Shown: positions 1 to 64,000 of the stretch, piece by piece
Layout of the letters: the number at the start of each line of letters is the position of its first letter
How positions within the stretch are numbered: the first letter of the stretch is position 1
IMG/VR virus record: IMGVR_UViG_3300028833_000012
DNA length: 64,000 nucleotides
Reading direction: 5' to 3' (one strand)
From: an uncultured virus (IMG/VR IMGVR_UViG_3300028833_000012)
Taxonomy: Duplodnaviria > Heunggongvirae > Uroviricota > Caudoviricetes
Position numbers and translations under genes: made by a program
Notes under the pieces: generated by a model
Seen by the model: only the letters and a program-made list of their open reading frames with translations
Told to the model about the DNA's origin: nothing
The model's database searches: none

Positions 1-127
1 GCGGCTGGAAGATCCGGTTTTTCCGTCTGCGGCTGGAAGATCCGGTTTTTCCGTCTGCGGCTGGAAGATCCGGTTTTTCCGTCTGCGGCTGGAAGATCCG
101 GTTTTTCCGTCTGCGGCTGGAAGATCC
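1..127. repeat. 28-bp tandem repeat, 4.5 copies (may extend beyond window start)
   Basis: Unit GCGGCTGGAAGATCCGGTTTTTCCGTCT at 1, 29, 57, 85 and partial copy at 113. Confidence 0.97.
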
Positions 128-206
128 CGCAGGGGATAACGTGCGCAGGCCCAGGAGCCGCATGACCCCTCTGCGCACCGAAAAAAACAAAAAAGTCAGA
201 AATATC

Positions 207-235
207 TTGACAAACGGAAATAAACGTAGTATGCT
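207..235 (+). promoter_or_regulatory. sigma70/sigmaA-type promoter
   Basis: TTGACA(207-212)-17 bp-TATGCT(230-235) upstream of ORF 277. Confidence 0.6.
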
Positions 236-276
236 ATGGGTGAACGACAAGGGAACAGAAAGGAGATGTCGGCGGG

Positions 277-501
277 ATGAAATGGAACGAAGCGGTCCGG
301 GCGATTATGGAGAAGGAGGGGGTCGGTCTGAGCGCGCTCGCAGGGCGAATGGGCAAATCAATGCGACTTGTATGGGACCGACTCGACCACGATAACATCA
401 GTGTCCACAAGCTGGACGAGATGGTGCGCGTTCTTGGCTACAAGATCATGATTGTACCAGCGGACACAAGGGTCACGGACAAGACATACACGATTGAGTG
501 A
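277..501 (+). CDS. small HTH (Cro/XRE-like) DNA-binding protein
   Basis: 74 aa with GLSALAGRMGKS and ISVHKLDEMVRVLGY pattern typical of XRE-like HTH. Confidence 0.6.
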   Translation: MKWNEAVRAIMEKEGVGLSALAGRMGKSMRLVWDRLDHDNISVHKLDEMVRVLGYKIMIVPADTRVTDKTYTIE

Positions 502-533
502 CGACCAAATCGTGATGCGGTCTAATACACTCT

Positions 534-1010
534 TTGGCTACGCATTCATCAGCACATCACGAAAAAGTAGCAACGGTGACAGCGAAAGGCGGTGAGACAG
601 TGGCGAGCAAAAAGAACCGGGTGGCGTTGGTAACAGAACTTGAAAAACAGATGGAACTGCGGAACGAATGGCAACGGCGGCATTTAACGGGAGGCCGGTT
701 GGTGCTGGCGAAACTGGACGCAATCAAGCAGGGGTACGTGAAGGCAGGCTCCGGGCTGTCCGATATGTATCTTGACGATGCGATGAAGATGATACGGAAG
801 TATGTGGCCATCAGCGACATTATGCGGAACCCGGGCGGGATGGACGAGCCAGGCGGCATCACGGTTGAGGACATCCTGAACGAAAATGCGGAAATAGAGA
901 TTGAGGATAACGGCTGGCATCTCTTTACGCGCAGAACACAGGAAGAGATTTCGGAACTTCTGGCGGAAATGAAAGCCGATGACGGCGAAGATGGCGGTGA
1001 TTCCGAATGA
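534..1010 (+). CDS. hypothetical protein
   Basis: ORF overlapping next start (ATGA); true start may be GTG near 600. Confidence 0.55.
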   Translation: MATHSSAHHEKVATVTAKGGETVASKKNRVALVTELEKQMELRNEWQRRHLTGGRLVLAKLDAIKQGYVKAGSGLSDMYLDDAMKMIRKYVAISDIMRNPGGMDEPGGITVEDILNENAEIEIEDNGWHLFTRRTQEEISELLAEMKADDGEDGGDSE

Positions 1011-1582
1011 TTTACGGCTATGCTCGTGTAAGCACAGCAGGGCAGTCGCGGGACGGGAACAGTCTGGAGGATCAGGCACAGAAACTACGGTCAGCCGGGT
1101 GCGAAGAGATATACCATGATGCGTACACTGGGACGAAGATGGACAGGCCGGAGTTCACGGTTTTGATGGCAAAACTGGCGAATGGAGACAGGCTGGTTGT
1201 AACGAAACTGGACCGGTTTGCGAGGACGACGGCGGGCGGCATCGAGACGATCAGGGAACTGCTTGGGCGGGGCGTGTCGATACACATCCTGAACATGGGC
1301 CTGATTGACAACACGCCGACCGGGCGGCTGATGGTCACGATGCTGTTGGGGTTTGCGGAGTTTGAGCGAGACATGATTGTGGAACGGACGATGGCCGGGA
1401 AGGAGATGGCGAAGGCGTCGAAGCCCGGATGGAGGGAAGGCCGGAAGGAAATCGAAATGGACGATGACGCCTTCCAAAAATTCCGCGAAAAACAAAAAAG
1501 GCGCGAGATGACGGTGGAGGAGTGCTGTGAAGCGCTCAACATCAGCAGATCAACCTGGTACAATCGAGTGAAAACAGCATGA
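1007..1582 (+). CDS. small serine recombinase (resolvase/invertase family)
   Basis: YGYARVST catalytic motif, VVTKLDRFAR, AEFERDMIVERT, C-terminal HTH. Confidence 0.95.
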   Translation: MIYGYARVSTAGQSRDGNSLEDQAQKLRSAGCEEIYHDAYTGTKMDRPEFTVLMAKLANGDRLVVTKLDRFARTTAGGIETIRELLGRGVSIHILNMGLIDNTPTGRLMVTMLLGFAEFERDMIVERTMAGKEMAKASKPGWREGRKEIEMDDDAFQKFREKQKRREMTVEECCEALNISRSTWYNRVKTA

Positions 1583-1594
1583 GAAGGCGGCAAA

Positions 1595-1837
1595 ATGTTC
1601 ATTGCTTCAACGGCCATAATTATTGTGCTTTTGTGCGCTACGGGCGTGATTCACGCAAGTGACAGGTTTGTCTCAATCGTTATCATTGTTGGCGTAATCG
1701 CGTTCATCGTCGGAGGGTTTATTGAAAACGAAAAGGATGAGGCCGCGAGAAGAAACGCAAGAGACTATTGGCTGAATCGCGGAAGCGGCGTGCGCGACAG
1801 GAGAACGTGCGACGACAGGTATAAACGGCGAAGATAA
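1595..1837 (+). CDS. small two-TM membrane protein
   Basis: Two hydrophobic segments followed by a charged tail. Confidence 0.5.
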   Translation: MFIASTAIIIVLLCATGVIHASDRFVSIVIIVGVIAFIVGGFIENEKDEAARRNARDYWLNRGSGVRDRRTCDDRYKRRR

Positions 1838-2049
1838 GCCTGCAAAGTACTTTGGATGATTTGATACCGCTCTGTGCGGGTTGGCACCATTGTGAATGTG
1901 GTGCTGGCTTGGCAGGGCGGTTTTTATGTTGCTGGCGGCGAACGGTACTGCTGGCGGCGAACGGTGGTGCTGGTTGCGCGACTGCATGACCGGAGCGGGG
2001 ACTGTACAGAGCTCACCTTGGATGGCAAAGAGGACTGGAGGGAAGCAGG

Positions 2050-3717
2050 ATGTTTATGATCGAGACGGACGATCGGGAGATCCGGACGGCATTGCAATGG
2101 CTGGAGCGGAGACCGGACGATCCGCAGATATACGAGGACGTGCTGGCAATGATGTACGGGCACATGCAGGCGGGCGAGGACGGTTGGCACAAGCACAACA
2201 AGGCGTTCCGGGACGAAATCAACAGGGCGGTCCGGCGGGTGGCGGCAGGAGGGGCATTCAGCGCGTTGGAGAGGCTGAACGGCGCGTGGCGGAAGAGTTT
2301 GCTGATGGACGCGAAGGTGGACTTTGATGCGTACATGCTATACATTGAAAGCAACAGGGACCCGAAAAAACAGTTTTATCTTCCGCGACGCGACAGACTG
2401 CTTCGCGTTGTGAAACTTTTGCAAGAACTTGCTGACGACAAGCTCGACCTTCTGTGCATCTCGATGCCGCCGGGTTCCGGGAAGAGCACTACCGCAATAT
2501 TTTACCTGACTTGGCTTGCCGGAAAGTATCCTGACGAGCCGATGTTGACTGGATCTCATTCAAACGCCTTTGTTCGCGGAGTGTATGATGAGTGCTTGCG
2601 ACTGTTCGACAAAAACGGAGATTATCTTTGGTGCGATGTCTTTCCGGGCGTTGGCGTAACAAATACGAATGCGAAGGACCTGAGAATTGACCTTGGGAAG
2701 CGGAAAAGGTTTGAGACCCTTGAGTTTACTTCAATAGGTTCTGGGAATGCTGGCCTGTACAGAGCGTCCAGACTACTATACGCGGACGACCTCGTCCCCG
2801 GTTTGGAATTAGCCCTGTCAAAGGAGCGCCTGGACAGACTATGGGAAATGTACACAACTGACCTTCGGCAACGAAAGATTGGTGATCACTGTAAAGAACT
2901 GCACATAAGTACCCGTTGGAGTTGCCATGATCCGATAGGTAGGCTTGAACGGCAGTACGAGAATGACCCAAGGGCGAAGTTCCTTGCAATTCCTGCACTG
3001 AACGAAAACGATGAGAGCAACTTTGACTACAAGTATGGGCTGGGATTCTCGACACAGTTTTACAGAGAGCAGCGAGAAATCATGGATGATGTATCGTGGC
3101 GTGCGCTTTATATGAATCAGCCGATTGAGCGTGAGGGATTGCTGTATCATTCTGACGAACTGCGCAGATATTTTGAACTTCCGGACAGGGAGCCGGATGC
3201 GATTATTGCTGTGTGCGATACAAAGGACCGTGGCACGGACTATTGTGTTCTGCCAATAGCATACCAATATGGTCAGGACTTCTACATCGAGGATGTCGTG
3301 TGCAATAACAGCAACCCGGAGTACGTTGAACCGATGCTGATCGAGAAGTGCGTCAAGCACCGCGTTGAAATGGCAAGGTTTGAGAGCAACTCTGCCGGTG
3401 GGCGCGTTGCCCAAACAGTGCAGGAAGGAATCAAGAAGCGCGGCGGACGGACAAAGATAACAACGAAATTTACAACGGCCAACAAGGCAACAAAGATCAT
3501 TATGGCAAGTCCGTTTGTGAAGGAGCATTTCTTGTTTAAGGACGATACTTCGACAAAAGACAACAAGGAGTACAGGTCATTCATGGGTATGCTTTGCTCG
3601 TACACGATGAGTGGGAAAAACAAGCACGATGACGTTTGCGACGCAATCGCAATGCTTGCGGAATATGTGCAGACGTTTGGAAGTTCAAGGGTAGAGATAA
3701 TTGCAAGGCCGTGGTGA
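2050..3717 (+). CDS. terL: terminase large subunit
   Basis: Walker A MPPGSGKST, Walker B-like LLYADD, TRW motif, C-terminal RNase H-like nuclease with KHDDVCDA; upstream of portal. Confidence 0.92.
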   Translation: MFMIETDDREIRTALQWLERRPDDPQIYEDVLAMMYGHMQAGEDGWHKHNKAFRDEINRAVRRVAAGGAFSALERLNGAWRKSLLMDAKVDFDAYMLYIESNRDPKKQFYLPRRDRLLRVVKLLQELADDKLDLLCISMPPGSGKSTTAIFYLTWLAGKYPDEPMLTGSHSNAFVRGVYDECLRLFDKNGDYLWCDVFPGVGVTNTNAKDLRIDLGKRKRFETLEFTSIGSGNAGLYRASRLLYADDLVPGLELALSKERLDRLWEMYTTDLRQRKIGDHCKELHISTRWSCHDPIGRLERQYENDPRAKFLAIPALNENDESNFDYKYGLGFSTQFYREQREIMDDVSWRALYMNQPIEREGLLYHSDELRRYFELPDREPDAIIAVCDTKDRGTDYCVLPIAYQYGQDFYIEDVVCNNSNPEYVEPMLIEKCVKHRVEMARFESNSAGGRVAQTVQEGIKKRGGRTKITTKFTTANKATKIIMASPFVKEHFLFKDDTSTKDNKEYRSFMGMLCSYTMSGKNKHDDVCDAIAMLAEYVQTFGSSRVEIIARPW

Positions 3718-3731
3718 GGAGGAAATATAAC

Positions 3732-4430
3732 ATGAACGGGAAAACACCGACAAACATGAAATACGGGAAAAGCGAATATGTTGGGCAAAAGTTTAACAGA
3801 TTGACTGTTATTGGAATCAGCAAAGAACTGAACGGGAAGTACATTCGTTGGATGTGGACATGCCGATGCGACTGCGGAAACGTCAAGAAAATGCGCGGTG
3901 ATTACGTTGCAACAGGGCACAGCAAGTCGTGCGGATGTGCGAGGAAAGAAAACAAGCCGTTTTTTGTGCATGGTGAGTCTGGGACGCGGCTTCATATGAT
4001 ATGGAACGATATGCGGCACAGATGCTTTAGCGATGATGCAAGTGCTGGTAGATACAGGGACAGGGGAATAACTGTATGTGAAGAATGGCTCGAATATAAA
4101 AACTTCGCGAAGTGGGCGCGGGAGAACGGCTACAACGACATGCTTTCCATAGAGCGGATCGACAATGATGGTAACTATTGCCCTGAAAACTGCAAGTGGA
4201 TCGAGCGAGGCCTTCAGGCCAGGAATCGCGGGACAACACACTGGGTTGAATGGAAAGGTAGAAAGATGTCGTTAGCAGAGGCATGTGAGATCGAGAGAAT
4301 GCCGTACAAGCAGATGTTTTCAAGAATAAAGTATTGCGGATGGCCTGTAGACAAGGCATTGACTACACCAATACAGAAATTTGGAATGTTCGATCACCGG
4401 AAGGGTGCCCGCGCATACGAAAAGAAATGA
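3732..4430 (+). CDS. free-standing HNH-like homing endonuclease
   Basis: GQKFNRLTVI...WTCRCDCGN...SCGC...YRDRGITVCEEW...SIERIDNDGNYCPENCKW pattern. Confidence 0.8.
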   Translation: MNGKTPTNMKYGKSEYVGQKFNRLTVIGISKELNGKYIRWMWTCRCDCGNVKKMRGDYVATGHSKSCGCARKENKPFFVHGESGTRLHMIWNDMRHRCFSDDASAGRYRDRGITVCEEWLEYKNFAKWARENGYNDMLSIERIDNDGNYCPENCKWIERGLQARNRGTTHWVEWKGRKMSLAEACEIERMPYKQMFSRIKYCGWPVDKALTTPIQKFGMFDHRKGARAYEKK

Positions 4431-4441
4431 TGGTTCATCTT

Positions 4442-4527
4442 TGTTGACAAGTTTGTGGATAAACCTGTGCATAAAGCTGTGGATAAACATGTGGATAAAA
4501 TATCCACAACAAAATATCTGTGGATAA
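4442..4527. promoter_or_regulatory. cluster of DnaA boxes
   Basis: TGTGGATAA at 4454, 4478, 4490, 4519; TGTGCATAA at 4466; degenerate TGTTGACAA at 4442; inverted ATATCCACA at 4500; 12-bp spacing from 4442 to 4490. Confidence 0.85.
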
Positions 4528-4529
4528 CC

Positions 4530-4558
4530 TTGACAAGATACAATATATAGTGTAAACT
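4530..4558 (+). promoter_or_regulatory. sigmaA-type promoter upstream of head operon
   Basis: TTGACA(4530-4535)-17 bp-TAAACT(4553-4558). Confidence 0.65.
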
Positions 4559-4684
4559 GTACGCGGGCAAATAGCCCTATGTATTGATATTGATGCGCTT
4601 ATGCGCGGTCCATGACGGACTGTAGCATAGGCGCATTTTCTATATCCGGGACTGCTGGCACGATTCGTGGAAGGGGGTGGCACG

Positions 4685-6367
4685 TTGGTACCGGACATCA
4701 CAACGGTTGAAGGCCGTGGGCGCGGAGACGGTGTTTCGCCGGAACTGCACGGCAGGCGGGTCATCCTGACGGGCGAGCGCGAGATCACGCGCGACAACGT
4801 GCTGAAGGTTCTGGCGAGGGCGATGGGGACGCACCTGAAGAACAGGGCGGAGATCATCTACCTGGAGCGGTATCTGCGCGGATGGCAGCCGATCCTGAAC
4901 AGGGTCAAGACGGTCAACGCGGAGATCAACAACAAGGTGGTCGTAAATCTCGCCAACGAGATCGTGACATTCAAGGCCAGCGAGTTTGCCGGGAAGCCGA
5001 TCCAGTACGTCAGTCGCGGGAGCAACAAGTCTGCTCCGAAGAAGGTCAGCCGCCTGAACGACATGATGCTGACCGAGGAGAAGCAGTCGAAGGACCTGCT
5101 GCTGGCCTACCAGATGTTCACCTGCGGTGTCGGCTATCGGCTGATCGTGCATGACCCGAACCCAAACCGTGAGCTTTACGACGAAGCGCCGTTTGAAATC
5201 TCCATTCCGGATCCGAAGAACACGTTCGTGGTGCGGCTGAACGATGTCAGCAAGCGCCCCGTGATGGGTGTGACATATGTCTACACGGACGAAGGCGGGA
5301 CCGGGGTCGAGTACACGGTGTACACGCCGAACGTGACGTACACCATCAGAGGCGTCGGTTCGGAGGGCCTTGAGATCGTCAACGAAGTCCACCACAACTT
5401 CGGCATGGTTTCTCTGATCGAGTACCCGTGCAACCCGGTCCGGATGGGCGCGTTCGAGGTGGTGCTTCCGCTGCTGGACGCCATCAACCTGACGCAGAGC
5501 AACCGGCTTGACGGCATTGAGCAGTTCATTCAGGCCATCATGGTCTTCGAGGGCGTGGATATCACCAGAGAGCAGTTCCTTGAACTGAAGGATCTTGGTG
5601 CGCTGAAGCTGCCGCCCGCGATGGACGGTCGGACGAGCAAGGTCTACTACCTGAACGAAGAGCTCAACCAAAGCCAGACGCAGACGCTGGTGGACGACAT
5701 GTACGAGACGGTGCTGGAGATTGTCGGCATTCCGTCTCAGAGCAACGGCGGCACCAGCGACTCCAGCAATAACGGCGCTGTCATCATGAAGAACGGCTGG
5801 TGGCACGCGGAGGCGCGGTCGCTGGAAACGCAGTCCATGTGGATCGCATCGGAGACCGAGACGCTGAAGATCGTCATGCGGATCTGCCAGGATGCCAACG
5901 AACTGAGCGGTCTGAAGGTGGCCGAAGTCGAGCCGAAGTTCTGGCGGCAGAGTTATGAGGACACGCTGGTCAAGACGCAGGCGTTCACGACGCTGCGCGG
6001 GGCCGGGATGCCGAGCATTCAGGCGTTCACCTTCAGCAACCTGTCCAAGGATCCGGAGAGCGACGCGCTTGTCTACGACAAGTATCAGGAAGAGCAGGCG
6101 CAGCAGCTTGACGAGGCTGCCAATGTTCAGACTGGCACGGACACTGACCTTGACACCGAGGAGGGCGTTGGCGCGGACAACGTCGGCTCTACTACGGTTG
6201 AGGGTACCGGACATCCGAAGGCGGCGACCGGCGTATGCCCGGTGTGTGGACGATCCTTCAAGAAGCGCACGAACAATCAGGTCTACGACAGGCCCGCGTG
6301 CCGCAACAAGGCACGGCGCAAGGCAAGCGGTCTTGAAACCGGCGAGGGCGTGGGTGATCTGGATTGA
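4685..6367 (+). CDS. portal protein, SPP1 gp6-like, with C-terminal Cys-rich extension
   Basis: NKVVVNLANEIV..GKPIQY, GAFEVVLPLLDAIN...SNRLDGIEQF motifs; position after terL; start TTG 4685 or GTG 4667. Confidence 0.9.
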   Translation: MVPDITTVEGRGRGDGVSPELHGRRVILTGEREITRDNVLKVLARAMGTHLKNRAEIIYLERYLRGWQPILNRVKTVNAEINNKVVVNLANEIVTFKASEFAGKPIQYVSRGSNKSAPKKVSRLNDMMLTEEKQSKDLLLAYQMFTCGVGYRLIVHDPNPNRELYDEAPFEISIPDPKNTFVVRLNDVSKRPVMGVTYVYTDEGGTGVEYTVYTPNVTYTIRGVGSEGLEIVNEVHHNFGMVSLIEYPCNPVRMGAFEVVLPLLDAINLTQSNRLDGIEQFIQAIMVFEGVDITREQFLELKDLGALKLPPAMDGRTSKVYYLNEELNQSQTQTLVDDMYETVLEIVGIPSQSNGGTSDSSNNGAVIMKNGWWHAEARSLETQSMWIASETETLKIVMRICQDANELSGLKVAEVEPKFWRQSYEDTLVKTQAFTTLRGAGMPSIQAFTFSNLSKDPESDALVYDKYQEEQAQQLDEAANVQTGTDTDLDTEEGVGADNVGSTTVEGTGHPKAATGVCPVCGRSFKKRTNNQVYDRPACRNKARRKASGLETGEGVGDLD

Positions 6368-6975
6368 TGAACTACGACGCGGCTGATAAGGCCATCAAAG
6401 CCATCAACCGGGAGAACCTGAAATTGTTCGGGCAGTTGAAAATCAAGCTGATGAAGGCGGACGAGCTGCACATCATCCGGGCGGTCGGCGACACCTACGA
6501 CGCATCCATCCGGATGGTGGAAAGACGGCTGCTGGAATGCGCGAGGCTCGCGTATCTGGCTGCGATGGGGGAGACCGGGAAGCGGAAACGCAACCCCATC
6601 GACCACGACTGGCTGATCGAGTTTCTGATGACGGCGGACCCGGTGACGCTGTACAAGTTCCTGCCGGAAGCGGAGCGCAAAAAGGCGCGACTGACGGAAG
6701 CGCTCGCGGCGACTACGGCGATGGCCAAGGAAGTTGACAAGGCGCTCCGGGACTGGACAAGGCAGATCGGACAGGCCGCCATCAGCGTGACGGACGCGGC
6801 GACCATCCGGGCGTTTGAGGACGCCGGGGTGCCGAAGGTCCAATGGGTGTCCGAACACGACGCGAGAGTGTGCGACGTATGCGAGGACATGGACGGGAAC
6901 GTGTACGACATCGACAAAATTCCGCCAAAGCCACATTGGTTATGCAGATGTCGCGTCAAACCTTACATTCCATGA
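6364..6975 (+). CDS. minor head protein (SPP1 gp7/MuF-like)
   Basis: WVSEHDARVCDVC...PPKPHWLCRC motif; position after portal. Confidence 0.85.
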   Translation: MMNYDAADKAIKAINRENLKLFGQLKIKLMKADELHIIRAVGDTYDASIRMVERRLLECARLAYLAAMGETGKRKRNPIDHDWLIEFLMTADPVTLYKFLPEAERKKARLTEALAATTAMAKEVDKALRDWTRQIGQAAISVTDAATIRAFEDAGVPKVQWVSEHDARVCDVCEDMDGNVYDIDKIPPKPHWLCRCRVKPYIP

Positions 6976-7111
6976 TTTCCGGCGGGAGACCGCTTGAAAT
7001 AAGACGCAGAGAAGCGTCTCTAAACAATCCGCACAGAGCGGAGAGAACCGCTTTACCAAACGCAAAACGACAGGTGGGAGATCACCTTAAAAAGCGCAAG
7101 GAGGGACTTAC

Positions 7112-7759
7112 ATGTTCTGGACGTGGCGAAACATCTATGACTCGCGAATCTTCCTCGCCCCTGACGGCGCTCCCGAAGGCGGTGCGGCCCCCGCTCCTGA
7201 CGCCGGTGCCGGTGCTGATCCACAGGGTGCCGACGAGGGCAACGAGCAGGAAACGAACGACCTGACCGCTGAAGTCACGCGGCTTCGGGCGGAAATGGCA
7301 AGGCAGAAGGCTGCGATGGATAAGGCTCTGAGCGAGACCAATTCCTACAAGAAGCAGCTGCGGGCCAAGCAGACGGCTGAAGAGGTCGCCGCCGAAGAGG
7401 CAAAAGCGGCAGAAGAGGCCAGGAACAACGAACTGAACGAACTGCGGAAGAAGTTCCAGGTGATGGAGATCACCAAGAACGTGGCGGTGGAACTTGGGTG
7501 CGGTGAGGACTCCTCGAACAAGATTGCGGAGTTCATCAACGGTGCCGAAGACCCCAATGCCGTCATCTCCGAGTTCAAGAAGATCCTCGCGGCACAGGAG
7601 AAGAAACTTCGTCTGGAATTCGGCAGAGTGCCTCCTCCCGGCGCTGGCGCGGCCAACGGCGGGGAAAGCGAAGCCGTGAAGAGGGCCAGGGAACTTGGCA
7701 AGGCCAAGTCTGAGGCCGCCAAGACGGCACAGGATGCTCTGGCGGCGTACATGCGCTGA
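7112..7759 (+). CDS. capsid scaffolding protein
   Basis: Acidic/Ala-rich N-terminus, coiled coil, position between MuF and capsid genes. Confidence 0.75.
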   Translation: MFWTWRNIYDSRIFLAPDGAPEGGAAPAPDAGAGADPQGADEGNEQETNDLTAEVTRLRAEMARQKAAMDKALSETNSYKKQLRAKQTAEEVAAEEAKAAEEARNNELNELRKKFQVMEITKNVAVELGCGEDSSNKIAEFINGAEDPNAVISEFKKILAAQEKKLRLEFGRVPPPGAGAANGGESEAVKRARELGKAKSEAAKTAQDALAAYMR

Positions 7760-7800
7760 CAGGCAAATACAAACCCAATCCGATGAAAGGAGAGACCCAC

Positions 7801-8169
7801 ATGATTTTCAACGACACTACCATCGCTGGCGGCGTGGAAATCCTTGCGTCCAAGGACTTCCAGGCGATCCCGATCAAGGTTGCTGCCCCTCAGAGCGGCA
7901 CCGTGGTCAAGGCCGGTACTCCCCTGACGGCGGCTGGTGCGTCCACCACCGGTGCGAACGCTGTTGGCGTTCTGCTCTACGATGTGGACACCGCCAAGAA
8001 CCCCAACGCTGCTGCCGTTGTGCAGGGCATCATCGACGCGGCCAAGGCTCAGGCACATTCCGGCGTGACCTATGCGTCTGCGCTGTACTCTGCTCTGCCT
8101 GGTATCGTGTTCCGCACCAACATTGGTGTGAATGGCGAGACCGGTGCCACTGGTGCTACCGGCGGCTAA
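7801..8169 (+). CDS. head decoration protein
   Basis: VVKAGTPL...AVGVLLYDVD...VVQGIID motif; precedes capsid gene; C-terminal GETGATGATGG. Confidence 0.75.
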   Translation: MIFNDTTIAGGVEILASKDFQAIPIKVAAPQSGTVVKAGTPLTAAGASTTGANAVGVLLYDVDTAKNPNAAAVVQGIIDAAKAQAHSGVTYASALYSALPGIVFRTNIGVNGETGATGATGG

Positions 8170-8183
8170 TCGGAGGAGTCTGA

Positions 8184-8837
8184 ATGAAAATACTCGTTGC
8201 TGTGCCGACGTTTGAAACGATTTACGCGGACACATACAAGTCCATCTGGGATCTGGATAAGGGCGGACACGAAGTCCTGTTTGACAGCGTTCGTGGCTAC
8301 GATGTAGCGACTGCAAGAAACAGGATTGCCCAGAAAGCCATCGATCTCAATACAGATTATGTGCTGTCCGTGGACAACGATGTGGTGCTTCCGAAAGACG
8401 CGCTGATGCTTCTGCTGGAAAACGGAGAAGACGTATGCCTCGGGTATTACGCGCATCGGAACAACGATAATCGCTACAACGGACGAACCTGCATTTGCAA
8501 GCTCAAGGATGAGCATGGCAAGGAGTATTACCACTATCCACTGGAATCTGAGTATACAGTGACTGAAATGGCCGACATGGCTCGTTCCGGAATGTCGAAA
8601 ATCATCGTACACGGAGGCGGGATGGGGTGTTCCCTGATCAAAACCGATGTATTTCGCAGGCTTTCATACCCTTGGTATGACTGGGTGAATTACGGAGATG
8701 CGAACAGGGGAATGCTGTCAGAGGACCTGTACTTCTGTGCGTTGTGTCGGAATTCCGGGATCCAAATCCATGCGGATGTCCGAGTCGGCTGTGGTCATAT
8801 GTTCAGATACATTCAGTGGCCTACCGCCGACGAATAA
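8184..8837 (+). CDS. GT-A (GT2-like) glycosyltransferase-family protein
   Basis: ILVAVP, ARN, VLSVDNDV (DxD), GMGCSLI, SEDLYFC, CGH motifs. Confidence 0.8.
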   Translation: MKILVAVPTFETIYADTYKSIWDLDKGGHEVLFDSVRGYDVATARNRIAQKAIDLNTDYVLSVDNDVVLPKDALMLLLENGEDVCLGYYAHRNNDNRYNGRTCICKLKDEHGKEYYHYPLESEYTVTEMADMARSGMSKIIVHGGGMGCSLIKTDVFRRLSYPWYDWVNYGDANRGMLSEDLYFCALCRNSGIQIHADVRVGCGHMFRYIQWPTADE

Positions 8838-8860
8838 CATCAAGAAAGGAGAACCATCAC

Positions 8861-9919
8861 ATGAATCTGACTGAACTTTTCAGCCCTGTGGCCATCGCTG
8901 CGCGGTGGACTGAGGCTGCCAGCAACCGGATTCCCTACCTGGGCGAGGGCCTGTTCCCCGCCAACAAGCAGGCTGGCCTTGACCTGAAGTGGATCAAGGG
9001 TTCCAAGGGCGTGCCTGTTTCCCTGATGCCCTCCGCTTTCGACGCCAAGGCCACCTTCCGTGACCGGGTGGGCGTTGAGAAGCTGGAGACCGAGATGCCG
9101 CTGTTCCGCGAGGGCTACAAGATCAAGGAGCGCGACCGTCAGGACATCCTGCGTGCGCAGTCTGCCAACGATCCCTTCGTGGCCGCCGCCATCGCCCGCA
9201 TCTTCGACGATGCCGCAGACCTGATCGAGGGCGCGAACGTCGTTCCGGAGCGTGAGCGGATGCAGCTGCTGTTCCCGCTGAACGGCAACATGGGAATCAG
9301 CATCAAGGCCAATGGTGTGGACTACACCTACAACTATGACCCGACCGGTGCCTGGAAGACGAACAACTACTTCACGACCGATTGGACCGTCACCGCGACA
9401 GCTGACCCCTTCAACGACATCCGCACTGCGAAGGACGCCATCTCCGCCCGGACCGGCTCCGATCTGCGGATTATCGTCATGAACCGCACCACCTTCGGCT
9501 ATCTGCGGAACAATGCCGCCATCAAGAGCCGCTACCTGTCCGTGAACGGTCTGAGCCTGGGCTATCTGACCGACTCCGAGATCATCAACATCCTGAAGGA
9601 TACCGCTGATCTGGACGGCGTGATTGTCTACGACAAGCAGTACCGCAACGAGAGCAAGGTTGCCGCGAAGTTCGTCCCGGACGGCTATGTGGCCCTGCTG
9701 CCTGCTGGTGCGCTGGGCACCACCTGGTACGGCACGACCCCGGAGGAGGCCGACCTGATGGGCACCAACGCTGGCGAGGTCGCCATCGTGAACACCGGCG
9801 TGGCCGTCACCCAGATCGTCGATCCGCATCCCGTCAACCTGAACACCTTCGCGTCCGAGATCGTCCTGCCCAGCTACGAGCGGGCTGACGAAGTGGCCCT
9901 GCTGAAGGTTATCGCGTAA
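8861..9919 (+). CDS. major capsid protein (phage capsid E-like, HK97 fold)
   Basis: 352 aa, strongly biased codon usage, YLGEGLFP...GTTWYGTTPEE...SEIVLPS pattern; synteny. Confidence 0.88.
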   Translation: MNLTELFSPVAIAARWTEAASNRIPYLGEGLFPANKQAGLDLKWIKGSKGVPVSLMPSAFDAKATFRDRVGVEKLETEMPLFREGYKIKERDRQDILRAQSANDPFVAAAIARIFDDAADLIEGANVVPERERMQLLFPLNGNMGISIKANGVDYTYNYDPTGAWKTNNYFTTDWTVTATADPFNDIRTAKDAISARTGSDLRIIVMNRTTFGYLRNNAAIKSRYLSVNGLSLGYLTDSEIINILKDTADLDGVIVYDKQYRNESKVAAKFVPDGYVALLPAGALGTTWYGTTPEEADLMGTNAGEVAIVNTGVAVTQIVDPHPVNLNTFASEIVLPSYERADEVALLKVIA

Positions 9920-9924
9920 TCGAG

Positions 9925-10137
9925 GTGGATCACATGAAGGTCAGAGCAAAGTGCTGGGTCAAGACCGAGACCGGTTGGCATCACGCGGGTGAAACCTTCG
10001 AGGTTGAGAACGTGGACGGCCTGACCGACGTGGTGGACATCATCGACGAAGCGCCCGCCCCTGTAGCGGCTGAAGCGCCCGTCCATGATGAAGAGACGCC
10101 CACGGTCCGCAAGCGCGGTCGCAAGGCATCCGAGTAA
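9925..10137 (+). CDS. small capsid-associated hypothetical protein
   Basis: Short ORF after capsid gene, basic C-terminus. Confidence 0.55.
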   Translation: MDHMKVRAKCWVKTETGWHHAGETFEVENVDGLTDVVDIIDEAPAPVAAEAPVHDEETPTVRKRGRKASE

Positions 10138-10145
10138 GCGAGGAG

Positions 10146-10478
10146 GTGGACAGCGTGGATCTTGCAACGAAAATCCGCATGCTGAGTACGCTTGTTGATG
10201 ATGGTACGAGCGAGGAAACGCTGTCCATCTACCTTGACAGGGCGAGGGAACTGATCCTGAACATCGTCTACCCGACGGAACGGAACAGGGCAGACATGGA
10301 TGTCCCCTCGATGTACGAGATGAAGCAGATCGAGATCGCCGAGTATCTGCTGAACAAGCGCGGCGCAGAAGGCGAGATTCAGCACATCGAAAACGGAACC
10401 CACCGCAATTACGGTTCCTCCGATGTGCCTGAAGCCATGATCCGTCACATCACGCCGTTTTGTGGGGTGGTCAAATGA
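10146..10478 (+). CDS. head-tail connector (gp15-like adaptor)
   Basis: NKRGAEGEIQHIENG motif; synteny. Confidence 0.8.
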   Translation: MDSVDLATKIRMLSTLVDDGTSEETLSIYLDRARELILNIVYPTERNRADMDVPSMYEMKQIEIAEYLLNKRGAEGEIQHIENGTHRNYGSSDVPEAMIRHITPFCGVVK

Positions 10479-10825
10479 AGCTGCTGAAGCGGAACCAGAC
10501 AACCTTTGGACACATGCCCTATCTGGGGAAACACGAAGTCCTGCAAGACGGGCGGCACACCGGGCGCTATGAAACGCACTATGGCGGGCCGATCCCGTGC
10601 GTGGGATACATCGCGATTCCAACGGGTTACATCACGGCGACGTGGTTCGGCATCGACACAGACTACACCCACATCCTGCTGATGGACAACCCGTCCTACG
10701 GCATCAAGGAAGAGGACCGCATCGACTGGCAGGGCGCGACCTACGAAGTCAAGGCCGTCAGACCGAGCATCAACTTCCTGTCCATCGCCATCAAGAAACT
10801 CACGGCAGAGCCGGATTGGACGTGA
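10475..10825 (+). CDS. head closure/stopper protein
   Basis: Beta-rich ~116 aa ORF in neck position. Confidence 0.65.
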   Translation: MKLLKRNQTTFGHMPYLGKHEVLQDGRHTGRYETHYGGPIPCVGYIAIPTGYITATWFGIDTDYTHILLMDNPSYGIKEEDRIDWQGATYEVKAVRPSINFLSIAIKKLTAEPDWT

Positions 10826-10829
10826 TGGC

Positions 10830-11366
10830 GTGGGCAAGAAGGTAATTACATGCGAGCTGTCGGTAGAGTCCATCGACGCGGCGATCAAGGAGATCGAGGC
10901 GTACAAACAGGAACTTGCCGATAAGCTTCGGAGGTTGCAGACGTTGATCGCAGAGCGTGTCACATGGAGTGTCACAAGCGGATTCAACAACGCAACATTC
11001 GATGTAATCAGCGGTACGCCGGAACCAAACGATGTGACAGTCGAACTCGATGACAGCGGGAACGTGTCCGTCATCATAGCACGCGGCAAGCAGGCTGTAT
11101 TCATCGAATTCGGTGCTGGTGTATACAACAACGGTCCTAAAGGGTCATCCCCGCATCCGTGGACTGAGACAAATCCCACTTTCCTGATTGGTGAGTATGG
11201 GATGGGGAATGGCGCACGGAATGCTTGGGCATACTACAACGGCGAAAAGGGAAAGGAAAACCTTGTCGTAACGCACGGTACACCGGCGGCAATGCCCATG
11301 TATAACGGCTACAAGACGGCGCTTGCCATCATCGGCGATCTGGCAAGGGAGGTGTTCGGAGAATGA
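10830..11366 (+). CDS. tail completion protein (HK97 gp10-like)
   Basis: AVFIEFGAG...W...THGTPAAMPMY motif. Confidence 0.75.
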   Translation: MGKKVITCELSVESIDAAIKEIEAYKQELADKLRRLQTLIAERVTWSVTSGFNNATFDVISGTPEPNDVTVELDDSGNVSVIIARGKQAVFIEFGAGVYNNGPKGSSPHPWTETNPTFLIGEYGMGNGARNAWAYYNGEKGKENLVVTHGTPAAMPMYNGYKTALAIIGDLAREVFGE

Positions 11367-11764
11367 TCGACATCGAGGTTGACGTCTTCAATGCGGTCTA
11401 TCCGTACATCGAAGGCCTTGTTCCGAGCGGCGGCTTCACAAGCGAGTTTGTCCCATCCCCGGCGAAACTGCCGCATGTCTCTCTGGTTGAAATTGACAAC
11501 ATGCCGGACAAGAGAACCCGTGACTCCGGTCACAACGAGTACTCCGCCATCGTCACGTTTGAGGCCCAGGCGTTTGCCTCGTCAAGAGCAAAGATCAAGG
11601 AAATCGCCGCTGCCCTGGATGAAGCGATGGTCGGCATGATGGGATTCACCAAGAACATGGGGCAGCCAATCCCAAACCTGGCAGACCAGAGCGTGTTCAG
11701 ATATGTCGCCCGGTTCCAGTGCGGTGTGGACCAAGACGGCAATCTGTACAAGCCGGTTCTGTAG
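11363..11764 (+). CDS. tail terminator protein
   Basis: Size and synteny directly before major tail gene. Confidence 0.65.
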   Translation: MIDIEVDVFNAVYPYIEGLVPSGGFTSEFVPSPAKLPHVSLVEIDNMPDKRTRDSGHNEYSAIVTFEAQAFASSRAKIKEIAAALDEAMVGMMGFTKNMGQPIPNLADQSVFRYVARFQCGVDQDGNLYKPVL

Positions 11765-11803
11765 CAACTGAAAACACACCACTATTCAAAGGAGGAAGAT
11801 ACC

Positions 11804-12241
11804 ATGTCTGAGGCTCTTGCTTACAGCACCTATCAGACTTACCTGATGTACCGGACGTCTTCCAGCGGCAGCTATGACAAGCTGATCGACATTAAAGACT
11901 ATCCGGACATGATCGGGGACCCGAACATGCTGGATGCCACCACGCTTTCGGATGGCATGGAGAAGCAGATCCCCGGCATCATCCGGCTGGGTGACGGCTT
12001 CCAGTTCACGGCGAACTACACGCCTGCGAACTTCACCAAGGTCAAGGCGCTGGAGAACAACATCTACGAGTACGCCCTGTGGCTGGGCGGCAGCACCGCC
12101 GGTGAGCCCGACGGCCACAACGGCAAGTTTTCCTGGAACGGCGACGTCCGTGTCGGTTTCCCCGGCAAGGGCGTGGACGAGGTCCAGGATATGACCATCA
12201 CGATCACCCCCACCACCGACGTGCAGTGGAGCGCTACCTGA
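11804..12241 (+). CDS. major tail tube protein
   Basis: IDIKDYPDMIGDPNMLDATTLSD...FTANY...GKFSWNG motif. Confidence 0.8.
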   Translation: MSEALAYSTYQTYLMYRTSSSGSYDKLIDIKDYPDMIGDPNMLDATTLSDGMEKQIPGIIRLGDGFQFTANYTPANFTKVKALENNIYEYALWLGGSTAGEPDGHNGKFSWNGDVRVGFPGKGVDEVQDMTITITPTTDVQWSAT

Positions 12242-12310
12242 CGGTAGCCTCTCTGCCGCTTCGGCGGCGGCAAGTCACGGGCACGACCCGATTGAAAGGA
12301 GATTAACACT

Positions 12311-12715
12311 GTGGCTACTGAAAAGACTGAGAATAACAACGTGACTCCCATGGCCCCTGTGTCGGAAGAAAAGAAGAAGACCCCGAAGCAGCTGGTGCTG
12401 ACCGGTCCTGATGGGCGGCAGTACACGCTCCAGTTCAACCGCAAGGTCGTGCTCCAGATGCAGCGCAACGGGTTCACCCTGGACCTGGATCGGCTGTACA
12501 TGTGCGCCCGCGACCTGATCACCGGCGCGTTCAAGATGCACCACAGTTGGATGAAGTGGGAAGAGATCGAGGCGGTCTGGACCCACCAGAACAAGCGCGG
12601 CGAGTTGCTGGGCTATCTGGCCAATATGTTCTCCGCTCCCGCCATCGACCTGATGGGTGACGGCAGCGACGACGAAGAGGCCGACGAAAACCCTACGTTC
12701 GAGATCGTCTGGTAA
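12311..12715 (+). CDS. tail assembly chaperone (gpG-like)
   Basis: Between tail tube and tape measure genes; ends in slippery A AAC CCT. Confidence 0.75.
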   Translation: MATEKTENNNVTPMAPVSEEKKKTPKQLVLTGPDGRQYTLQFNRKVVLQMQRNGFTLDLDRLYMCARDLITGAFKMHHSWMKWEEIEAVWTHQNKRGELLGYLANMFSAPAIDLMGDGSDDEEADENPTFEIVW

Positions 12716-13254
12716 GCGAGCCGCTTCCTCAACCGCAGAAAACCTATGCGGACATCTTTGAGGAAGCGTGCCCGTACTACCTCGCGATTGGCATGACGTG
12801 GGAGCAGTACTGGGAGCAGGACAGTTCCCTCGTCAAATATTACCGAAGAGCATACGAGATCCGTCAGGAGGAAGCGAACCGCAACGCATGGCTCCAGGGC
12901 ATGTACGTCTATGAGGCCATCGCGGACATCGCGCCGATCCTTCACGCATTCGCCAAGAAGGGCACCAAGGCCCGGAAATACTCTGAGAAGCCATACGAAT
13001 TCAAGAAGCCGGAGCGAAAAGCCGGTCGGATGAACCGCAAGGACTCCGAGGCCAAGGCAAAGGCGGACAAGATTCAGATGAAGATGCTGGCGTTCGTCCA
13101 GCAACAGGAGCAGGAGAAGAAGCGCAAGGATCAATACCTCCTGATGGAGAAGCAGGCCGAAGAAGCCGGATATATATTGGAAGAAACACAAGATGGAAAG
13201 GTGCGGATAACGGAGGGTCGCGAACCGGAAGAGATTCGCACAGATGAACAGTAA
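12688..13254 (+). CDS. tail assembly chaperone -1 frameshift extension (gpGT-like)
   Basis: -1 frame open from heptamer 12688-12694 through TYADIFEEACPYYLAIGMTWEQYW to stop at 13254. Confidence 0.72.
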   Translation, partial: KPYVRDRLVSEPLPQPQKTYADIFEEACPYYLAIGMTWEQYWEQDSSLVKYYRRAYEIRQEEANRNAWLQGMYVYEAIADIAPILHAFAKKGTKARKYSEKPYEFKKPERKAGRMNRKDSEAKAKADKIQMKMLAFVQQQEQEKKRKDQYLLMEKQAEEAGYILEETQDGKVRITEGREPEEIRTDEQ

Positions 13255-13268
13255 GGAGATGGTCAGAG

Positions 13269-16200
13269 ATGGCTGAAGGCACGACTACGGTTCAGGCGTT
13301 AGAACTTCAGATCAAGTCTAACGCGATGGGGGCCAGCAGTAGCCTTACCGCTCTGGCCACTTCTTTAGGTAAAATCAAAGAGAAGATTGCCGGTGGTCTG
13401 AACCTCGGCAACGTGGCGACGGAGATCGGCAAGTTTGTCACCAACCTCAAGAGCATCGGCACCAACGATGACATCGAACGGATCACGAAGCTGACGAACT
13501 CCATCACGGGACTGGTCAACGCGATGAAGAACCTCTCCGGCGTGAAGGGCGGTACTGCCGCGCTCAAGCAGGCGGTGGACAGCACCAGCGCGGTGAAGGA
13601 ATACGTTGGCAAGCATGTTGGTTCGGAATATGTTGGAAAGCATGAGAATGCAAGCTATGTTGGCAGGCACGAAGCCGCCGGAATGCAGGAAGCCGCGCAG
13701 GCCGCCGCAACGGTAGTCGAAAATGTTAAAGCGATTTCGAGAATTGAAACGGACGCTGCCGATAGCGGTAGTAAGATCACGTCCACGCTTGCCGAGTCTG
13801 CCGTAAAAGCAAGGGAAGCACAGATGGCAATTCTTGCGATGGCGGATGCACTGAAGGGCACCGGTGGCGGAAGTGGGGCAAAGACCGAGATCACCATTGC
13901 ACAGCAGGCTCTCGGCACAATGCTGAAATATGCGGATGACCTGTATGGTTCCGGTCAGCTCAATGCTACCGCATGGAGAGCGGTTCGGCAGGAAATCCAG
14001 GGCATCGACTGGGGAGAAGGAAACCCGACGTCCGTGATGGATCCCATTGAGGGAAAGGCTTGGGTTCTTGCTGTTGCCAAGGACGCCATGAGCGAAATGG
14101 CCACGAGCGCGGCCAGTGCAAGCGAAAGCACCGCCACGATTGGTGACGGCATGGCTGCCGCAGAGAGCAAAACCGAGACGGTAAAGGAAGAATTCCATGA
14201 AGTGGCGACGGCTGCCGAAGGTGCAAAAGCCAGTGTTGACAGTACCGGCAAAGAAGCCGAAAAGTCTGCAAGCAAACTGGAAACCCTCCGCTCTGCTGTT
14301 GACAGTCTGAAGCACAGTTTCAAAGACCTTACCAAGCATGGCGTACTCGGTTTCCTCAACAGCATGGTCCGCGTGGCAAAGTACCGCATGTACCGCGCCC
14401 TGATCAGGAACATCACGGAGGGCTTCAGCACGGGCCTGAAGAACCTGCGCGAGTACAGCAAGGCCGTGGACAACCTGTACAACAAGGACATGACCGGACT
14501 GGACAACAGCCTTCTGAAGATGAAGAACAGCCTCGGCGCGGTTCTCGGCAGTGCGATTCAGTCGCTGATTCCGCTGTTCCAGCAGTTGTCGCAGTGGGTT
14601 ATCACGGCATCCAACTATATCAACCAGTTCATCGCTTTGCTGTCCGGCAGGAACACCTGGACCAGAGCGGTTGATGTTGTCGCGGCTGACTTTGAGAAGA
14701 CCAAGAAGAGCGCTGCTGGCGCGGCGAAGGATACGAAGAATCTTCTGGCTGCGTGGGATGAACTGAACATCATTCAGTCGCAGGGCGGCAGCGGTGGCGG
14801 CGGGTCCAGGAAAAAGGATGACATTGACTATACGAAGATGTTCGAGGAAGTCAATGAGTTTGACAGTGGACTGAAGCGGACTGTTGACTGGCTCAGAGAC
14901 AATATGGGCTGGCTCCTGACAACCGTCGAGGCCATCGGCGGGGCCATGCTTGCGTGGCGGATTGGGGCCGGGTTGATTTCCAGCATGGCGGCGCTTGGGC
15001 CGATCGTTGCATCGGTAGCCGGTACTATTCTTGGTATTGTTTCGGCCGGTGTGACGGTCTATCTCGACTGGCATTTCATGAGCGAGTACCTCGAAAAAGG
15101 GAATTATGCAGATCTGGCCAGCGCGAATATTGTGAGCGTCATAGGGGCGGCGCTTACTGGACTTCTTGTCGGCAAAGGGTTTAACAGCACGGAAGCCGGT
15201 CTGATGGCTGCTGGTGCCGTTTTGACCATCACTGGTTTGGTTGACATAATCCTTGCAGTTGGGAACATTGACAAAGAGGGATTGAACGAAAAGAACCTTG
15301 CCGCTCTTATCAGCGGCGAGATCAAGTCGGCCCTTGGATTGGGTATGTTCGCGGCGAGTTTGGCCCGTCTCATTGGCAAAAGCAAAGGCGTGACGCTCAA
15401 GTTCGGACAGTACACCGGTATCATGCTTGGCGTTTCCGCGTTGGTGGCAACGGTCGCGACAAGCGTGGCGCTGACAAAAGGCGGACTTGTAGAGGGCGAG
15501 GATGGAAGCATTGAGAAAATCCTCATTTCGCTTGCGACTGATGCTGGTGGTGCCGTACTGGCGGCAATTAGCGGCGTGATGGTCGGCGGAAAGAACATGG
15601 GATTTACGTTCGCCGGGGCAACGCTTCTTGTCACGTCCGCTGTTGACTTCGCGGTTGGCGTAGGCGACGTGATCAATAACGGCGTGACGCTAACGAATGT
15701 AGTAAGCAATATCAAAAGTTCGCTCAATGCGGCGCTTGGCGCAGCGTTTGTTGCAAAAGGATCCGCTCCCATCCAAACGCTGCTTGCGAAATTGGGACTC
15801 AGTCCGTTGTCGCTCGGTGCGATCACCTTTGCAGTCGGTGCGCTTGCCACATTGTCTCTGGACCTGAACACGGAGGCAATGAAGAGCGAGAGCAAGGCCG
15901 ACGATATCTTGAGCGCGGTTACGGACGCGGCAACATCCGCCGCACTCGGAATCGGCGTTGCAAAAATGACAGACAACGCAACGACCGGCGCTGCCGCAGG
16001 CGGCTTGATGCTTACAGTTGATGGCGTGTTGAGTTTGATTGCAACACTCGATAACATAAAGGCAGAAGGGTTCACAGACACCAATGTAACAAACCTCACG
16101 AAGAGCGCGTTTGAAATTGCTATCGGTACAGGCGTAACAATCGGCGCACTAAGCGGCAACGCAATTCTCGGAATAGCAGCAGGCATTCTTTCGCTTGCTA

Positions 16201-17978
16201 TTTCCGGAATTGCAACGGCGCTTTCGTTTGATGTTGATGAAGCGATTATGACAGCCGCCGTGAACAAACTCGACTGGGGACAGGTGCAGTTGACGGCGGA
16301 TGAAGTAAAGGAATATGTAAAGGCGAACTTCACGGACCAGAAAATCGTTGCAGAAATGGAAGTGCTTGGCGTAAAACTTACGGAACTTGCTACCAGCAGA
16401 GCAACGATCAATACGCAAGTCGCGCTGTTTAGCATGACGCTCAGAAAGGTTGAAATCGGTGCCAAGCTGGACGAGAACACCTATAATGATCTGCATGAAC
16501 AACTTGTCGGCAAGGACGGCATTATCACCAAGATGCAGAACCAGTTGAAGACGGAAAATGAGTTTGTCGCGCTCTCCTTGACGGTTGCTCCGCTTACGGA
16601 TGAGAACGGCAATGACGTTTCGGCCCAGTTCCTCAATACGATTGACGTGTCCAGTGGTCAACTTGGTGAGGCGATCCAGAAAATCGGCAACGACATTTCA
16701 GACTTGCTGACAAAATCGTATCAGGAAGGGCTTACAGAAAAAGAGGGCGTTTGGCTCGAAACGCTGACCGATGTACTGTTCCGCGTAAATTCTGCTCTTA
16801 ACCTCGGAGAGGCAGAGGCAGAATTCCGGCTTAAAGTGAACGGCATTATGGACTTCAACAAAGAAACCTATGACAATGCCGTCAAGGAATATGCCGCAAC
16901 GAAGAAGGAAATGGAGCAGGATTACAGGGACATTTACAATGAACAGTACACCAGGGCATTTGGTCAGATGAAGGCGCAAGAAGTTCTTTACGACTTCTAC
17001 GTCAAGTCAGGGCAAACGGAAAAAGCGGAAGAAGCAAAGAAGACGCTTGACGACTTGCGTACATTTATAGAAATATACGAGGACCCGAAGCGCGGTATAG
17101 ACTATCTTGTGGCTGAAGCCGTCAGAAACGCGACAGCTCAGTATGATCAAAAGTTTCTTGAACAGGCGATTGAAATAATAGGGAAAGGCCCTGCCAACAT
17201 TGGATGGAAGAACAGAGACGGTGCAAGTACTGAAGTCAGAAACATGTGGGCAAGGAATAACGACTACGACAGCGCCTACAAGAGTGCAGGAATTTTGGCC
17301 TCCTCCGGCGTTCTCATGCAACTGTGGAACCCAGAAGATACAGACACAACAACTCGTTATAAGAAGATCGCAGACATTGATGATGCCGCCTTAAAAACAG
17401 CACTCGAAAGCATGATGTACGAATACTTGCCAGAAATATACGGAAAGGGCGAGGCAGCGATTATTCGTAGCATGCTGGATGCTGGCATCGGGTCAATTTG
17501 GGATTGGGTTCCTACACAACTTGTTTCCGAATACTTGAGCGGATATGTGGACAGATTTGGATCAGATACAGATAGCTACTTGTTCAATGAATTATATTTG
17601 GAACATATCCTAAGCCTGTTGGGTGCCGGTTCAACCAAAACTGTTTCCAACACCGGCACATACGCCGCCCCGGAAGTCATCGAAGCCATCGAAGAAACGA
17701 TGGAGGAAGGCGAAACGGTAATCGAAGTCGGTGTGGCCGGTCCTGCTTCCGGGGACGTTCCTGTCGCTCCACCCGGTGCCCCGACCTACGACGAATCCGC
17801 TGACGATGACAGCGCGACCGAGACCGCCCAGGCAGAGCAGACAACCGTCCTGCGCGGCATGCTCACGGTGCTCCAGCAGCTCCTCAACAAGGAAGTCACA
17901 GCCCGGTTCGTGCCGAGCGCGGCGGCTGGTGCCGCAGTCCAACAGGCGATCCGGATGGCCGAGCGCATGAGCGGCTGA
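13269..17978 (+). CDS. tape measure protein
   Basis: 1569 aa, Ala/Gly-rich helical and hydrophobic stretches, LAAWDELNII motif; follows chaperones. Confidence 0.9.
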   Translation: MAEGTTTVQALELQIKSNAMGASSSLTALATSLGKIKEKIAGGLNLGNVATEIGKFVTNLKSIGTNDDIERITKLTNSITGLVNAMKNLSGVKGGTAALKQAVDSTSAVKEYVGKHVGSEYVGKHENASYVGRHEAAGMQEAAQAAATVVENVKAISRIETDAADSGSKITSTLAESAVKAREAQMAILAMADALKGTGGGSGAKTEITIAQQALGTMLKYADDLYGSGQLNATAWRAVRQEIQGIDWGEGNPTSVMDPIEGKAWVLAVAKDAMSEMATSAASASESTATIGDGMAAAESKTETVKEEFHEVATAAEGAKASVDSTGKEAEKSASKLETLRSAVDSLKHSFKDLTKHGVLGFLNSMVRVAKYRMYRALIRNITEGFSTGLKNLREYSKAVDNLYNKDMTGLDNSLLKMKNSLGAVLGSAIQSLIPLFQQLSQWVITASNYINQFIALLSGRNTWTRAVDVVAADFEKTKKSAAGAAKDTKNLLAAWDELNIIQSQGGSGGGGSRKKDDIDYTKMFEEVNEFDSGLKRTVDWLRDNMGWLLTTVEAIGGAMLAWRIGAGLISSMAALGPIVASVAGTILGIVSAGVTVYLDWHFMSEYLEKGNYADLASANIVSVIGAALTGLLVGKGFNSTEAGLMAAGAVLTITGLVDIILAVGNIDKEGLNEKNLAALISGEIKSALGLGMFAASLARLIGKSKGVTLKFGQYTGIMLGVSALVATVATSVALTKGGLVEGEDGSIEKILISLATDAGGAVLAAISGVMVGGKNMGFTFAGATLLVTSAVDFAVGVGDVINNGVTLTNVVSNIKSSLNAALGAAFVAKGSAPIQTLLAKLGLSPLSLGAITFAVGALATLSLDLNTEAMKSESKADDILSAVTDAATSAALGIGVAKMTDNATTGAAAGGLMLTVDGVLSLIATLDNIKAEGFTDTNVTNLTKSAFEIAIGTGVTIGALSGNAILGIAAGILSLAISGIATALSFDVDEAIMTAAVNKLDWGQVQLTADEVKEYVKANFTDQKIVAEMEVLGVKLTELATSRATINTQVALFSMTLRKVEIGAKLDENTYNDLHEQLVGKDGIITKMQNQLKTENEFVALSLTVAPLTDENGNDVSAQFLNTIDVSSGQLGEAIQKIGNDISDLLTKSYQEGLTEKEGVWLETLTDVLFRVNSALNLGEAEAEFRLKVNGIMDFNKETYDNAVKEYAATKKEMEQDYRDIYNEQYTRAFGQMKAQEVLYDFYVKSGQTEKAEEAKKTLDDLRTFIEIYEDPKRGIDYLVAEAVRNATAQYDQKFLEQAIEIIGKGPANIGWKNRDGASTEVRNMWARNNDYDSAYKSAGILASSGVLMQLWNPEDTDTTTRYKKIADIDDAALKTALESMMYEYLPEIYGKGEAAIIRSMLDAGIGSIWDWVPTQLVSEYLSGYVDRFGSDTDSYLFNELYLEHILSLLGAGSTKTVSNTGTYAAPEVIEAIEETMEEGETVIEVGVAGPASGDVPVAPPGAPTYDESADDDSATETAQAEQTTVLRGMLTVLQQLLNKEVTARFVPSAAAGAAVQQAIRMAERMSG

Positions 17979-17996
17979 CGCGGGAGGTGAGAGCGC

Positions 17997-18407
17997 ATGA
18001 GCAGTCAGATGGTAACAACAATGGGTCTGCAATACTACCGCGACATGAACTATTCGATGGGCTTCCTGATCGACAAGATGCCGATCCCGGACCCATCGGA
18101 GTTCAGCGGCAAGGAAAGCGACCTGGACACAATGGGCGAGCGCGACGCAACGGGCTACCTGCACCGCAACAAGGTCGCGACCAAGTTCCCGCTGAAGCTG
18201 GCCTACAACAACATCCCACTGGAGGTCGCGTGGGACATTTGCAGGAAACTGCGCAAGGACAAGTTCAAGTTCACATGGTTCAGCCCGTACCATGCGGACT
18301 TCTACGAGATGGACGCCTATGTGGGCGACCGAGACTTCGAGGCGGTGTGGTGGCCGGAGGGCGGCATCTACATCGTGAACCTGTCCTTCAGCATCATCGA
18401 ATACTGA
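17997..18407 (+). CDS. distal tail (Dit-like) protein
   Basis: Follows TMP; RDATGYLHR...YVGDR...LSFSIIEY pattern. Confidence 0.7.
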   Translation: MSSQMVTTMGLQYYRDMNYSMGFLIDKMPIPDPSEFSGKESDLDTMGERDATGYLHRNKVATKFPLKLAYNNIPLEVAWDICRKLRKDKFKFTWFSPYHADFYEMDAYVGDRDFEAVWWPEGGIYIVNLSFSIIEY

Positions 18408-18425
18408 GCGAACGGAGGTGACGGC

Positions 18426-19298
18426 ATGCTGACACTGAGCGACACCCTGGCGGCGGCGATGGCGGCGGACAAACCGCAGCGCATCCTGCTGGAATTCCCG
18501 GACGAGAACGGCGTTGTGATGAGCAACGAAGAGATCGTGATGAGCCGGGGCCTGCAAGTCAGCGCTCCGCTCAACGCGGACAAGGAACTGACGCTTGGCA
18601 TGTGTCCGTCGGTCGAAGCGCGATTCTCCCTGCTCAACGATGTGCGGCAACTCAGCAGCTTCGAGTTCGGTGAATGCAAGGTCTGGATCGGCGCAAGGAT
18701 CGACAGCGGCACGCCGGACGCCTCCGCCAAGACAAAGACCTTCACCGAGAACGGCAAGAGCGTGCTGTACGAGTTCGCCCCTGTCGGGATCTTCGTGGTG
18801 GACCGCCCGGACATTGTGCAGGTGGACATCATCGACATCACGGCCAGCGACCGGATGGTACTCTTCGACGAGGAACTGCCGAGCATGACGGATCTGGGCA
18901 TCACGTTCCCGACCACCATCGGGAGCATCGCGCAGGCGCTGTGCGACTATGTTGGCGTGACGCTGGCGACGCAGACCTTCCTGAACAGCGACCTGGCCGT
19001 GTCGAGCAGGCCGAGGCAGTTCGACAACCGGACCATGCGGGAAGTGCTCAAGTGGATCGCCGAGGCGGCGGGCGGCTTTGCCCGGTTCAACCGCTACGGG
19101 CAACTGGAGATCGTGTGGTTCCGCACAACCAACATGATCTACGACGAGACGCAGTACAAGGACTTCACGCCGTGCTGGTACGAGGTCGCGGCCATCGACG
19201 GCTTGAAGGTCCGCAATGAGTCCGAGACCAGCGAGAGCAGCTACGGGACGGATCCGGAGAACGCATACGTTATCGCCGGGAACCCGTTCCTGCGGTGA
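18426..19298 (+). CDS. baseplate hub/tail tip protein, N-terminal part
   Basis: ITASDRM...REVLKWIAEAAGGFARFNRYGQL motif. Confidence 0.7.
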   Translation: MLTLSDTLAAAMAADKPQRILLEFPDENGVVMSNEEIVMSRGLQVSAPLNADKELTLGMCPSVEARFSLLNDVRQLSSFEFGECKVWIGARIDSGTPDASAKTKTFTENGKSVLYEFAPVGIFVVDRPDIVQVDIIDITASDRMVLFDEELPSMTDLGITFPTTIGSIAQALCDYVGVTLATQTFLNSDLAVSSRPRQFDNRTMREVLKWIAEAAGGFARFNRYGQLEIVWFRTTNMIYDETQYKDFTPCWYEVAAIDGLKVRNESETSESSYGTDPENAYVIAGNPFLR

Positions 19299-19310
19299 GG
19301 AGGTGATCTG

Positions 19311-21107
19311 ATGGCATCAACAGCGGCGGCAAACCAGGCAATCTTCGACAGACTGAGCGGCATGTCGCAGTTCCATCCGGCCACGGCAAACCTCTTTGCC
19401 GACTGGACGCTCGACCCCGGCGATGTGGTGACGGTCCGCCAGGGACAGACGGACTACACAGTGCCGATCTACCAGATGAACCTTGACTGGCGCGGCAAAC
19501 CGATGGTCGAGGTTCAGTCCACAGGTTCCGAAAAGCGCCCGCCACTGTCGGCCCTGAAGCGGAACAGTTACGGTTCCGGGAAGCGGCAGGAGGAGCAGGA
19601 GCAGGAACTGATCCGGCATCGGGCGGACATCGAGACGAGCAACGAACGGCTTCTTCTGTGGGCGACGGAGGACGAGTGGAGCGAGATCGCCGGGGAATAC
19701 CAGACCACACACAAGAGCCAACTCGAAGTCAACGCAAACGGCATCAGTTCGGTCGTGACAGGCATTGACGCAGGGACGTTCAAGGAGAGTAATTCCTACG
19801 CGGTCGGCGATGTCACGGTCCACAACGGCAAGGTCTACGTCTTCCGCACAGCGCACGCCGCGAACACACCGTGGGATCCGACAGAAGTGCAGGAAGCGCT
19901 CAACCTGTACGGATCCGTCAAAAGCCACAGCACCCGGATCCAGCAGACGGAGAGCAAGATCGCGCTTGTGGTGGATGACAACGGCATCCGGCGCGGAGAG
20001 ATCATACTGGCGATCAACGATGATAACACAACAACAGCCGGGATCAGGGCGGATAAAGTCATCCTGAGTTCAAACGGTGGAGCCAGCGTGATGCTGAGTG
20101 ATAAAGTTGACGTGCTCGGCAGCATGGAGATTATCAGCGGAGGATACTTGGCTGTTGACGGGGCACTATACGCACAAGACGACCTTCACGTTGCAGGTGA
20201 TCTCGACATTGGCAACGGGTCGGTGACAATCAGTGAATTTGGCAGCATCGAATGTGGAAGCGTTGAAGCCAGCAGTTTCCAGGTGGCAAACGGCGGGGAC
20301 CTGGTCAACAGCCACATCGGCGTGACTGTAACCGAATCCAACGGCCAAGTGACGCTGACGTTCGCAAAAGCGGACGGCGGCACGCCGGACACTGTAACTT
20401 TTAGCCGGGCCTCCGCTACACGCACAGTCCGCACTCTGACCCAGAGCGGAGGCACAGTCAATGTTGGGTCGCGTGTTTACACCGTCGATGCAGACATCGT
20501 CTACAGCGACAACGACACCGGGTCGAGTACGATCCAGATCCCGCTGACCATCGGCAGCTACGACAGCACCGGGAAGAGTTACCCGCTGACCGTGGCGGGC
20601 ATATCCGGCATCAGCGTGTCTGCATCCGACGCATGGCAGGCCGGTTACGATGACGGCGAACAGGACATGCTCGATATGTACGACGTTGTAAGCGTCACGC
20701 TCGGAACGGTTTCAAAGGTTGGCACAGCGTCCGTCAGCGTCCCGTTGAGCATCGAGATCGGCGATTACCTGTCCGGAAACACAAAGACCGTAACGCGCAC
20801 AGTGACGCCCAGCGTGTCGAGCCTGCTGGAAGCCCGAACCGGCACGAACAAAATCACCAGCAACGGCACCTACACGCCGTCGAGCGGGAAGCTCGGTTTT
20901 TCGACGGTGGTGGTGGATGTCGATGCGGGGTACACTACGCCGAACTATCAGTGCGCGTCAAATCTGACGTTCAAGGCCGGTTCCGCAGCGCTGACCACGC
21001 AGCCGACGCATATGTATGCGCTCGTTCAAGGGAACTATGAAGACATGGGCTCCGGCTACTGGTATATGCGAAACACCTATATGCAAGTCAAAACCATGTA
21101 CACATAA
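19311..21107 (+). CDS. tail tip/spike protein
   Basis: LDPGDVVTV OB-like segment, coiled coil, beta-helix-like and Thr/Val-rich regions. Confidence 0.65.
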   Translation: MASTAAANQAIFDRLSGMSQFHPATANLFADWTLDPGDVVTVRQGQTDYTVPIYQMNLDWRGKPMVEVQSTGSEKRPPLSALKRNSYGSGKRQEEQEQELIRHRADIETSNERLLLWATEDEWSEIAGEYQTTHKSQLEVNANGISSVVTGIDAGTFKESNSYAVGDVTVHNGKVYVFRTAHAANTPWDPTEVQEALNLYGSVKSHSTRIQQTESKIALVVDDNGIRRGEIILAINDDNTTTAGIRADKVILSSNGGASVMLSDKVDVLGSMEIISGGYLAVDGALYAQDDLHVAGDLDIGNGSVTISEFGSIECGSVEASSFQVANGGDLVNSHIGVTVTESNGQVTLTFAKADGGTPDTVTFSRASATRTVRTLTQSGGTVNVGSRVYTVDADIVYSDNDTGSSTIQIPLTIGSYDSTGKSYPLTVAGISGISVSASDAWQAGYDDGEQDMLDMYDVVSVTLGTVSKVGTASVSVPLSIEIGDYLSGNTKTVTRTVTPSVSSLLEARTGTNKITSNGTYTPSSGKLGFSTVVVDVDAGYTTPNYQCASNLTFKAGSAALTTQPTHMYALVQGNYEDMGSGYWYMRNTYMQVKTMYT

Positions 21108-21120
21108 GGAGGGCGACGAA

Positions 21121-21282
21121 ATGACCACCACAGAGGCAATCCAGAGAGCCTACGACATTACCGACCGTATGCAGGTCTCCGGGGGCGCAATCGAACAGAT
21201 GGCGGCGCTCCGGGCGGCACTGCGCGAAGCCTACGCGGCGGCGAAAACCGTCGAGACAGCAGAGGAGGATGACGGCAAATGA
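21121..21282 (+). CDS. small hypothetical protein
   Basis: AGGAGG RBS, overlaps next start. Confidence 0.5.
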   Translation: MTTTEAIQRAYDITDRMQVSGGAIEQMAALRAALREAYAAAKTVETAEEDDGK

Positions 21283-24254
21283 TTACAATCGAACGCACGG
21301 TGGACATTTCCAAGCCCGTTCAGACGGAGACGCTGCGGGGGAACGAATTTACCGGGGAGCAACTGGCCCACACGTTCAAAATCCATGTCACCAGGGACGG
21401 TGTGGCGGTGCCACTGACCGGTACTGTGACGGCGAGGTTCTTCCAAGCCAACGGCGCGTCGCTGCTGCTGGCGGAAACCTGCGGTCTTGAGGACGGCGCG
21501 GCGACGGTCACGCTGGTCAAGGCGTGCTATGACATTCCCGGACGCTTCGCGCTGGCGATCTACCACACCGAAAACGGCGAAGTCACCTGCATCTATTCGG
21601 CGGTTGGCGCTGTGGTCAACGTCATCGGTGACCCGGAATACGACCCCGGTAACGTGATCGGGGACATCTCCACGCTGATTGACACCGCGAACCAAGCCGC
21701 TGAAGACGCGCAGGAAGCACTGGATCAGGCCACCGCCGTGGTGTCCTACGCGGAACAGACCGGCAAGACCGACGCGGAGAAGGCCCAGGCCCGTACGAAC
21801 ATCGGCGCGGCCAGCGAAGCCGTAGAAACCGCGATGGCGGAGCACTTCCCCGCCACCGGCAAGCTGGTTGCTGGCATCAGTACAACCGCGAGCGCGAATG
21901 GCGCTGTGGCAACGGGTGTGGGAACGACCGCCAGCGGGCAGGCCAGCCACGCGGAGGGCCAGCTTACCACCGCTGATGGTCAGGTTGCCCACGCGGAGGG
22001 CTACGGAACCACTGCAAGCGGCAACTACAGCCACGCGGAGGGCTTCGGCACGAAGGCCAGCGGCGACCATCAGCACGCCTTCGGCAAGTACAACGTCGAG
22101 GACACCAACGACACCTATCTGGAGCTCGCGGGCAACGGCACCGGCGACAACGCCCGGAGCAACGCCCGGACGCTGGATTGGAACGGCAATGAGACTCTCG
22201 CTGGCGACCTGACGGTCAACAAGGGCGGGGCTTCGGAGATCACCGTCGGGCAGGAGCTTTCGTCCTTAAAGAGCGCCTTGAGCCCCGCCGCAAACGCCGC
22301 TTTTTTCGAGCTTGGGCTGACGCGGACTTATACGATTGACACCGTAAACACGCGCAAATGCGCTTTTGTAGATTTCCCGCTGGAAGTTGGAAAGGCTTAT
22401 ATGTTCCGCAACGCCTCTACTACCGAGGCGCATATGCAGATTGCGTCCACGGACATCAACGCGGATGCGGCATCGCAGGACACGGAAGTGCTTGTGCAAG
22501 GGATCAACCCAGGGCGGACGGCCACGGCGACGCCCACGCAGAGCGCGAAATACCTGCGTCTTTACTGTAATGCAACGCCCGCCGTGCTGGAGATCACGCA
22601 GGTCGAAACCGTCGCGGGGACCATGCAGACGGAGATTGACGCGAACACGGACGCGATCGGGCGCGAACTCAGCGAGAGCGGCGACCTTGATCTCACGCAC
22701 ATCGACGGTATGACCATGAGCACAACCGGCACGATCTACGCATCCAGCGGGAATGCCGTTGCGTATGCCAAAATTTACAAAGGCACTCAGGTCACATTTT
22801 ACGCCGATAACGACGGCGTGTTTGAACCGGCGTCCTGCCGGTATGGCTTTTTTGATACCCTTCCAGCGGGCGGTAAAACCGCCGACAGCTACGGCTCTGG
22901 CTACACGGCCACAGCGCAGGAAGATTGTTATATTGCATTCACGCGCCCAGGGAAATCGCTGTTTCAGGCGACGTACATCAATACCAAGAGCGTTATTTAT
23001 AACACGAATCGGCTTGTTCAGGACGTTTATTCCGACGCCGGAACGCTGGAGATGGAGCGCGTGGCGAATACGGCGATCAACACCAGCAACGGATACTGGT
23101 TCAGCGCGACCGGATGGACGGCTGGCACGGCGGCTGTGCGTGGCGGTGCGAGCCTCGTCTTTCTGGCCGACGGTGTGAGCACCAACTGCCGCTGGACACT
23201 CTGCCGCGGTTCGTTGGCGTATGGGAACATCCACTCTTTCGGTGTGGGATACGGTGTCTTTGTCCCGAACGACGCGGACTACACGATCATCATCAGCGCC
23301 CCGGCGGACGTAACGGCGTTCACGCTGCAGTACACGGCAGAGGGCATCAAGGACAAGGTTAACGGCTACTGGTACGGCAAAAAGATCGTCTGGTTCGGCA
23401 CATCTATCCCGGCAGGCGTAATTAACGCCGGGGCTTCTGGCGGCATTGGCTCCTACCCGGAGCGCATCGGGAATATGCTCGGCGCGAGGGTGTACAACGA
23501 GGCCGTCGGCTCATCTCGCGCACGGGCTGGCAGCCACGCGCTTGCAACTGCGGATGACCCGCTCGGTTTTGCGGGCATGTCACCGCTGGGCATCCTGCTC
23601 TCGCTGTCTGTTTCGTCCGCCGAAAAGCAAGAATTTATCGACGATTGGGATAGCAAATGGAAAGACATTGTGTCCGATCCCGCTGGGACGATGAGCAGCC
23701 TTACGCCCGCGCTCATCACGCTGTACAAAAATGCGTCGTGGGACATCAAGCTGGCCAAATACCTGACCGGCGGCGCTGTCGGCCCGTGCGATTTGTATGT
23801 GTTCGATCACGGGTTCAACGACGCGGTTAGCCCCGGACAGTTTGATGATATGTCTGACGTGCCGGAGAACCCGACCGACCGCTCCTACTGGCTCGGAGCG
23901 ATGGCGTTCCTGTTCAAAAAGATCCTGGACGACAACCCGAAGGCCAAGATCCTTATCATCGGCCATTATATGCACGCACCAACGCAGGGCACGAGCGGCG
24001 CTTACCTGATTAAAAACGGCGTTGACAAATGCTGTGCGGCGCAGGAAAAGTTGGCGGGGCTGTGGGGTATCCCGATCATCAAAACGTGGGAGCACATGCG
24101 GATCTCCAACAACCTCGTCACTAAGGACGGCGATGAGATCCCCGTGCTGTTTGCCCGATTTCCGGATGGCATCCACCCGGCGAGCGACACAACGGGCGAC
24201 GCGCTGCAGTATTATGCCGAAGTGCTGGCCCCGCTCGTCGCGACAGTGCGGTGA
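21279..24254 (+). CDS. receptor-binding/tail fibre protein: BppU-like N-terminus, YadA-like SHAEG repeats, C-terminal SGNH hydrolase
   Basis: Repeats ASHAEG/AHAEG/SHAEG; SGNH blocks WFGTSI, NEAVG, DHGFND, DGIHP. Confidence 0.8.
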   Translation: MITIERTVDISKPVQTETLRGNEFTGEQLAHTFKIHVTRDGVAVPLTGTVTARFFQANGASLLLAETCGLEDGAATVTLVKACYDIPGRFALAIYHTENGEVTCIYSAVGAVVNVIGDPEYDPGNVIGDISTLIDTANQAAEDAQEALDQATAVVSYAEQTGKTDAEKAQARTNIGAASEAVETAMAEHFPATGKLVAGISTTASANGAVATGVGTTASGQASHAEGQLTTADGQVAHAEGYGTTASGNYSHAEGFGTKASGDHQHAFGKYNVEDTNDTYLELAGNGTGDNARSNARTLDWNGNETLAGDLTVNKGGASEITVGQELSSLKSALSPAANAAFFELGLTRTYTIDTVNTRKCAFVDFPLEVGKAYMFRNASTTEAHMQIASTDINADAASQDTEVLVQGINPGRTATATPTQSAKYLRLYCNATPAVLEITQVETVAGTMQTEIDANTDAIGRELSESGDLDLTHIDGMTMSTTGTIYASSGNAVAYAKIYKGTQVTFYADNDGVFEPASCRYGFFDTLPAGGKTADSYGSGYTATAQEDCYIAFTRPGKSLFQATYINTKSVIYNTNRLVQDVYSDAGTLEMERVANTAINTSNGYWFSATGWTAGTAAVRGGASLVFLADGVSTNCRWTLCRGSLAYGNIHSFGVGYGVFVPNDADYTIIISAPADVTAFTLQYTAEGIKDKVNGYWYGKKIVWFGTSIPAGVINAGASGGIGSYPERIGNMLGARVYNEAVGSSRARAGSHALATADDPLGFAGMSPLGILLSLSVSSAEKQEFIDDWDSKWKDIVSDPAGTMSSLTPALITLYKNASWDIKLAKYLTGGAVGPCDLYVFDHGFNDAVSPGQFDDMSDVPENPTDRSYWLGAMAFLFKKILDDNPKAKILIIGHYMHAPTQGTSGAYLIKNGVDKCCAAQEKLAGLWGIPIIKTWEHMRISNNLVTKDGDEIPVLFARFPDGIHPASDTTGDALQYYAEVLAPLVATVR

Positions 24255-24662
24255 AATAAAAGGGATCAGGGAGAATGATGAGCATGAATAAAACCTACTA
24301 CGGGCACGACTGAAGCCGAGCATGATGCGATGGACGTCGCCATCCAATGCGTGTGTAGTGTGTTGAACCTGCTACAAGGCTATCCGGTTGTATTAGACTG
24401 TGATATAATCCGGGTACGTATGATAGTTGGCACGTGTATTGCATGAATAGTACGCCGGATTATGAATCAACGCAATGATTTAAGGTGAGGAATGAACTAT
24501 GGGATGCGAAAATTGCGGACTACGAGAATGTGAAGGTCGAAACGGAATGATCGTTTGCGATCTGGATGGTGAATCTCACGAGCCAGATTATGTCTGCGAA
24601 GAATATGAGCCAACTGCGTTAAATAACACTTTAAGGACGAACTGCTGTAAGGAGGGCTGCCC

Positions 24663-24815
24663 GTGCTCTGGCTGATCATCGCCCTGGTTGTCACCGCGTC
24701 CATGATCCTGCTGTTGGCGCTTGAATCGCATGACACGGACTGGGTGGAATGGCGTCACCCGCCCGAGGATGATGGCGGAATCAGGGAGGATGATGCAGAT
24801 GATCAAAGCGACTGA
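24663..24815 (+). CDS. small single-TM protein
   Basis: AAGGAGG RBS, MLWLIIALVVTASMILLLALE then acidic tail; read by hand, below ORF-track size limit. Confidence 0.5.
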   Translation: MLWLIIALVVTASMILLLALESHDTDWVEWRHPPEDDGGIREDDADDQSD

Positions 24816-25587
24816 CCTCATCGCCGACTTCCGCCGGATGTACGACGAGCATTGGCGATACGATTGGGGCGCGGCGGAGGATGGCTGCGTGGACTGCTCT
24901 GGCGCTTTCGTCAACGCCTATCGTAAGCACGGGAAAACCATCGCGCACGGCTCCAATACGATTGCCCGCAGCTATGTCAATGGCCTGCTGCCGGTGACGG
25001 CGGCGGTTCCCGGCATGGCGGCCTTCAAAATCCGGGAGCCGGGACATCCGAAGTATGCGCTCCCGGCGAAGTTCCGAAAGGGCGGAGCGGCCTACAACGG
25101 AGACCTTAACGACTACTACCACATCGGTCTGGTGGACGAGACCGGGAAATACGTTCTCAACGCCCAGGGCACCAACGCCGGATTCACCCGGACGAAGATC
25201 GGCCTGTGGGGAGCGGTGGGCTACCTGAAAGCGGTGGAGTACCCCACTGAACAGAAGAAGGGAGTTAAACCCATGCAGAAAATGGTTGTGACGGCGAAGG
25301 ACGTGGCCGTCAGGAAGGGCGACAGCACCGAGGCGATGGTCATCAAGCGCCTGCCGAAAGGAACCGTGGTGGACGCATTCGACGACATCGGCGGCTGGCG
25401 GGAGGTCATGTATCAGGGTATCGACGGCTGGATGATGAGCAAGTTCCTGTCCCCGGCGGACGAGAGCGAACCTGCCCCGGCCTATGTGCGCACGCTGACG
25501 GCGGAGGAAATGCAGAAATTACAGACGCTCCGGGATCAGTTGGTGGCGGGCGTGGACTTTCTGAAAACGATTGTGGGGGTGGGGTAA
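24799..25587 (+). CDS. endolysin: NlpC/P60-like cysteine peptidase plus SH3b domain
   Basis: GCVDCSG...YHIGLV catalytic motifs; VAVRKGDST...GWMMSKFL SH3b; start uncertain (24790-24799). Confidence 0.82.
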   Translation: MIKATDLIADFRRMYDEHWRYDWGAAEDGCVDCSGAFVNAYRKHGKTIAHGSNTIARSYVNGLLPVTAAVPGMAAFKIREPGHPKYALPAKFRKGGAAYNGDLNDYYHIGLVDETGKYVLNAQGTNAGFTRTKIGLWGAVGYLKAVEYPTEQKKGVKPMQKMVVTAKDVAVRKGDSTEAMVIKRLPKGTVVDAFDDIGGWREVMYQGIDGWMMSKFLSPADESEPAPAYVRTLTAEEMQKLQTLRDQLVAGVDFLKTIVGVG

Positions 25588-26022
25588 ATGGAGCAGCTAC
25601 CTGCGGTGGAGGGGCTGACCCCGTCCATCCTCTGGTATACCATTGTCGGCCTTGTCGGCATCGGTGCGCTGATCGTGCTGGTGGACAAGGTTGCAGATGT
25701 GTTCCGCAAACGGAAGGCCCGTCAGGCGCTGGCAACTACGCCGTCTGAGGCGTTTGCGGAGACTGTTTCGGAAAAGGTCAAGGAGAGCCTTGAACCACGG
25801 TTTCAAGACATTGACAGAAAGTTGGCGAATGATAAATTGCTTATTGAAGATCACACCCGCAAGTTAGCCGGACAGGCTGCCCAGATCGACGCGATTGAAA
25901 AAGGCAACAAGGTTTTATGCCGTGGCATCCTCGCGCTGCTGAGTCATGAGATCAACGGCAACAGCACAGACAAACTGGCGGCATCACGCGACGAAATTAC
26001 AAACTACCTGATTGACAAGTGA
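25588..26022 (+). CDS. single-TM coiled-coil lysis-module protein (holin-like)
   Basis: One N-terminal TM segment, coiled coil, LLSHEINGN; next to endolysin. Confidence 0.55.
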   Translation: MEQLPAVEGLTPSILWYTIVGLVGIGALIVLVDKVADVFRKRKARQALATTPSEAFAETVSEKVKESLEPRFQDIDRKLANDKLLIEDHTRKLAGQAAQIDAIEKGNKVLCRGILALLSHEINGNSTDKLAASRDEITNYLIDK

Positions 26023-26101
26023 GGTTCGCATGATCTACCCGAACCAAACCGAACTGCTGAAACTCTACGATAAGGACATGAACCTGAAAGGAGACTGCAT
26101 C

Positions 26102-26362
26102 ATGATTGACTGGAAAGCGAAACTCACCTCTCGGAAGTTCTGGGCTGCCGTTGCGCAGTTCGTGACCATGCTGATTCTGGCGTTCAAAGGTTCTCAGGAG
26201 ACCGCGACGCAGGTGACGGCGCTCATTATGGCCGGGGCAGCCGTGGTGGCGTATATCATCGGCGAGGGGCTGATTGATGCGGCCTCTGCGCATGGAGGAC
26301 AGACGATTGTTGTGCCGGGGGTTGACGCGGAAGAGGAGACGGAGAAGGAGGAAGAAGGCTGA
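26102..26362 (+). CDS. holin
   Basis: IDWKAKLTSRKFWAAV...YIIGEGLIDAA, two TM segments. Confidence 0.85.
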   Translation: MIDWKAKLTSRKFWAAVAQFVTMLILAFKGSQETATQVTALIMAGAAVVAYIIGEGLIDAASAHGGQTIVVPGVDAEEETEKEEEG

Positions 26363-26631
26363 TGGACGAAAACGATAAGGTCAACATCGTTGAAAATCCA
26401 GCAACCGTTCCGAACTACGTTCACCAGTCCGACATGGCCAGGGCAGACATGGCCAACAAGCGGATGTTCATCCTGTGCATCGTCGAACTTGTTATCATCA
26501 TCGCAATGGCCGTCGCGTTCTTCATCTATGAGAGCAATGTCCAGGAAGTTGTGATCGAGCAGGACGTGGAGACAGATGACGGCATCTCGCTTGCGAACGG
26601 AATGGGGGATCTGTATTATGGGCCGCGTTAA
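26362..26631 (+). CDS. hypothetical single-TM protein
   Basis: Translationally coupled; one TM segment. Confidence 0.55.
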   Translation: MDENDKVNIVENPATVPNYVHQSDMARADMANKRMFILCIVELVIIIAMAVAFFIYESNVQEVVIEQDVETDDGISLANGMGDLYYGPR

Positions 26632-26724
26632 GCAAAAGATTATCATCCGTGTTCGCAGAACCGACAAGACCGACAAGGACAGCAGACCGTGCCCTGTGTG
26701 CCGTGGGAGCGGCAAAATCAAGAA

Positions 26725-26952
26725 ATGAAAAGAGAACTTGTTGACGTTGGCGTGGACGGCGTTGACGAGTTGCTCCGTCAATGGATTATCGGAAATAAAG
26801 CCGAACGAAACCGAACCATCCTGCGGATGCACTTGTTCAAAGGCATGACCTATGAGGAGATCGCGGAAGAGCTCGGCATGTCATCGAGAAGCATAGGCAG
26901 CATTTGCAGGAAAGGGGAGGACGTCCTCGCACGCCACATGCCTCGGTCATAG
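26725..26952 (+). CDS. sigma-70 region 4-like HTH protein
   Basis: RNRTILRMHLFKGMTYEEIAEELGMS. Confidence 0.75.
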   Translation: MKRELVDVGVDGVDELLRQWIIGNKAERNRTILRMHLFKGMTYEEIAEELGMSSRSIGSICRKGEDVLARHMPRS

Positions 26953-27207
26953 CGCCGGGGCTTTTTTATTTCCTGTTTTCTTCCTGAAACTTGCCTTTTA
27001 CTTGCCGCTTTATTTCCTCGAAAAGCGGCTTTTTGTCTGCAAAAATAGAGATGCAGAAAGGGGAGTGAAGCGCGTGGCTGACTGTGTGGAAAGGCTCAGA
27101 AAATGCGGGTTCCCGACAGAGACTGTTGTGATGATCGCAGCACTGACAGGCCTCGACGTTCTTCAGGAATACATCGAAATGTGTGAGAAAGCGACACGCT
27201 TGCCCCC

Positions 27208-27582
27208 ATGTGGATAAAGTGCAATCCAAACCCGAAGGGGAAACAAGTGGCAGACTGTGTCGTTCGCGCAATTTCCATTGCTACAGGCTTGGATTGGTAC
27301 AGCGTCTATGACGATATCTGCCGGACCGGGCGGGAAGAGTGCAACATGCCTTCCGTCAACAGCGTATGGGGCAAATACCTGTACGATCTCGGCTTCACGC
27401 CTTTTCTGCTTCCGGAATCCTGCCCGAAGTGTATCACGGTCCGCACATTCTGCAAGCGCTTCCCTGTGGGCACCTACATCATCGGGACAGGGAGCCACGC
27501 CATCGCTGTGATGGACGGTGACTACTACGATGCATGGGACTCCGGCAGTGAAGTGCCGAGTTACTTCTGGAGAGTTAAGTGA
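27208..27582 (+). CDS. hypothetical protein, possible papain-like Cys-His-Asp fold
   Basis: NPNP...DCVVRAIS...GSHAIAVMDGDYYDAWDSG. Confidence 0.55.
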   Translation: MWIKCNPNPKGKQVADCVVRAISIATGLDWYSVYDDICRTGREECNMPSVNSVWGKYLYDLGFTPFLLPESCPKCITVRTFCKRFPVGTYIIGTGSHAIAVMDGDYYDAWDSGSEVPSYFWRVK

Positions 27583-28122
27583 ATGGAGGAAATCAACATG
27601 GCCTACAACAGTTTCGTGCAGTACCCGTATGGCGTTATGCCCAACAACAGCTATGGAATGTCCTACGCGCAGCCGCAGATGCAGTATGGACAGCAGATGC
27701 AGAGTTACACGCAGTCCGCCCAGCAGGCTCCTGTCGGCATCATCTGGGTGGATGGTGAAGTCGGTGCGAAGGCGTATCAGTTGCCGTCCGGATGGGCTCC
27801 GAATACGCCGCTGCCGCTCTGGGATACCAACGACACGGTGATCTATCTCAAGTCCACGAACCCGATGGGCATGCCGAATCCGCTCCAGAAGATCCACTAC
27901 ACAATGGACGAAATGCCCAAAGCCCCGATGGCACAGCCGATGTCCGGTCAGGCCGCTTTGCCGATGCCGGAGCAGAGCCATCAGGACATGACGGGGTTCG
28001 TGACCAAGGATGACCTTGAAAAGATGAAGCAGGAACTGCGCGACTCGCTCTCTGAGGCGGTTGCACAGACACAGACGAACCAGACTCAGGCGACCGCTCG
28101 GAAAGGGGCGAAGGCTGAATGA
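27583..28122 (+). CDS. Gln/Pro/Met-rich hypothetical protein
   Basis: IIWVDGEVGAKAY...LWD...IYLKS core. Confidence 0.65.
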   Translation: MEEINMAYNSFVQYPYGVMPNNSYGMSYAQPQMQYGQQMQSYTQSAQQAPVGIIWVDGEVGAKAYQLPSGWAPNTPLPLWDTNDTVIYLKSTNPMGMPNPLQKIHYTMDEMPKAPMAQPMSGQAALPMPEQSHQDMTGFVTKDDLEKMKQELRDSLSEAVAQTQTNQTQATARKGAKAE

Positions 28123-28433
28123 ATCCGCTGTTCGCGTCCATGCAAGGCACCATGCCATTAAATGGCCAGAATCTGCCCGTACAGCCTTCCGCGCCGCAGA
28201 TGGGTTCCACTTCATCCTGGCCCGTGAACAACCTCCAGAACGCCATTGAGAAGGCAAAGCAGATCGCTTCCTCCATGCAGAACCCGCAGGCCTTCGTGAA
28301 CCAGTATTTCCCCGGCGTACCCGCAAACATCGCGAACGATCCGGGGCAGATCATGAACTGGCTCCAGCAGACCGGGCGCGTCAGTCCGCAGCAGGTTCAG
28401 ATGGTGAATCAGCTGGCCGGGATGTTTCGGTGA
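28119..28433 (+). CDS. Gln/Asn-rich hypothetical protein
   Basis: MNPLF...NWLQQTGRVSPQQ. Confidence 0.6.
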   Translation: MNPLFASMQGTMPLNGQNLPVQPSAPQMGSTSSWPVNNLQNAIEKAKQIASSMQNPQAFVNQYFPGVPANIANDPGQIMNWLQQTGRVSPQQVQMVNQLAGMFR

Positions 28434-28515
28434 CTAAAGGATAAGACCAAGATAACACCCGTCGAGTGCGCATCAGACGGTGGTTATAGATTCGCAAGAA
28501 AGGAAGTACCATACA

Positions 28516-29322
28516 ATGACTTCGGAAAATAATGGGATGTACATGCCCGTCGCGCCCGCTTACGGCTACGGCTATGGCGGTGGCAATGACGGTTTCGGCG
28601 GCAACTCTGCTTGGTGGCTTCTCATCCTGCTGATCGCTCTCGGCGGCTGGGGCAACAACGGCTTTGGCGGCGGCTTTGGCGGCGGCTTCTTCCCGTGGAT
28701 GATGGGCGGCCAGATGAACACCAACAACGATGTGCAGCGCGGCTTCGACCATAGTGCCGTGATGACCGGGCTGAACGGTATCAACAACGCGGTCACCACC
28801 GGATTTGGCAACGTACAGACCGCTCTGTGCTCCGGCTTCTCCGGCATCAACGCGACCGTCAACGGTGCCCAGAACGCCATCGCCCAGCAGCTTTACGGCA
28901 ACGAGATTGCCAGCCTGAACCGCTCTTTTGCGGAGCAGACCGCTAACACCGCCGGCTTCACCGGCATCAACGCCGGCGTGGCCGATCTGAAGTACACGAT
29001 GGCCGCTGAGGCTGCCGCGACCCGCGCCAACTGCGATGATAACAACCAGAAGGTGCTCGACAAGCTGTGCCAGCTCGAACTGGATGGTGTCAAGAACCAG
29101 CTGGCCCAGGCCCAGCGCGAGAACGTCGGCCTGCAGAATCAGCTGAACATGGCGAACCTGGCCGCAAGCCAGAATGCGCAGACCGCGCAGATCCGTGAAA
29201 GCATCATCGGTGAACTGCGTAGCTGCCCGATCCCCGCACAGCCCGTTTACGGCTCTCAGCCGATCTTCACCTGTGGCGGTGCCCAGACCGTCGGCTGTGG
29301 CTGCGGCGGCTTCGCGGCGTAA
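28516..29322 (+). CDS. Gly/Asn/Gln-rich membrane-anchored coiled-coil hypothetical protein
   Basis: WWLLILLIALGGWGNNGFGG, coiled coil, C-terminal GCGCG; strongly biased codons. Confidence 0.7.
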   Translation: MTSENNGMYMPVAPAYGYGYGGGNDGFGGNSAWWLLILLIALGGWGNNGFGGGFGGGFFPWMMGGQMNTNNDVQRGFDHSAVMTGLNGINNAVTTGFGNVQTALCSGFSGINATVNGAQNAIAQQLYGNEIASLNRSFAEQTANTAGFTGINAGVADLKYTMAAEAAATRANCDDNNQKVLDKLCQLELDGVKNQLAQAQRENVGLQNQLNMANLAASQNAQTAQIRESIIGELRSCPIPAQPVYGSQPIFTCGGAQTVGCGCGGFAA

Positions 29323-29328
29323 GGAGGG

Positions 29329-29802
29329 GTGACCGTGGCTGAATTTGCGTATGCCCCGAATCAGGTTGTTGAGTCTGGTCAGAACGTCCTGCTTGACACC
29401 GTGATTCCCTGCAACAAGGGGTATGTGTATCACCGCAACCAGAGCGGGATTGTAATTCTCCGTGGCGTCACTCCGAACTGCTTCGCCAGATATCAGGTTG
29501 CCTTCAACGGCAATATAAGCCTGGTTGACGGTGCGACCGTTGGCCCCATCAGTGTAGCAATCGCTATTGACGGGGAGCCTCTCCAGACCAGCAAGGCCAT
29601 TGTGACTCCTGCCGCAGCGGCTGAGAACCCGCCCACGGATGCCAATTTCTTCAACGTGACGTCTACAGCAATCATCACTGTTCCCCGTGGATGCTGCTTC
29701 ACCGTGGCCGTTGAGAACACGTCTGGTCCTGCAGCGCCCGGTGGTGTAGCGCCTGAGATTAACGTGAAGAATGCCAACATGACCGTGGCGCGAATCGCAT
29801 GA
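29329..29802 (+). CDS. beta-sandwich hypothetical protein
   Basis: YQVAFNGNI...VAIAIDGEP...CCFTVAVEN. Confidence 0.65.
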   Translation: MTVAEFAYAPNQVVESGQNVLLDTVIPCNKGYVYHRNQSGIVILRGVTPNCFARYQVAFNGNISLVDGATVGPISVAIAIDGEPLQTSKAIVTPAAAAENPPTDANFFNVTSTAIITVPRGCCFTVAVENTSGPAAPGGVAPEINVKNANMTVARIA

Positions 29803-29816
29803 GAGGAGTGAGAGAA

Positions 29817-30170
29817 ATGGCTGAACACTACAAGAACCTGGAAAAGGCGATGTGCAAAGAACTTGAAAAACTTGACAAGAAGTACACCGCCGATGTCGAG
29901 ATGACTCCCACCGACGCTGAACGCGCCGACATGCTGTACCACGCCCTCAAGTCCGCCGCGACCTATCACGCGATGAAGGACGCCGAGGATGAGGACTGGG
30001 ACGAAGGTGATGAGGAGAGCGGACGGCCTTATCGGATGAACCGTGGCCGCTCCTACGCCAGAGCGCGGGATTCCCGCACTGGCCGGTACATGAGCCGTGA
30101 CGGCGGAATGGACTACTCTGGGAGATACCCGATGGAGTACATTGAACCGTATTGGGATCGGAGAATGTAA
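29817..30170 (+). CDS. hypothetical protein with Arg-rich C-terminus
   Basis: RARDSRTGRYMSRD. Confidence 0.6.
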   Translation: MAEHYKNLEKAMCKELEKLDKKYTADVEMTPTDAERADMLYHALKSAATYHAMKDAEDEDWDEGDEESGRPYRMNRGRSYARARDSRTGRYMSRDGGMDYSGRYPMEYIEPYWDRRM

Positions 30171-30174
30171 GCAC

Positions 30175-30208
30175 AAAAGAGCCCGCCATGTAAAGTGGCG
30201 GGTTTTAT
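30175..30208. terminator. bidirectional intrinsic terminator
   Basis: AAAAGAGCCCGCCA-loop-TGGCGGGTTTTA between convergent genes. Confidence 0.75.
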
Positions 30209-30232
30209 GTTGCCGGAAGTTCCGTGCCTTGA

Positions 30233-31672
30233 TTACCATTCATATCCGGCGATAGCCGTTTCCAGCTCGCCCTCGCCCTGTTCGGCAAGGCGGATGAAGT
30301 CAAACACCTTTTCGGACCATCCGGCGATGATGTTGGTCCGCTGGCCGTGGAACTGCTGGGTGCCGTATCCCATCAGGTCAATAGCGTGCACCCAGATGTT
30401 TCTGCCGGATTGCTTGCGGTATGCGTCGGCAAAGCCCTGCACCGTCCCGTTTGTGTACCAGCCGAGATCGCAATTGCACTCGTTGTCGGAGATCACAATG
30501 AGCCGGTCTGCTTTCACGCCAGCCTCGATCATCTTCTTAAAAGGCAGATACATGTTCGTGCCGCCACTGGCCCTTGCTCGGTGAGTCGCCGTTTCGAGGA
30601 TTGCCGTGTAATGGGACAGGCTGGCGCTGCGGATGTCCGTGTCGAACTCATAGAAGATGCTGTTTTCGCAAATCTTGTTTGCCAGCAGGCCGAGCATCAT
30701 GCCGATCTCACAGCAGCGAATCTCGGATTTTTCGCTGACGCGGGAACCCATAGAACCGGACGTGTCCACCGCAATAACGGTCGTGCCAGGAAGCCTGGGC
30801 ATGTTCTCAACGGAGGCCCGCGCAGCGTTTTCCAGCGCGTCATAGGCGCGGCTGCCGGCATTGTCGGGCAGGTTCTTGTAGGCGGAGAGGAAGCGGAAGG
30901 GAAGCTGCCGAGACCGGCGCACGGCCTCCGGGTCTTCGATCTTTGCCCAGACCTTTTCAATGTTTCGCGGCTGAGCGTTGATGATGTTGCGCAGGTTGCG
31001 CAGCAGCGCCATGTATCCCACCTTTCCGCTGTCGATCAGGTTCTCCCAGGTCTCTCGGTTATTGCCGTGAGCGGAAAGCTGTGTCTCCCAGGTGATGGGC
31101 GTTTCAAGCGTGCCTTCCAGCAGCCGCTTCCACATGGCGGACTGTTCTGCGTCCTTCGGCTTCGGGCGCGTCAGGCACAGCACGTCCCGCATTTTGACGG
31201 TCTTCCCTTCGCCCTTGTACTTCGCCAGGGTGTACTCGTCGAAGGCGGCGAAGGCGTCCTCCAGGCCCCTGCGGAGGGCGTTCGGGATCGGCTTGCCAAA
31301 GGTAGAGAGGTAGAAGGCCAGGATCTCGGTCACATCGTCACCGCGAAGCACTACGCCCCGAATCGTCTTCTTCACATAGGGCTTGCCATCAACCTCGTGC
31401 GCAAGGAATCCAACCAGCACATGGCTGACCGTGCGCATGTTGAAAACGCGGCGGGCGAACACGGCCAGCTTGGAAACAAATTCCGGGTCGGCCTTGATGA
31501 CGCGCTTGATGGTCTCGGTCATGTCCGCCGTGTTGTCGCCGTAAAACTTCTGCTCGTTGAAAAAGCTGGTCAACACCTGCGTCACGAGCTTCTGCCGGTC
31601 CGGCATGGCGTAGGCCGCGTGACCGCTGAGATTCGTGGTCTTGATGGTTTGCGTCTGGTTGAACTTTGCCAT
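30233..31672 (-). CDS. rsr: Ro60/Rsr TROVE-domain RNA-binding protein with vWA domain
   Basis: EQKFYGD, FDEYTLAKY, TWETQLS, GYMALLRNLRN, SRQLPFRF, vWA MIDAS VDTSGSM, GGTN, VISDNE; AAGGAGG RBS. Confidence 0.93.
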   Translation of the reverse strand: MAKFNQTQTIKTTNLSGHAAYAMPDRQKLVTQVLTSFFNEQKFYGDNTADMTETIKRVIKADPEFVSKLAVFARRVFNMRTVSHVLVGFLAHEVDGKPYVKKTIRGVVLRGDDVTEILAFYLSTFGKPIPNALRRGLEDAFAAFDEYTLAKYKGEGKTVKMRDVLCLTRPKPKDAEQSAMWKRLLEGTLETPITWETQLSAHGNNRETWENLIDSGKVGYMALLRNLRNIINAQPRNIEKVWAKIEDPEAVRRSRQLPFRFLSAYKNLPDNAGSRAYDALENAARASVENMPRLPGTTVIAVDTSGSMGSRVSEKSEIRCCEIGMMLGLLANKICENSIFYEFDTDIRSASLSHYTAILETATHRARASGGTNMYLPFKKMIEAGVKADRLIVISDNECNCDLGWYTNGTVQGFADAYRKQSGRNIWVHAIDLMGYGTQQFHGQRTNIIAGWSEKVFDFIRLAEQGEGELETAIAGYEW

Positions 31673-31700
31673 TGTGATACCTCCTTGTCTTTGAAATCGA

Positions 31701-31786
31701 AAAGGCAAACGCGACGAAGGGCACAGACGGTTAATTGTCCGATTTACAGTCGAAGGAACCGTCTGCTGCAGTACGCGCTTGCCTTT
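31701..31786 (-). ncRNA. short Y-RNA-like RNA topped by a tRNA-Tyr-like anticodon stem-loop
   Basis: Terminal stem AAAGGCAAGCGCG/CGCGUUUGCCUUU, same bulged element as neighbours (UACUGCA), stem GCAGACGGUU/AACCGUCUGU, apical UUCGA-CUGUAAA-UCGGA; G-U pairs fix the minus strand. Confidence 0.72.
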
Positions 31787-31793
31787 GGAGAGA

Positions 31794-31933
31794 GGAGCGA
31801 TGAAAGGCGGAGAGAGTAACGTTAGTGCTCTATCCGCTGAGCTACCCGCCTCCCATACGGGCGGAGGGGTTGGACTCGAACCAACGACCTCTCGATTACA
31901 AAGTCGAAGTAACTCTCTCCTACAATGCGCTCC
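31794..31933 (-). ncRNA. yrlA: YrlA-like Y RNA (permuted tRNA mimic)
   Basis: Long terminal stem, then T arm GUUGG-UUCGAGU-CCAAC, closed acceptor hairpin, D arm UAGCUCAGCGGAUAGAGC. Confidence 0.85.
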
Positions 31934-31941
31934 ATGGTGTC

Positions 31942-32071
31942 GTGCGGATGAAATCGGAACGGTACAAACGGCGCGCTACCATTACGCCATCCCCCGACGG
32001 TCGGGGGAGATGGAATCGAACCACCACTACCGGCTCCAAAAGCGAAGTATCCGTTTCCTGCAATACCGCAC
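31942..32071 (-). ncRNA. yrlA: YrlA-like Y RNA (permuted tRNA mimic)
   Basis: GUGCGG/CCGCAC terminal stem, T arm GGUGG-UUCGAUU-CCAUC, acceptor hairpin UCCCCCGA/UCGGGGGA, D arm UGGCGUAAUGGUAGCGC. Confidence 0.85.
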
Positions 32072-32075
32072 AGCG

Positions 32076-32148
32076 CTGTCCCAGGTGGAATCGAACCACC
32101 AACCATCCGCTTAACGGGCGGGCGCTCTACCGATTGAGCTATAGGACA
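32076..32148 (-). tRNA. tRNA-Asn(GTT), atypical C33, no encoded CCA
   Basis: Cloverleaf TGTCCTA-TA-GCTC..GAGC-G-CCCGC-CCGTTAA-GCGGA-TGGTT-GGTGG-TTCGATT-CCACC-TGGGACA-G. Confidence 0.85.
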
Positions 32149-32152
32149 TTGG

Positions 32153-32284
32153 CAAGCGGACAAAGGCGGCGACAGTGTTTTTTGCTGCTCTACCGATTGA
32201 GCTAACCGGCGCATTCGCCCCGGTATTGGAGTCGAACCAATGACACACATCTTGCGAAGTAACTGCCGCCTGCAGTACCGCTCG
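32153..32284 (-). ncRNA. yrlA: YrlA-like Y RNA (permuted tRNA mimic)
   Basis: GAGCGG/CCGCUU terminal stem, T arm AUUGG-UUCGACU-CCAAU, acceptor hairpin ACCGG/CCGGU, D arm UAGCUCAAUCGGUAGAGC. Confidence 0.85.
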
Positions 32285-32302
32285 TGTCTTTTAGACGATT
32301 TC

Positions 32303-32331
32303 AATTTAGCACAAGGTCACAGTATTGTCAA
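32303..32331 (-). promoter_or_regulatory. near-consensus sigmaA promoter for the Y RNA-tRNA-rsr operon
   Basis: Minus strand TTGACA-17 bp-TAAATT with extended TGn. Confidence 0.8.
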
Positions 32332-32342
32332 GTGGCAATCTT

Positions 32343-32655
32343 GTTATAAACCGCGTTATAAACCCAGCGATATTCAGTGGTATTTGGCGGTATTTTTATG
32401 TTTTCTAAGGGTAAAGGAAAACCCCTGTAAACGCAGTGTTTACAAGGGTTTGTGCGGAGAAGCCGGGATTTGAACCCGGGCTCGGTGTAACCCGACTACT
32501 CCCTTAGCAGGGGTCGGCAATGCCTTATTTTATGCGGGTTTACGAGGCTTTGCTATAAACTTGTTATCAACGAGCCTTTCGGAATTTCAATTTTTTTGTG
32601 TTATAAACCGTGTTATAAGCGGATGTTATAAACAAGGCACAAATTGTTATAAACG
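32343..32655. repeat. GTTATAAAC-like repeats flanking attP core (putative integrase arm sites)
   Basis: About 8 exact or near copies near 32343, 32355, 32552, 32563, 32600, 32612, 32625, 32647. Confidence 0.65.
32455..32513 (-). mobile_element. attP core: 3' half of tRNA-Ser(GCT)
   Basis: CCC-CTGCTAA-GGGAG anticodon arm remnant, long variable arm, T arm CCGGG-TTCAAAT-CCCGG, acceptor 3' strand; no 5' half; next to integrase stop. Confidence 0.85.
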
Positions 32656-32658
32656 GTG

Positions 32659-33789
32659 CTACTCTGTCGGTTTTTTCATGGTGTCCACAGCTGCGAAAAC
32701 ATCATCTGCGTCCGGGTGGGCATAGCGGTCGAGCATCCTGGAAGTTGACCAGCGCATTGCGCGTTGGACGGTCTGCGGGGCAATGCCTTCCGTGATGGCA
32801 AGAGCGGTGGCTGTGGTGTGTCGGCAGCAGTACGGTTCAAGACGGCGGCACCCGGCTTTCTGGAGCGCGGCGTAGTACTGCTCATACCACAGCTTTTCGG
32901 AACGGGTGAAGACATAGCCGTCCGGGCGGGCGTTCCTGATAAGGTCTTCCACAACCGGCACGATGTCCACCGGAAGGAAGACGGGGGAGGCCTTGCGCAC
33001 ATTGGTCTTCATGCCGATACCAAGGATCTTGCGATTTTCTATGTCGATGTGCTCGACCTTCAGCGCCTGCATTTCACCCGGCATCATGCCGGTGTAGATC
33101 ATCAGGAGCGGGATGGCAGCGTCAGTGTCACCGTTCTCGTAGAGTTTCCAGAGCGCCTTCTGCTCCTTGTCTGTGAAGACTTCGCGCACCTTCTCTTCCA
33201 GCTTTGGCAGGACGATGAAGGACGGTATGTCCTTGGACGCCCAGCCGTCAGCGCCGACCAGCTTGAACAGATGCGACAGGACCACCTTGCAGTCGCGGGC
33301 GGTGTAATAGCTCGTGCTGGTTTTCTCAACAGCATCGCGCAGAAGCGTGACGCTGACCTTGTTAACCGGGATGTGGCCGATGAGCGGTTCCATCTTCTTC
33401 CATGCGCCGCGATATGCGACCTGCTTGCTGACGGACAGTTTCGGCAGTTCGTTCTTTTCAAAGGTTTTCCAGTAGGATGCCACGTCCGGAGCCTTCCTGT
33501 CGGCATTTGGCGTACCGGAGATCAGGGTTGGCAGATAGTTGATGGCGTCTCGTTTGCTCTTGAATCCGCCTTTTGTTTTCCAAACCGGCTGTAAGCCCGA
33601 CTTGTTCTTGTCGGTCTTCTTGTAGTGATCCACCACGCGGGCGGTCCAGGTGGAACCGCGCTGGTAGACGGAACCTGTGCCGTTTGGCCGCTTCGACCGC
33701 TTGCGCTTTGTGGCGGTCAGTTTCTTTCCGCAGTAGCAGCACAGGGCGGCATCGTCGGGGATGTCTCTGGCGCATTTGGGGCAGAGCAT
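32659..33789 (-). CDS. int: tyrosine integrase with N-terminal zinc ribbon
   Basis: CPKC..CCYCG, RPNGTGSVY arm-binding segment, YTGMMPGE, YCCRHT, RW...DRYAH; variant catalytic boxes. Confidence 0.9.
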   Translation of the reverse strand: MLCPKCARDIPDDAALCCYCGKKLTATKRKRSKRPNGTGSVYQRGSTWTARVVDHYKKTDKNKSGLQPVWKTKGGFKSKRDAINYLPTLISGTPNADRKAPDVASYWKTFEKNELPKLSVSKQVAYRGAWKKMEPLIGHIPVNKVSVTLLRDAVEKTSTSYYTARDCKVVLSHLFKLVGADGWASKDIPSFIVLPKLEEKVREVFTDKEQKALWKLYENGDTDAAIPLLMIYTGMMPGEMQALKVEHIDIENRKILGIGMKTNVRKASPVFLPVDIVPVVEDLIRNARPDGYVFTRSEKLWYEQYYAALQKAGCRRLEPYCCRHTTATALAITEGIAPQTVQRAMRWSTSRMLDRYAHPDADDVFAAVDTMKKPTE

Positions 33790-33790
33790 T

Positions 33791-34441
33791 TTATATCACC
33801 TTGCTTATAAAGAATGTCGCAAGTCCAATGATGCGGATGTTCTCGCAAGGGTCGATACCAATTGTCTTTGGCGGATACTTGCTGTTCTCCGCTATAAGTG
33901 TGACTGTGCCGTCATTGTTGTGATACACGCGCTTCAATGTGGCCTCGTCGTCGATCAGCACGGCGGCGATTTGCCCGTCCGTCACATCGTCCTGTTGGCG
34001 GATGCAGACAAGATCACCATCAAGGATACGCGCACCGATCATGGAGTCACCTTTGCATTCAAGAGCAAAGTCAGCGTTAATGTTTGCTGGTATAGAGGCG
34101 TAATCTTCAACATTCTCTTCCGCGAGTATCGGTTCACCACACGCAATTTCACCTATGACAGGTATTGTTTGCATGGCTGGCATCTTGAAAACATTAGTCA
34201 AAGCCGAGCCGGATTCGTTCACGGGCTCTGGCGACTTGTCATTTGACCATCCGATAAGATACTTGACATTTGTCCGTAGGGCATTTGCGATAGGCGCAAG
34301 TTTATTGGCATCAAGTTTTTCGATAGACCCGTTTTCCCATCTGAATATGGTGGCCCTGGAAACGCCAACCATTTCGCCCAATTCATCTGCACTTATCCCA
34401 AGTTCTTTTCTTCTCTCCCGAACTCTCTGAGCGATTGTCAT
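33791..34441 (-). CDS. LexA/CI-like repressor (XRE HTH plus S24 peptidase)
   Basis: N-terminal HTH, IACG cleavage site, KGDSM serine, ATLKRV lysine. Confidence 0.92.
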   Translation of the reverse strand: MTIAQRVRERRKELGISADELGEMVGVSRATIFRWENGSIEKLDANKLAPIANALRTNVKYLIGWSNDKSPEPVNESGSALTNVFKMPAMQTIPVIGEIACGEPILAEENVEDYASIPANINADFALECKGDSMIGARILDGDLVCIRQQDDVTDGQIAAVLIDDEATLKRVYHNNDGTVTLIAENSKYPPKTIGIDPCENIRIIGLATFFISKVI

Positions 34442-34467
34442 GCGTATTTATCCTCCTTTACGATTTT

Positions 34468-34557
34468 ATTCTATCACAACAGTGTCAAAACTGCAACAAC
34501 AAAATTGTCAAAAATGCAACTTTGGGTATTGACAAGTGAAACGATGCGTGTTATATT
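34468..34557. promoter_or_regulatory. divergent CI/Cro promoter-operator region
   Basis: Plus strand TTGACA(34529)-17-TATATT; minus strand TTGCAG-17-TAGAAT; repeated TGTCAAAA/TGCAAC motifs. Confidence 0.7.
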
Positions 34558-34605
34558 TGCGTTGCAGTCGCAAAACTGAGACTTCAACGGAGAGGAGGGA
34601 ATGAA

Positions 34606-34824
34606 TTGTTCAGACTCAACCAGTCGAAGCTCGACGGCAAAATCGTTGAAAAAGGGATGACAAAAGAGGGCCTCGCACGGGAGATCGGCGTAGACAGAAG
34701 CACGTTTTTCCGCAGGCTCAGAAGCAATACGCTTCGCCTGAAGGACATTCACGCTATTTGCGAGGCTTTGAGTCTTACAAATGAAGAGGCCATCGAAATT
34801 TTTTTGGCCAAGCAGTCGCAATAA
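34606..34824 (+). CDS. Cro-like HTH repressor
   Basis: KGMTKEGLAREIGVDRSTFFR...EIFLA; divergent from CI. Confidence 0.85.
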   Translation: MFRLNQSKLDGKIVEKGMTKEGLAREIGVDRSTFFRRLRSNTLRLKDIHAICEALSLTNEEAIEIFLAKQSQ

Positions 34825-34876
34825 TGCGAATGTTTTAGACGTGAGAAGTGATGCCGACTCAACTGAGAGGTGAAGT

Positions 34877-35119
34877 GTGATGAGCAAGAAAGGCTTCGAC
34901 AGAGAAGTGATGGACGCAGCCGACAAAGTGACCGGCGAGGATCTTGATTGGAACCTCAAATACCATCTGCTTTGGCTGTTCAGGGAAACCCGAAAGATGG
35001 AAAACGCCGAAAAGCCCGACATCGAGCAAATTCGGCGAAACCTGGAAACCATGAGTCATGTGCGTTGCGTTGTGGACGACCGATCAGAACGGGCGGCGGA
35101 CAACCTCGGCATGGACTGA
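34877..35119 (+). CDS. hypothetical protein
   Basis: GAGGTG RBS, early operon. Confidence 0.5.
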   Translation: MMSKKGFDREVMDAADKVTGEDLDWNLKYHLLWLFRETRKMENAEKPDIEQIRRNLETMSHVRCVVDDRSERAADNLGMD

Positions 35120-35338
35120 CGATTGCGGCTTCTCGCTGAAAAGATCACTGAACTTCTTCTCGTTGGCGCGGAACAGTTCAGCCATATGTTCAGGGGAATC
35201 CGAATGTGTAGCCGCCCACACAAGGCAAGCTATCACTGGAAGGCTCTGGTCGTGCATGGTTTCACCTCCCTTCTGAAAAAGTGAAACCATCATACCACGG
35301 ACGAACGCGACAGGCAAGCATGATGACTCAAATGAGAG

Positions 35339-35647
35339 GTGACAGCAATGGCCAAGTCAAAGATACCGCGATTCACCCCGGCAGAAGCGATGGCGGCGAC
35401 GGGCCTGTCCAAGGGGCAGTTCAGCAACCGGGCGCTGAAGCTGGGCATTCAACGTGACGGACTGTACACGCTGGACGAGGTCTACCAGATCGTGACCTGC
35501 ATCCGGCGGTACAAGTCGATTCCAAGGCCGGAAGCTGTCAAGGCGCTCCGCAACGGCCTGACCAAGATGATGGAAGCGCACAACGACAACCTGACCATCA
35601 TCGTGTACGAAGACGGCAAGGCGCGGACCGTGAGTCTGGAGGGATGA
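35339..35647 (+). CDS. hypothetical HTH-like protein
   Basis: FTPAEAMAATGLSKGQF. Confidence 0.5.
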   Translation: MTAMAKSKIPRFTPAEAMAATGLSKGQFSNRALKLGIQRDGLYTLDEVYQIVTCIRRYKSIPRPEAVKALRNGLTKMMEAHNDNLTIIVYEDGKARTVSLEG

Positions 35648-35850
35648 GCATGACGGAGGACAGCATCGCCATGAAGTTGTTCAGCGCGACGGCTGACAAC
35701 CAGTGGCTGGCGAGAGAGCTGAAGGACTGCTGCAACGAACTATGCCTGCGGTGCGGGGATTACCGGAATGAGCATCTCGGCGCTTGCGACAGTTGCCGAT
35801 GGAAGGAAGTGCGGCATGGAAACATTGGACGAGGTCAGGCGAAGCAATAA
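35644..35850 (+). CDS. Cys-rich small protein
   Basis: CCNELCLRCG...CDSCRW. Confidence 0.5.
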   Translation: MSMTEDSIAMKLFSATADNQWLARELKDCCNELCLRCGDYRNEHLGACDSCRWKEVRHGNIGRGQAKQ

Positions 35851-36058
35851 GCCGTTCCTGATCCCGGATGACATCGCGCCGATCCTGGGCTGCCATCCAC
35901 AGGCCATCCGGGAAGAAGCGCGTGACAGGGGGCTTCCGTTTCCGTTCATCCTGATCGGGAACAGGACAAAGATCCCCCGGTTACCCTTCATCGAATTCAT
36001 GACGAAGTTACCGGCAAATACAGGAGGCGCGGAAGATGACCATCAGGAGAGCATATAA
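35816..36058 (+). CDS. excisionase-like HTH protein
   Basis: LIPDDIAPILGCHPQAIR...IGNRTKIPR. Confidence 0.65.
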   Translation: METLDEVRRSNKPFLIPDDIAPILGCHPQAIREEARDRGLPFPFILIGNRTKIPRLPFIEFMTKLPANTGGAEDDHQESI

Positions 36059-36528
36059 GCACGAGCGGCGCGAGAAGAGCGAGCGCGAGATCGAGTTTGC
36101 CTGTGAGTGCCTTGGCGGCGTACTCGGCGCGGTGGTGCTGACAATGCCGATCTGGATGATCCTGCTTGGCATCATCTGACGGTCCGGACGTGACGGCCAG
36201 ACCGACAGGGAAGGGAGGTGAACGGCATGATTACGGCGCGGGAAGAGCGGGACGAGCGGATGCGGCTGGTGGAGCACAGCTGTCAGCTTGCGGAACTGAT
36301 TCACATGATGACGGCGAACGCGATTGCGTCCAACGCCCCGGACGGATGGCTGCTGACGCTGGCATCCGAACTGTCCGAGAAGGTGCGCATGGAAGCGTGC
36401 GCTGTAAACGAAAGAGCCTGACCGGGGATGTTTGGGGAAACATCGGTCAGACCCAACGGCTACAGGCGAAAGTAGCTGAGACTATTGTATCAGATTCAGT
36501 TAAAAAGTCAATAAGAGAGGTGCTGGAA

Positions 36529-36858
36529 ATGTTGGACATCGAGAACGGCATGGTGGTCGGGGCAGACGCGGAGTGGGAACGGCTGAACGCGGACACGCCC
36601 TACGACAAGGCAGACATCCCGCAGATGGAAAGCTATCTCTGGGATGTTGAGGAAGTCGCTACCCTGGTGGAATGGGTGTGCGGGCTGGACGAGGATGCCG
36701 TCACGGAGGAGGACGCGGTCGCGATCTACGACCACCTGAACCGGGACGAGGTTGACCGAGAGTTGCGGCGCTGGTTTGAGACCGCCGACCGGGAAAAGTA
36801 CGACAAATGGTGGCACGAGCGGAACGACTGGATGTATGAGAAGGACGGTGACCGCTGA
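36529..36858 (+). CDS. hypothetical acidic protein
   Basis: GAGGTG RBS; coupled to next ORF. Confidence 0.55.
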   Translation: MLDIENGMVVGADAEWERLNADTPYDKADIPQMESYLWDVEEVATLVEWVCGLDEDAVTEEDAVAIYDHLNRDEVDRELRRWFETADREKYDKWWHERNDWMYEKDGDR

Positions 36859-37157
36859 TGGCAACCTTCCTGATTGCGAGAGACCTGCAATCCGGCAAGA
36901 GCGCACCGGTCCGGATGGACGGACGGACGTTCGTGATGTTCGGTGAGTACGTTCTACAGACCACACCGACCGGCGCGGAACGCATAGGCAAGGTCGTCAC
37001 CACAGAGTTCGACATCGCCGACAGCGACGTGGAGAGTTTCGCCGCCGCATGGGGCTTCTACCCGAAGAACATCGGCACGGCGAAGGCGATCCTGACCATG
37101 CGGGAGACGGTCCAACAGGACGCTGACATGGACATGACTCCGCCGGAACTGGAGTGA
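36858..37157 (+). CDS. hypothetical protein
   Basis: Translationally coupled ORF. Confidence 0.55.
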   Translation: MATFLIARDLQSGKSAPVRMDGRTFVMFGEYVLQTTPTGAERIGKVVTTEFDIADSDVESFAAAWGFYPKNIGTAKAILTMRETVQQDADMDMTPPELE

Positions 37158-37690
37158 TCGGCATGGCGGAACAGGAACAGTATGTCAAACCGCTCACCGG
37201 GAACGAGTACGCCGCGCTACAGACGCTCTTCGCCGTTGTGTCGGCGTGGCAGGAAGCCTGTGAGAACGGCGCACTGAAGCAGCGCATCCGGGAGTCCGGC
37301 GGCACCCTGTGGCGGGATGTCTGCCTGCTCCGGTCGCTCTCCGAAAAGACCATGCGGCAGATCCTCAAGAGCATTCCCGCGAAGAAACTGCAACACATCC
37401 AGGCGGAACTGAGCATGACGCACCTGTACATCAAGGTAGCGCCGCCCGGACTGCCCGGAATGCCGGACATGCAGGGCTACAGTTACACCCCGACCGCCGC
37501 GCTCAACACGATGCTACAGCACGTCTGCGAAACCGAGTGCGGCCTGTGCGACAAGACCGAAGCGGAGAGCCGGAAGTGCAAGTGGCGAAAGGCCATTGAA
37601 GAAGCGCTCCCGCATGAGGTCGGCAAGGACAAGGGCGGGAAGTGCAAATATTCGGATATTGTGCTTGGACTGGAAACAGTCGATGAATAA
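37154..37690 (+). CDS. hypothetical protein with C-terminal Cys cluster
   Basis: CETECGLC...C...CKY. Confidence 0.55.
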   Translation: MIGMAEQEQYVKPLTGNEYAALQTLFAVVSAWQEACENGALKQRIRESGGTLWRDVCLLRSLSEKTMRQILKSIPAKKLQHIQAELSMTHLYIKVAPPGLPGMPDMQGYSYTPTAALNTMLQHVCETECGLCDKTEAESRKCKWRKAIEEALPHEVGKDKGGKCKYSDIVLGLETVDE

Positions 37691-37745
37691 GGCTACACAT
37701 CCAAAGAATGAAGATGCAGATTGCATTTGATAAGGAGAGAAAACC

Positions 37746-38339
37746 ATGAAAGAAATGAAAGTGAAGATCACCCTGACCGAGGAAATGCTTGGGATGTCCC
37801 CTTCTGACAAGGATGTTTATTCAAACTTCATTGCCGGCAACGCACCCGACGCGCCCAGCATGGAGGAAGAGATTGCCGCCATCGGGACGGACGGCGTGGA
37901 GGAGAAAGGAACAACCGTGTTCCCGCGTGACACGAACGGCAACCCGATCATGTGGGACTATCAGATCCGTGGCTTCTTCAAGGATGCTTGCGGTATGCTC
38001 CGGAGGATCCCGAAGACGAAGTCCAGCGCCATGAAGGCGTACAAGAAGATCATCGACGGCCTGATCTTCGTGAAGGAAAGGATGATTCCGATCAACGTGA
38101 ACGGCGAGTGCGGAAACTGCCAGCGCCCGCTGCGGGCACAGACCGCACAGGGAGAACGTATTGCCCTGGCCGCAAGCGAGACCGTGCCGACCGGATCCAC
38201 CATCTGCTTCACTGTGCAGACCATGCTCGACGATGACATGGAGGCCGTGAAAGAGTGGCTGAATTACGGCACGTTCCGTGGCCTTGGCCAGTGGCGGAAC
38301 TCTGGCAAGGGCCGGTTCGCTTGGGAAGAAATCGGGTGA
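37746..38339 (+). CDS. stand-alone Cas7/RAMP-superfamily-like protein
   Basis: N-terminal strand VKITLTEEMLG, PIMWDYQIRGFFKDAC (cf. Csm3 PYIPGSSLKG), ETVPTGSTICFTV, C-terminal Gly-rich loop GLGQWRNSGKGRF; no other cas genes in window. Confidence 0.75.
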   Translation: MKEMKVKITLTEEMLGMSPSDKDVYSNFIAGNAPDAPSMEEEIAAIGTDGVEEKGTTVFPRDTNGNPIMWDYQIRGFFKDACGMLRRIPKTKSSAMKAYKKIIDGLIFVKERMIPINVNGECGNCQRPLRAQTAQGERIALAASETVPTGSTICFTVQTMLDDDMEAVKEWLNYGTFRGLGQWRNSGKGRFAWEEIG

Positions 38340-38348
38340 TGAAGCAGC

Positions 38349-38909
38349 ATGATTAAGAACGGCAGACCCTACACCAACGAAAATGGATGTGTAGATGGCT
38401 CTTTAATCACACACTGCGAGCCTCACGAGGTGCGTGAAGTTGGCGAATGGATTAAGAAGAACATACGGCCCGCCAGAACGATCTATTGTGTAACAAGTTA
38501 CGGATTGAAACATTCGGTGGAAGGCGCAACAAATATTTATCTAACCAACAACCAGTTTAAGGATGCTATGTTGCTTGCCGGATACAAGCCGGTCGATCCG
38601 GACGAACTAAATTGGCGCTATCGGATACAGTTTGTAGACGAATTCAACAACAATCCATTCTTGCGCTGGGCCAAGCGTTTCTCTCATGAAGATTCCCCTC
38701 GCGGCGACTTTGTCCGTGACGCGAGTTGCGCGAATTGCTTGGATATTGGCTTCCCGGTGTTTGCCGATTACTCGATCATCCTTAATTACCTTTACAGTAT
38801 CGGTGCGTGTCAGGAAGCGATTGATGCATTTGATGAATTGTGGTCAGAATATTCCGGAAACGAACAAAATGGTGGTTGTGTGAAGCGATACGGAGTGGCG
38901 GAGAACTGA
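38349..38909 (+). CDS. two-domain hypothetical protein with C-terminal YozE SAM-like domain
   Basis: SYGLKH...YLTNNQFKDAM; FLRW...DSPRGDFVRDA...FP...AFDELWSEY; more AT-rich than flanks. Confidence 0.6.
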   Translation: MIKNGRPYTNENGCVDGSLITHCEPHEVREVGEWIKKNIRPARTIYCVTSYGLKHSVEGATNIYLTNNQFKDAMLLAGYKPVDPDELNWRYRIQFVDEFNNNPFLRWAKRFSHEDSPRGDFVRDASCANCLDIGFPVFADYSIILNYLYSIGACQEAIDAFDELWSEYSGNEQNGGCVKRYGVAEN

Positions 38910-39430
38910 TTTGCGGAGAACTGAACAGACACGGACTTGCTTCGAATCGTGTGGCTAAGACCCGATAAGGAATAGATCTGACCCGCGGTGATGGGCAACG
39001 AAATGGAACTGCTCAGAGTTGCTTTGACCAGAGACGGAATCGCGTGGATGAGAACGGACTCGACATGGATGGGCACGGAATCGCGGTGATCTGATCTGAT
39101 AAGGAGTGGAATTGCGATGAACGGAAACGGATTGGATCAGAATAGTATAGCAGATAACTGAACCGAGATGAAATGGAGGCGCAGTGATTGGCTCCGACTT
39201 GAAACGGAGTTGCTCTGAACGGATAAGACCGGAAACGGAAAGGCACGGTTAAGAGGAGAGAAGCAGCGGATTGGCCGCGCACCGACACGACGGGAGATGG
39301 AGTGGAAAGGCAAGGACCCGAGCCGAGCCGAGTAGCAATGGAAGCGAATCGAACAGCGCCGATAAGAAACGGAAAAGATCCGAAGAGCCTGGAACAGAAA
39401 AGGACCTGCTCTGCACAGAAAAGCAGCAAA
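38880..39430 (+). repeat. 5-nt-periodic non-coding array (NNG[A/C]N pentamers punctuated by RNGGAN hexamers); candidate guide-RNA array
   Basis: Manual parse: 17 hexamers at 38890, 38931, 38967, 39003, 39034, 39065, 39075, 39106, 39127, 39173, 39204, 39235, 39266, 39302, 39338, 39369, 39400; 85 of 86 pentamers have G at position 3. Confidence 0.9.
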
Positions 39431-39467
39431 ACGCACGCCACCATCACGCAAAAAGGAGATCACCAAC

Positions 39468-39689
39468 ATGACCGTCACACAAGACACCATCTTCGACGTA
39501 GGCCAGTATCTCTACCATCGCCGCAAGACCGTCGGCAAAACCATGCTCGACATCGAGCACACCCACGGCGTGTCGCACTCGACCGTGGACGACATCGAGA
39601 GCGGCAAGACCAAGCCGCTGCTGTACACGCTGGTGCTGATCTGCGAGGCGCTGGGACTGGAAGTCGTGATCCGGGAGAAACAGCGGTGA
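39468..39689 (+). CDS. XRE-family HTH protein
   Basis: GVSHSTVDDIESGKTKPLLYTLVLICEALG. Confidence 0.8.
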   Translation: MTVTQDTIFDVGQYLYHRRKTVGKTMLDIEHTHGVSHSTVDDIESGKTKPLLYTLVLICEALGLEVVIREKQR

Positions 39690-39874
39690 AGCCGCCGTGC
39701 AAGGACTGCCCGGAGCGGAACGAACTGTGTCATGCGACCTGCGAGAAGTACAAGGCATACAGGGCGGAGCGCGAGGCGCTCTACGAAGATCGCCACCAGC
39801 GCTGGGAACGCAGACACGAAGTCTCTGAACAGATGCTGAAGCGGGCACAGGCCAAAAAGCGGAAGAAGCAATGA
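39686..39874 (+). CDS. small Cys-rich protein
   Basis: PCKDCPER..CHATCEKY. Confidence 0.55.
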   Translation: MKPPCKDCPERNELCHATCEKYKAYRAEREALYEDRHQRWERRHEVSEQMLKRAQAKKRKKQ

Positions 39875-40442
39875 AAGCGAGGCGATGCGAATGAAGGTGG
39901 TCATCATCTTCAACAACGGCGGACACATCACGTTCGACCCGGACAAGGTGCTGGTCGTCCCGGTCGTCGAGTCGGTGCGCGACTTCCGGCATGAACTGCG
40001 CGACGGCAAGCTGGTTGTTGTCCGCGACCAAATCACAGCCATCCAACCGCTGCGGGAAGAGGAGGCATGGGACGCATGATCTGGCTGACCGCAATCCTCC
40101 TGATCGTCGCCAATGCGAACGGCGTGACCATCCCGGTCCCGGCATGGATCGTCTGGGGCGTGTGGGCGATTGTCGCAACAGCAGCAGTCTTCCTGCGTGT
40201 GGAGGACGAAGAAGACTAACCACCCCGCCCAGCCTTCAAGGCAAGCGGAACATTTCACCTCACCCGTGCCGCCCTGTGTTCTGCGCGCACCAGGGAGCGC
40301 GGAGGGCATTGAAGGGCGACTGTGGGCGGGGACATGGTTCAGCGGTCAGCCATAAACCGCTCCGGGCGGGGAGCCTGTGAAACGGCGAATGCCGCGTAGC
40401 TCGTGAGGATCCGCCCGGTTACAAATAGCGAAATGTTAGGAG

Positions 40443-40907
40443 ATGAACATGATGACAGTCGAAGAACGCGCCGGTGCGTTACTTACAAAGAAAGACCTTT
40501 CCGAAGAACGCCACAACAAGTCTTTGACCAGCGAACAGGTCTATGCCGACTTCTGCCATAACCTGGAGCACCCTTTCCTTGCGATCATCGGAGCTGATGC
40601 CAAACGCTATGCACGCACCGGGGAACCGTTTGTGTTGCATCGCAGGATCACGGTTTTGACGGAGACTGACGATGAAGCGCGTGCTCTCTACTACAACGAA
40701 GGGGACACATGGAGAATCTCAGGCAATGCCCTTATATGGAAGTGGCTGAGAGACACCTATCCGGGCCTGCAAACGCCGGGAATGCGGTTTGGCACAAAAG
40801 GGGAAAAACTTCTGCTTGAGAACAACCCTGACAGATACCAGTTCGTGCGCGACATCTACAAAGAGCGGATCAAGCGCAAGCAAGCTGAAATTGAGGAAGC
40901 GAGGTGA
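40443..40907 (+). CDS. hypothetical protein
   Basis: AGGAG RBS, 154 aa. Confidence 0.55.
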   Translation: MNMMTVEERAGALLTKKDLSEERHNKSLTSEQVYADFCHNLEHPFLAIIGADAKRYARTGEPFVLHRRITVLTETDDEARALYYNEGDTWRISGNALIWKWLRDTYPGLQTPGMRFGTKGEKLLLENNPDRYQFVRDIYKERIKRKQAEIEEAR

Positions 40908-40915
40908 ACTAACCA

Positions 40916-41755
40916 TTGAAAATGATCGAGCACGGGCTTTCCGAGGCCCAGTACAACGAGCGAGACGGCATACGGAGAAGTGCCTTATGGAAAATCTCCA
41001 GAAGTCCGCAACACTTCAAGTACGAACTGGAGAACCCGCCGGAACGGTCCCAGGCATTTCTGTTCGGCGCAGCCGCTCATGACGCCGTACTGCTCCCGCA
41101 CACTTTCTCCAAGCAGTACGCGGTAGCCAAGTACGACGGACGGACCAAGGACGGAAAAGCGGAACGGCAGGAAGCCACAGAAAAAGGCATCACGCTCTTG
41201 ACTGTTGACCAGATGAACGCCATCGACGGCATCGTCAAGGCCATTGAAGACAACCCAAAGGCAAAGCGGATGCTGGACGGACCGCACGAGATCAGTTACT
41301 TCTGGACGGACGAGAGCACCGGAGAACTGTGCAAGTGCAGAACGGACTGTGAAACGAACATAGACGGCCAGCACTTCATCGTTGATCTCAAGACATGCGC
41401 GGATGCCAGTACGGATGCCTTCATGCGCGATGCCATCAAGTACGGATACTTCATGCAGGCGGCGATGTACTGCGAGGGCGTGAAGACCGTGACAGGCGTT
41501 GACAGCATCTTCGTCTTCGTGGCGGTCGAGAAAGAAAGCCCCCACGCCATCAACATCATCCCGTGCGAAGAGAGCCAGATCCGTCTTGGCCTGGACGGTG
41601 ACAGGTACGGGAGAGTCAAGGGCTACCGCGAATTGCTTGGAACATACCATAGGTGTAAGGAATCCGGGAAGTGGCCAGGCCCGATGGGCTTCGATGATGA
41701 GATCAGCAGGTTCAGCCTCCCACAGTGGCTGACTGATGAAGAAAAAGAGGAGTGA
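40916..41755 (+). CDS. RecE/Exo VIII-like PD-(D/E)XK exonuclease (DUF3799-like)
   Basis: FGAAAH, LCKCRTD...IVDLKT, YGYFMQAAMY, FVFVAVEK. Confidence 0.85.
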   Translation: MKMIEHGLSEAQYNERDGIRRSALWKISRSPQHFKYELENPPERSQAFLFGAAAHDAVLLPHTFSKQYAVAKYDGRTKDGKAERQEATEKGITLLTVDQMNAIDGIVKAIEDNPKAKRMLDGPHEISYFWTDESTGELCKCRTDCETNIDGQHFIVDLKTCADASTDAFMRDAIKYGYFMQAAMYCEGVKTVTGVDSIFVFVAVEKESPHAINIIPCEESQIRLGLDGDRYGRVKGYRELLGTYHRCKESGKWPGPMGFDDEISRFSLPQWLTDEEKEE

Positions 41756-42471
41756 ACAAGATGAGTGAGACCACAGCGGTATCTGTTCCGCAGGAGCAGG
41801 ACACGCAGACCGCGCTGACCAAGGTGCCGACCACCGGCGTCGCTGACATCTGGCTGGACAAGGAGCGCTTCGACCAGGCGGTACGCGTGGCATCTGCCTT
41901 CAGCCGGACCGACATTGTGCCGCAGAACTACCAGAACAAGCCGGAGAACTGCCTCATCGCGCTGGATGTTGCCGCCCGGATGGGCATGAGCCCGCTGACG
42001 GTAATGCAATCACTATTTGTGGTCAAAGGCCGTCCGACCTGGTCCGGTCAGGCATGCATGAGCATGATCCAAGGGTGCGGCAAGTTCACAGACGTGCGGC
42101 TGGTATACACCGGGACGAAGGGCACGGAGAACCGTGGCTGCTACATCGAGGCCACCCGCATCTCGGACGGTGAGATCGTCGAGGGCACCGAAGTCACGCT
42201 GGCGATGGCGCGAGCCGAAGGATGGACAAGCAACAGCAAGTGGAAGAACATGCCGGAACAGATGCTCGGATATAGGGCAGCGGCATTCTTCGCAAGGCTC
42301 CATTGCCCGGACGCACTGATGGGCTTCCAGACAGCCGAAGAGGTGGAAGACGTGAGCGGAAACACCAAACCGAAGAGCACAGCACAACGGCTGGCGGCGG
42401 CACTGAAAGTAGATGCGGCACCGACAGCGGAACAGACCAACAGCGTGGCGGAGGCGCTGAGAGCGGAATAA
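41752..42471 (+). CDS. RecT-like single-strand annealing protein
   Basis: VPQNYQNKPENC...VMQSLFVVKGRP...WKNMPEQML.YRAAAFFAR; paired with exonuclease. Confidence 0.8.
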   Translation: MNKMSETTAVSVPQEQDTQTALTKVPTTGVADIWLDKERFDQAVRVASAFSRTDIVPQNYQNKPENCLIALDVAARMGMSPLTVMQSLFVVKGRPTWSGQACMSMIQGCGKFTDVRLVYTGTKGTENRGCYIEATRISDGEIVEGTEVTLAMARAEGWTSNSKWKNMPEQMLGYRAAAFFARLHCPDALMGFQTAEEVEDVSGNTKPKSTAQRLAAALKVDAAPTAEQTNSVAEALRAE

Positions 42472-42481
42472 GGAGGACAAC

Positions 42482-42901
42482 ATGAACAAATGCAGTTTTA
42501 CCGGGCGGTTGACCAAGGATCCGGTGGTGCGGCAGACCCAGAGCGGGATCTCCGTGGCGAGCTTCTCCCTGGCGGTTGACCGCCCCGGCACGGGCAAAGA
42601 CAACAAGATCACGGACTTCTTCGACTTCACGGTATGGGGCGGCAAGGATGGCCCTGGACGCGCCGGTGTGATCGAGAAGTACTTCCACAAGGGCGATGCC
42701 ATCACGATCACGGACGCAAACGCACAGGTGCGGAAGTGGAAGGACAAGGACGGCAACGACCGCCAGACTGTGGAGTTTGTAGTCCGGGACTTTGAGTTCG
42801 CGATGGGCAAGCGCGGGGACGGGCAGACCGGGCAAAATGCACAGCCGCCCGAACGGCCTGCCCAGTTCACGCAGGTCGATAACGACAGCTTACCATTCTG
42901 A
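42482..42901 (+). CDS. ssb: single-stranded DNA-binding protein
   Basis: MNK..FTGRLTKDP...FSLAVDR, acidic C-terminal DSLPF. Confidence 0.93.
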   Translation: MNKCSFTGRLTKDPVVRQTQSGISVASFSLAVDRPGTGKDNKITDFFDFTVWGGKDGPGRAGVIEKYFHKGDAITITDANAQVRKWKDKDGNDRQTVEFVVRDFEFAMGKRGDGQTGQNAQPPERPAQFTQVDNDSLPF

Positions 42902-43539
42902 TGAGCAAGAAATACGAATTGCTTGGGCAGAGGTTCGGAAACTTGACCGTTGTTGAGAAGTGTGAGTCTAATGCACACGGTGAAATTAAATGGAAGTGTA
43001 TATGCGATTGCGGAAATGAGCACTTCGCAACATCGCATAGGCTCATTACTGGAGAAACGCAGCGTTGCACAGAATGCAAGATTGAGTTGATCAGGAAGGC
43101 CAATACAACGCACGGGTGTAAACCAGCCGAACTGTACTGGAAGTATCAAAACATGCTCACACGTTGCTACAACAAGAAGTACACCTTGTTCCACAGATAC
43201 GGCGGTAGGGGAATTAAAGTGTGCGACGAGTGGAGACATTCGTTTGTGGCCTTCAGAGACTGGGCTCTGAGCCATGGCTACAAGACGGGTCTCACGCTTG
43301 ACAGGATAGACAATGACGGAGACTATAGCCCAAACAATTGCAGATGGGCAACTGTGACAGAGCAAGCAAACAACAGATCAACAAACAGAATCGTTACTGT
43401 CAACGGAGAAACGGACACACTGGCCAATTGGGCAAGAAGGGCAAACGCAAAATACTCGTACATTCAGCACCTTCTCGACATTGGAATGGACCCGGACGAT
43501 GTGATTGGCTCGCTATTACAAGAGGTGTCGCACAAATGA
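42901..43539 (+). CDS. free-standing HNH-like homing endonuclease
   Basis: GQRFGNLTV...WKCICDCGN...YGGRGIKVCDEW...TLDRIDNDGDYSPNNCRW. Confidence 0.82.
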   Translation: MSKKYELLGQRFGNLTVVEKCESNAHGEIKWKCICDCGNEHFATSHRLITGETQRCTECKIELIRKANTTHGCKPAELYWKYQNMLTRCYNKKYTLFHRYGGRGIKVCDEWRHSFVAFRDWALSHGYKTGLTLDRIDNDGDYSPNNCRWATVTEQANNRSTNRIVTVNGETDTLANWARRANAKYSYIQHLLDIGMDPDDVIGSLLQEVSHK

Positions 43540-43991
43540 TCGTTTCTGACACCCGCGAAAAAGCGAACGATCACGTTCTCAAATACTTCGACAGGCACGG
43601 CATTGAATACAGGGTTGCAAAAGTAGACACAGGTGACTACATGCTGGATGAGAGACCAGACTTAAGGGTTGAGAGGAAAAAATCACTGTCAGAGCTTTGC
43701 ATGAACCTGTGTTCGCCGGACCGGCGGCGGTTCTACAACGAGGTCCGCAGGGCACATGACCATGGCATCCGGCTGGTGATCCTGTGCGAGCAGGCCGGAA
43801 TCAAGACGTTCGCGGACATCGCCGGATGGAAGAACAAGTATGGCAAGGTCACCGGGCGGCAGTTGCAGGACGCGATCTACCGGCTTGAGGTGGGCTACAG
43901 CGTCCCGGTACTCTTCTGTGACAAGCGGAGCACCGGGCGCAGGATCATCGAAATACTGACGGAGGACGCATCCGACCCGGCACAGGGATGA
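43536..43991 (+). CDS. ERCC4-domain nuclease (putative Holliday junction resolvase)
   Basis: DTRE...GDY...VERK motif. Confidence 0.85.
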   Translation: MIVSDTREKANDHVLKYFDRHGIEYRVAKVDTGDYMLDERPDLRVERKKSLSELCMNLCSPDRRRFYNEVRRAHDHGIRLVILCEQAGIKTFADIAGWKNKYGKVTGRQLQDAIYRLEVGYSVPVLFCDKRSTGRRIIEILTEDASDPAQG

Positions 43992-44028
43992 AATGCAGAT
44001 TCAAGATACTGACGGAGGTAAAACAACG

Positions 44029-44319
44029 ATGGAGAACATCGACTTTAACGGTGACATCCTCAGACGGATGGGTTTCGGTGAAGCGATGGACGCGCTGAAC
44101 CGACTTGTGGAGTCCGCGACCGTTGGTGGCAAGAAGGAAAAGCCCGAACCGGTGCAGGACGAGGAGGCAAAGCGGCGGGAGATGATGAGTGAAGTGAACC
44201 GCCGCTTCGCAAGCGATGTGCGGGCGATGTACGAAGCATTCGAGGACGCCGGGTTCGACGCGCATGAGGCCTTCGTCCTGACGCACGACTTCATGCTTCA
44301 GATGATCGCGAAGAAATGA
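44029..44319 (+). CDS. hypothetical protein
   Basis: GGAGG RBS; MYEAFEDAGFDAHEAF. Confidence 0.55.
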   Translation: MENIDFNGDILRRMGFGEAMDALNRLVESATVGGKKEKPEPVQDEEAKRREMMSEVNRRFASDVRAMYEAFEDAGFDAHEAFVLTHDFMLQMIAKK

Positions 44320-44885
44320 CACGCGACGCTGTGCCGCTGATCAAGCAGACCCTGACGGCAAAGGACGTGGCAGTCGCGCTCGGCCTGAAGGTTGACCGGA
44401 ACGACCGATGCCCATGCCTGTGGCACAACGACCGCCACCCAAGCATGAAGCTCTACCCCGGCGACCGTGGGTGCTACTGCTTCGCCTGCCATCAGGGCGG
44501 GGACGTGATCGACATGACGATGCAAGCGCTGAACGTGCCGCTGAAGGACGCTGTAGCGTGGCTGAACGAGGCGTTTCACCTTGGACTGGACAACGGTCCG
44601 GCAGACGGTGAAACCGCCATGAAGGCCGCGAAGAGCGCCGCAGACAGGCGCAGGAGAGCGCGGGAGGCAAAGACCGCCATGCGAAACCACATCCTCGATC
44701 TTCAGCACGACGCGGACGCACTCGCAAGGATCGTGGACGAAGCCATCGAAGCCGAAAGGCCGAGGCGGTACAGCGACGGTTTCTCCGACCGCTTCACCGC
44801 CGCCCTGATGGCGAGAGAGGAACTGGCCGAGATCAATACGGATCTGGCCGTGCTGCTCATGAGAGAGCAGGAGACAAGGACATGA
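44316..44885 (+). CDS. CHC2 zinc-finger protein (primase-type ZBD without TOPRIM)
   Basis: CPCLWHNDRHPSMK...CFACHQGGDVID. Confidence 0.85.
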   Translation: MTRDAVPLIKQTLTAKDVAVALGLKVDRNDRCPCLWHNDRHPSMKLYPGDRGCYCFACHQGGDVIDMTMQALNVPLKDAVAWLNEAFHLGLDNGPADGETAMKAAKSAADRRRRAREAKTAMRNHILDLQHDADALARIVDEAIEAERPRRYSDGFSDRFTAALMAREELAEINTDLAVLLMREQETRT

Positions 44886-45136
44886 CAGACGCGGAAGTCA
44901 TCGCTACGCATCAGGCGTATGCGGACCAACACAAGAAGGCCTTCCGGGTGGCGTTCGACTGCTTGAATGCACTCTGGCCGCCGAAGAACGACCCGGAATG
45001 GTTCATGAACACCGCTTACCCGATCTGCGCGGCGGCGTACATCGAGAACCGGGAGAACGCGCTGGCGCGGGAGATGGTGATGATGGTGTTTGGGTATTTG
45101 GAGAGAATGGCTGGACATTTACGAGATCAGGTGTAA
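44882..45136 (+). CDS. hypothetical protein
   Basis: Coupled ORF. Confidence 0.5.
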   Translation: MTDAEVIATHQAYADQHKKAFRVAFDCLNALWPPKNDPEWFMNTAYPICAAAYIENRENALAREMVMMVFGYLERMAGHLRDQV

Positions 45137-45138
45137 AA

Positions 45139-46530
45139 ATGACGTATGAAGAGTATCTGAAGCAAAAGAAGATCACAACGGAAAGCACAGGATTTGAGTG
45201 CCAAAACAGAAACCCAAAGCTGTTTGACTGGCAAAACGACGTCGCACTGTGGGCCATAAGAAAAGGCCGCGCCGGGATTTTCTCCGACTGCGGCCTCGGC
45301 AAGACAGCTATTCAGCTTTGGTGGGCACAGCAAATCACCGAGCATGAACATCGTCCTGTTCTGATTCTTGCGCCTTTGGCCGTGGCACAGCAGACGAAAC
45401 GGGAAGGTGACAAGTTCGGTGTGCCTGTTACGGTATGTCGGACACAGGCCGACGTCAGGGATGGCGTGAACATCACCAACTACGAGATGATGAATCACTT
45501 TGACGCCGATGCCTTCTGCGGGGTTGTGCTGGACGAAAGCGGCATCCTGAAAGCCTACATGGGAAAGACAAAGCGTGCGCTGATTCGGATGTGGGAAAAC
45601 ACGCAATACAAACTCGTCTGCACAGCCACACCGAGTCCGAACGACCAAATGGAGATTCTGAACCAGGCGGAGTATCTCGGCGTCATGAAAAGCAACGAAG
45701 CGCTTGCAATCTGGTTCATCGCGGATCAGAGCGCAATGGGAACCTACAGGCTTAAACGTCATGGCATTGAATCGTTCTGGGACTGGTGCGCCACATGGTG
45801 CGTATGCTTTCAGAAGCCGAGCGATCTGAGCAGCCGATATTCGGATGACGGCTACGACCTCCCGCCGCTGAACGAGCACGACGTTGTGCTGCCAATCGAC
45901 GAACTGGACGAGACATTTACTGACGGACTTGTCCGGAATATTCAGACAAGCGCCACCGGGTTTCACAAGGAAAAGCGCGTCACGCTGAAGCAGCGTTGCG
46001 CCAAATGCAAGGAAATCGCCGACGGTATTGACGGGCAGGTGCTGATCTGGTGCTTCACCAACGATGAAGCAGACGAATTGAAACGCATTATGCCGGATGC
46101 AACGGAGATTCGCGGGAGCGACAGCGTTGAAGTAAAGGAAAAGGCCGTTGAGGACTTCGCAAGCGGAAAGATTCGGGTGCTGATTTCAAAAAGCTCCATC
46201 TTTGGTTTCGGTATCAACTGGCAAAACTGCTGCAACGCCATCTTCTGCGGCATGGATTACAGCTATGAAGGCTATTACCAGGCCGTCCGCAGGCTGTACA
46301 GATTCGGCCAGCAGAATCCCGTCAACTGCTATCTTGTTATCGGGAGCACAGAACAAAACATCCTGAACACGATTCGGGAAAAGCAGCGTCTCCAGGATGT
46401 CATGCACCAAGGCATTGTGAGCGCGATGATTCGCCGGAATGAGGTTGGTGAACGAAAATACTTCAAAAAATACAAGCAGGAAAACAGGACAGTTGACGTT
46501 CCTGAATGGCTGAGGAGTGAAGTGCCATGA
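45139..46530 (+). CDS. SF2 (SNF2-like) helicase
   Basis: DCGLGKT, VLDESG, TATPSPND, FGFGINWQ, QAVRRLYRFGQ. Confidence 0.9.
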   Translation: MTYEEYLKQKKITTESTGFECQNRNPKLFDWQNDVALWAIRKGRAGIFSDCGLGKTAIQLWWAQQITEHEHRPVLILAPLAVAQQTKREGDKFGVPVTVCRTQADVRDGVNITNYEMMNHFDADAFCGVVLDESGILKAYMGKTKRALIRMWENTQYKLVCTATPSPNDQMEILNQAEYLGVMKSNEALAIWFIADQSAMGTYRLKRHGIESFWDWCATWCVCFQKPSDLSSRYSDDGYDLPPLNEHDVVLPIDELDETFTDGLVRNIQTSATGFHKEKRVTLKQRCAKCKEIADGIDGQVLIWCFTNDEADELKRIMPDATEIRGSDSVEVKEKAVEDFASGKIRVLISKSSIFGFGINWQNCCNAIFCGMDYSYEGYYQAVRRLYRFGQQNPVNCYLVIGSTEQNILNTIREKQRLQDVMHQGIVSAMIRRNEVGERKYFKKYKQENRTVDVPEWLRSEVP

Positions 46531-47531
46531 GCGAAACGATTTCCAAGATTCCGTGCGTGACCGGGCGGGATTACTGTCTCTACAACGGAGACTGTGTAGA
46601 GGTGACAGCAGGACTTCCAGATAACAGTGTTGACTTTATGGTGTTCTCTCCGCCGTTTGTCAACCTGTACATCTACAGTGACGACATCCGGGACATGGGC
46701 AACTGCAAGGACATGGACGCTTTCTTTGAACAGTATAGCTATTTGACCGAAAACCTGTACCGGATCCTCCGCGTCGGGCGGCTGATGGCCGTTCACTGCA
46801 AGCAGACCGTGCGCTACAAGGGGCGAGACGGCGTGGCCGGATGGACGGACTTCCGTGGCGAACTGATCCGCCACTATGAGAAGCACGGGTTCACCTATCA
46901 CAGCGAGGTCGTCATCTGGACGGACCCGGTTCTCGAAATGCAGAAGACAAAAACCCAGCGTCTCCTGTACAAACAGCTTCGCAGCGACGCTTCGCACAGC
47001 GGAATCGGAATGCCTGAGTATCTGCTGATTTTCCGCAAGTGGGATGAGGACATGGAGGAACAGGAAATCCCCATCCGGCACTACGCGAACGAGGCTGAAT
47101 GCAAGCGTAACGGCGGGGATGAGCTGCAGGTGTTTCCGCTTGAACAGTGGCAGCGATATGCGTCTCCGGTGTGGTTCGACATCCCCAGGACTGACGTGCT
47201 GAACGCGAAGGGAGCGCGGAGCGAGGAGGACGAAAAGCACATCTGTCCCTTGCAACTCACGGTCATTCAGCGGGCAATCGAGCTGTGGAGCAACCCCGGC
47301 GAGATTGTTCTGACCCCGTTTATGGGGATCGGCAGCGAGGCCTACATGGCTGTCAAGCTGGGCCGCAAGGCAATCGGGATTGAGTTGAAGGAAAGCTATT
47401 TCCAACAGGCCGTCCGCAACGTGGAAGATGCGGCACACAAAAACCAGATTGACATCTTCGAGATTTTACAGCAGGTTTCGGAAAATACGGAGGTTACGGA
47501 TGCACGAGATGAAGCTGGGGAGTCTGTTTGA
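46527..47531 (+). CDS. N6-adenine/N4-cytosine DNA methyltransferase (beta class)
   Basis: FSPPF motif IV before HICPLQ and TPFMGIGS motif I. Confidence 0.9.
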   Translation: MSETISKIPCVTGRDYCLYNGDCVEVTAGLPDNSVDFMVFSPPFVNLYIYSDDIRDMGNCKDMDAFFEQYSYLTENLYRILRVGRLMAVHCKQTVRYKGRDGVAGWTDFRGELIRHYEKHGFTYHSEVVIWTDPVLEMQKTKTQRLLYKQLRSDASHSGIGMPEYLLIFRKWDEDMEEQEIPIRHYANEAECKRNGGDELQVFPLEQWQRYASPVWFDIPRTDVLNAKGARSEEDEKHICPLQLTVIQRAIELWSNPGEIVLTPFMGIGSEAYMAVKLGRKAIGIELKESYFQQAVRNVEDAAHKNQIDIFEILQQVSENTEVTDARDEAGESV

Positions 47532-47818
47532 TAAGAGCAAAATGGCATGCCAATGACAGAGACAACGGCGGACTTGAGATTTTCTGCGAAGTCGAATCGG
47601 AGGATGACGATGCTCCATAACGTAAAAATCACACCAATTGATGATGGCCACTACGCCGTAGAACTTGACGGCAAACCTGTCAATGGCGTGACGGATGTGA
47701 AGATCACGATGTCGGTTGATAGTTTGCCGGTCGTATGGATGTGGGTCACTGCCAGATCCGTCGATGTCGAACTGTTGAACGCGGACGTTGAAATGGCGAA
47801 CAGCAAGGAGAACGAATA

Positions 47819-48267
47819 ATGCTTAACCAAGGCATGATGACATCCAACACGGACGAATGGGAGACGCCTCAATGGCTGTTCGACCAGTTGAACGCTGAGT
47901 TTCACTTCACACTTGACCCGTGCAGCACAGACGAAAATGCTAAGTGTGAAAAGCACTACACCCGAAAAGATGATGGCCTCACAAAAGACTGGTCGGGTGA
48001 GGTTGTCTGGTGCAATCCTCCATACGGAAAGCAGCTTCCGTTGTGGGTGGAAAAGTGCGCAAAACACGCAGCCGGGGGGGTACAGCGGTAATGCTTATCC
48101 CAGCCAGGACAGATACCATGGCGTTTCACAAGTGGATATACGGCAAGGCCGAAGTACGGTTCCTTCAAGGGCGGCTCCGGTTCGGCGATGCTAAGAATAA
48201 TGCACCGTTTCCAAGCATGATAGTTATCTTCAGGGAGGGATATGATGGCAAAGGTTTGGTGCAATGA
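47819..48267 (+). pseudogene. phage Dam-family adenine methyltransferase split by a frameshift at a G7 tract
   Basis: Frame 1: DEWETP...TLDPC...DGL...WCNPPY; frame 2: VMLIPARTDT...RFLQGRLRF...APFPSM; junction GGGGGGG at 48074-48080. Confidence 0.85.
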
Positions 48268-48495
48268 CACCGACTGCTGGTACAACAACGGCAGGAAGTG
48301 CAAAGCGAAAGAGATCGCCGTGTTTGACGGCGAGTGCATCAGTTGCCGGTACGGCAAGCCTGAGAAGGGCGACAAGCGACTCAGCCGTGACGCGGAGCAG
48401 GTCCGCAAAGACCGGGAGGCCAAGCGCGTGTCGAGCAAGATCATGAAGGACATGCTGGAGCGGATGAACGGGGAACTGAAGGGGGACAAGAAATC

Positions 48496-48828
48496 GTGAC
48501 ACTGAACGAGTACCAGCACTTGGCGGCACGGACCATCCGGACGGAGATGGGGTCTGACGCCATGATGAACCACGCCCTGCACGGGATGGTATCGGAGGTC
48601 GGCGAACTGCACGGCCTGCACCAGAAGGTATACCAGGGCCATCCGATGGACGAGGAACACGCGAAGAAGGAAGTCGGTGACGCTCTCTGGTTTATCGCTG
48701 AATACTGCACCGCGCACGGGTGGGAACTGAACGAGGTCGGACAGATGAACATCGACAAGCTGAAGGCACGGTTTCCTGACGGATTCTCTGAGGAGCGCAG
48801 TCTGCACCGGGCGGAGGGGGACGTATGA
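48496..48828 (+). CDS. MazG-like nucleotide pyrophosphohydrolase
   Basis: LNEYQ..A.RT...SEVGE...KEVGDALWFIA...NIDKLKARFP. Confidence 0.88.
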   Translation: MTLNEYQHLAARTIRTEMGSDAMMNHALHGMVSEVGELHGLHQKVYQGHPMDEEHAKKEVGDALWFIAEYCTAHGWELNEVGQMNIDKLKARFPDGFSEERSLHRAEGDV

Positions 48829-49451
48829 TCGAGATTGAAACGCTGAAAGTGAGTGGCTTCGGTCCGGCCTTGGTCGGAATGCGAAACCCGCTGGACAGTT
48901 GGTCCAAGAGCGACACAGTAAACGCCAATACGGACAACGCCATCCAGATCGGCGATGCCGACAAGGATCTGTCCATCCGCCTCCAGAAGGCCGGTCCGGA
49001 ACACTGCAAGCATCTGCGGATGGTGACAGTCTACGCCGACATCACCGCGCCGCTGTACTGGTACAAAGAGGCTGACACTTACAGGGCCGGGGTTGAGAAG
49101 GTGAGCTGCTCAACCATGCACACCATCACCAAGAAGCCGTTCGACATCACGATGTTCAGCCATGAGCACCTGACGGTCCGGTCAACCAACAGCCTGCAAA
49201 TGACCATCGACACGCTGAACGACTACCGGACGTCCTATCTCAACGCGGACAGCGCAGAGGACAAGAAACTGTTCTGGTGGCAGCTGATCCAACTGCTCCC
49301 GACAAGTTTCAACCAGCGTCGAACCTACATGTTCAGCTACGCCGCGCTTCGGAACATTTACCGCCAGCGTGAAGGGCACAAACTGGATGAGTGGCACAGA
49401 TTCCGGGATTGGTGCGAGTCTCTTCCGGAAGCCTGGATGATTACAGAATGA
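48825..49451 (+). CDS. phage protein, possibly distant ThyX-like fold
   Basis: GMRNP, ITAPLYWYKE.DTY, SCSTMH, QREGHKLDEW. Confidence 0.5.
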   Translation: MIEIETLKVSGFGPALVGMRNPLDSWSKSDTVNANTDNAIQIGDADKDLSIRLQKAGPEHCKHLRMVTVYADITAPLYWYKEADTYRAGVEKVSCSTMHTITKKPFDITMFSHEHLTVRSTNSLQMTIDTLNDYRTSYLNADSAEDKKLFWWQLIQLLPTSFNQRRTYMFSYAALRNIYRQREGHKLDEWHRFRDWCESLPEAWMITE

Positions 49452-49731
49452 CACGGCCCGGATTAAGCGCCGACAGAGAGCGAGCATCCTGGGAGAATGA
49501 CAGACTATTCCGGCGCGGCCACGCCCGCATGGGGGATATGTGACTTTCGACATCGCCGCCGGGCTCGGCACCAGAGGGTCGTTTGAAGGACTCAACAAGG
49601 CTTTGATTGTCGGCCTGTTCCCGTTTTGCTACCTCTGGCCCGCCGCAAAGCCCGACCGTGCGCCGCGCATCTTATCTTTGAGATCGCGAAGAAAAGTTTG
49701 CGATAGCGAACAAAAACAGGAGGAGAACATC

Positions 49732-50406
49732 ATGAAAGAAATCCCGTACATCGAGCCGAGAATGCTGAAACTGACCCAGATCGACGAGTTCCACTACGCG
49801 AAGGTCGTGGACGTGGAGCGGCTGCTTCACGACATGCGGAAGGAAATCTACGACAACGCGGAGTACGAACTGAACGAGGACGGCACGAAGAAGTGGCACC
49901 TTACCGAGGCGGAGAGTGCCGTCATCAATGCGCTGTTCTTCGTCGGCTCCTGCGTCCGCAAGCAGCTGATGGTCACCTGCGAGACCCCGGACGAAATCCG
50001 CGCGATGCACGAGCGCATCCGCAACATGTACTACGCCGGGAAATACTACCTCAGCGAAAAGAGCGAGGACGAGAACGGCAAACCGACGCTGATCTACTTC
50101 CGCAAGTACTGCCCCGGCCTGATGGCGTCGCGGCTGAAGGAAGAGGGCAAGACCGAGGAGGAAATCGAGGAGGCCATCACCGAGCATCAGGGCGACCCGG
50201 CATTCACCGATGTCAGCAAGTACGCGATGCTGTTCGAGAGCCTGGAAGAGGCTGAGAGCCACAAGACCTACCTCAACCACAACTTCAAGACCCATCTGGA
50301 AGTGCATCCGGCCTTCCTGCTCAACGGAAAGCGCTGCCGGCAGATGCTCGACACGCTGCTGAAAGGCGGTGCGGCAGATGGGGAAGCTGAACGGCAGGAA
50401 GATTGA
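49732..50406 (+). CDS. hypothetical protein
   Basis: AGGAG RBS; biased codons. Confidence 0.6.
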   Translation: MKEIPYIEPRMLKLTQIDEFHYAKVVDVERLLHDMRKEIYDNAEYELNEDGTKKWHLTEAESAVINALFFVGSCVRKQLMVTCETPDEIRAMHERIRNMYYAGKYYLSEKSEDENGKPTLIYFRKYCPGLMASRLKEEGKTEEEIEEAITEHQGDPAFTDVSKYAMLFESLEEAESHKTYLNHNFKTHLEVHPAFLLNGKRCRQMLDTLLKGGAADGEAERQED

Positions 50407-52654
50407 GGCGATGTACAGCAAGTTTGGTCCCGGCCCGGAAGGAGCTAACTGCCGCACTTGCGATAACTGCATCCGTTACATTCCGACCGACCACCACTAC
50501 TGGAAATGCACGCAATACGGCGTGACCAGCGGCGAAAGCACCGACTGGCGTTTGAGCTGGCCCGCGTGCGGGTGCTACAACCGCGAGAGCGGCGAAAGGC
50601 CCGTGATCGAGCAGCTGAAGCACACGCCACGCGCTGTCCTGACCCGGACGGAGTGCGAGGGGCAGACAACCATGTTTTGAAGGCCATTAGGGCACCAAAT
50701 GAAAGGTGCGGCGGATTCAGAGGCCCGGCAAATGACCGGACACCGCGTGATCCGCAGGGCGGGACTGGCCATCCCATTGTACAGCGCATGGCGGGGGCGC
50801 TGAACCGGTTGCGAATTGTCACCAGTTCAACGAAGGAGGAACAGACGAAATGACTGAGCCGCTGTACGATTTGACCGTGAATTTCAAAAACCTGACGGAC
50901 GAGGGTGCGCGTGGTTTGGCGCTTTGGATCGTCTCGTCACCTGAGACGGCGCATATGGTCTACTGGATGAGCAAGGCAGAGGCGGAGGATGACGGCGAAA
51001 CGGAGCGGACAGGGCATTGGACGGAACCAGAGCCGGGATTTTACGAATGTAGCGCATGCCGAAACACGCAGATTGACAAAACGGATTTTTGCCCAGACTG
51101 CGGGGCGCGGATGGAGGTTGAGCGTGATGAGGTATGAGCGTGGCAACGTGGTTGTTGCCATTGAGACGATTGATGGATTCGGGAAAAACCCCGGCCTGTA
51201 TATCGGCACAAACGTTCCAAACACGGTGTGGAAAGTTGCGAGCTTCAGAAGTGCGGACAAAGCACAGACGTTTTGCAAATGGTTGGAGTACATAATGGGT
51301 ATGATGGAGGAAGAGCCGGAGGAGGTGAGCGGGGATGAGGCCGATAGACGCTGATGAGCTGCTTGCCAGAATGCGAGAGCGTTGCGATTCGTGCCAGCAC
51401 AGCGGCAATCGCGAGCATTGCCTCAATCTGTGCGAGTGGCGCGAGGCAATGGACGAGGTGGACGATATGCCGGAGATCGAGGCCAATGTGACCGCAACCG
51501 GCAACGGCGTGGCCATCGGCACGGTGCGCGGCGGGCTGGTGATCCAGCGGGCGAAAGAGATCACAAACATCAAGGACGTGGGGGTGTTCTACGGGTGAGC
51601 GAGGACCTGACGAAGCAGGGCTACAGTACGTTGCTTCTTGGGAGTGCATTAACTGCGGGAAAATCGTTACGGAAAAAACAGCGTATTGCCCAGGATGCGG
51701 GACGCGGATGGAGAGTGGGCAATGAGGACGCTCTACAAGCGGATTGCCGATTGGCGCGGCACGGACTTCAAGCATAAGCCGAAATCATGGCGCGAATGGA
51801 AACAGGAGCAGACGCGGCGGTTCAGGCGGAAGGACAAGCAGGCAGTGAAAGACGAGGAAAAGATGAACGGAGGCGGTCGGGATGACTGATATTAGAGCAT
51901 TGCGGCATGCACTGAAACCCGCAATCGACACATCCTTTCGCAATAACCTTGGGGATGTGAAAATCCCTGCAGGTTTAGCAATGCAGATCGACGATGCGCT
52001 CCGGGAGCAGGAGCCTGTGAAGCCCGAGTTTGATTCACTCGATGGAAATGTTGGGAGATGGCGTTGCGGCAATTGTCAAGTTAGCTTGGGAGCCGTTCGT
52101 CCACCATACTGCTGGCATTGCGGAAGGAAGGTGAAGTGGGAATGAATGAGCACGACAAGGTAGTATTATGGCTAAGCAGTTTTTTGAAAAACACTGAGCC
52201 TTTGGTGTTAGTTCCGAAGCATCTAATTAAACTAATATACGGCGAGTTGACAAAACAAGAAAAAATCGAACCGATTATAGGTCAGAGGGAGTCAGATTTC
52301 CGCTCCGAAATTGTAGATGTCCCCTTGTGCGGGAATTGCAGACATGAACTGGATAGATATGAACTGGGTCATGGTTGGCAGTATTGCCCACAGTGCGGAA
52401 AGGCGGTGAAGTGGGATTGACTAACCAAGAAGCAATTGAGATTCTGAAAGCAAATTATCCCACATCAAACTATTCAGAACTTCGTGAGGCTGTAGATATG
52501 GTTCTCACACTTCTTCAGAAGCAGGAGCCTGTGAAGCCAGAACTGCGTATGAGTAGGCACGGATTTAGACAATGGGTTGTATGCGGAAATTGCTATGGAA
52601 AGATAGATGGCGGAGACGACTATTGCCGCCATTGTGGAAGGAAAGTGGTATGGA

Positions 52655-52951
52655 ATGAATAAAAAGATGACGATTGAAGAAACTATCAATGGACTTCAAA
52701 GCATGATTCAAAGCAAAAAGTTTATTGAACATGATTTTAATGGAGTTGTAGATGAAGATGTTTGTGAACGTGCCATTGAACTGCTGAAAGAGCAGGAAGC
52801 CGTTAAGCCGCATCTAGATGTAGATGAATAGAAGTGCGGGAACTGCGGTCACAGTTTGGAACATCAGGAAATGCTCGGTGACAATGTGCTGTTCCATGAA
52901 TAGTACAATTACTGCCCGAATTGCGGGAGGATGGTGAAGTGGGATGCCTAG
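52655..52951 (+). pseudogene. zinc-ribbon ORF interrupted by two in-frame TAG codons
   Basis: EQEAVKPHLDVDE*KCGNCG...HE*YNYCPNCGRMVKWDA*; TAG at 52829 and 52901. Confidence 0.7.
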
Positions 52952-55255
52952 ACTGATTGATGGAGACAGGCTTATTGACTGGCTTCGCATAGTACCGCTT
53001 GAAAACGGGATGATTGACCCGGATGAGGTCGTAGACCATATTCGCGAAATGCAGATTATAAGGCCCGACCCGCCGAAGGAGGAAGAAAAATGAAATATAA
53101 CATCAAGGTCGGAGAAAAATATCTGGTTGGGGAAAACATACACGAAACATTAAATGGAACTGTAACAGGTGACACAACGGCAGTGTATAGCAGATTTGTA
53201 GGAGAAATGAGCGCGTATGATTTTTGTGAAACGGCAGACGAAGCGTCTTGCTTTGATCGAGTAACGGCATGTGATTATGTCCGCGGAATTATGGAGCGCC
53301 AGAACTACGGATTTTATCTTGGAGATATAAAATTGTTTGATGCCGAACACGAGGAAACGATTGTCCATTGCAAACACGAGGAAAATGCAAATGTTATTGC
53401 AAGAATCCTTGATATGGATGAAAAAGATACTTTCCTCGTTGAAGAAGAGATTTTTGGTAAAGACGCTGCAAACGAGCCCCCGAAGGAGGAAACGCCATGA
53501 CAATCGACTGCATTATCTGGGCCGTGACTGGCGTCTACGTGGGCGTGATCATTGGAATGTTTATAATGCTGTGCAAGATCGAGCGGGACCTTGACAGTAT
53601 GTACGACACAGCCTTCGACAGCGGCGTGGCATATGAGAAGGAAACACAGCAGATCGCGGAGCTGATCAGGGAGAATGAACCGGGGGTGATAAAGGATGCC
53701 GATGTACGCAATGACCGTATCCAGCGAGCAGGCACGGGCGATTGACAAGGCGGTGGAGCTGCTCCTGCGGCTGAAAATCGGGCAGTTTGACGTCCTGCCG
53801 CAGAACCTGATGGTGCTCGGATCAGAGGGCTACTGCGAGCACCGGGACGCGGCGAAACCGTATCTCGACAAGCTGGAGCAGGTGTTCTCGACATACTATC
53901 ACAAAGACGATGAATGGCATAGGCTCTACGATCTTCATCAGGTGATCCGCAAGGCGATCCATGACGCGGAGCACCCGGAGACCGTGGGCGTGGACAGTTA
54001 TCCGGTGGTGTGCACAGCCGGGGAGAAGATGGCGAGGATGGAGGTTTTGAAAAATGAGTGATATAAGCGACCTGATTCAGCGACTCGAATACAGGTTACG
54101 GTTCAAAACAGCGGATGGAGCAGCCTGCGTAATAGCGACTGACATGCTACAAGAAACGATTGAATTATTGCGCAAACAGGTTCCGCGAGAGCTAACAAAA
54201 ACAGAGTGGGAAACGTGGAAGAAAACTAAGAATCGCGACCCGATCTGCATGATTTGGGAAGGAGACACGACACCGATTTGGGTGCTGAATCCGGAAGAAA
54301 TTCATGAGCCGGCCTATCTGATGGGGCAACTTAGGCTATTCAACGGGAGGCCGTGCCGTGAGTAAAAAGTCCCGTGTTACAAAACAGTTTATTAACCACC
54401 TATTTGGTCTGTATCGTGTCCATCGAATCCCGGTTTATGTGCATTACCATCACGATTTTCTCGTAACGGACGAAGGCGATACATCGTATGGGCTGTTCTG
54501 CTATGGAGATGGGATGCCGGAGTGTATTCACGTTGCCGCTGGGAAAACCGGATTGTTTCACACGCTGACGACGGTAGCGCACGAATTTTGCCACTATCTG
54601 CAATGGCTGCACGGGAGAGATATGTCTGACGGACAAATTGAAATCGACGCCATGTATTACGAAGGCCCAATGGTTGGTGCATGGTATATCAACAAAAAAA
54701 GCAAAAACGAGCACTGCTATGGCGCTCCGCCGGTATGGGAACCGCATGTGGAGGTGATGGACGATGCCGCCGAAGCTGAATGACGGCGGGTTTGTGCCGT
54801 ATGAACTGCTTTTCCCAGGCGGAAGACCCGTGACCATCGGGACGGCAGAACTGCCGCCGGAACCGGGATGGGAACCGCCGGACTTAGGGTTACACGGATT
54901 CAGCGCGGACGTCCCGTTATCGCGGGCACAGACGAAGCGACTGATTAAGGCTTTTAACGCCGCTGTGAATGGGCATAACCGGACGATTCGGTACGCAAAG
55001 AGACGGCGCGAAAAAGAGCGCAGACGGAGGTTAAAGGAATGCCACTGACTAAGATCGGGACGTGCGCATGGTGCGAGAAACACAAAACAGTTGTTCGGTT
55101 TGCTGTGTATGTTGTGGATGGGCGCTATCATGCGTCCTACCTGTGCAAGCAATGTCTCGACACGTTGAAGTGGGAGATCAGGAAGGGCATCCGGTGTGAT
55201 GCGCCCGTTGTTACGGCAGACAGCATCGACACTTTGGCAACAGATAACACGGGTG

Positions 55256-55370
55256 CATTCAGAAGCGCAAGGCGGCGAAGCGGAACAGATGCAAAGCACA
55301 CCGAAACGCATTCAGAAACGCGCAAAGTCCATTCAGAGTCCATTCAGAAACATTCAGAAACATTCAGAAA
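55256..55370 (+). repeat. CATTCAGA(A) repeats
   Basis: Copies at 55256, 55309, 55330, 55341, 55351, 55361. Confidence 0.85.
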
Positions 55371-55387
55371 CAGAGGAGACCAACACA

Positions 55388-56476
55388 ATGAAATGCAAGG
55401 TTCAGACCAATGACATCGCGGCGGCGCTGGCTGTTGTCACGCGGGCCATCAGCACGAAAGCCATCAACCCGATCCAGACTTGCGTCCTGCTTGAAGCGGA
55501 AGACAACGGGCTGACGCTGACCGGATCTGGCGGAGCAATGAGCATCCGGATGAGCATCCCGGCAATGGTCTCGGAGAACGGCAGCGTGTCGGTAGACGGC
55601 GGCATGCTGGCGGCGCTGGCCCGGAAACTTCCGGCGGCGGATACCAACATGGAGACATCCGGCGGCACGCTCCGCATCCGGAGCGGTTCGTCCCGCACCA
55701 ATCTGGCCGCACACAGCGGCGATGAGTATCCGCCAGCCATCACCGCCAAGGGCGGCACCGAAGCGACCGTGAAGAGCGGAACCCTCAAGCGCAGTATCTC
55801 GCAAGTGATCTACTGCGTGGCGCAGGATGAGGCGAGGCAGATCCTGACCGGCATCCTGATGGACGCATCCGGCGAGGGTATCAAGATGGTCGCGCTCGAC
55901 GGCTTCCGGATGGCGGAGGCCGTGACGGACGGTTTCTTCAGCGAGTGCCGCGCCGTGGTGCCCGGAGCCAGCGCCAAGGAGCTGGAGCGCATCCTCCCGG
56001 ACACAGACGAGGACGTGAAGGTGACCGTCGGCGGCGGCAGGATGACGGCAGACTGCGGCGGTGTGGTGTTCTCGACTACGCTGCTCGCCGGTGACTACAT
56101 CGACTACGCAAAACTGATCCCGGCGGACTTCGCCACCCGGACGATGGCGGACCGGGACGCTCTGCTCCGCGCCATCGACCGCGCCGAACTGATGGCACGC
56201 AACGCACACAACAACCTGGTGCAGCTGACCGTGTCGGATGAGGCCGTCAGCATCACGGCGCGTTCCGAGGTCGCCGACACCGAGGAGACCGTGGCCTGCC
56301 AGACCAGCGGAAAGGGCCTGACCATCGCATTCAATGTCAAGTATCTGGCCGATGCCATCAAGGCGATGGAGGGCGACGAGATCGAGATCTGCTTCAACAC
56401 GTCCACGTCCCCGGCGGTGCTCCGCTGTCCCGGACAGGGCGCGATGAGCCTGATCCTGCCTGTACGGGTGGCATGA
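55388..56476 (+). CDS. dnaN: DNA polymerase III beta sliding clamp
   Basis: 362 aa; RQILTG, MVALDGFRMA, GDYIDYAKLIP, IAFNVKYLADA, LILPVR. Confidence 0.93.
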   Translation: MKCKVQTNDIAAALAVVTRAISTKAINPIQTCVLLEAEDNGLTLTGSGGAMSIRMSIPAMVSENGSVSVDGGMLAALARKLPAADTNMETSGGTLRIRSGSSRTNLAAHSGDEYPPAITAKGGTEATVKSGTLKRSISQVIYCVAQDEARQILTGILMDASGEGIKMVALDGFRMAEAVTDGFFSECRAVVPGASAKELERILPDTDEDVKVTVGGGRMTADCGGVVFSTTLLAGDYIDYAKLIPADFATRTMADRDALLRAIDRAELMARNAHNNLVQLTVSDEAVSITARSEVADTEETVACQTSGKGLTIAFNVKYLADAIKAMEGDEIEICFNTSTSPAVLRCPGQGAMSLILPVRVA

Positions 56477-56505
56477 CGCATGACGCGGAAAGGGGGTGAT
56501 GAAAT

Positions 56506-58425
56506 GTGAGCGGAAAGCAAGACGTGCCGACAGAAGTCCAGCAGGCAAAGCCGCTCGTCCCGCAATGGACGCTGGAAGACTTCATGAGCGAGAAGCCCTA
56601 CGCCTATCTCTACGCCTACAAGGACAAGAAGTTTCTGCTCCAGCAGATGCTCAACCGTGCGCAGGCGCAGGCTAAAGCGCTGAAATTCTCCGGTTTCATG
56701 CGGATGTGGAACAGCTATGTCGAGGCGAACAGTCCAAAGCAGACCATCCTCGGCGACTACCAGACCATGTTCCCGGAACAGCCGCTCCAGTTGCGCTCCG
56801 GCCACTACAACTGCGACGAGTTTGGCGTGTCCTACACCGGACGTATGGGCGAGTCCGTCACGGTGTGCTCCCATCCGATCATGCCGGTCATGCGCGTGGT
56901 CAATCTCGACAGCAAGGAGGAGAAAATGCAGATCGCCTTCCGGCGCGGGAGCAAGCAGAAGGAGTGGAGCACCCCCATCATCTCCAAGGACGTGCTGGCC
57001 AGCAGCCAGAAGATCATCAGCCTTGCCAGACAGGGCGTGGCCGTCAACAGCGAGAACGCCAAGGACCTCGTCAGCTACTTGACCGACATGGAGAGCATGA
57101 ACTACGACGAGATCCCGACACAGAACAGCACCGGCCACCTCGGCTGGCTCCCTGATGGACAGTTCTCTCCGTACTGTGAAGGCGTGGTCTACGACGGCGA
57201 CAATCCGGAATTCAAGCGCATCTTCGACGGCTTCCGCGAGACCGGCAGCGAGAGCGTCTGGATGGGCATTGCCAAGGCCACCCGGAGCGGGAAGAGCGTC
57301 CCGGCACGGCTGGCCCTGGCGGCGTCCTTCGCGGCCCCGCTGGTCAGCATCCTCAACGCCCTGCCGTTCTTCGTCCACATCTGGGGTACACAGGGCTGCG
57401 GCAAAACTGTCGGCCTGATGCTGGCGGCAAGCGTCTGGGGCAACCCGGAAGTCGGCAAGTACATCAAGACGTTCGGCGGTACCAAGGTCAGTCAGGAATT
57501 GTACGCATCATTCTGCGGGAACGTGCCGATCATCCTCGACGAGCTGCAAATCATGGCAGACCGCAAGTCTTTTGACGACATCATCTACATGCTCTGCGAG
57601 GGCGTGAGCAAGGGTCGCGGTGCGAAAGACGGAGGACTCCAGTTACAGCGGCATTGGTCGAGCACCATCATCACGTCCGCAGAAATGCCCATCGTGCAGA
57701 GCAACAGCGGCGGCGGCGCGGCCGTCCGGACCATCGAAGTCAACTACGGCGGAGAACCGCTCTTTGAGGACAGCCGGACCGTGGCGGAAACCCTCAAGCA
57801 GAACTACGGTTTCGCGGGCCGCAAGTTCATCGAGTCGCTCAAGGATCCGGAAACACTTCAAGCGCTCCGGGACATTCAGAAGCGGTACTACAGCCAGCTC
57901 TCCGGCGAGATTCAGGACAAGCAGGTGCTGGCCGCGTCCATCCTTCTGGCTGCCGACAAACTGGCTGATGCCGCCCTGTTCCATGACGGCAAGGCGCTGA
58001 CGGTCGAAGAGATCAAGCCCTACCTGATCACGCGCGACCAGGCCGATGTCAACGTGCGGGCCTACAACTGGCTGTGCGGCTACATCGCCGGTAATCCACG
58101 CCGGTTCGACGCCAACGAGGAAAACCCCGGCGAGGTCTGGGGCGTGATCGAGAGCGGCATCTGCTATTTCAACCGCACTTTCTTCGACCGCGTGATGCAC
58201 GCAGAAGCCTTCTCACCGTCCAGTTTCCTGACATGGGCCGACCGCAACGGCAAGATCATCCGGGAGTATTACGGTAAAAACAGTGGGAATAACCGGATGA
58301 CCGTTCGGAAAAAGGTCGGCGGCGCGAAGGTCGCCTGCGTGGCACTCCTCTTGCCGACCGACGATGATAAGGCACCAGTCCCGGTTATGATGACGCCTGT
58401 TCAGGATGACGATATGCCCTTCTAA
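56506..58425 (+). CDS. DUF927-domain replicative helicase/ATPase
   Basis: VCSHPIMP, HLGW, Walker A GTQGCGKT, ILDELQ, NYGFAG; acidic DDMPF tail. Confidence 0.85.
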   Translation: MSGKQDVPTEVQQAKPLVPQWTLEDFMSEKPYAYLYAYKDKKFLLQQMLNRAQAQAKALKFSGFMRMWNSYVEANSPKQTILGDYQTMFPEQPLQLRSGHYNCDEFGVSYTGRMGESVTVCSHPIMPVMRVVNLDSKEEKMQIAFRRGSKQKEWSTPIISKDVLASSQKIISLARQGVAVNSENAKDLVSYLTDMESMNYDEIPTQNSTGHLGWLPDGQFSPYCEGVVYDGDNPEFKRIFDGFRETGSESVWMGIAKATRSGKSVPARLALAASFAAPLVSILNALPFFVHIWGTQGCGKTVGLMLAASVWGNPEVGKYIKTFGGTKVSQELYASFCGNVPIILDELQIMADRKSFDDIIYMLCEGVSKGRGAKDGGLQLQRHWSSTIITSAEMPIVQSNSGGGAAVRTIEVNYGGEPLFEDSRTVAETLKQNYGFAGRKFIESLKDPETLQALRDIQKRYYSQLSGEIQDKQVLAASILLAADKLADAALFHDGKALTVEEIKPYLITRDQADVNVRAYNWLCGYIAGNPRRFDANEENPGEVWGVIESGICYFNRTFFDRVMHAEAFSPSSFLTWADRNGKIIREYYGKNSGNNRMTVRKKVGGAKVACVALLLPTDDDKAPVPVMMTPVQDDDMPF

Positions 58426-58461
58426 TTCTTGACGGTCTCACTCCGGGTACGCTCAAAACAG

Positions 58462-58720
58462 CAGCGTACACCGGAGTGTACACCCGCAAACCCGCATGGG
58501 CGTTGACTTTCAGAGGCCGATGCACGAAATGTACGTTTTGGCGGAAAAAATATAAACCTATACGCGCGAGAAAAAAATCACAACACCCCTACCCGGAATA
58601 AGGCAAGCGCGCTCGCGCGCGTAAGATGAATTTACTCGCAGAACGTACATTTCGTACACCAGGCCATCTAAACTCAGTCGTGGTGCGGGTTTCAACGGTG
58701 TACACTCGGTGTACGTTGTA
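58462..58720. repeat. long imperfect inverted repeat with GTACAC motifs (putative replication origin)
   Basis: CGTACACCGGAGTGTACACC..AAACCCGCA..CGAAATGTACGTT mirrored by AACGTACATTTCG..TGCGGGTTT..GGTGTACACTCGGTGTACG. Confidence 0.7.
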
Positions 58721-58806
58721 AGTAGCGGCGTACACCAGAACACCACAAAACGCCATCAAAACACCATCAACACACCATCAAAACCACCAGAAACGGAGGC
58801 GATATC

Positions 58807-59589
58807 ATCAAAACCCTGATCGCAGTCCCCTGCATGCAGACCGTTCCGACAGCGTTCCTGCGCTCGCTGGAGGGCATGCGCCGTCTGCCGGACACCTACA
58901 CGTCCATCAGCCAATGCACCCTGATCCATGACGCCCGCAACGAGTTCGCCAGCATCGCCATTCAGCACGGCTTCGACCGCATCCTCTGGATCGACAGCGA
59001 CATGACATTCCCGCCTGACCTGCTGGAAAGACTGAGCAAGCACCTCGACAACGGCAAGTTCATGGCATGCGGTCTCTACTTCAAGCGTGTCCTGCCGACC
59101 GGACCGGTGATCTACTGCCGTCAGGAGCGCCAAACCGACCCGGTACTCGGCGAACACATCCGCCCGGTGCCCTACACAGACTACCCGCGCAACCAAACCT
59201 TCGAGATCGACGCCTGCGGTTTCGGTGCCGTCATGACGGACGTGGCTCTTGTCCGCGCTGTCTGGGATCGCTACGGTCCGCCCTTCACACCATACCTCAA
59301 CATCGGCGAGGACCTGTCTTTCTGCTGGCGCGTCCGGGAGATGGGGCAGAAGATCTGGTGCGACTCGTCCATCTCTGCCGGACACATCGGCACCGCCATC
59401 TTCGATGAGGGCACCTGGATCGCCCAGCAGCGTGCTGTACCAGACAGGAACGACCATCAGAACGGTGACATTCAGAACGGTAATGACATTCAGAACAGCG
59501 GTGCCCATCCGGACGGTGAGGATGACCATCAGAGCAGTGACGGCATTCAGAACGAAACCAACCAGACCAACCACACAGAAGGGACGTGA
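58807..59589 (+). CDS. second GT2-like glycosyltransferase-family protein (probable ATC start)
   Basis: KTLIAVP, ARN, LWIDSDM, CGFGAVM, GEDLSFC, AGHIG; same family as 8184-8837. Confidence 0.75.
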   Translation: MKTLIAVPCMQTVPTAFLRSLEGMRRLPDTYTSISQCTLIHDARNEFASIAIQHGFDRILWIDSDMTFPPDLLERLSKHLDNGKFMACGLYFKRVLPTGPVIYCRQERQTDPVLGEHIRPVPYTDYPRNQTFEIDACGFGAVMTDVALVRAVWDRYGPPFTPYLNIGEDLSFCWRVREMGQKIWCDSSISAGHIGTAIFDEGTWIAQQRAVPDRNDHQNGDIQNGNDIQNSGAHPDGEDDHQSSDGIQNETNQTNHTEGT

Positions 59590-60071
59590 CCAACACGAAC
59601 TACTATGACGGCTATGTTGACCATATGTGGCGATTCTACGTCCGCAATCAGACCGCCACACTCGACACACTCGGCAACGCTTCACGCGAAAACTGGACGG
59701 TCTGCGACAGCATCTACCACAAAAGCAACCCGTTCCGCCAAGAAATCCTATCAGCATACTACGCCCCCTATTTCACCGGCACCGCCCAGGATAACCTGAC
59801 CGTCTACTGTGAGGAACACAACGTCTCCACCGAGCAGGCCAACAACGCCCTCCGCTCCATCCGTACCATCACCGCTGTCGAGCGCGGCCTGCTTGACCGC
59901 CTGCCGCCAGAGCAGCGCAAAGCATTCCGCCATGCTCCGGGTTCAGGCAAGAGGACCGTTGTCACCAGTAGCGGGCTGATCGAAATGACCGGTAAGACTG
60001 AGTTGACCGGGCAACATTCAGAACAAGACAACCAACATTCAGAAACTACAATAGCCCATACAGAGGAGTGA
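59586..60071 (+). CDS. hypothetical protein
   Basis: YVDHMWRFY...ITAVERGL. Confidence 0.5.
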   Translation: MTNTNYYDGYVDHMWRFYVRNQTATLDTLGNASRENWTVCDSIYHKSNPFRQEILSAYYAPYFTGTAQDNLTVYCEEHNVSTEQANNALRSIRTITAVERGLLDRLPPEQRKAFRHAPGSGKRTVVTSSGLIEMTGKTELTGQHSEQDNQHSETTIAHTEE

Positions 60072-60077
60072 TTCAGA

Positions 60078-60644
60078 ATGCCAACGAGAAAACCGGAACA
60101 GCTTCCGGACGATGTCGTAAATACCGTCGTCAAACGCCACCGTGGTTCCTTTCCAACCGAACTGGACAACATCCACGTTGACCCAGGCGACAATTCCCGC
60201 TTCGTCCGCTACGCTATGGCCGCTTGGGACTTGCCGCCTATCGACATCTCCGACCCGCAACAGGTCCGTGACCGTATCATTATGTATTTCCAACACTGCG
60301 CCGATAACGACCGCAAACCTCAGCTTACCGGCATGGCTAACTGGCTCGGCGTGTCAAGAGATACACTTAATTCTTGGAAAAGGGGAGAGTATAGGAAAGA
60401 TACGCACTCCGACATTGTGCAAAAAGCTGTCAGTGCGCTTGAAGAAATGTGGGCTGACTACATGATGAACGGCAAGGTCAATCCGGCAAGCGGGATCTTC
60501 ATTTCCAAGAACTGGTTTGGATATGCCGACACGCAGAACATTGTCGTCACACCAAACAATCCGCTCGACAACATGAGCCAGGACGATGCCCGCAACAGAT
60601 ACGCTAACGCTCTGCCTGAAATCGCTGACGATGGCAACGAGTAA
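60078..60644 (+). CDS. terS: terminase small subunit-like DNA-packaging protein
   Basis: YF..C...KPQLTGMANWLGVSRDTL..W...GIFISKNWFGYAD pattern. Confidence 0.75.
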   Translation: MPTRKPEQLPDDVVNTVVKRHRGSFPTELDNIHVDPGDNSRFVRYAMAAWDLPPIDISDPQQVRDRIIMYFQHCADNDRKPQLTGMANWLGVSRDTLNSWKRGEYRKDTHSDIVQKAVSALEEMWADYMMNGKVNPASGIFISKNWFGYADTQNIVVTPNNPLDNMSQDDARNRYANALPEIADDGNE

Positions 60645-61462
60645 CCAGCAAGCCCGGTAGCCATAAGAAAGCAACCTGTACCCGACGAGACGTATATATA
60701 AGCTATAGCGTACAATATATATAACAAAATGTACGTTATAAATATATATATATGTCTATAACGTGTCAGGTTGCTTTTGCCTATTGACTGGCTTCTGGGC
60801 GTGCAGTCTGTACCGCAACTCTGGCCGTCCGGGTGGTGTGATGGCGGCTTGTCTTCCTCCGGGCAGCGTCCGTGCTGGGCGGCGTTGACCATCAGAAGGT
60901 GCGTTTGGCGGCTGGCCCGGTTTGGGCGGCGGCGTGACTGTGCAGCGGGAACGAGACCGGCAGCACTCGCGCCCTTGGATGGCAAAGCGACGGCGGTTCG
61001 GACCGTGACGGTTGGACAGGACCGGCGGCGGAATCATCCACCCCTGATTGCAAAACGCAGCAGAAGCGGACGATGCGCCCAGGAATCGCCGCTATGCTGT
61101 CCAGAATGCGCCAGGATCGTCTCGTGGCGTTTGGCGTGGGAAATATCCATCAGAAACAGGAAGCGCTCAGAAGGGCGTTTTTGTGGCTCTATGAGCGTGT
61201 CGCTTATAACATGGTTGATAACGCGGTTTATAGCCGGGTTGATAACGTCAAAACAGAATAGCGCAATCAGAATTGATTTTAGGGCGGTCAGAAGGGGCTT
61301 GCGAGCGTCTCGCTGTGTTTAGATTGGTTTGTGTCCATCTGGATAGTGAGCGCGTCAGAAGGGCGTTATTGACAGAATGCGGGCGTGGTGCGTCAGAACG
61401 GGCGGATTGTGCGCACGAAAAAAGCCCGCACGGTGGCGGGCGGTGTGGGCGATTGGCGGTGG

Positions 61463-61894
61463 TCAAACAACGGTGAAATTCTCATTGTACTTCTGGCGAT
61501 GGCGTTCACAGTAACGGTTTACAAATTCCTGCGGATCGGTGATGCCCTCAGCATGGAGGTCTTCGCGGATGTCGTCGTCCATCAGGGATACGGCGCTGTC
61601 CAGGCTTACGAAGTCGCCGTTGACGTCAACAAGGCGTTCCGCGAGCTGCCACGCATAAGCGGTGACGAAGTTCGGCGTGAAGGTCGTGATGACGCGCTCA
61701 CCGTCGAAGATCGGGCAGTCGTAGAGGTCGTCACAGGCGCGGTCGGCCATGCGCTGCTTGTCAAAGGACAGGTCGCGGGTGCTTGTGATTTCCTTGCCGT
61801 TGACCACAATGTGACGGTCGCCAATCAAGGATACGGTGACTGGGTTCTGGTTTTCGTCATAAGCGCGAATGATCATGATGTTGGCTCCTTTCAT
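61463..61894 (-). CDS. hypothetical protein
   Basis: LMDDDIREDLH...QEFVNRYCERH...F. Confidence 0.55.
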   Translation of the reverse strand: MKGANIMIIRAYDENQNPVTVSLIGDRHIVVNGKEITSTRDLSFDKQRMADRACDDLYDCPIFDGERVITTFTPNFVTAYAWQLAERLVDVNGDFVSLDSAVSLMDDDIREDLHAEGITDPQEFVNRYCERHRQKYNENFTVV

Positions 61895-62114
61895 TTTCGG
61901 GTGGCTTGTTATTCAGAATCTTATCACGCAGGCAGCACGCTGTCAAGGGTGACAGTGACGCGCTGGCCAGGATAGCGGGCGTGAATCCATCGGCGGAGGC
62001 GGCTTTCCGCCTCGCTTGGATCGGCGGCAAGGCTGTTCCAGATGCCGCTGTGGTGACGGGTGCGCCAGGTCAGGATGTAGTACTTCATGGTGTTATCTCC
62101 CTTCTTTGTGTCGG

Positions 62115-62390
62115 TCAGGTAAAGCAGAAGCGGCATGCGGTGGTGGTCTTGGTGTACTTGGCGGCGATGTCAGGCAGCGCCTTTTTCAACGCGGCGGTGT
62201 CGATGCGGCTGCTGGTGACGGTCTTCCAGGTGGCTTTCCATCCGGTGCCGGTCAGGATCTCGTCGCCGCTGTCAATCATGGCGGCTTTGAATTCGTCCCG
62301 GATTGCGTCGGCCTCGGCGTTAAGCTCGTCAATCAGAGTCAGGATCTCACGCAGGCGGGCGGCTTTCGGGTCCAGGTGTTTCATGGTCAT
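62115..62390 (-). CDS. hypothetical phage protein (coiled coil plus beta hairpin)
   Basis: ATWKTVTSSRIDTAALKK...YTK. Confidence 0.6.
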   Translation of the reverse strand: MTMKHLDPKAARLREILTLIDELNAEADAIRDEFKAAMIDSGDEILTGTGWKATWKTVTSSRIDTAALKKALPDIAAKYTKTTTACRFCFT

Positions 62391-62407
62391 GGTTTTATCC
62401 TCCTTCT

Positions 62408-63127
62408 TCAGGCCACGCAGGCCTTGCTTGTCCAATAGTCAATCAGAGCGTTTATCATGTTTTCCGGTATCATAGGCAGCTGGTAACGGTCCATGCCTTC
62501 CGGCGTCATGTAGTAGCCCTGGCCATATCGTGGCAGGTTCTCACAGCCGGACACGCCGAGGATGTTTCTGCTGTCTTGTGCTGATCGCGTCCTGAGCCCT
62601 ACTCGCGCATCCATGTTGCACTTGATTTCCGTTGGGATCACTTTGGCAAGCGGGCACTGTGTCGCTGCGATCAGGTGTACACGGGCCGCGCGGCCAAGCT
62701 GGCATATCCGCTGAATCAGGGGCTGCACTGTTTTTTTGTCGGTGAGCATCAAGTCTGCCAGCTCGTCAATCAGAATATAGACGTGACTGCCGCTGTAGGA
62801 TCTCGCGCCGGTGCGCTGCATTTCAGAAAACCGGTCTTCCATTATCTGGACGGCATAGCGTAATGCTCGCGCTGGTTCGCCTGGTTCGCTTGCATAGGTC
62901 AGGACGTGCGGCAAGGCCTTGTACTGTACCAGCTCGACGCGCTTGGGGTCAATCAGAATCAAACGGCACGTTGCAGGGCTATGGTTCATCAGCAGCGCGT
63001 GGAGGATCCCATTGATCACAACGGACTTTCCGCTGCCGGTCGCGCCTGCAATCAGAAGGTGCGGCTGTTGCGCCATGTTGTAATACAGAGGGCTGTACTG
63101 ACCGGCTGGTGTGCGGTATGTTGGCAA
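62408..63127 (-). CDS. stand-alone FtsK/SpoIIIE-type ATPase
   Basis: HLLIAGATGSGKS, LIDPKRVEL, LIDELADLM, GRAARVHLIAATQ, SRNIL; lacks TM and gamma domains. Confidence 0.88.
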   Translation of the reverse strand: MPTYRTPAGQYSPLYYNMAQQPHLLIAGATGSGKSVVINGILHALLMNHSPATCRLILIDPKRVELVQYKALPHVLTYASEPGEPARALRYAVQIMEDRFSEMQRTGARSYSGSHVYILIDELADLMLTDKKTVQPLIQRICQLGRAARVHLIAATQCPLAKVIPTEIKCNMDARVGLRTRSAQDSRNILGVSGCENLPRYGQGYYMTPEGMDRYQLPMIPENMINALIDYWTSKACVA

Positions 63128-63531
63128 GTTTTACACCCCCTTCCGTGGAATTGCACGGTAGAACGCCATGTATCCGCATCTGTTGGATTTGGACCGCGTG
63201 GTTTCAATCAGAACATAATCTTTTTTCCATCGCCGTATGGAATTGTAGTGGCGGCTGTAGGTGGTTGGAAAATGATAGTATGGGTTGCTGCCGTCCTCGA
63301 ATGTTATGTGATAGCTATACATGGTTCAGACCTCCTTGATCTCTTCAACGGTGAACCAGGGGCAGCCGTGGGCCTCGGCAATGGTATATGCTTCCCAGAA
63401 TCCAGGTTCTGTTTCGCTCTGCACGGTGGTTTCGTATGTGATTTCATTGGCGTCAGCAGAACAGACGATTAACCAGGTTTTCATTGTTGCGCTCACTTTC
63501 TCCCCGTATAGCCGGATAGGTCAGCTTGTTT

Positions 63532-63834
63532 TTACAGTCGAATCGGTAAGATTACGCCAACACCGTACTCAGAGCATGCCCAGATCGGAGAGAGAGATTT
63601 TTTACTGCGGTCGATGTAGAAATCGGCATCCGGCAGTGCCGTCAGCATGTCGCGGAGATATGCCGAATTATATACCGGCGAATCTGCATACCTTCCGGCA
63701 CGGAAGCAGAGTGAACTTTTGCCGTGACTGAACGTGCCTGATTTTACGTCAGCCTCCGTAAATTTCAGAAGTTCGGAATCCTCATTCGTCAGGTCGTATA
63801 CGTTTTTCAGTAGCTTTTCAACAGTTTTGTGCAT
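63532..63834 (-). CDS. hypothetical protein
   Basis: YNSAYLRDML...GVILPIR; true start may lie upstream. Confidence 0.45.
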   Translation of the reverse strand: MHKTVEKLLKNVYDLTNEDSELLKFTEADVKSGTFSHGKSSLCFRAGRYADSPVYNSAYLRDMLTALPDADFYIDRSKKSLSPIWACSEYGVGVILPIRL

Positions 63835-64000
63835 ATTTGCCGTCCGTGCCTGATCTTCCGGGCCTGCAATGTGAATCCCGTAAAGCGCCGGGACGCCCTC
63901 AGCGGGTACCTTGGCGAGCGCGATTGCCCGATAACCGTCAGTTTGAATGTAGCCGATTGGTGAATCCCAGCCGTTGATCGGCTGATTGATTCGTTCCCCG

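Follow-up and report, generated by a model that had tools for sequence, protein, structure and literature searches.

A probable VIPR system with a relaxed NG[A/C] repeat among the early genes of a temperate phage from gut Clostridia

We examined an early-region locus of a temperate phage whose hosts are gut Clostridia and conclude that it is likely a VIPR (Viral Interference Programmable Repeat) system with a mechanism resembling that of phage SUSP1. VIPR was described in 2026 as a CRISPR-related, RNA-guided silencer of DNA (10.64898/2026.04.26.720920). The locus consists of a small Cas7-like gene, vipr, and an array of five-nucleotide repeats on the same strand, both located within the window, by which we mean the whole stretch of 64,000 nucleotides that was analysed. 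The assignment was made because the array is real and because 162 of 166 related loci also have a same-strand array next to the gene. The fold of the protein, its homology to Vipr, the anatomy of the array and the linkage of gene and array among relatives all support it. The two components are as follows.

37746..38339, + strand: vipr, encoding a 197-aa minimal RAMP (Cas7-like) protein with one RRM core
38882..39423, + strand: vrRNA array, a 542-nt tract of 87 pentamers with 16 GG junctions

No Pfam or PHROG family was found for the 197-aa Vipr protein. Its structure was therefore assessed from an AlphaFold2 model based on a 57-sequence alignment (pLDDT 90.2, pTM 0.84). The predicted fold is that of a minimal RAMP with a single RRM, a thumb and a glycine-rich loop, without a second RRM. 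Its parts comprise a helical insertion at about residues 22-45, a thumb beta-hairpin at 123-147 and the G-loop GLGQWRNSGKGRF at 179-191. The closest structural matches of the model were the RNA-targeting backbone subunits Csm3, Cmr4 and type VII Cas7. Relatives were abundant, as 7963 of 8000 scored candidates matched at E<=1e-3, and the family comprised 1720 representative protein clusters at 50% identity. W183 and R184 were invariant or nearly so across the family alignment.

Phage SUSP1 carries a 195-aa ORF flanked by YNNGG arrays with tails, and this ORF corresponds to PDB 36pp, named 'SUSP1 Vipr protein'. When the profile of the window family was compared with SUSP1 Vipr by hhalign, the two aligned over residues 1-192 (E 9.9e-6, probability 82%), and comparison with a type II profile of 30 sequences gave 184 aligned columns (E 4e-5, probability 70%). 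A plain hmmsearch of PDB sequences with the family profile did not list 36pp at E<=10. As judged from these profile alignments, the relationship between the window family and type II Vipr is distant yet full-length. An earlier note, made from the sequence alone, had proposed both a Cas7/RAMP-like protein and a variant of VIPR; the Cas7-like predicted fold and the profile alignment with SUSP1 Vipr uphold the first proposal, and this homology, together with the alternative repeats and staggered arrays that are in print for VIPR, upholds the second.

The residues that contact RNA in SUSP1 Vipr have been reported: H17 and D177 read G1 of the GGY motif, R138 holds G2, which stacks on W178, and the Y3 pocket is formed by E71, M72, R179 and neighbouring residues (10.64898/2026.04.26.720927). 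In our alignment the G-loop GLGQWRNSGKGRF paired with SUSP1 GVGDWRPRFGRF, with the W and R retained, so that W178 and R179 correspond to W183 and R184 of the window protein. The G1 readers H17 and D177 were replaced by M17 (T in the family consensus) and Q182, and E71 and M72 of the Y3 pocket by F77 and F78. These replacements appear to fit an RNA motif that has no first G and has A/C in place of C/U. Because the window RNA retains one G but not the one preceding it, and carries A/C rather than C/U at the next position, the window pentamer N3-G-M-N1-N2 (M, A or C) would, on this one alignment, map onto G1-G2-Y3-N4-N5 of SUSP1.

The periodicity of the array, reported in the earlier note as period-5 with a G followed by A or C, proved to be robust. 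Base autocorrelation of positions 38880-39430 was 0.44 at lag 5, 0.41 at lag 10, 0.49 at lag 31 and 0.48 at lag 36, compared to about 0.2-0.25 at other lags. The tract was parsed by dynamic programming as a chain in which one G follows another after 5 nt, or occasionally 6 nt. This chain scored 79, whereas 500 shuffles of the same 551 nt gave a mean of 6.3 (sd 1.5) and a maximum of 12, and the top chain in five shuffles of the whole window scored 13.5. The 87 pentamers have the form NNNG[A/C] (NNNGM), with G in 87/87 by construction of the chain; the base after G was A in 57, C in 27 and T in 3, and the remaining three positions all varied. A single G-less pentamer, CAGAT, lies within the chain. 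A second, weak G chain at 60835-61030 scored 12.5, equal to the shuffle level, and was rejected. A coding function for the array was likewise rejected, as the 5-nt phase does not fit codons and the ORFs found there were out-of-frame runs overlapping vipr or arrays.

Sixteen six-base steps, resembling N-A-N-G-G-A, interrupt the chain, with GGA in 16/16 and A at position 2 in 15/16. The earlier count of 17 such hexamers, although close, had included a few internal ACGGA pentamers and was corrected to 16, while the 5n+1 rule for their spacing stood: the successive distances were 41, 36, 36, 31, 31, 36, 26, 46, 31, 31, 31, 31, 41, 31 and 31 nt, every one 5n+1. Reading from G to G yields G(MNNNG)n units joined end to end as ...G / G..., of which 15 are complete and most measure 31-41 nt.

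38882-38892, + strand: short 5' end piece flanking the units
38893-38933, 38934-38969, 38970-39005, 39006-39036 and 39037-39067, + strand: complete units 1-5 (41, 36, 36, 31 and 31 nt)
39068-39103, 39104-39129, 39130-39175, 39176-39206 and 39207-39237, + strand: complete units 6-10 (36, 26, 46, 31 and 31 nt)
39238-39268, 39269-39299, 39300-39340, 39341-39371 and 39372-39402, + strand: complete units 11-15 (31, 31, 41, 31 and 31 nt)
39403-39423, + strand: short 3' end piece

The RNA of the window array showed no secondary structure beyond that of shuffles (z 0.09), and no Rfam family or hammerhead was matched in it.

We assessed whether related loci carry such arrays, scoring an adjacent array as present when the same-strand G chain reached a score of at least 15. 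Arrays with a period-5 G were found beside the gene in 85 of 86 loci from IMG/VR and 77 of 80 from species-representative genomes, with the scaffold kept and the variable bases differing, as would be expected from the earlier suggestion that homologs carry adjacent arrays of this period. Some of the IMG/VR loci are near-duplicates, and 80 distinct arrays were obtained from that set. Some arrays lay directly downstream of the gene, 3-54 nt past the stop; others lay directly upstream, with their last bases about 30-50 nt from the start codon, and some loci had arrays on both sides. The four loci lacking an array were L033, on a 5.2-kb contig, and three genome contigs of 2.2-3.2 kb, in which the gene was at or near an end. 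No comparable C chains, the phase expected from the opposite strand, were present among the 166 loci.

The 80 arrays were pooled to define the repeat. Steps between chain Gs measured 5 or 6 nt in 5546 of 5876 cases. Among 4661 pentamer steps, the base after G was C at a frequency of 0.55 and A at 0.30, and the base before G was A 0.36, T 0.24, G 0.22 and C 0.18; the three free positions were A-rich but variable, and their bases differed between phages. The six-base steps (n=885) gave the junction consensus G-C / A-A-N-G / G-M-A, with base frequencies of C 0.77, A 0.66, A 0.81, G 0.88, G 1.0, A/C 0.90 and A 0.67. Distinct units (n=1063) were mostly 26-41 nt long, with 297 of 26 nt, 304 of 31 nt, 196 of 36 nt and 72 of 41 nt, and other lengths were rarer.

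The gene content around vipr and the array was examined for possible partners. The features nearest to them, and those that define the phage context, are listed here.

32659-33789, - strand: integrase
33791-34441, - strand: cI-like repressor (HTH+S24)
34529..34557, + strand: candidate early promoter, TTGACA-17-TATATT with TG, 11/12 consensus matches, facing away from the cI-like gene
38349..38909, + strand: intervening ORF of 186 aa, with a YozE_SAM_like C-terminus (PF06855, E 3.6e-8) and an N-terminal part matching phrog_9576
39468-39689, + strand: XRE-type HTH gene of 73 aa, after the array

The roughly 540 bp between vipr and the array had been taken as non-coding, which is incorrect, as they contain the 186-aa ORF, the end of which runs 28 nt into the array. 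By tblastn this ORF was present in 0/166 related loci. Relatives mostly have the array directly against vipr, and locus L001 has a different, HNH-like ORF between the two. The ORF thus looks inserted, because it is absent from the 166 relatives while another ORF occupies the same place in L001, and it is probably a passenger gene outside the VIPR system. The XRE-type HTH gene of the window was likewise found in 0/166 related loci, and the window's own neighbour genes in 0-17 of 166. No conserved accessory (vap) gene was detected, the commonest neighbour family being a 71-aa XRE HTH in 42 of 167 loci, and no nuclease or cas partner was conserved beside the gene among the 167 loci.

The window also encodes terminase, portal, major head (capsid) and tape-measure-size genes, a PD-(D/E)XK exonuclease with RecT, a helicase, a methylase and a primase. 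Both vipr and the array lie in the early operon of this temperate phage, which runs rightward. The absence of cas genes and of a CRISPR array, which had been read from the sequence at the outset, was confirmed: no cas Pfam family was found among the 73 window ORFs scanned, and TRF found no CRISPR-like tandem array in the window. Type III and VII partners (Cas10, Cas5, Cas6 and Cas14) were also absent from the window. The carrier is therefore a phage without a CRISPR array or other cas genes.

The candidate promoter at 34529-34557 could drive a transcript across vipr and the array, and no terminator-like sites were found on the + strand from this promoter to the array. Metatranscriptome contigs spanning the array covered 38747-39485 with 0 differences and 38881-40113 with 1 difference; the latter connects the array with the HTH gene. 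These RNA contigs come from two runs of one sample in one study, carry no strand or end information and may include DNA carry-over. With that proviso, the contig joining the array to the HTH gene fits read-through transcription. In one run, RNA depth was missing to the left of about 34534, beside the predicted promoter; this is a gap in cover and not evidence.

The runs containing the stretch were labelled sheep gut. Vipr relatives occurred in at least 577 IMG/VR stretches, in four GenBank records of phages from human faecal samples, and in 119 matches among species-representative genomes. The genome matches were mostly MAGs, assigned to Oscillospiraceae, Lachnospiraceae, Faecalibacterium, Ruminococcus and other Clostridia, with some Coriobacteriia, and a few of these labels are possibly binning errors.

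The window locus was compared with the SUSP1 type II system, which consists of Vipr, vap1 and four vrRNAs (10.64898/2026.04.26.720920; 10.64898/2026.04.26.720927). Both have a Vipr of similar length (195 aa in SUSP1, 197 aa in the window) built as a single-RRM RAMP with a thumb and a G-loop W-R, and both have arrays that adjoin the gene on its strand, with a 5-nt RNA step, a fixed G-containing part and hypervariable bases. Both are also carried by phages that lack a CRISPR array and any further cas genes. They differ in the fixed part, which is N-G-[A/C] in the window and G-G-[C/U] in SUSP1; the canonical GGY/NN repeat is thus not found here, there being one fixed G only, with A/C after it. 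The units of the window clade are shorter (4-9 pentamers, compared to 9-16 in SUSP1). They lack the invariable structured 3' tail of type II, with its SUSP1-style pseudoknot, and directly abut at a GG junction. Unlike SUSP1 type II, the window clade has no conserved vap gene. Its hosts are gut Clostridia, and its similarity to SUSP1 Vipr is detectable at the profile level only.

These differences are compatible with published descriptions of VIPR diversity. The definition permits 'a related consensus' and states that a vap gene is only 'typically' present (10.64898/2026.04.26.720920), so that neither a non-GGY repeat nor a missing vap gene is a bar to membership, the latter not being strictly defining. 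The same source describes seven types, the alternative repeats NNNGG, YNNNG and NNNNG and, in the legend of Fig. S18, 'staggered arrays' in which vrRNAs are offset by 1 nt; its supplement legend also states that changing GGY to GGA abolished SUSP1 function (10.64898/2026.04.26.720920). A further report lists TGH/NN and WGT/NN among the non-canonical 5-mers of 21 clusters (10.64898/2026.10.21.760802). Like these published variants, the window array has one fixed G per pentamer and a 1-nt register change between units. Its NG[A/C]/NN repeat is close to TGH/NN, but the base before G is not T-biased, and its junction has two separate Gs instead of one that is shared. Compared with the text and legends of these sources, the window array fits the published variants. 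The locus is thus a further example of the known VIPR kind and is not new in kind, and it departs from type II in its NG[A/C] motif, its short tail-less units, their GG abutment and the lack of a conserved accessory gene.

Differences from CRISPR-Cas backbones were also evident. The step is 5 nt in the window and 6 nt in Csm3, Cmr4 and type VII Cas7. Unlike type III and type VII systems, the window has no CRISPR repeat-spacer array and no Cas10, Cas5, Cas6 or Cas14, and its guide bases are interrupted in every unit.

By analogy with SUSP1, we infer how the system would bind RNA, process its units, pair with its targets and silence DNA, and what these targets would be. Transcription would run rightward through vipr and then the array, and Vipr protomers would polymerise along the RNA, one per pentamer. 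Each protomer would hold the invariant G (equivalent to G2 of GGY) stacked on W183, and the A/C after it would occupy an altered pocket. The variable bases would then be exposed for gapped pairing with DNA, most likely through N1N2 with one skipped target base, and the filament on double-stranded DNA would repress transcription of a rival phage, prophage or satellite. The GG junctions, with the pooled consensus given above, would set the phase of the array, dividing it into short units of 4-9 pentamers without tails, and may act as processing sites or as start and stop marks for the filament.

To look for targets and a pairing code, we collected the variable bases of 386 units, of 1067 units and of 330 units with at least 7 pentamers, and searched related phage loci with their arrays masked (1.35 Mb and then 2.3 Mb). 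Twelve pairing models were compared (N1N2, N2N3 and N1N2N3, each with 0-3 skipped target bases), with reversed or pentamer-shuffled guides as controls. None of the 12 models rose above controls with up to 1067 units against 2.3 Mb, a search of low power owing to the small database and short guides. For N1N2 with one skipped base, units of at least 7 pentamers gave 3 perfect matches, compared to 6, 5 and 5 in controls. Multiple units of one array showed no clear excess on any one locus among the related phage loci. A correlation between N1N2 and codon positions 1-2 was weak (r 0.35) and was discarded.

Under a reading of two bases per pentamer, a unit of 5-8 pentamers specifies 10-16 bases, which is little for a specific guide and makes it conceivable that three bases are read or that units cooperate. 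A different pairing rule, in which each protomer presents three bases (N1N2N3) or neighbouring units are combined, would amount to a second noncontiguous code, and we regard it as rather unlikely. In its favour, each of the three bases that separate the A/C from the next G varies in the 4661 pooled pentamers, and in 106 pairs of near-identical units, which are not independent, N1 differed in 5.6%, N2 in 9.4% and N3 in 11.0%, compared to 5.6% for M and 0 differences for G; the replacement of the residues that read G1 in SUSP1 points the same way. However, the pocket that once held G1 may simply house N3 unread, and searches with N1N2N3 gave 0-11 perfect matches at 0-3 skipped bases, compared to 0-9 in controls. 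The upper value came from one skipped base, with 11 matches compared to 2 and 2 in controls; this excess was rejected, as the five matches listed when the model was repeated were all A-rich low-complexity strings.

The same parts might also serve another chemistry, in which the filament of Vipr and RNA binds or cleaves RNA instead of silencing double-stranded DNA. The resemblance of the model to RNA-targeting subunits would suit such a function, as would the distance of the clade from type II, the sole characterised Vipr, and the lack of DNA targets among the 2.3 Mb of related phage loci. We nevertheless consider it improbable, since double-stranded DNA is bound by all the VIPR systems characterised (10.64898/2026.04.26.720920; 10.64898/2026.04.26.720927), units of 26-41 nt with 2-3 free bases per pentamer suit a gapped DNA code at least equally well, and no nuclease partner is conserved beside the gene. 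That the array is not guide RNA at all, and is instead a DNA element (binding sites, an origin or a packaging signal) or a fast-evolving satellite hitch-hiking beside a domesticated RAMP gene, is highly improbable: although no targets were found and the array RNA is unstructured beyond shuffles, a guide coated with protein would be expected to lack structure, the G phase strictly follows the gene strand with no comparable C chains in the 166 loci, scaffold bases are kept while other bases are free, and the anatomy is that of vrRNAs proven experimentally to be guides (10.64898/2026.04.26.720920; 10.64898/2026.04.26.720927).

A SUSP1-like VIPR system is therefore the reading we prefer. An extension that we entertain only tentatively, and think unlikely, is that the gut-Clostridia clade as a whole uses a second noncontiguous code, with one fixed G, a loose A/C and three free bases, and with GG-delimited mini-guides of 4-9 protomers that recognise targets by three bases per protomer or by several units together. 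If true, this second code would have a pairing geometry and a definition of guide ends unlike those of the SUSP1 type.

To our knowledge, VIPR experiments to date have all been performed on type II systems from phages of Enterobacteria and Pseudomonas, and our literature search found no paper on experimental characterisation of the gut-Clostridia clade. The branch to which the locus belongs is very large and uncharacterised and is carried by temperate phages of gut Clostridia and Coriobacteriia, and the value of the find lies in the size of this clade and in the questions that it raises about the code and the unit boundaries. Its relaxed repeat, changed G1 and Y3 pockets and short tail-less units provide a natural test of how protein pockets relate to the RNA motif and of how guide ends are set. 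The targets, if readable, would map phage-against-phage conflicts in gut communities.

The Cas7-like RAMP protein gene of the window (vipr, the gene of a VIPR system) has on its upstream side a small Xis/HTH-like reading frame:

35768-36058, + strand, Xis/HTH-like ORF, 96 aa

This ORF lies 1.7 kb upstream of vipr, and its relatives were found directly upstream of the vipr relative in 17 of the 166 related loci, at a median position of -217 nt. Its product may be a DNA-binding protein with a loose link to the system, or the ORF may just be a common early gene.

Contig cover was examined over vipr and the vrRNA array. In the DNA run from which the window possibly derives, no Logan contig covered 37204-39606, which holds both, and depth was about 30 on both flanks. 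The gap may reflect a break in the assembly or an effect of filtering at the repeat. The very start of the window, positions 1-127, consists of 4.5 tandem copies of a 28-nt repeat with 100% matches. These copies may mark a genome end, be related to attachment or packaging, or represent the edge of an assembly.

Between the tail/lysis genes and the integrase, a Ro60-like gene was located with a tRNA gene nearby:

30233-31708, - strand, Ro60-like protein gene (TROVE domain, E 6.6e-36, and Ro60 vWA domain; phrog_850, 'RNA-binding protein')
32075-32148, - strand, tRNA-Asn gene

The usual partner of Ro60 proteins is a small Y RNA. No Y RNA was found with Rfam at the gathering score.

Additional period-5 G arrays were present 2-6 kb from the vipr gene in four loci from species-representative genomes (L122, L151, L115 and L113). 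L122 carried them at four places, and an example in L151 spanned 13389-14063 of that locus with a score of 80. These distant arrays are possibly solo vrRNA arrays like those reported for phages of the family of Escherichia phage SUSP1, the source of the characterised type II VIPR.
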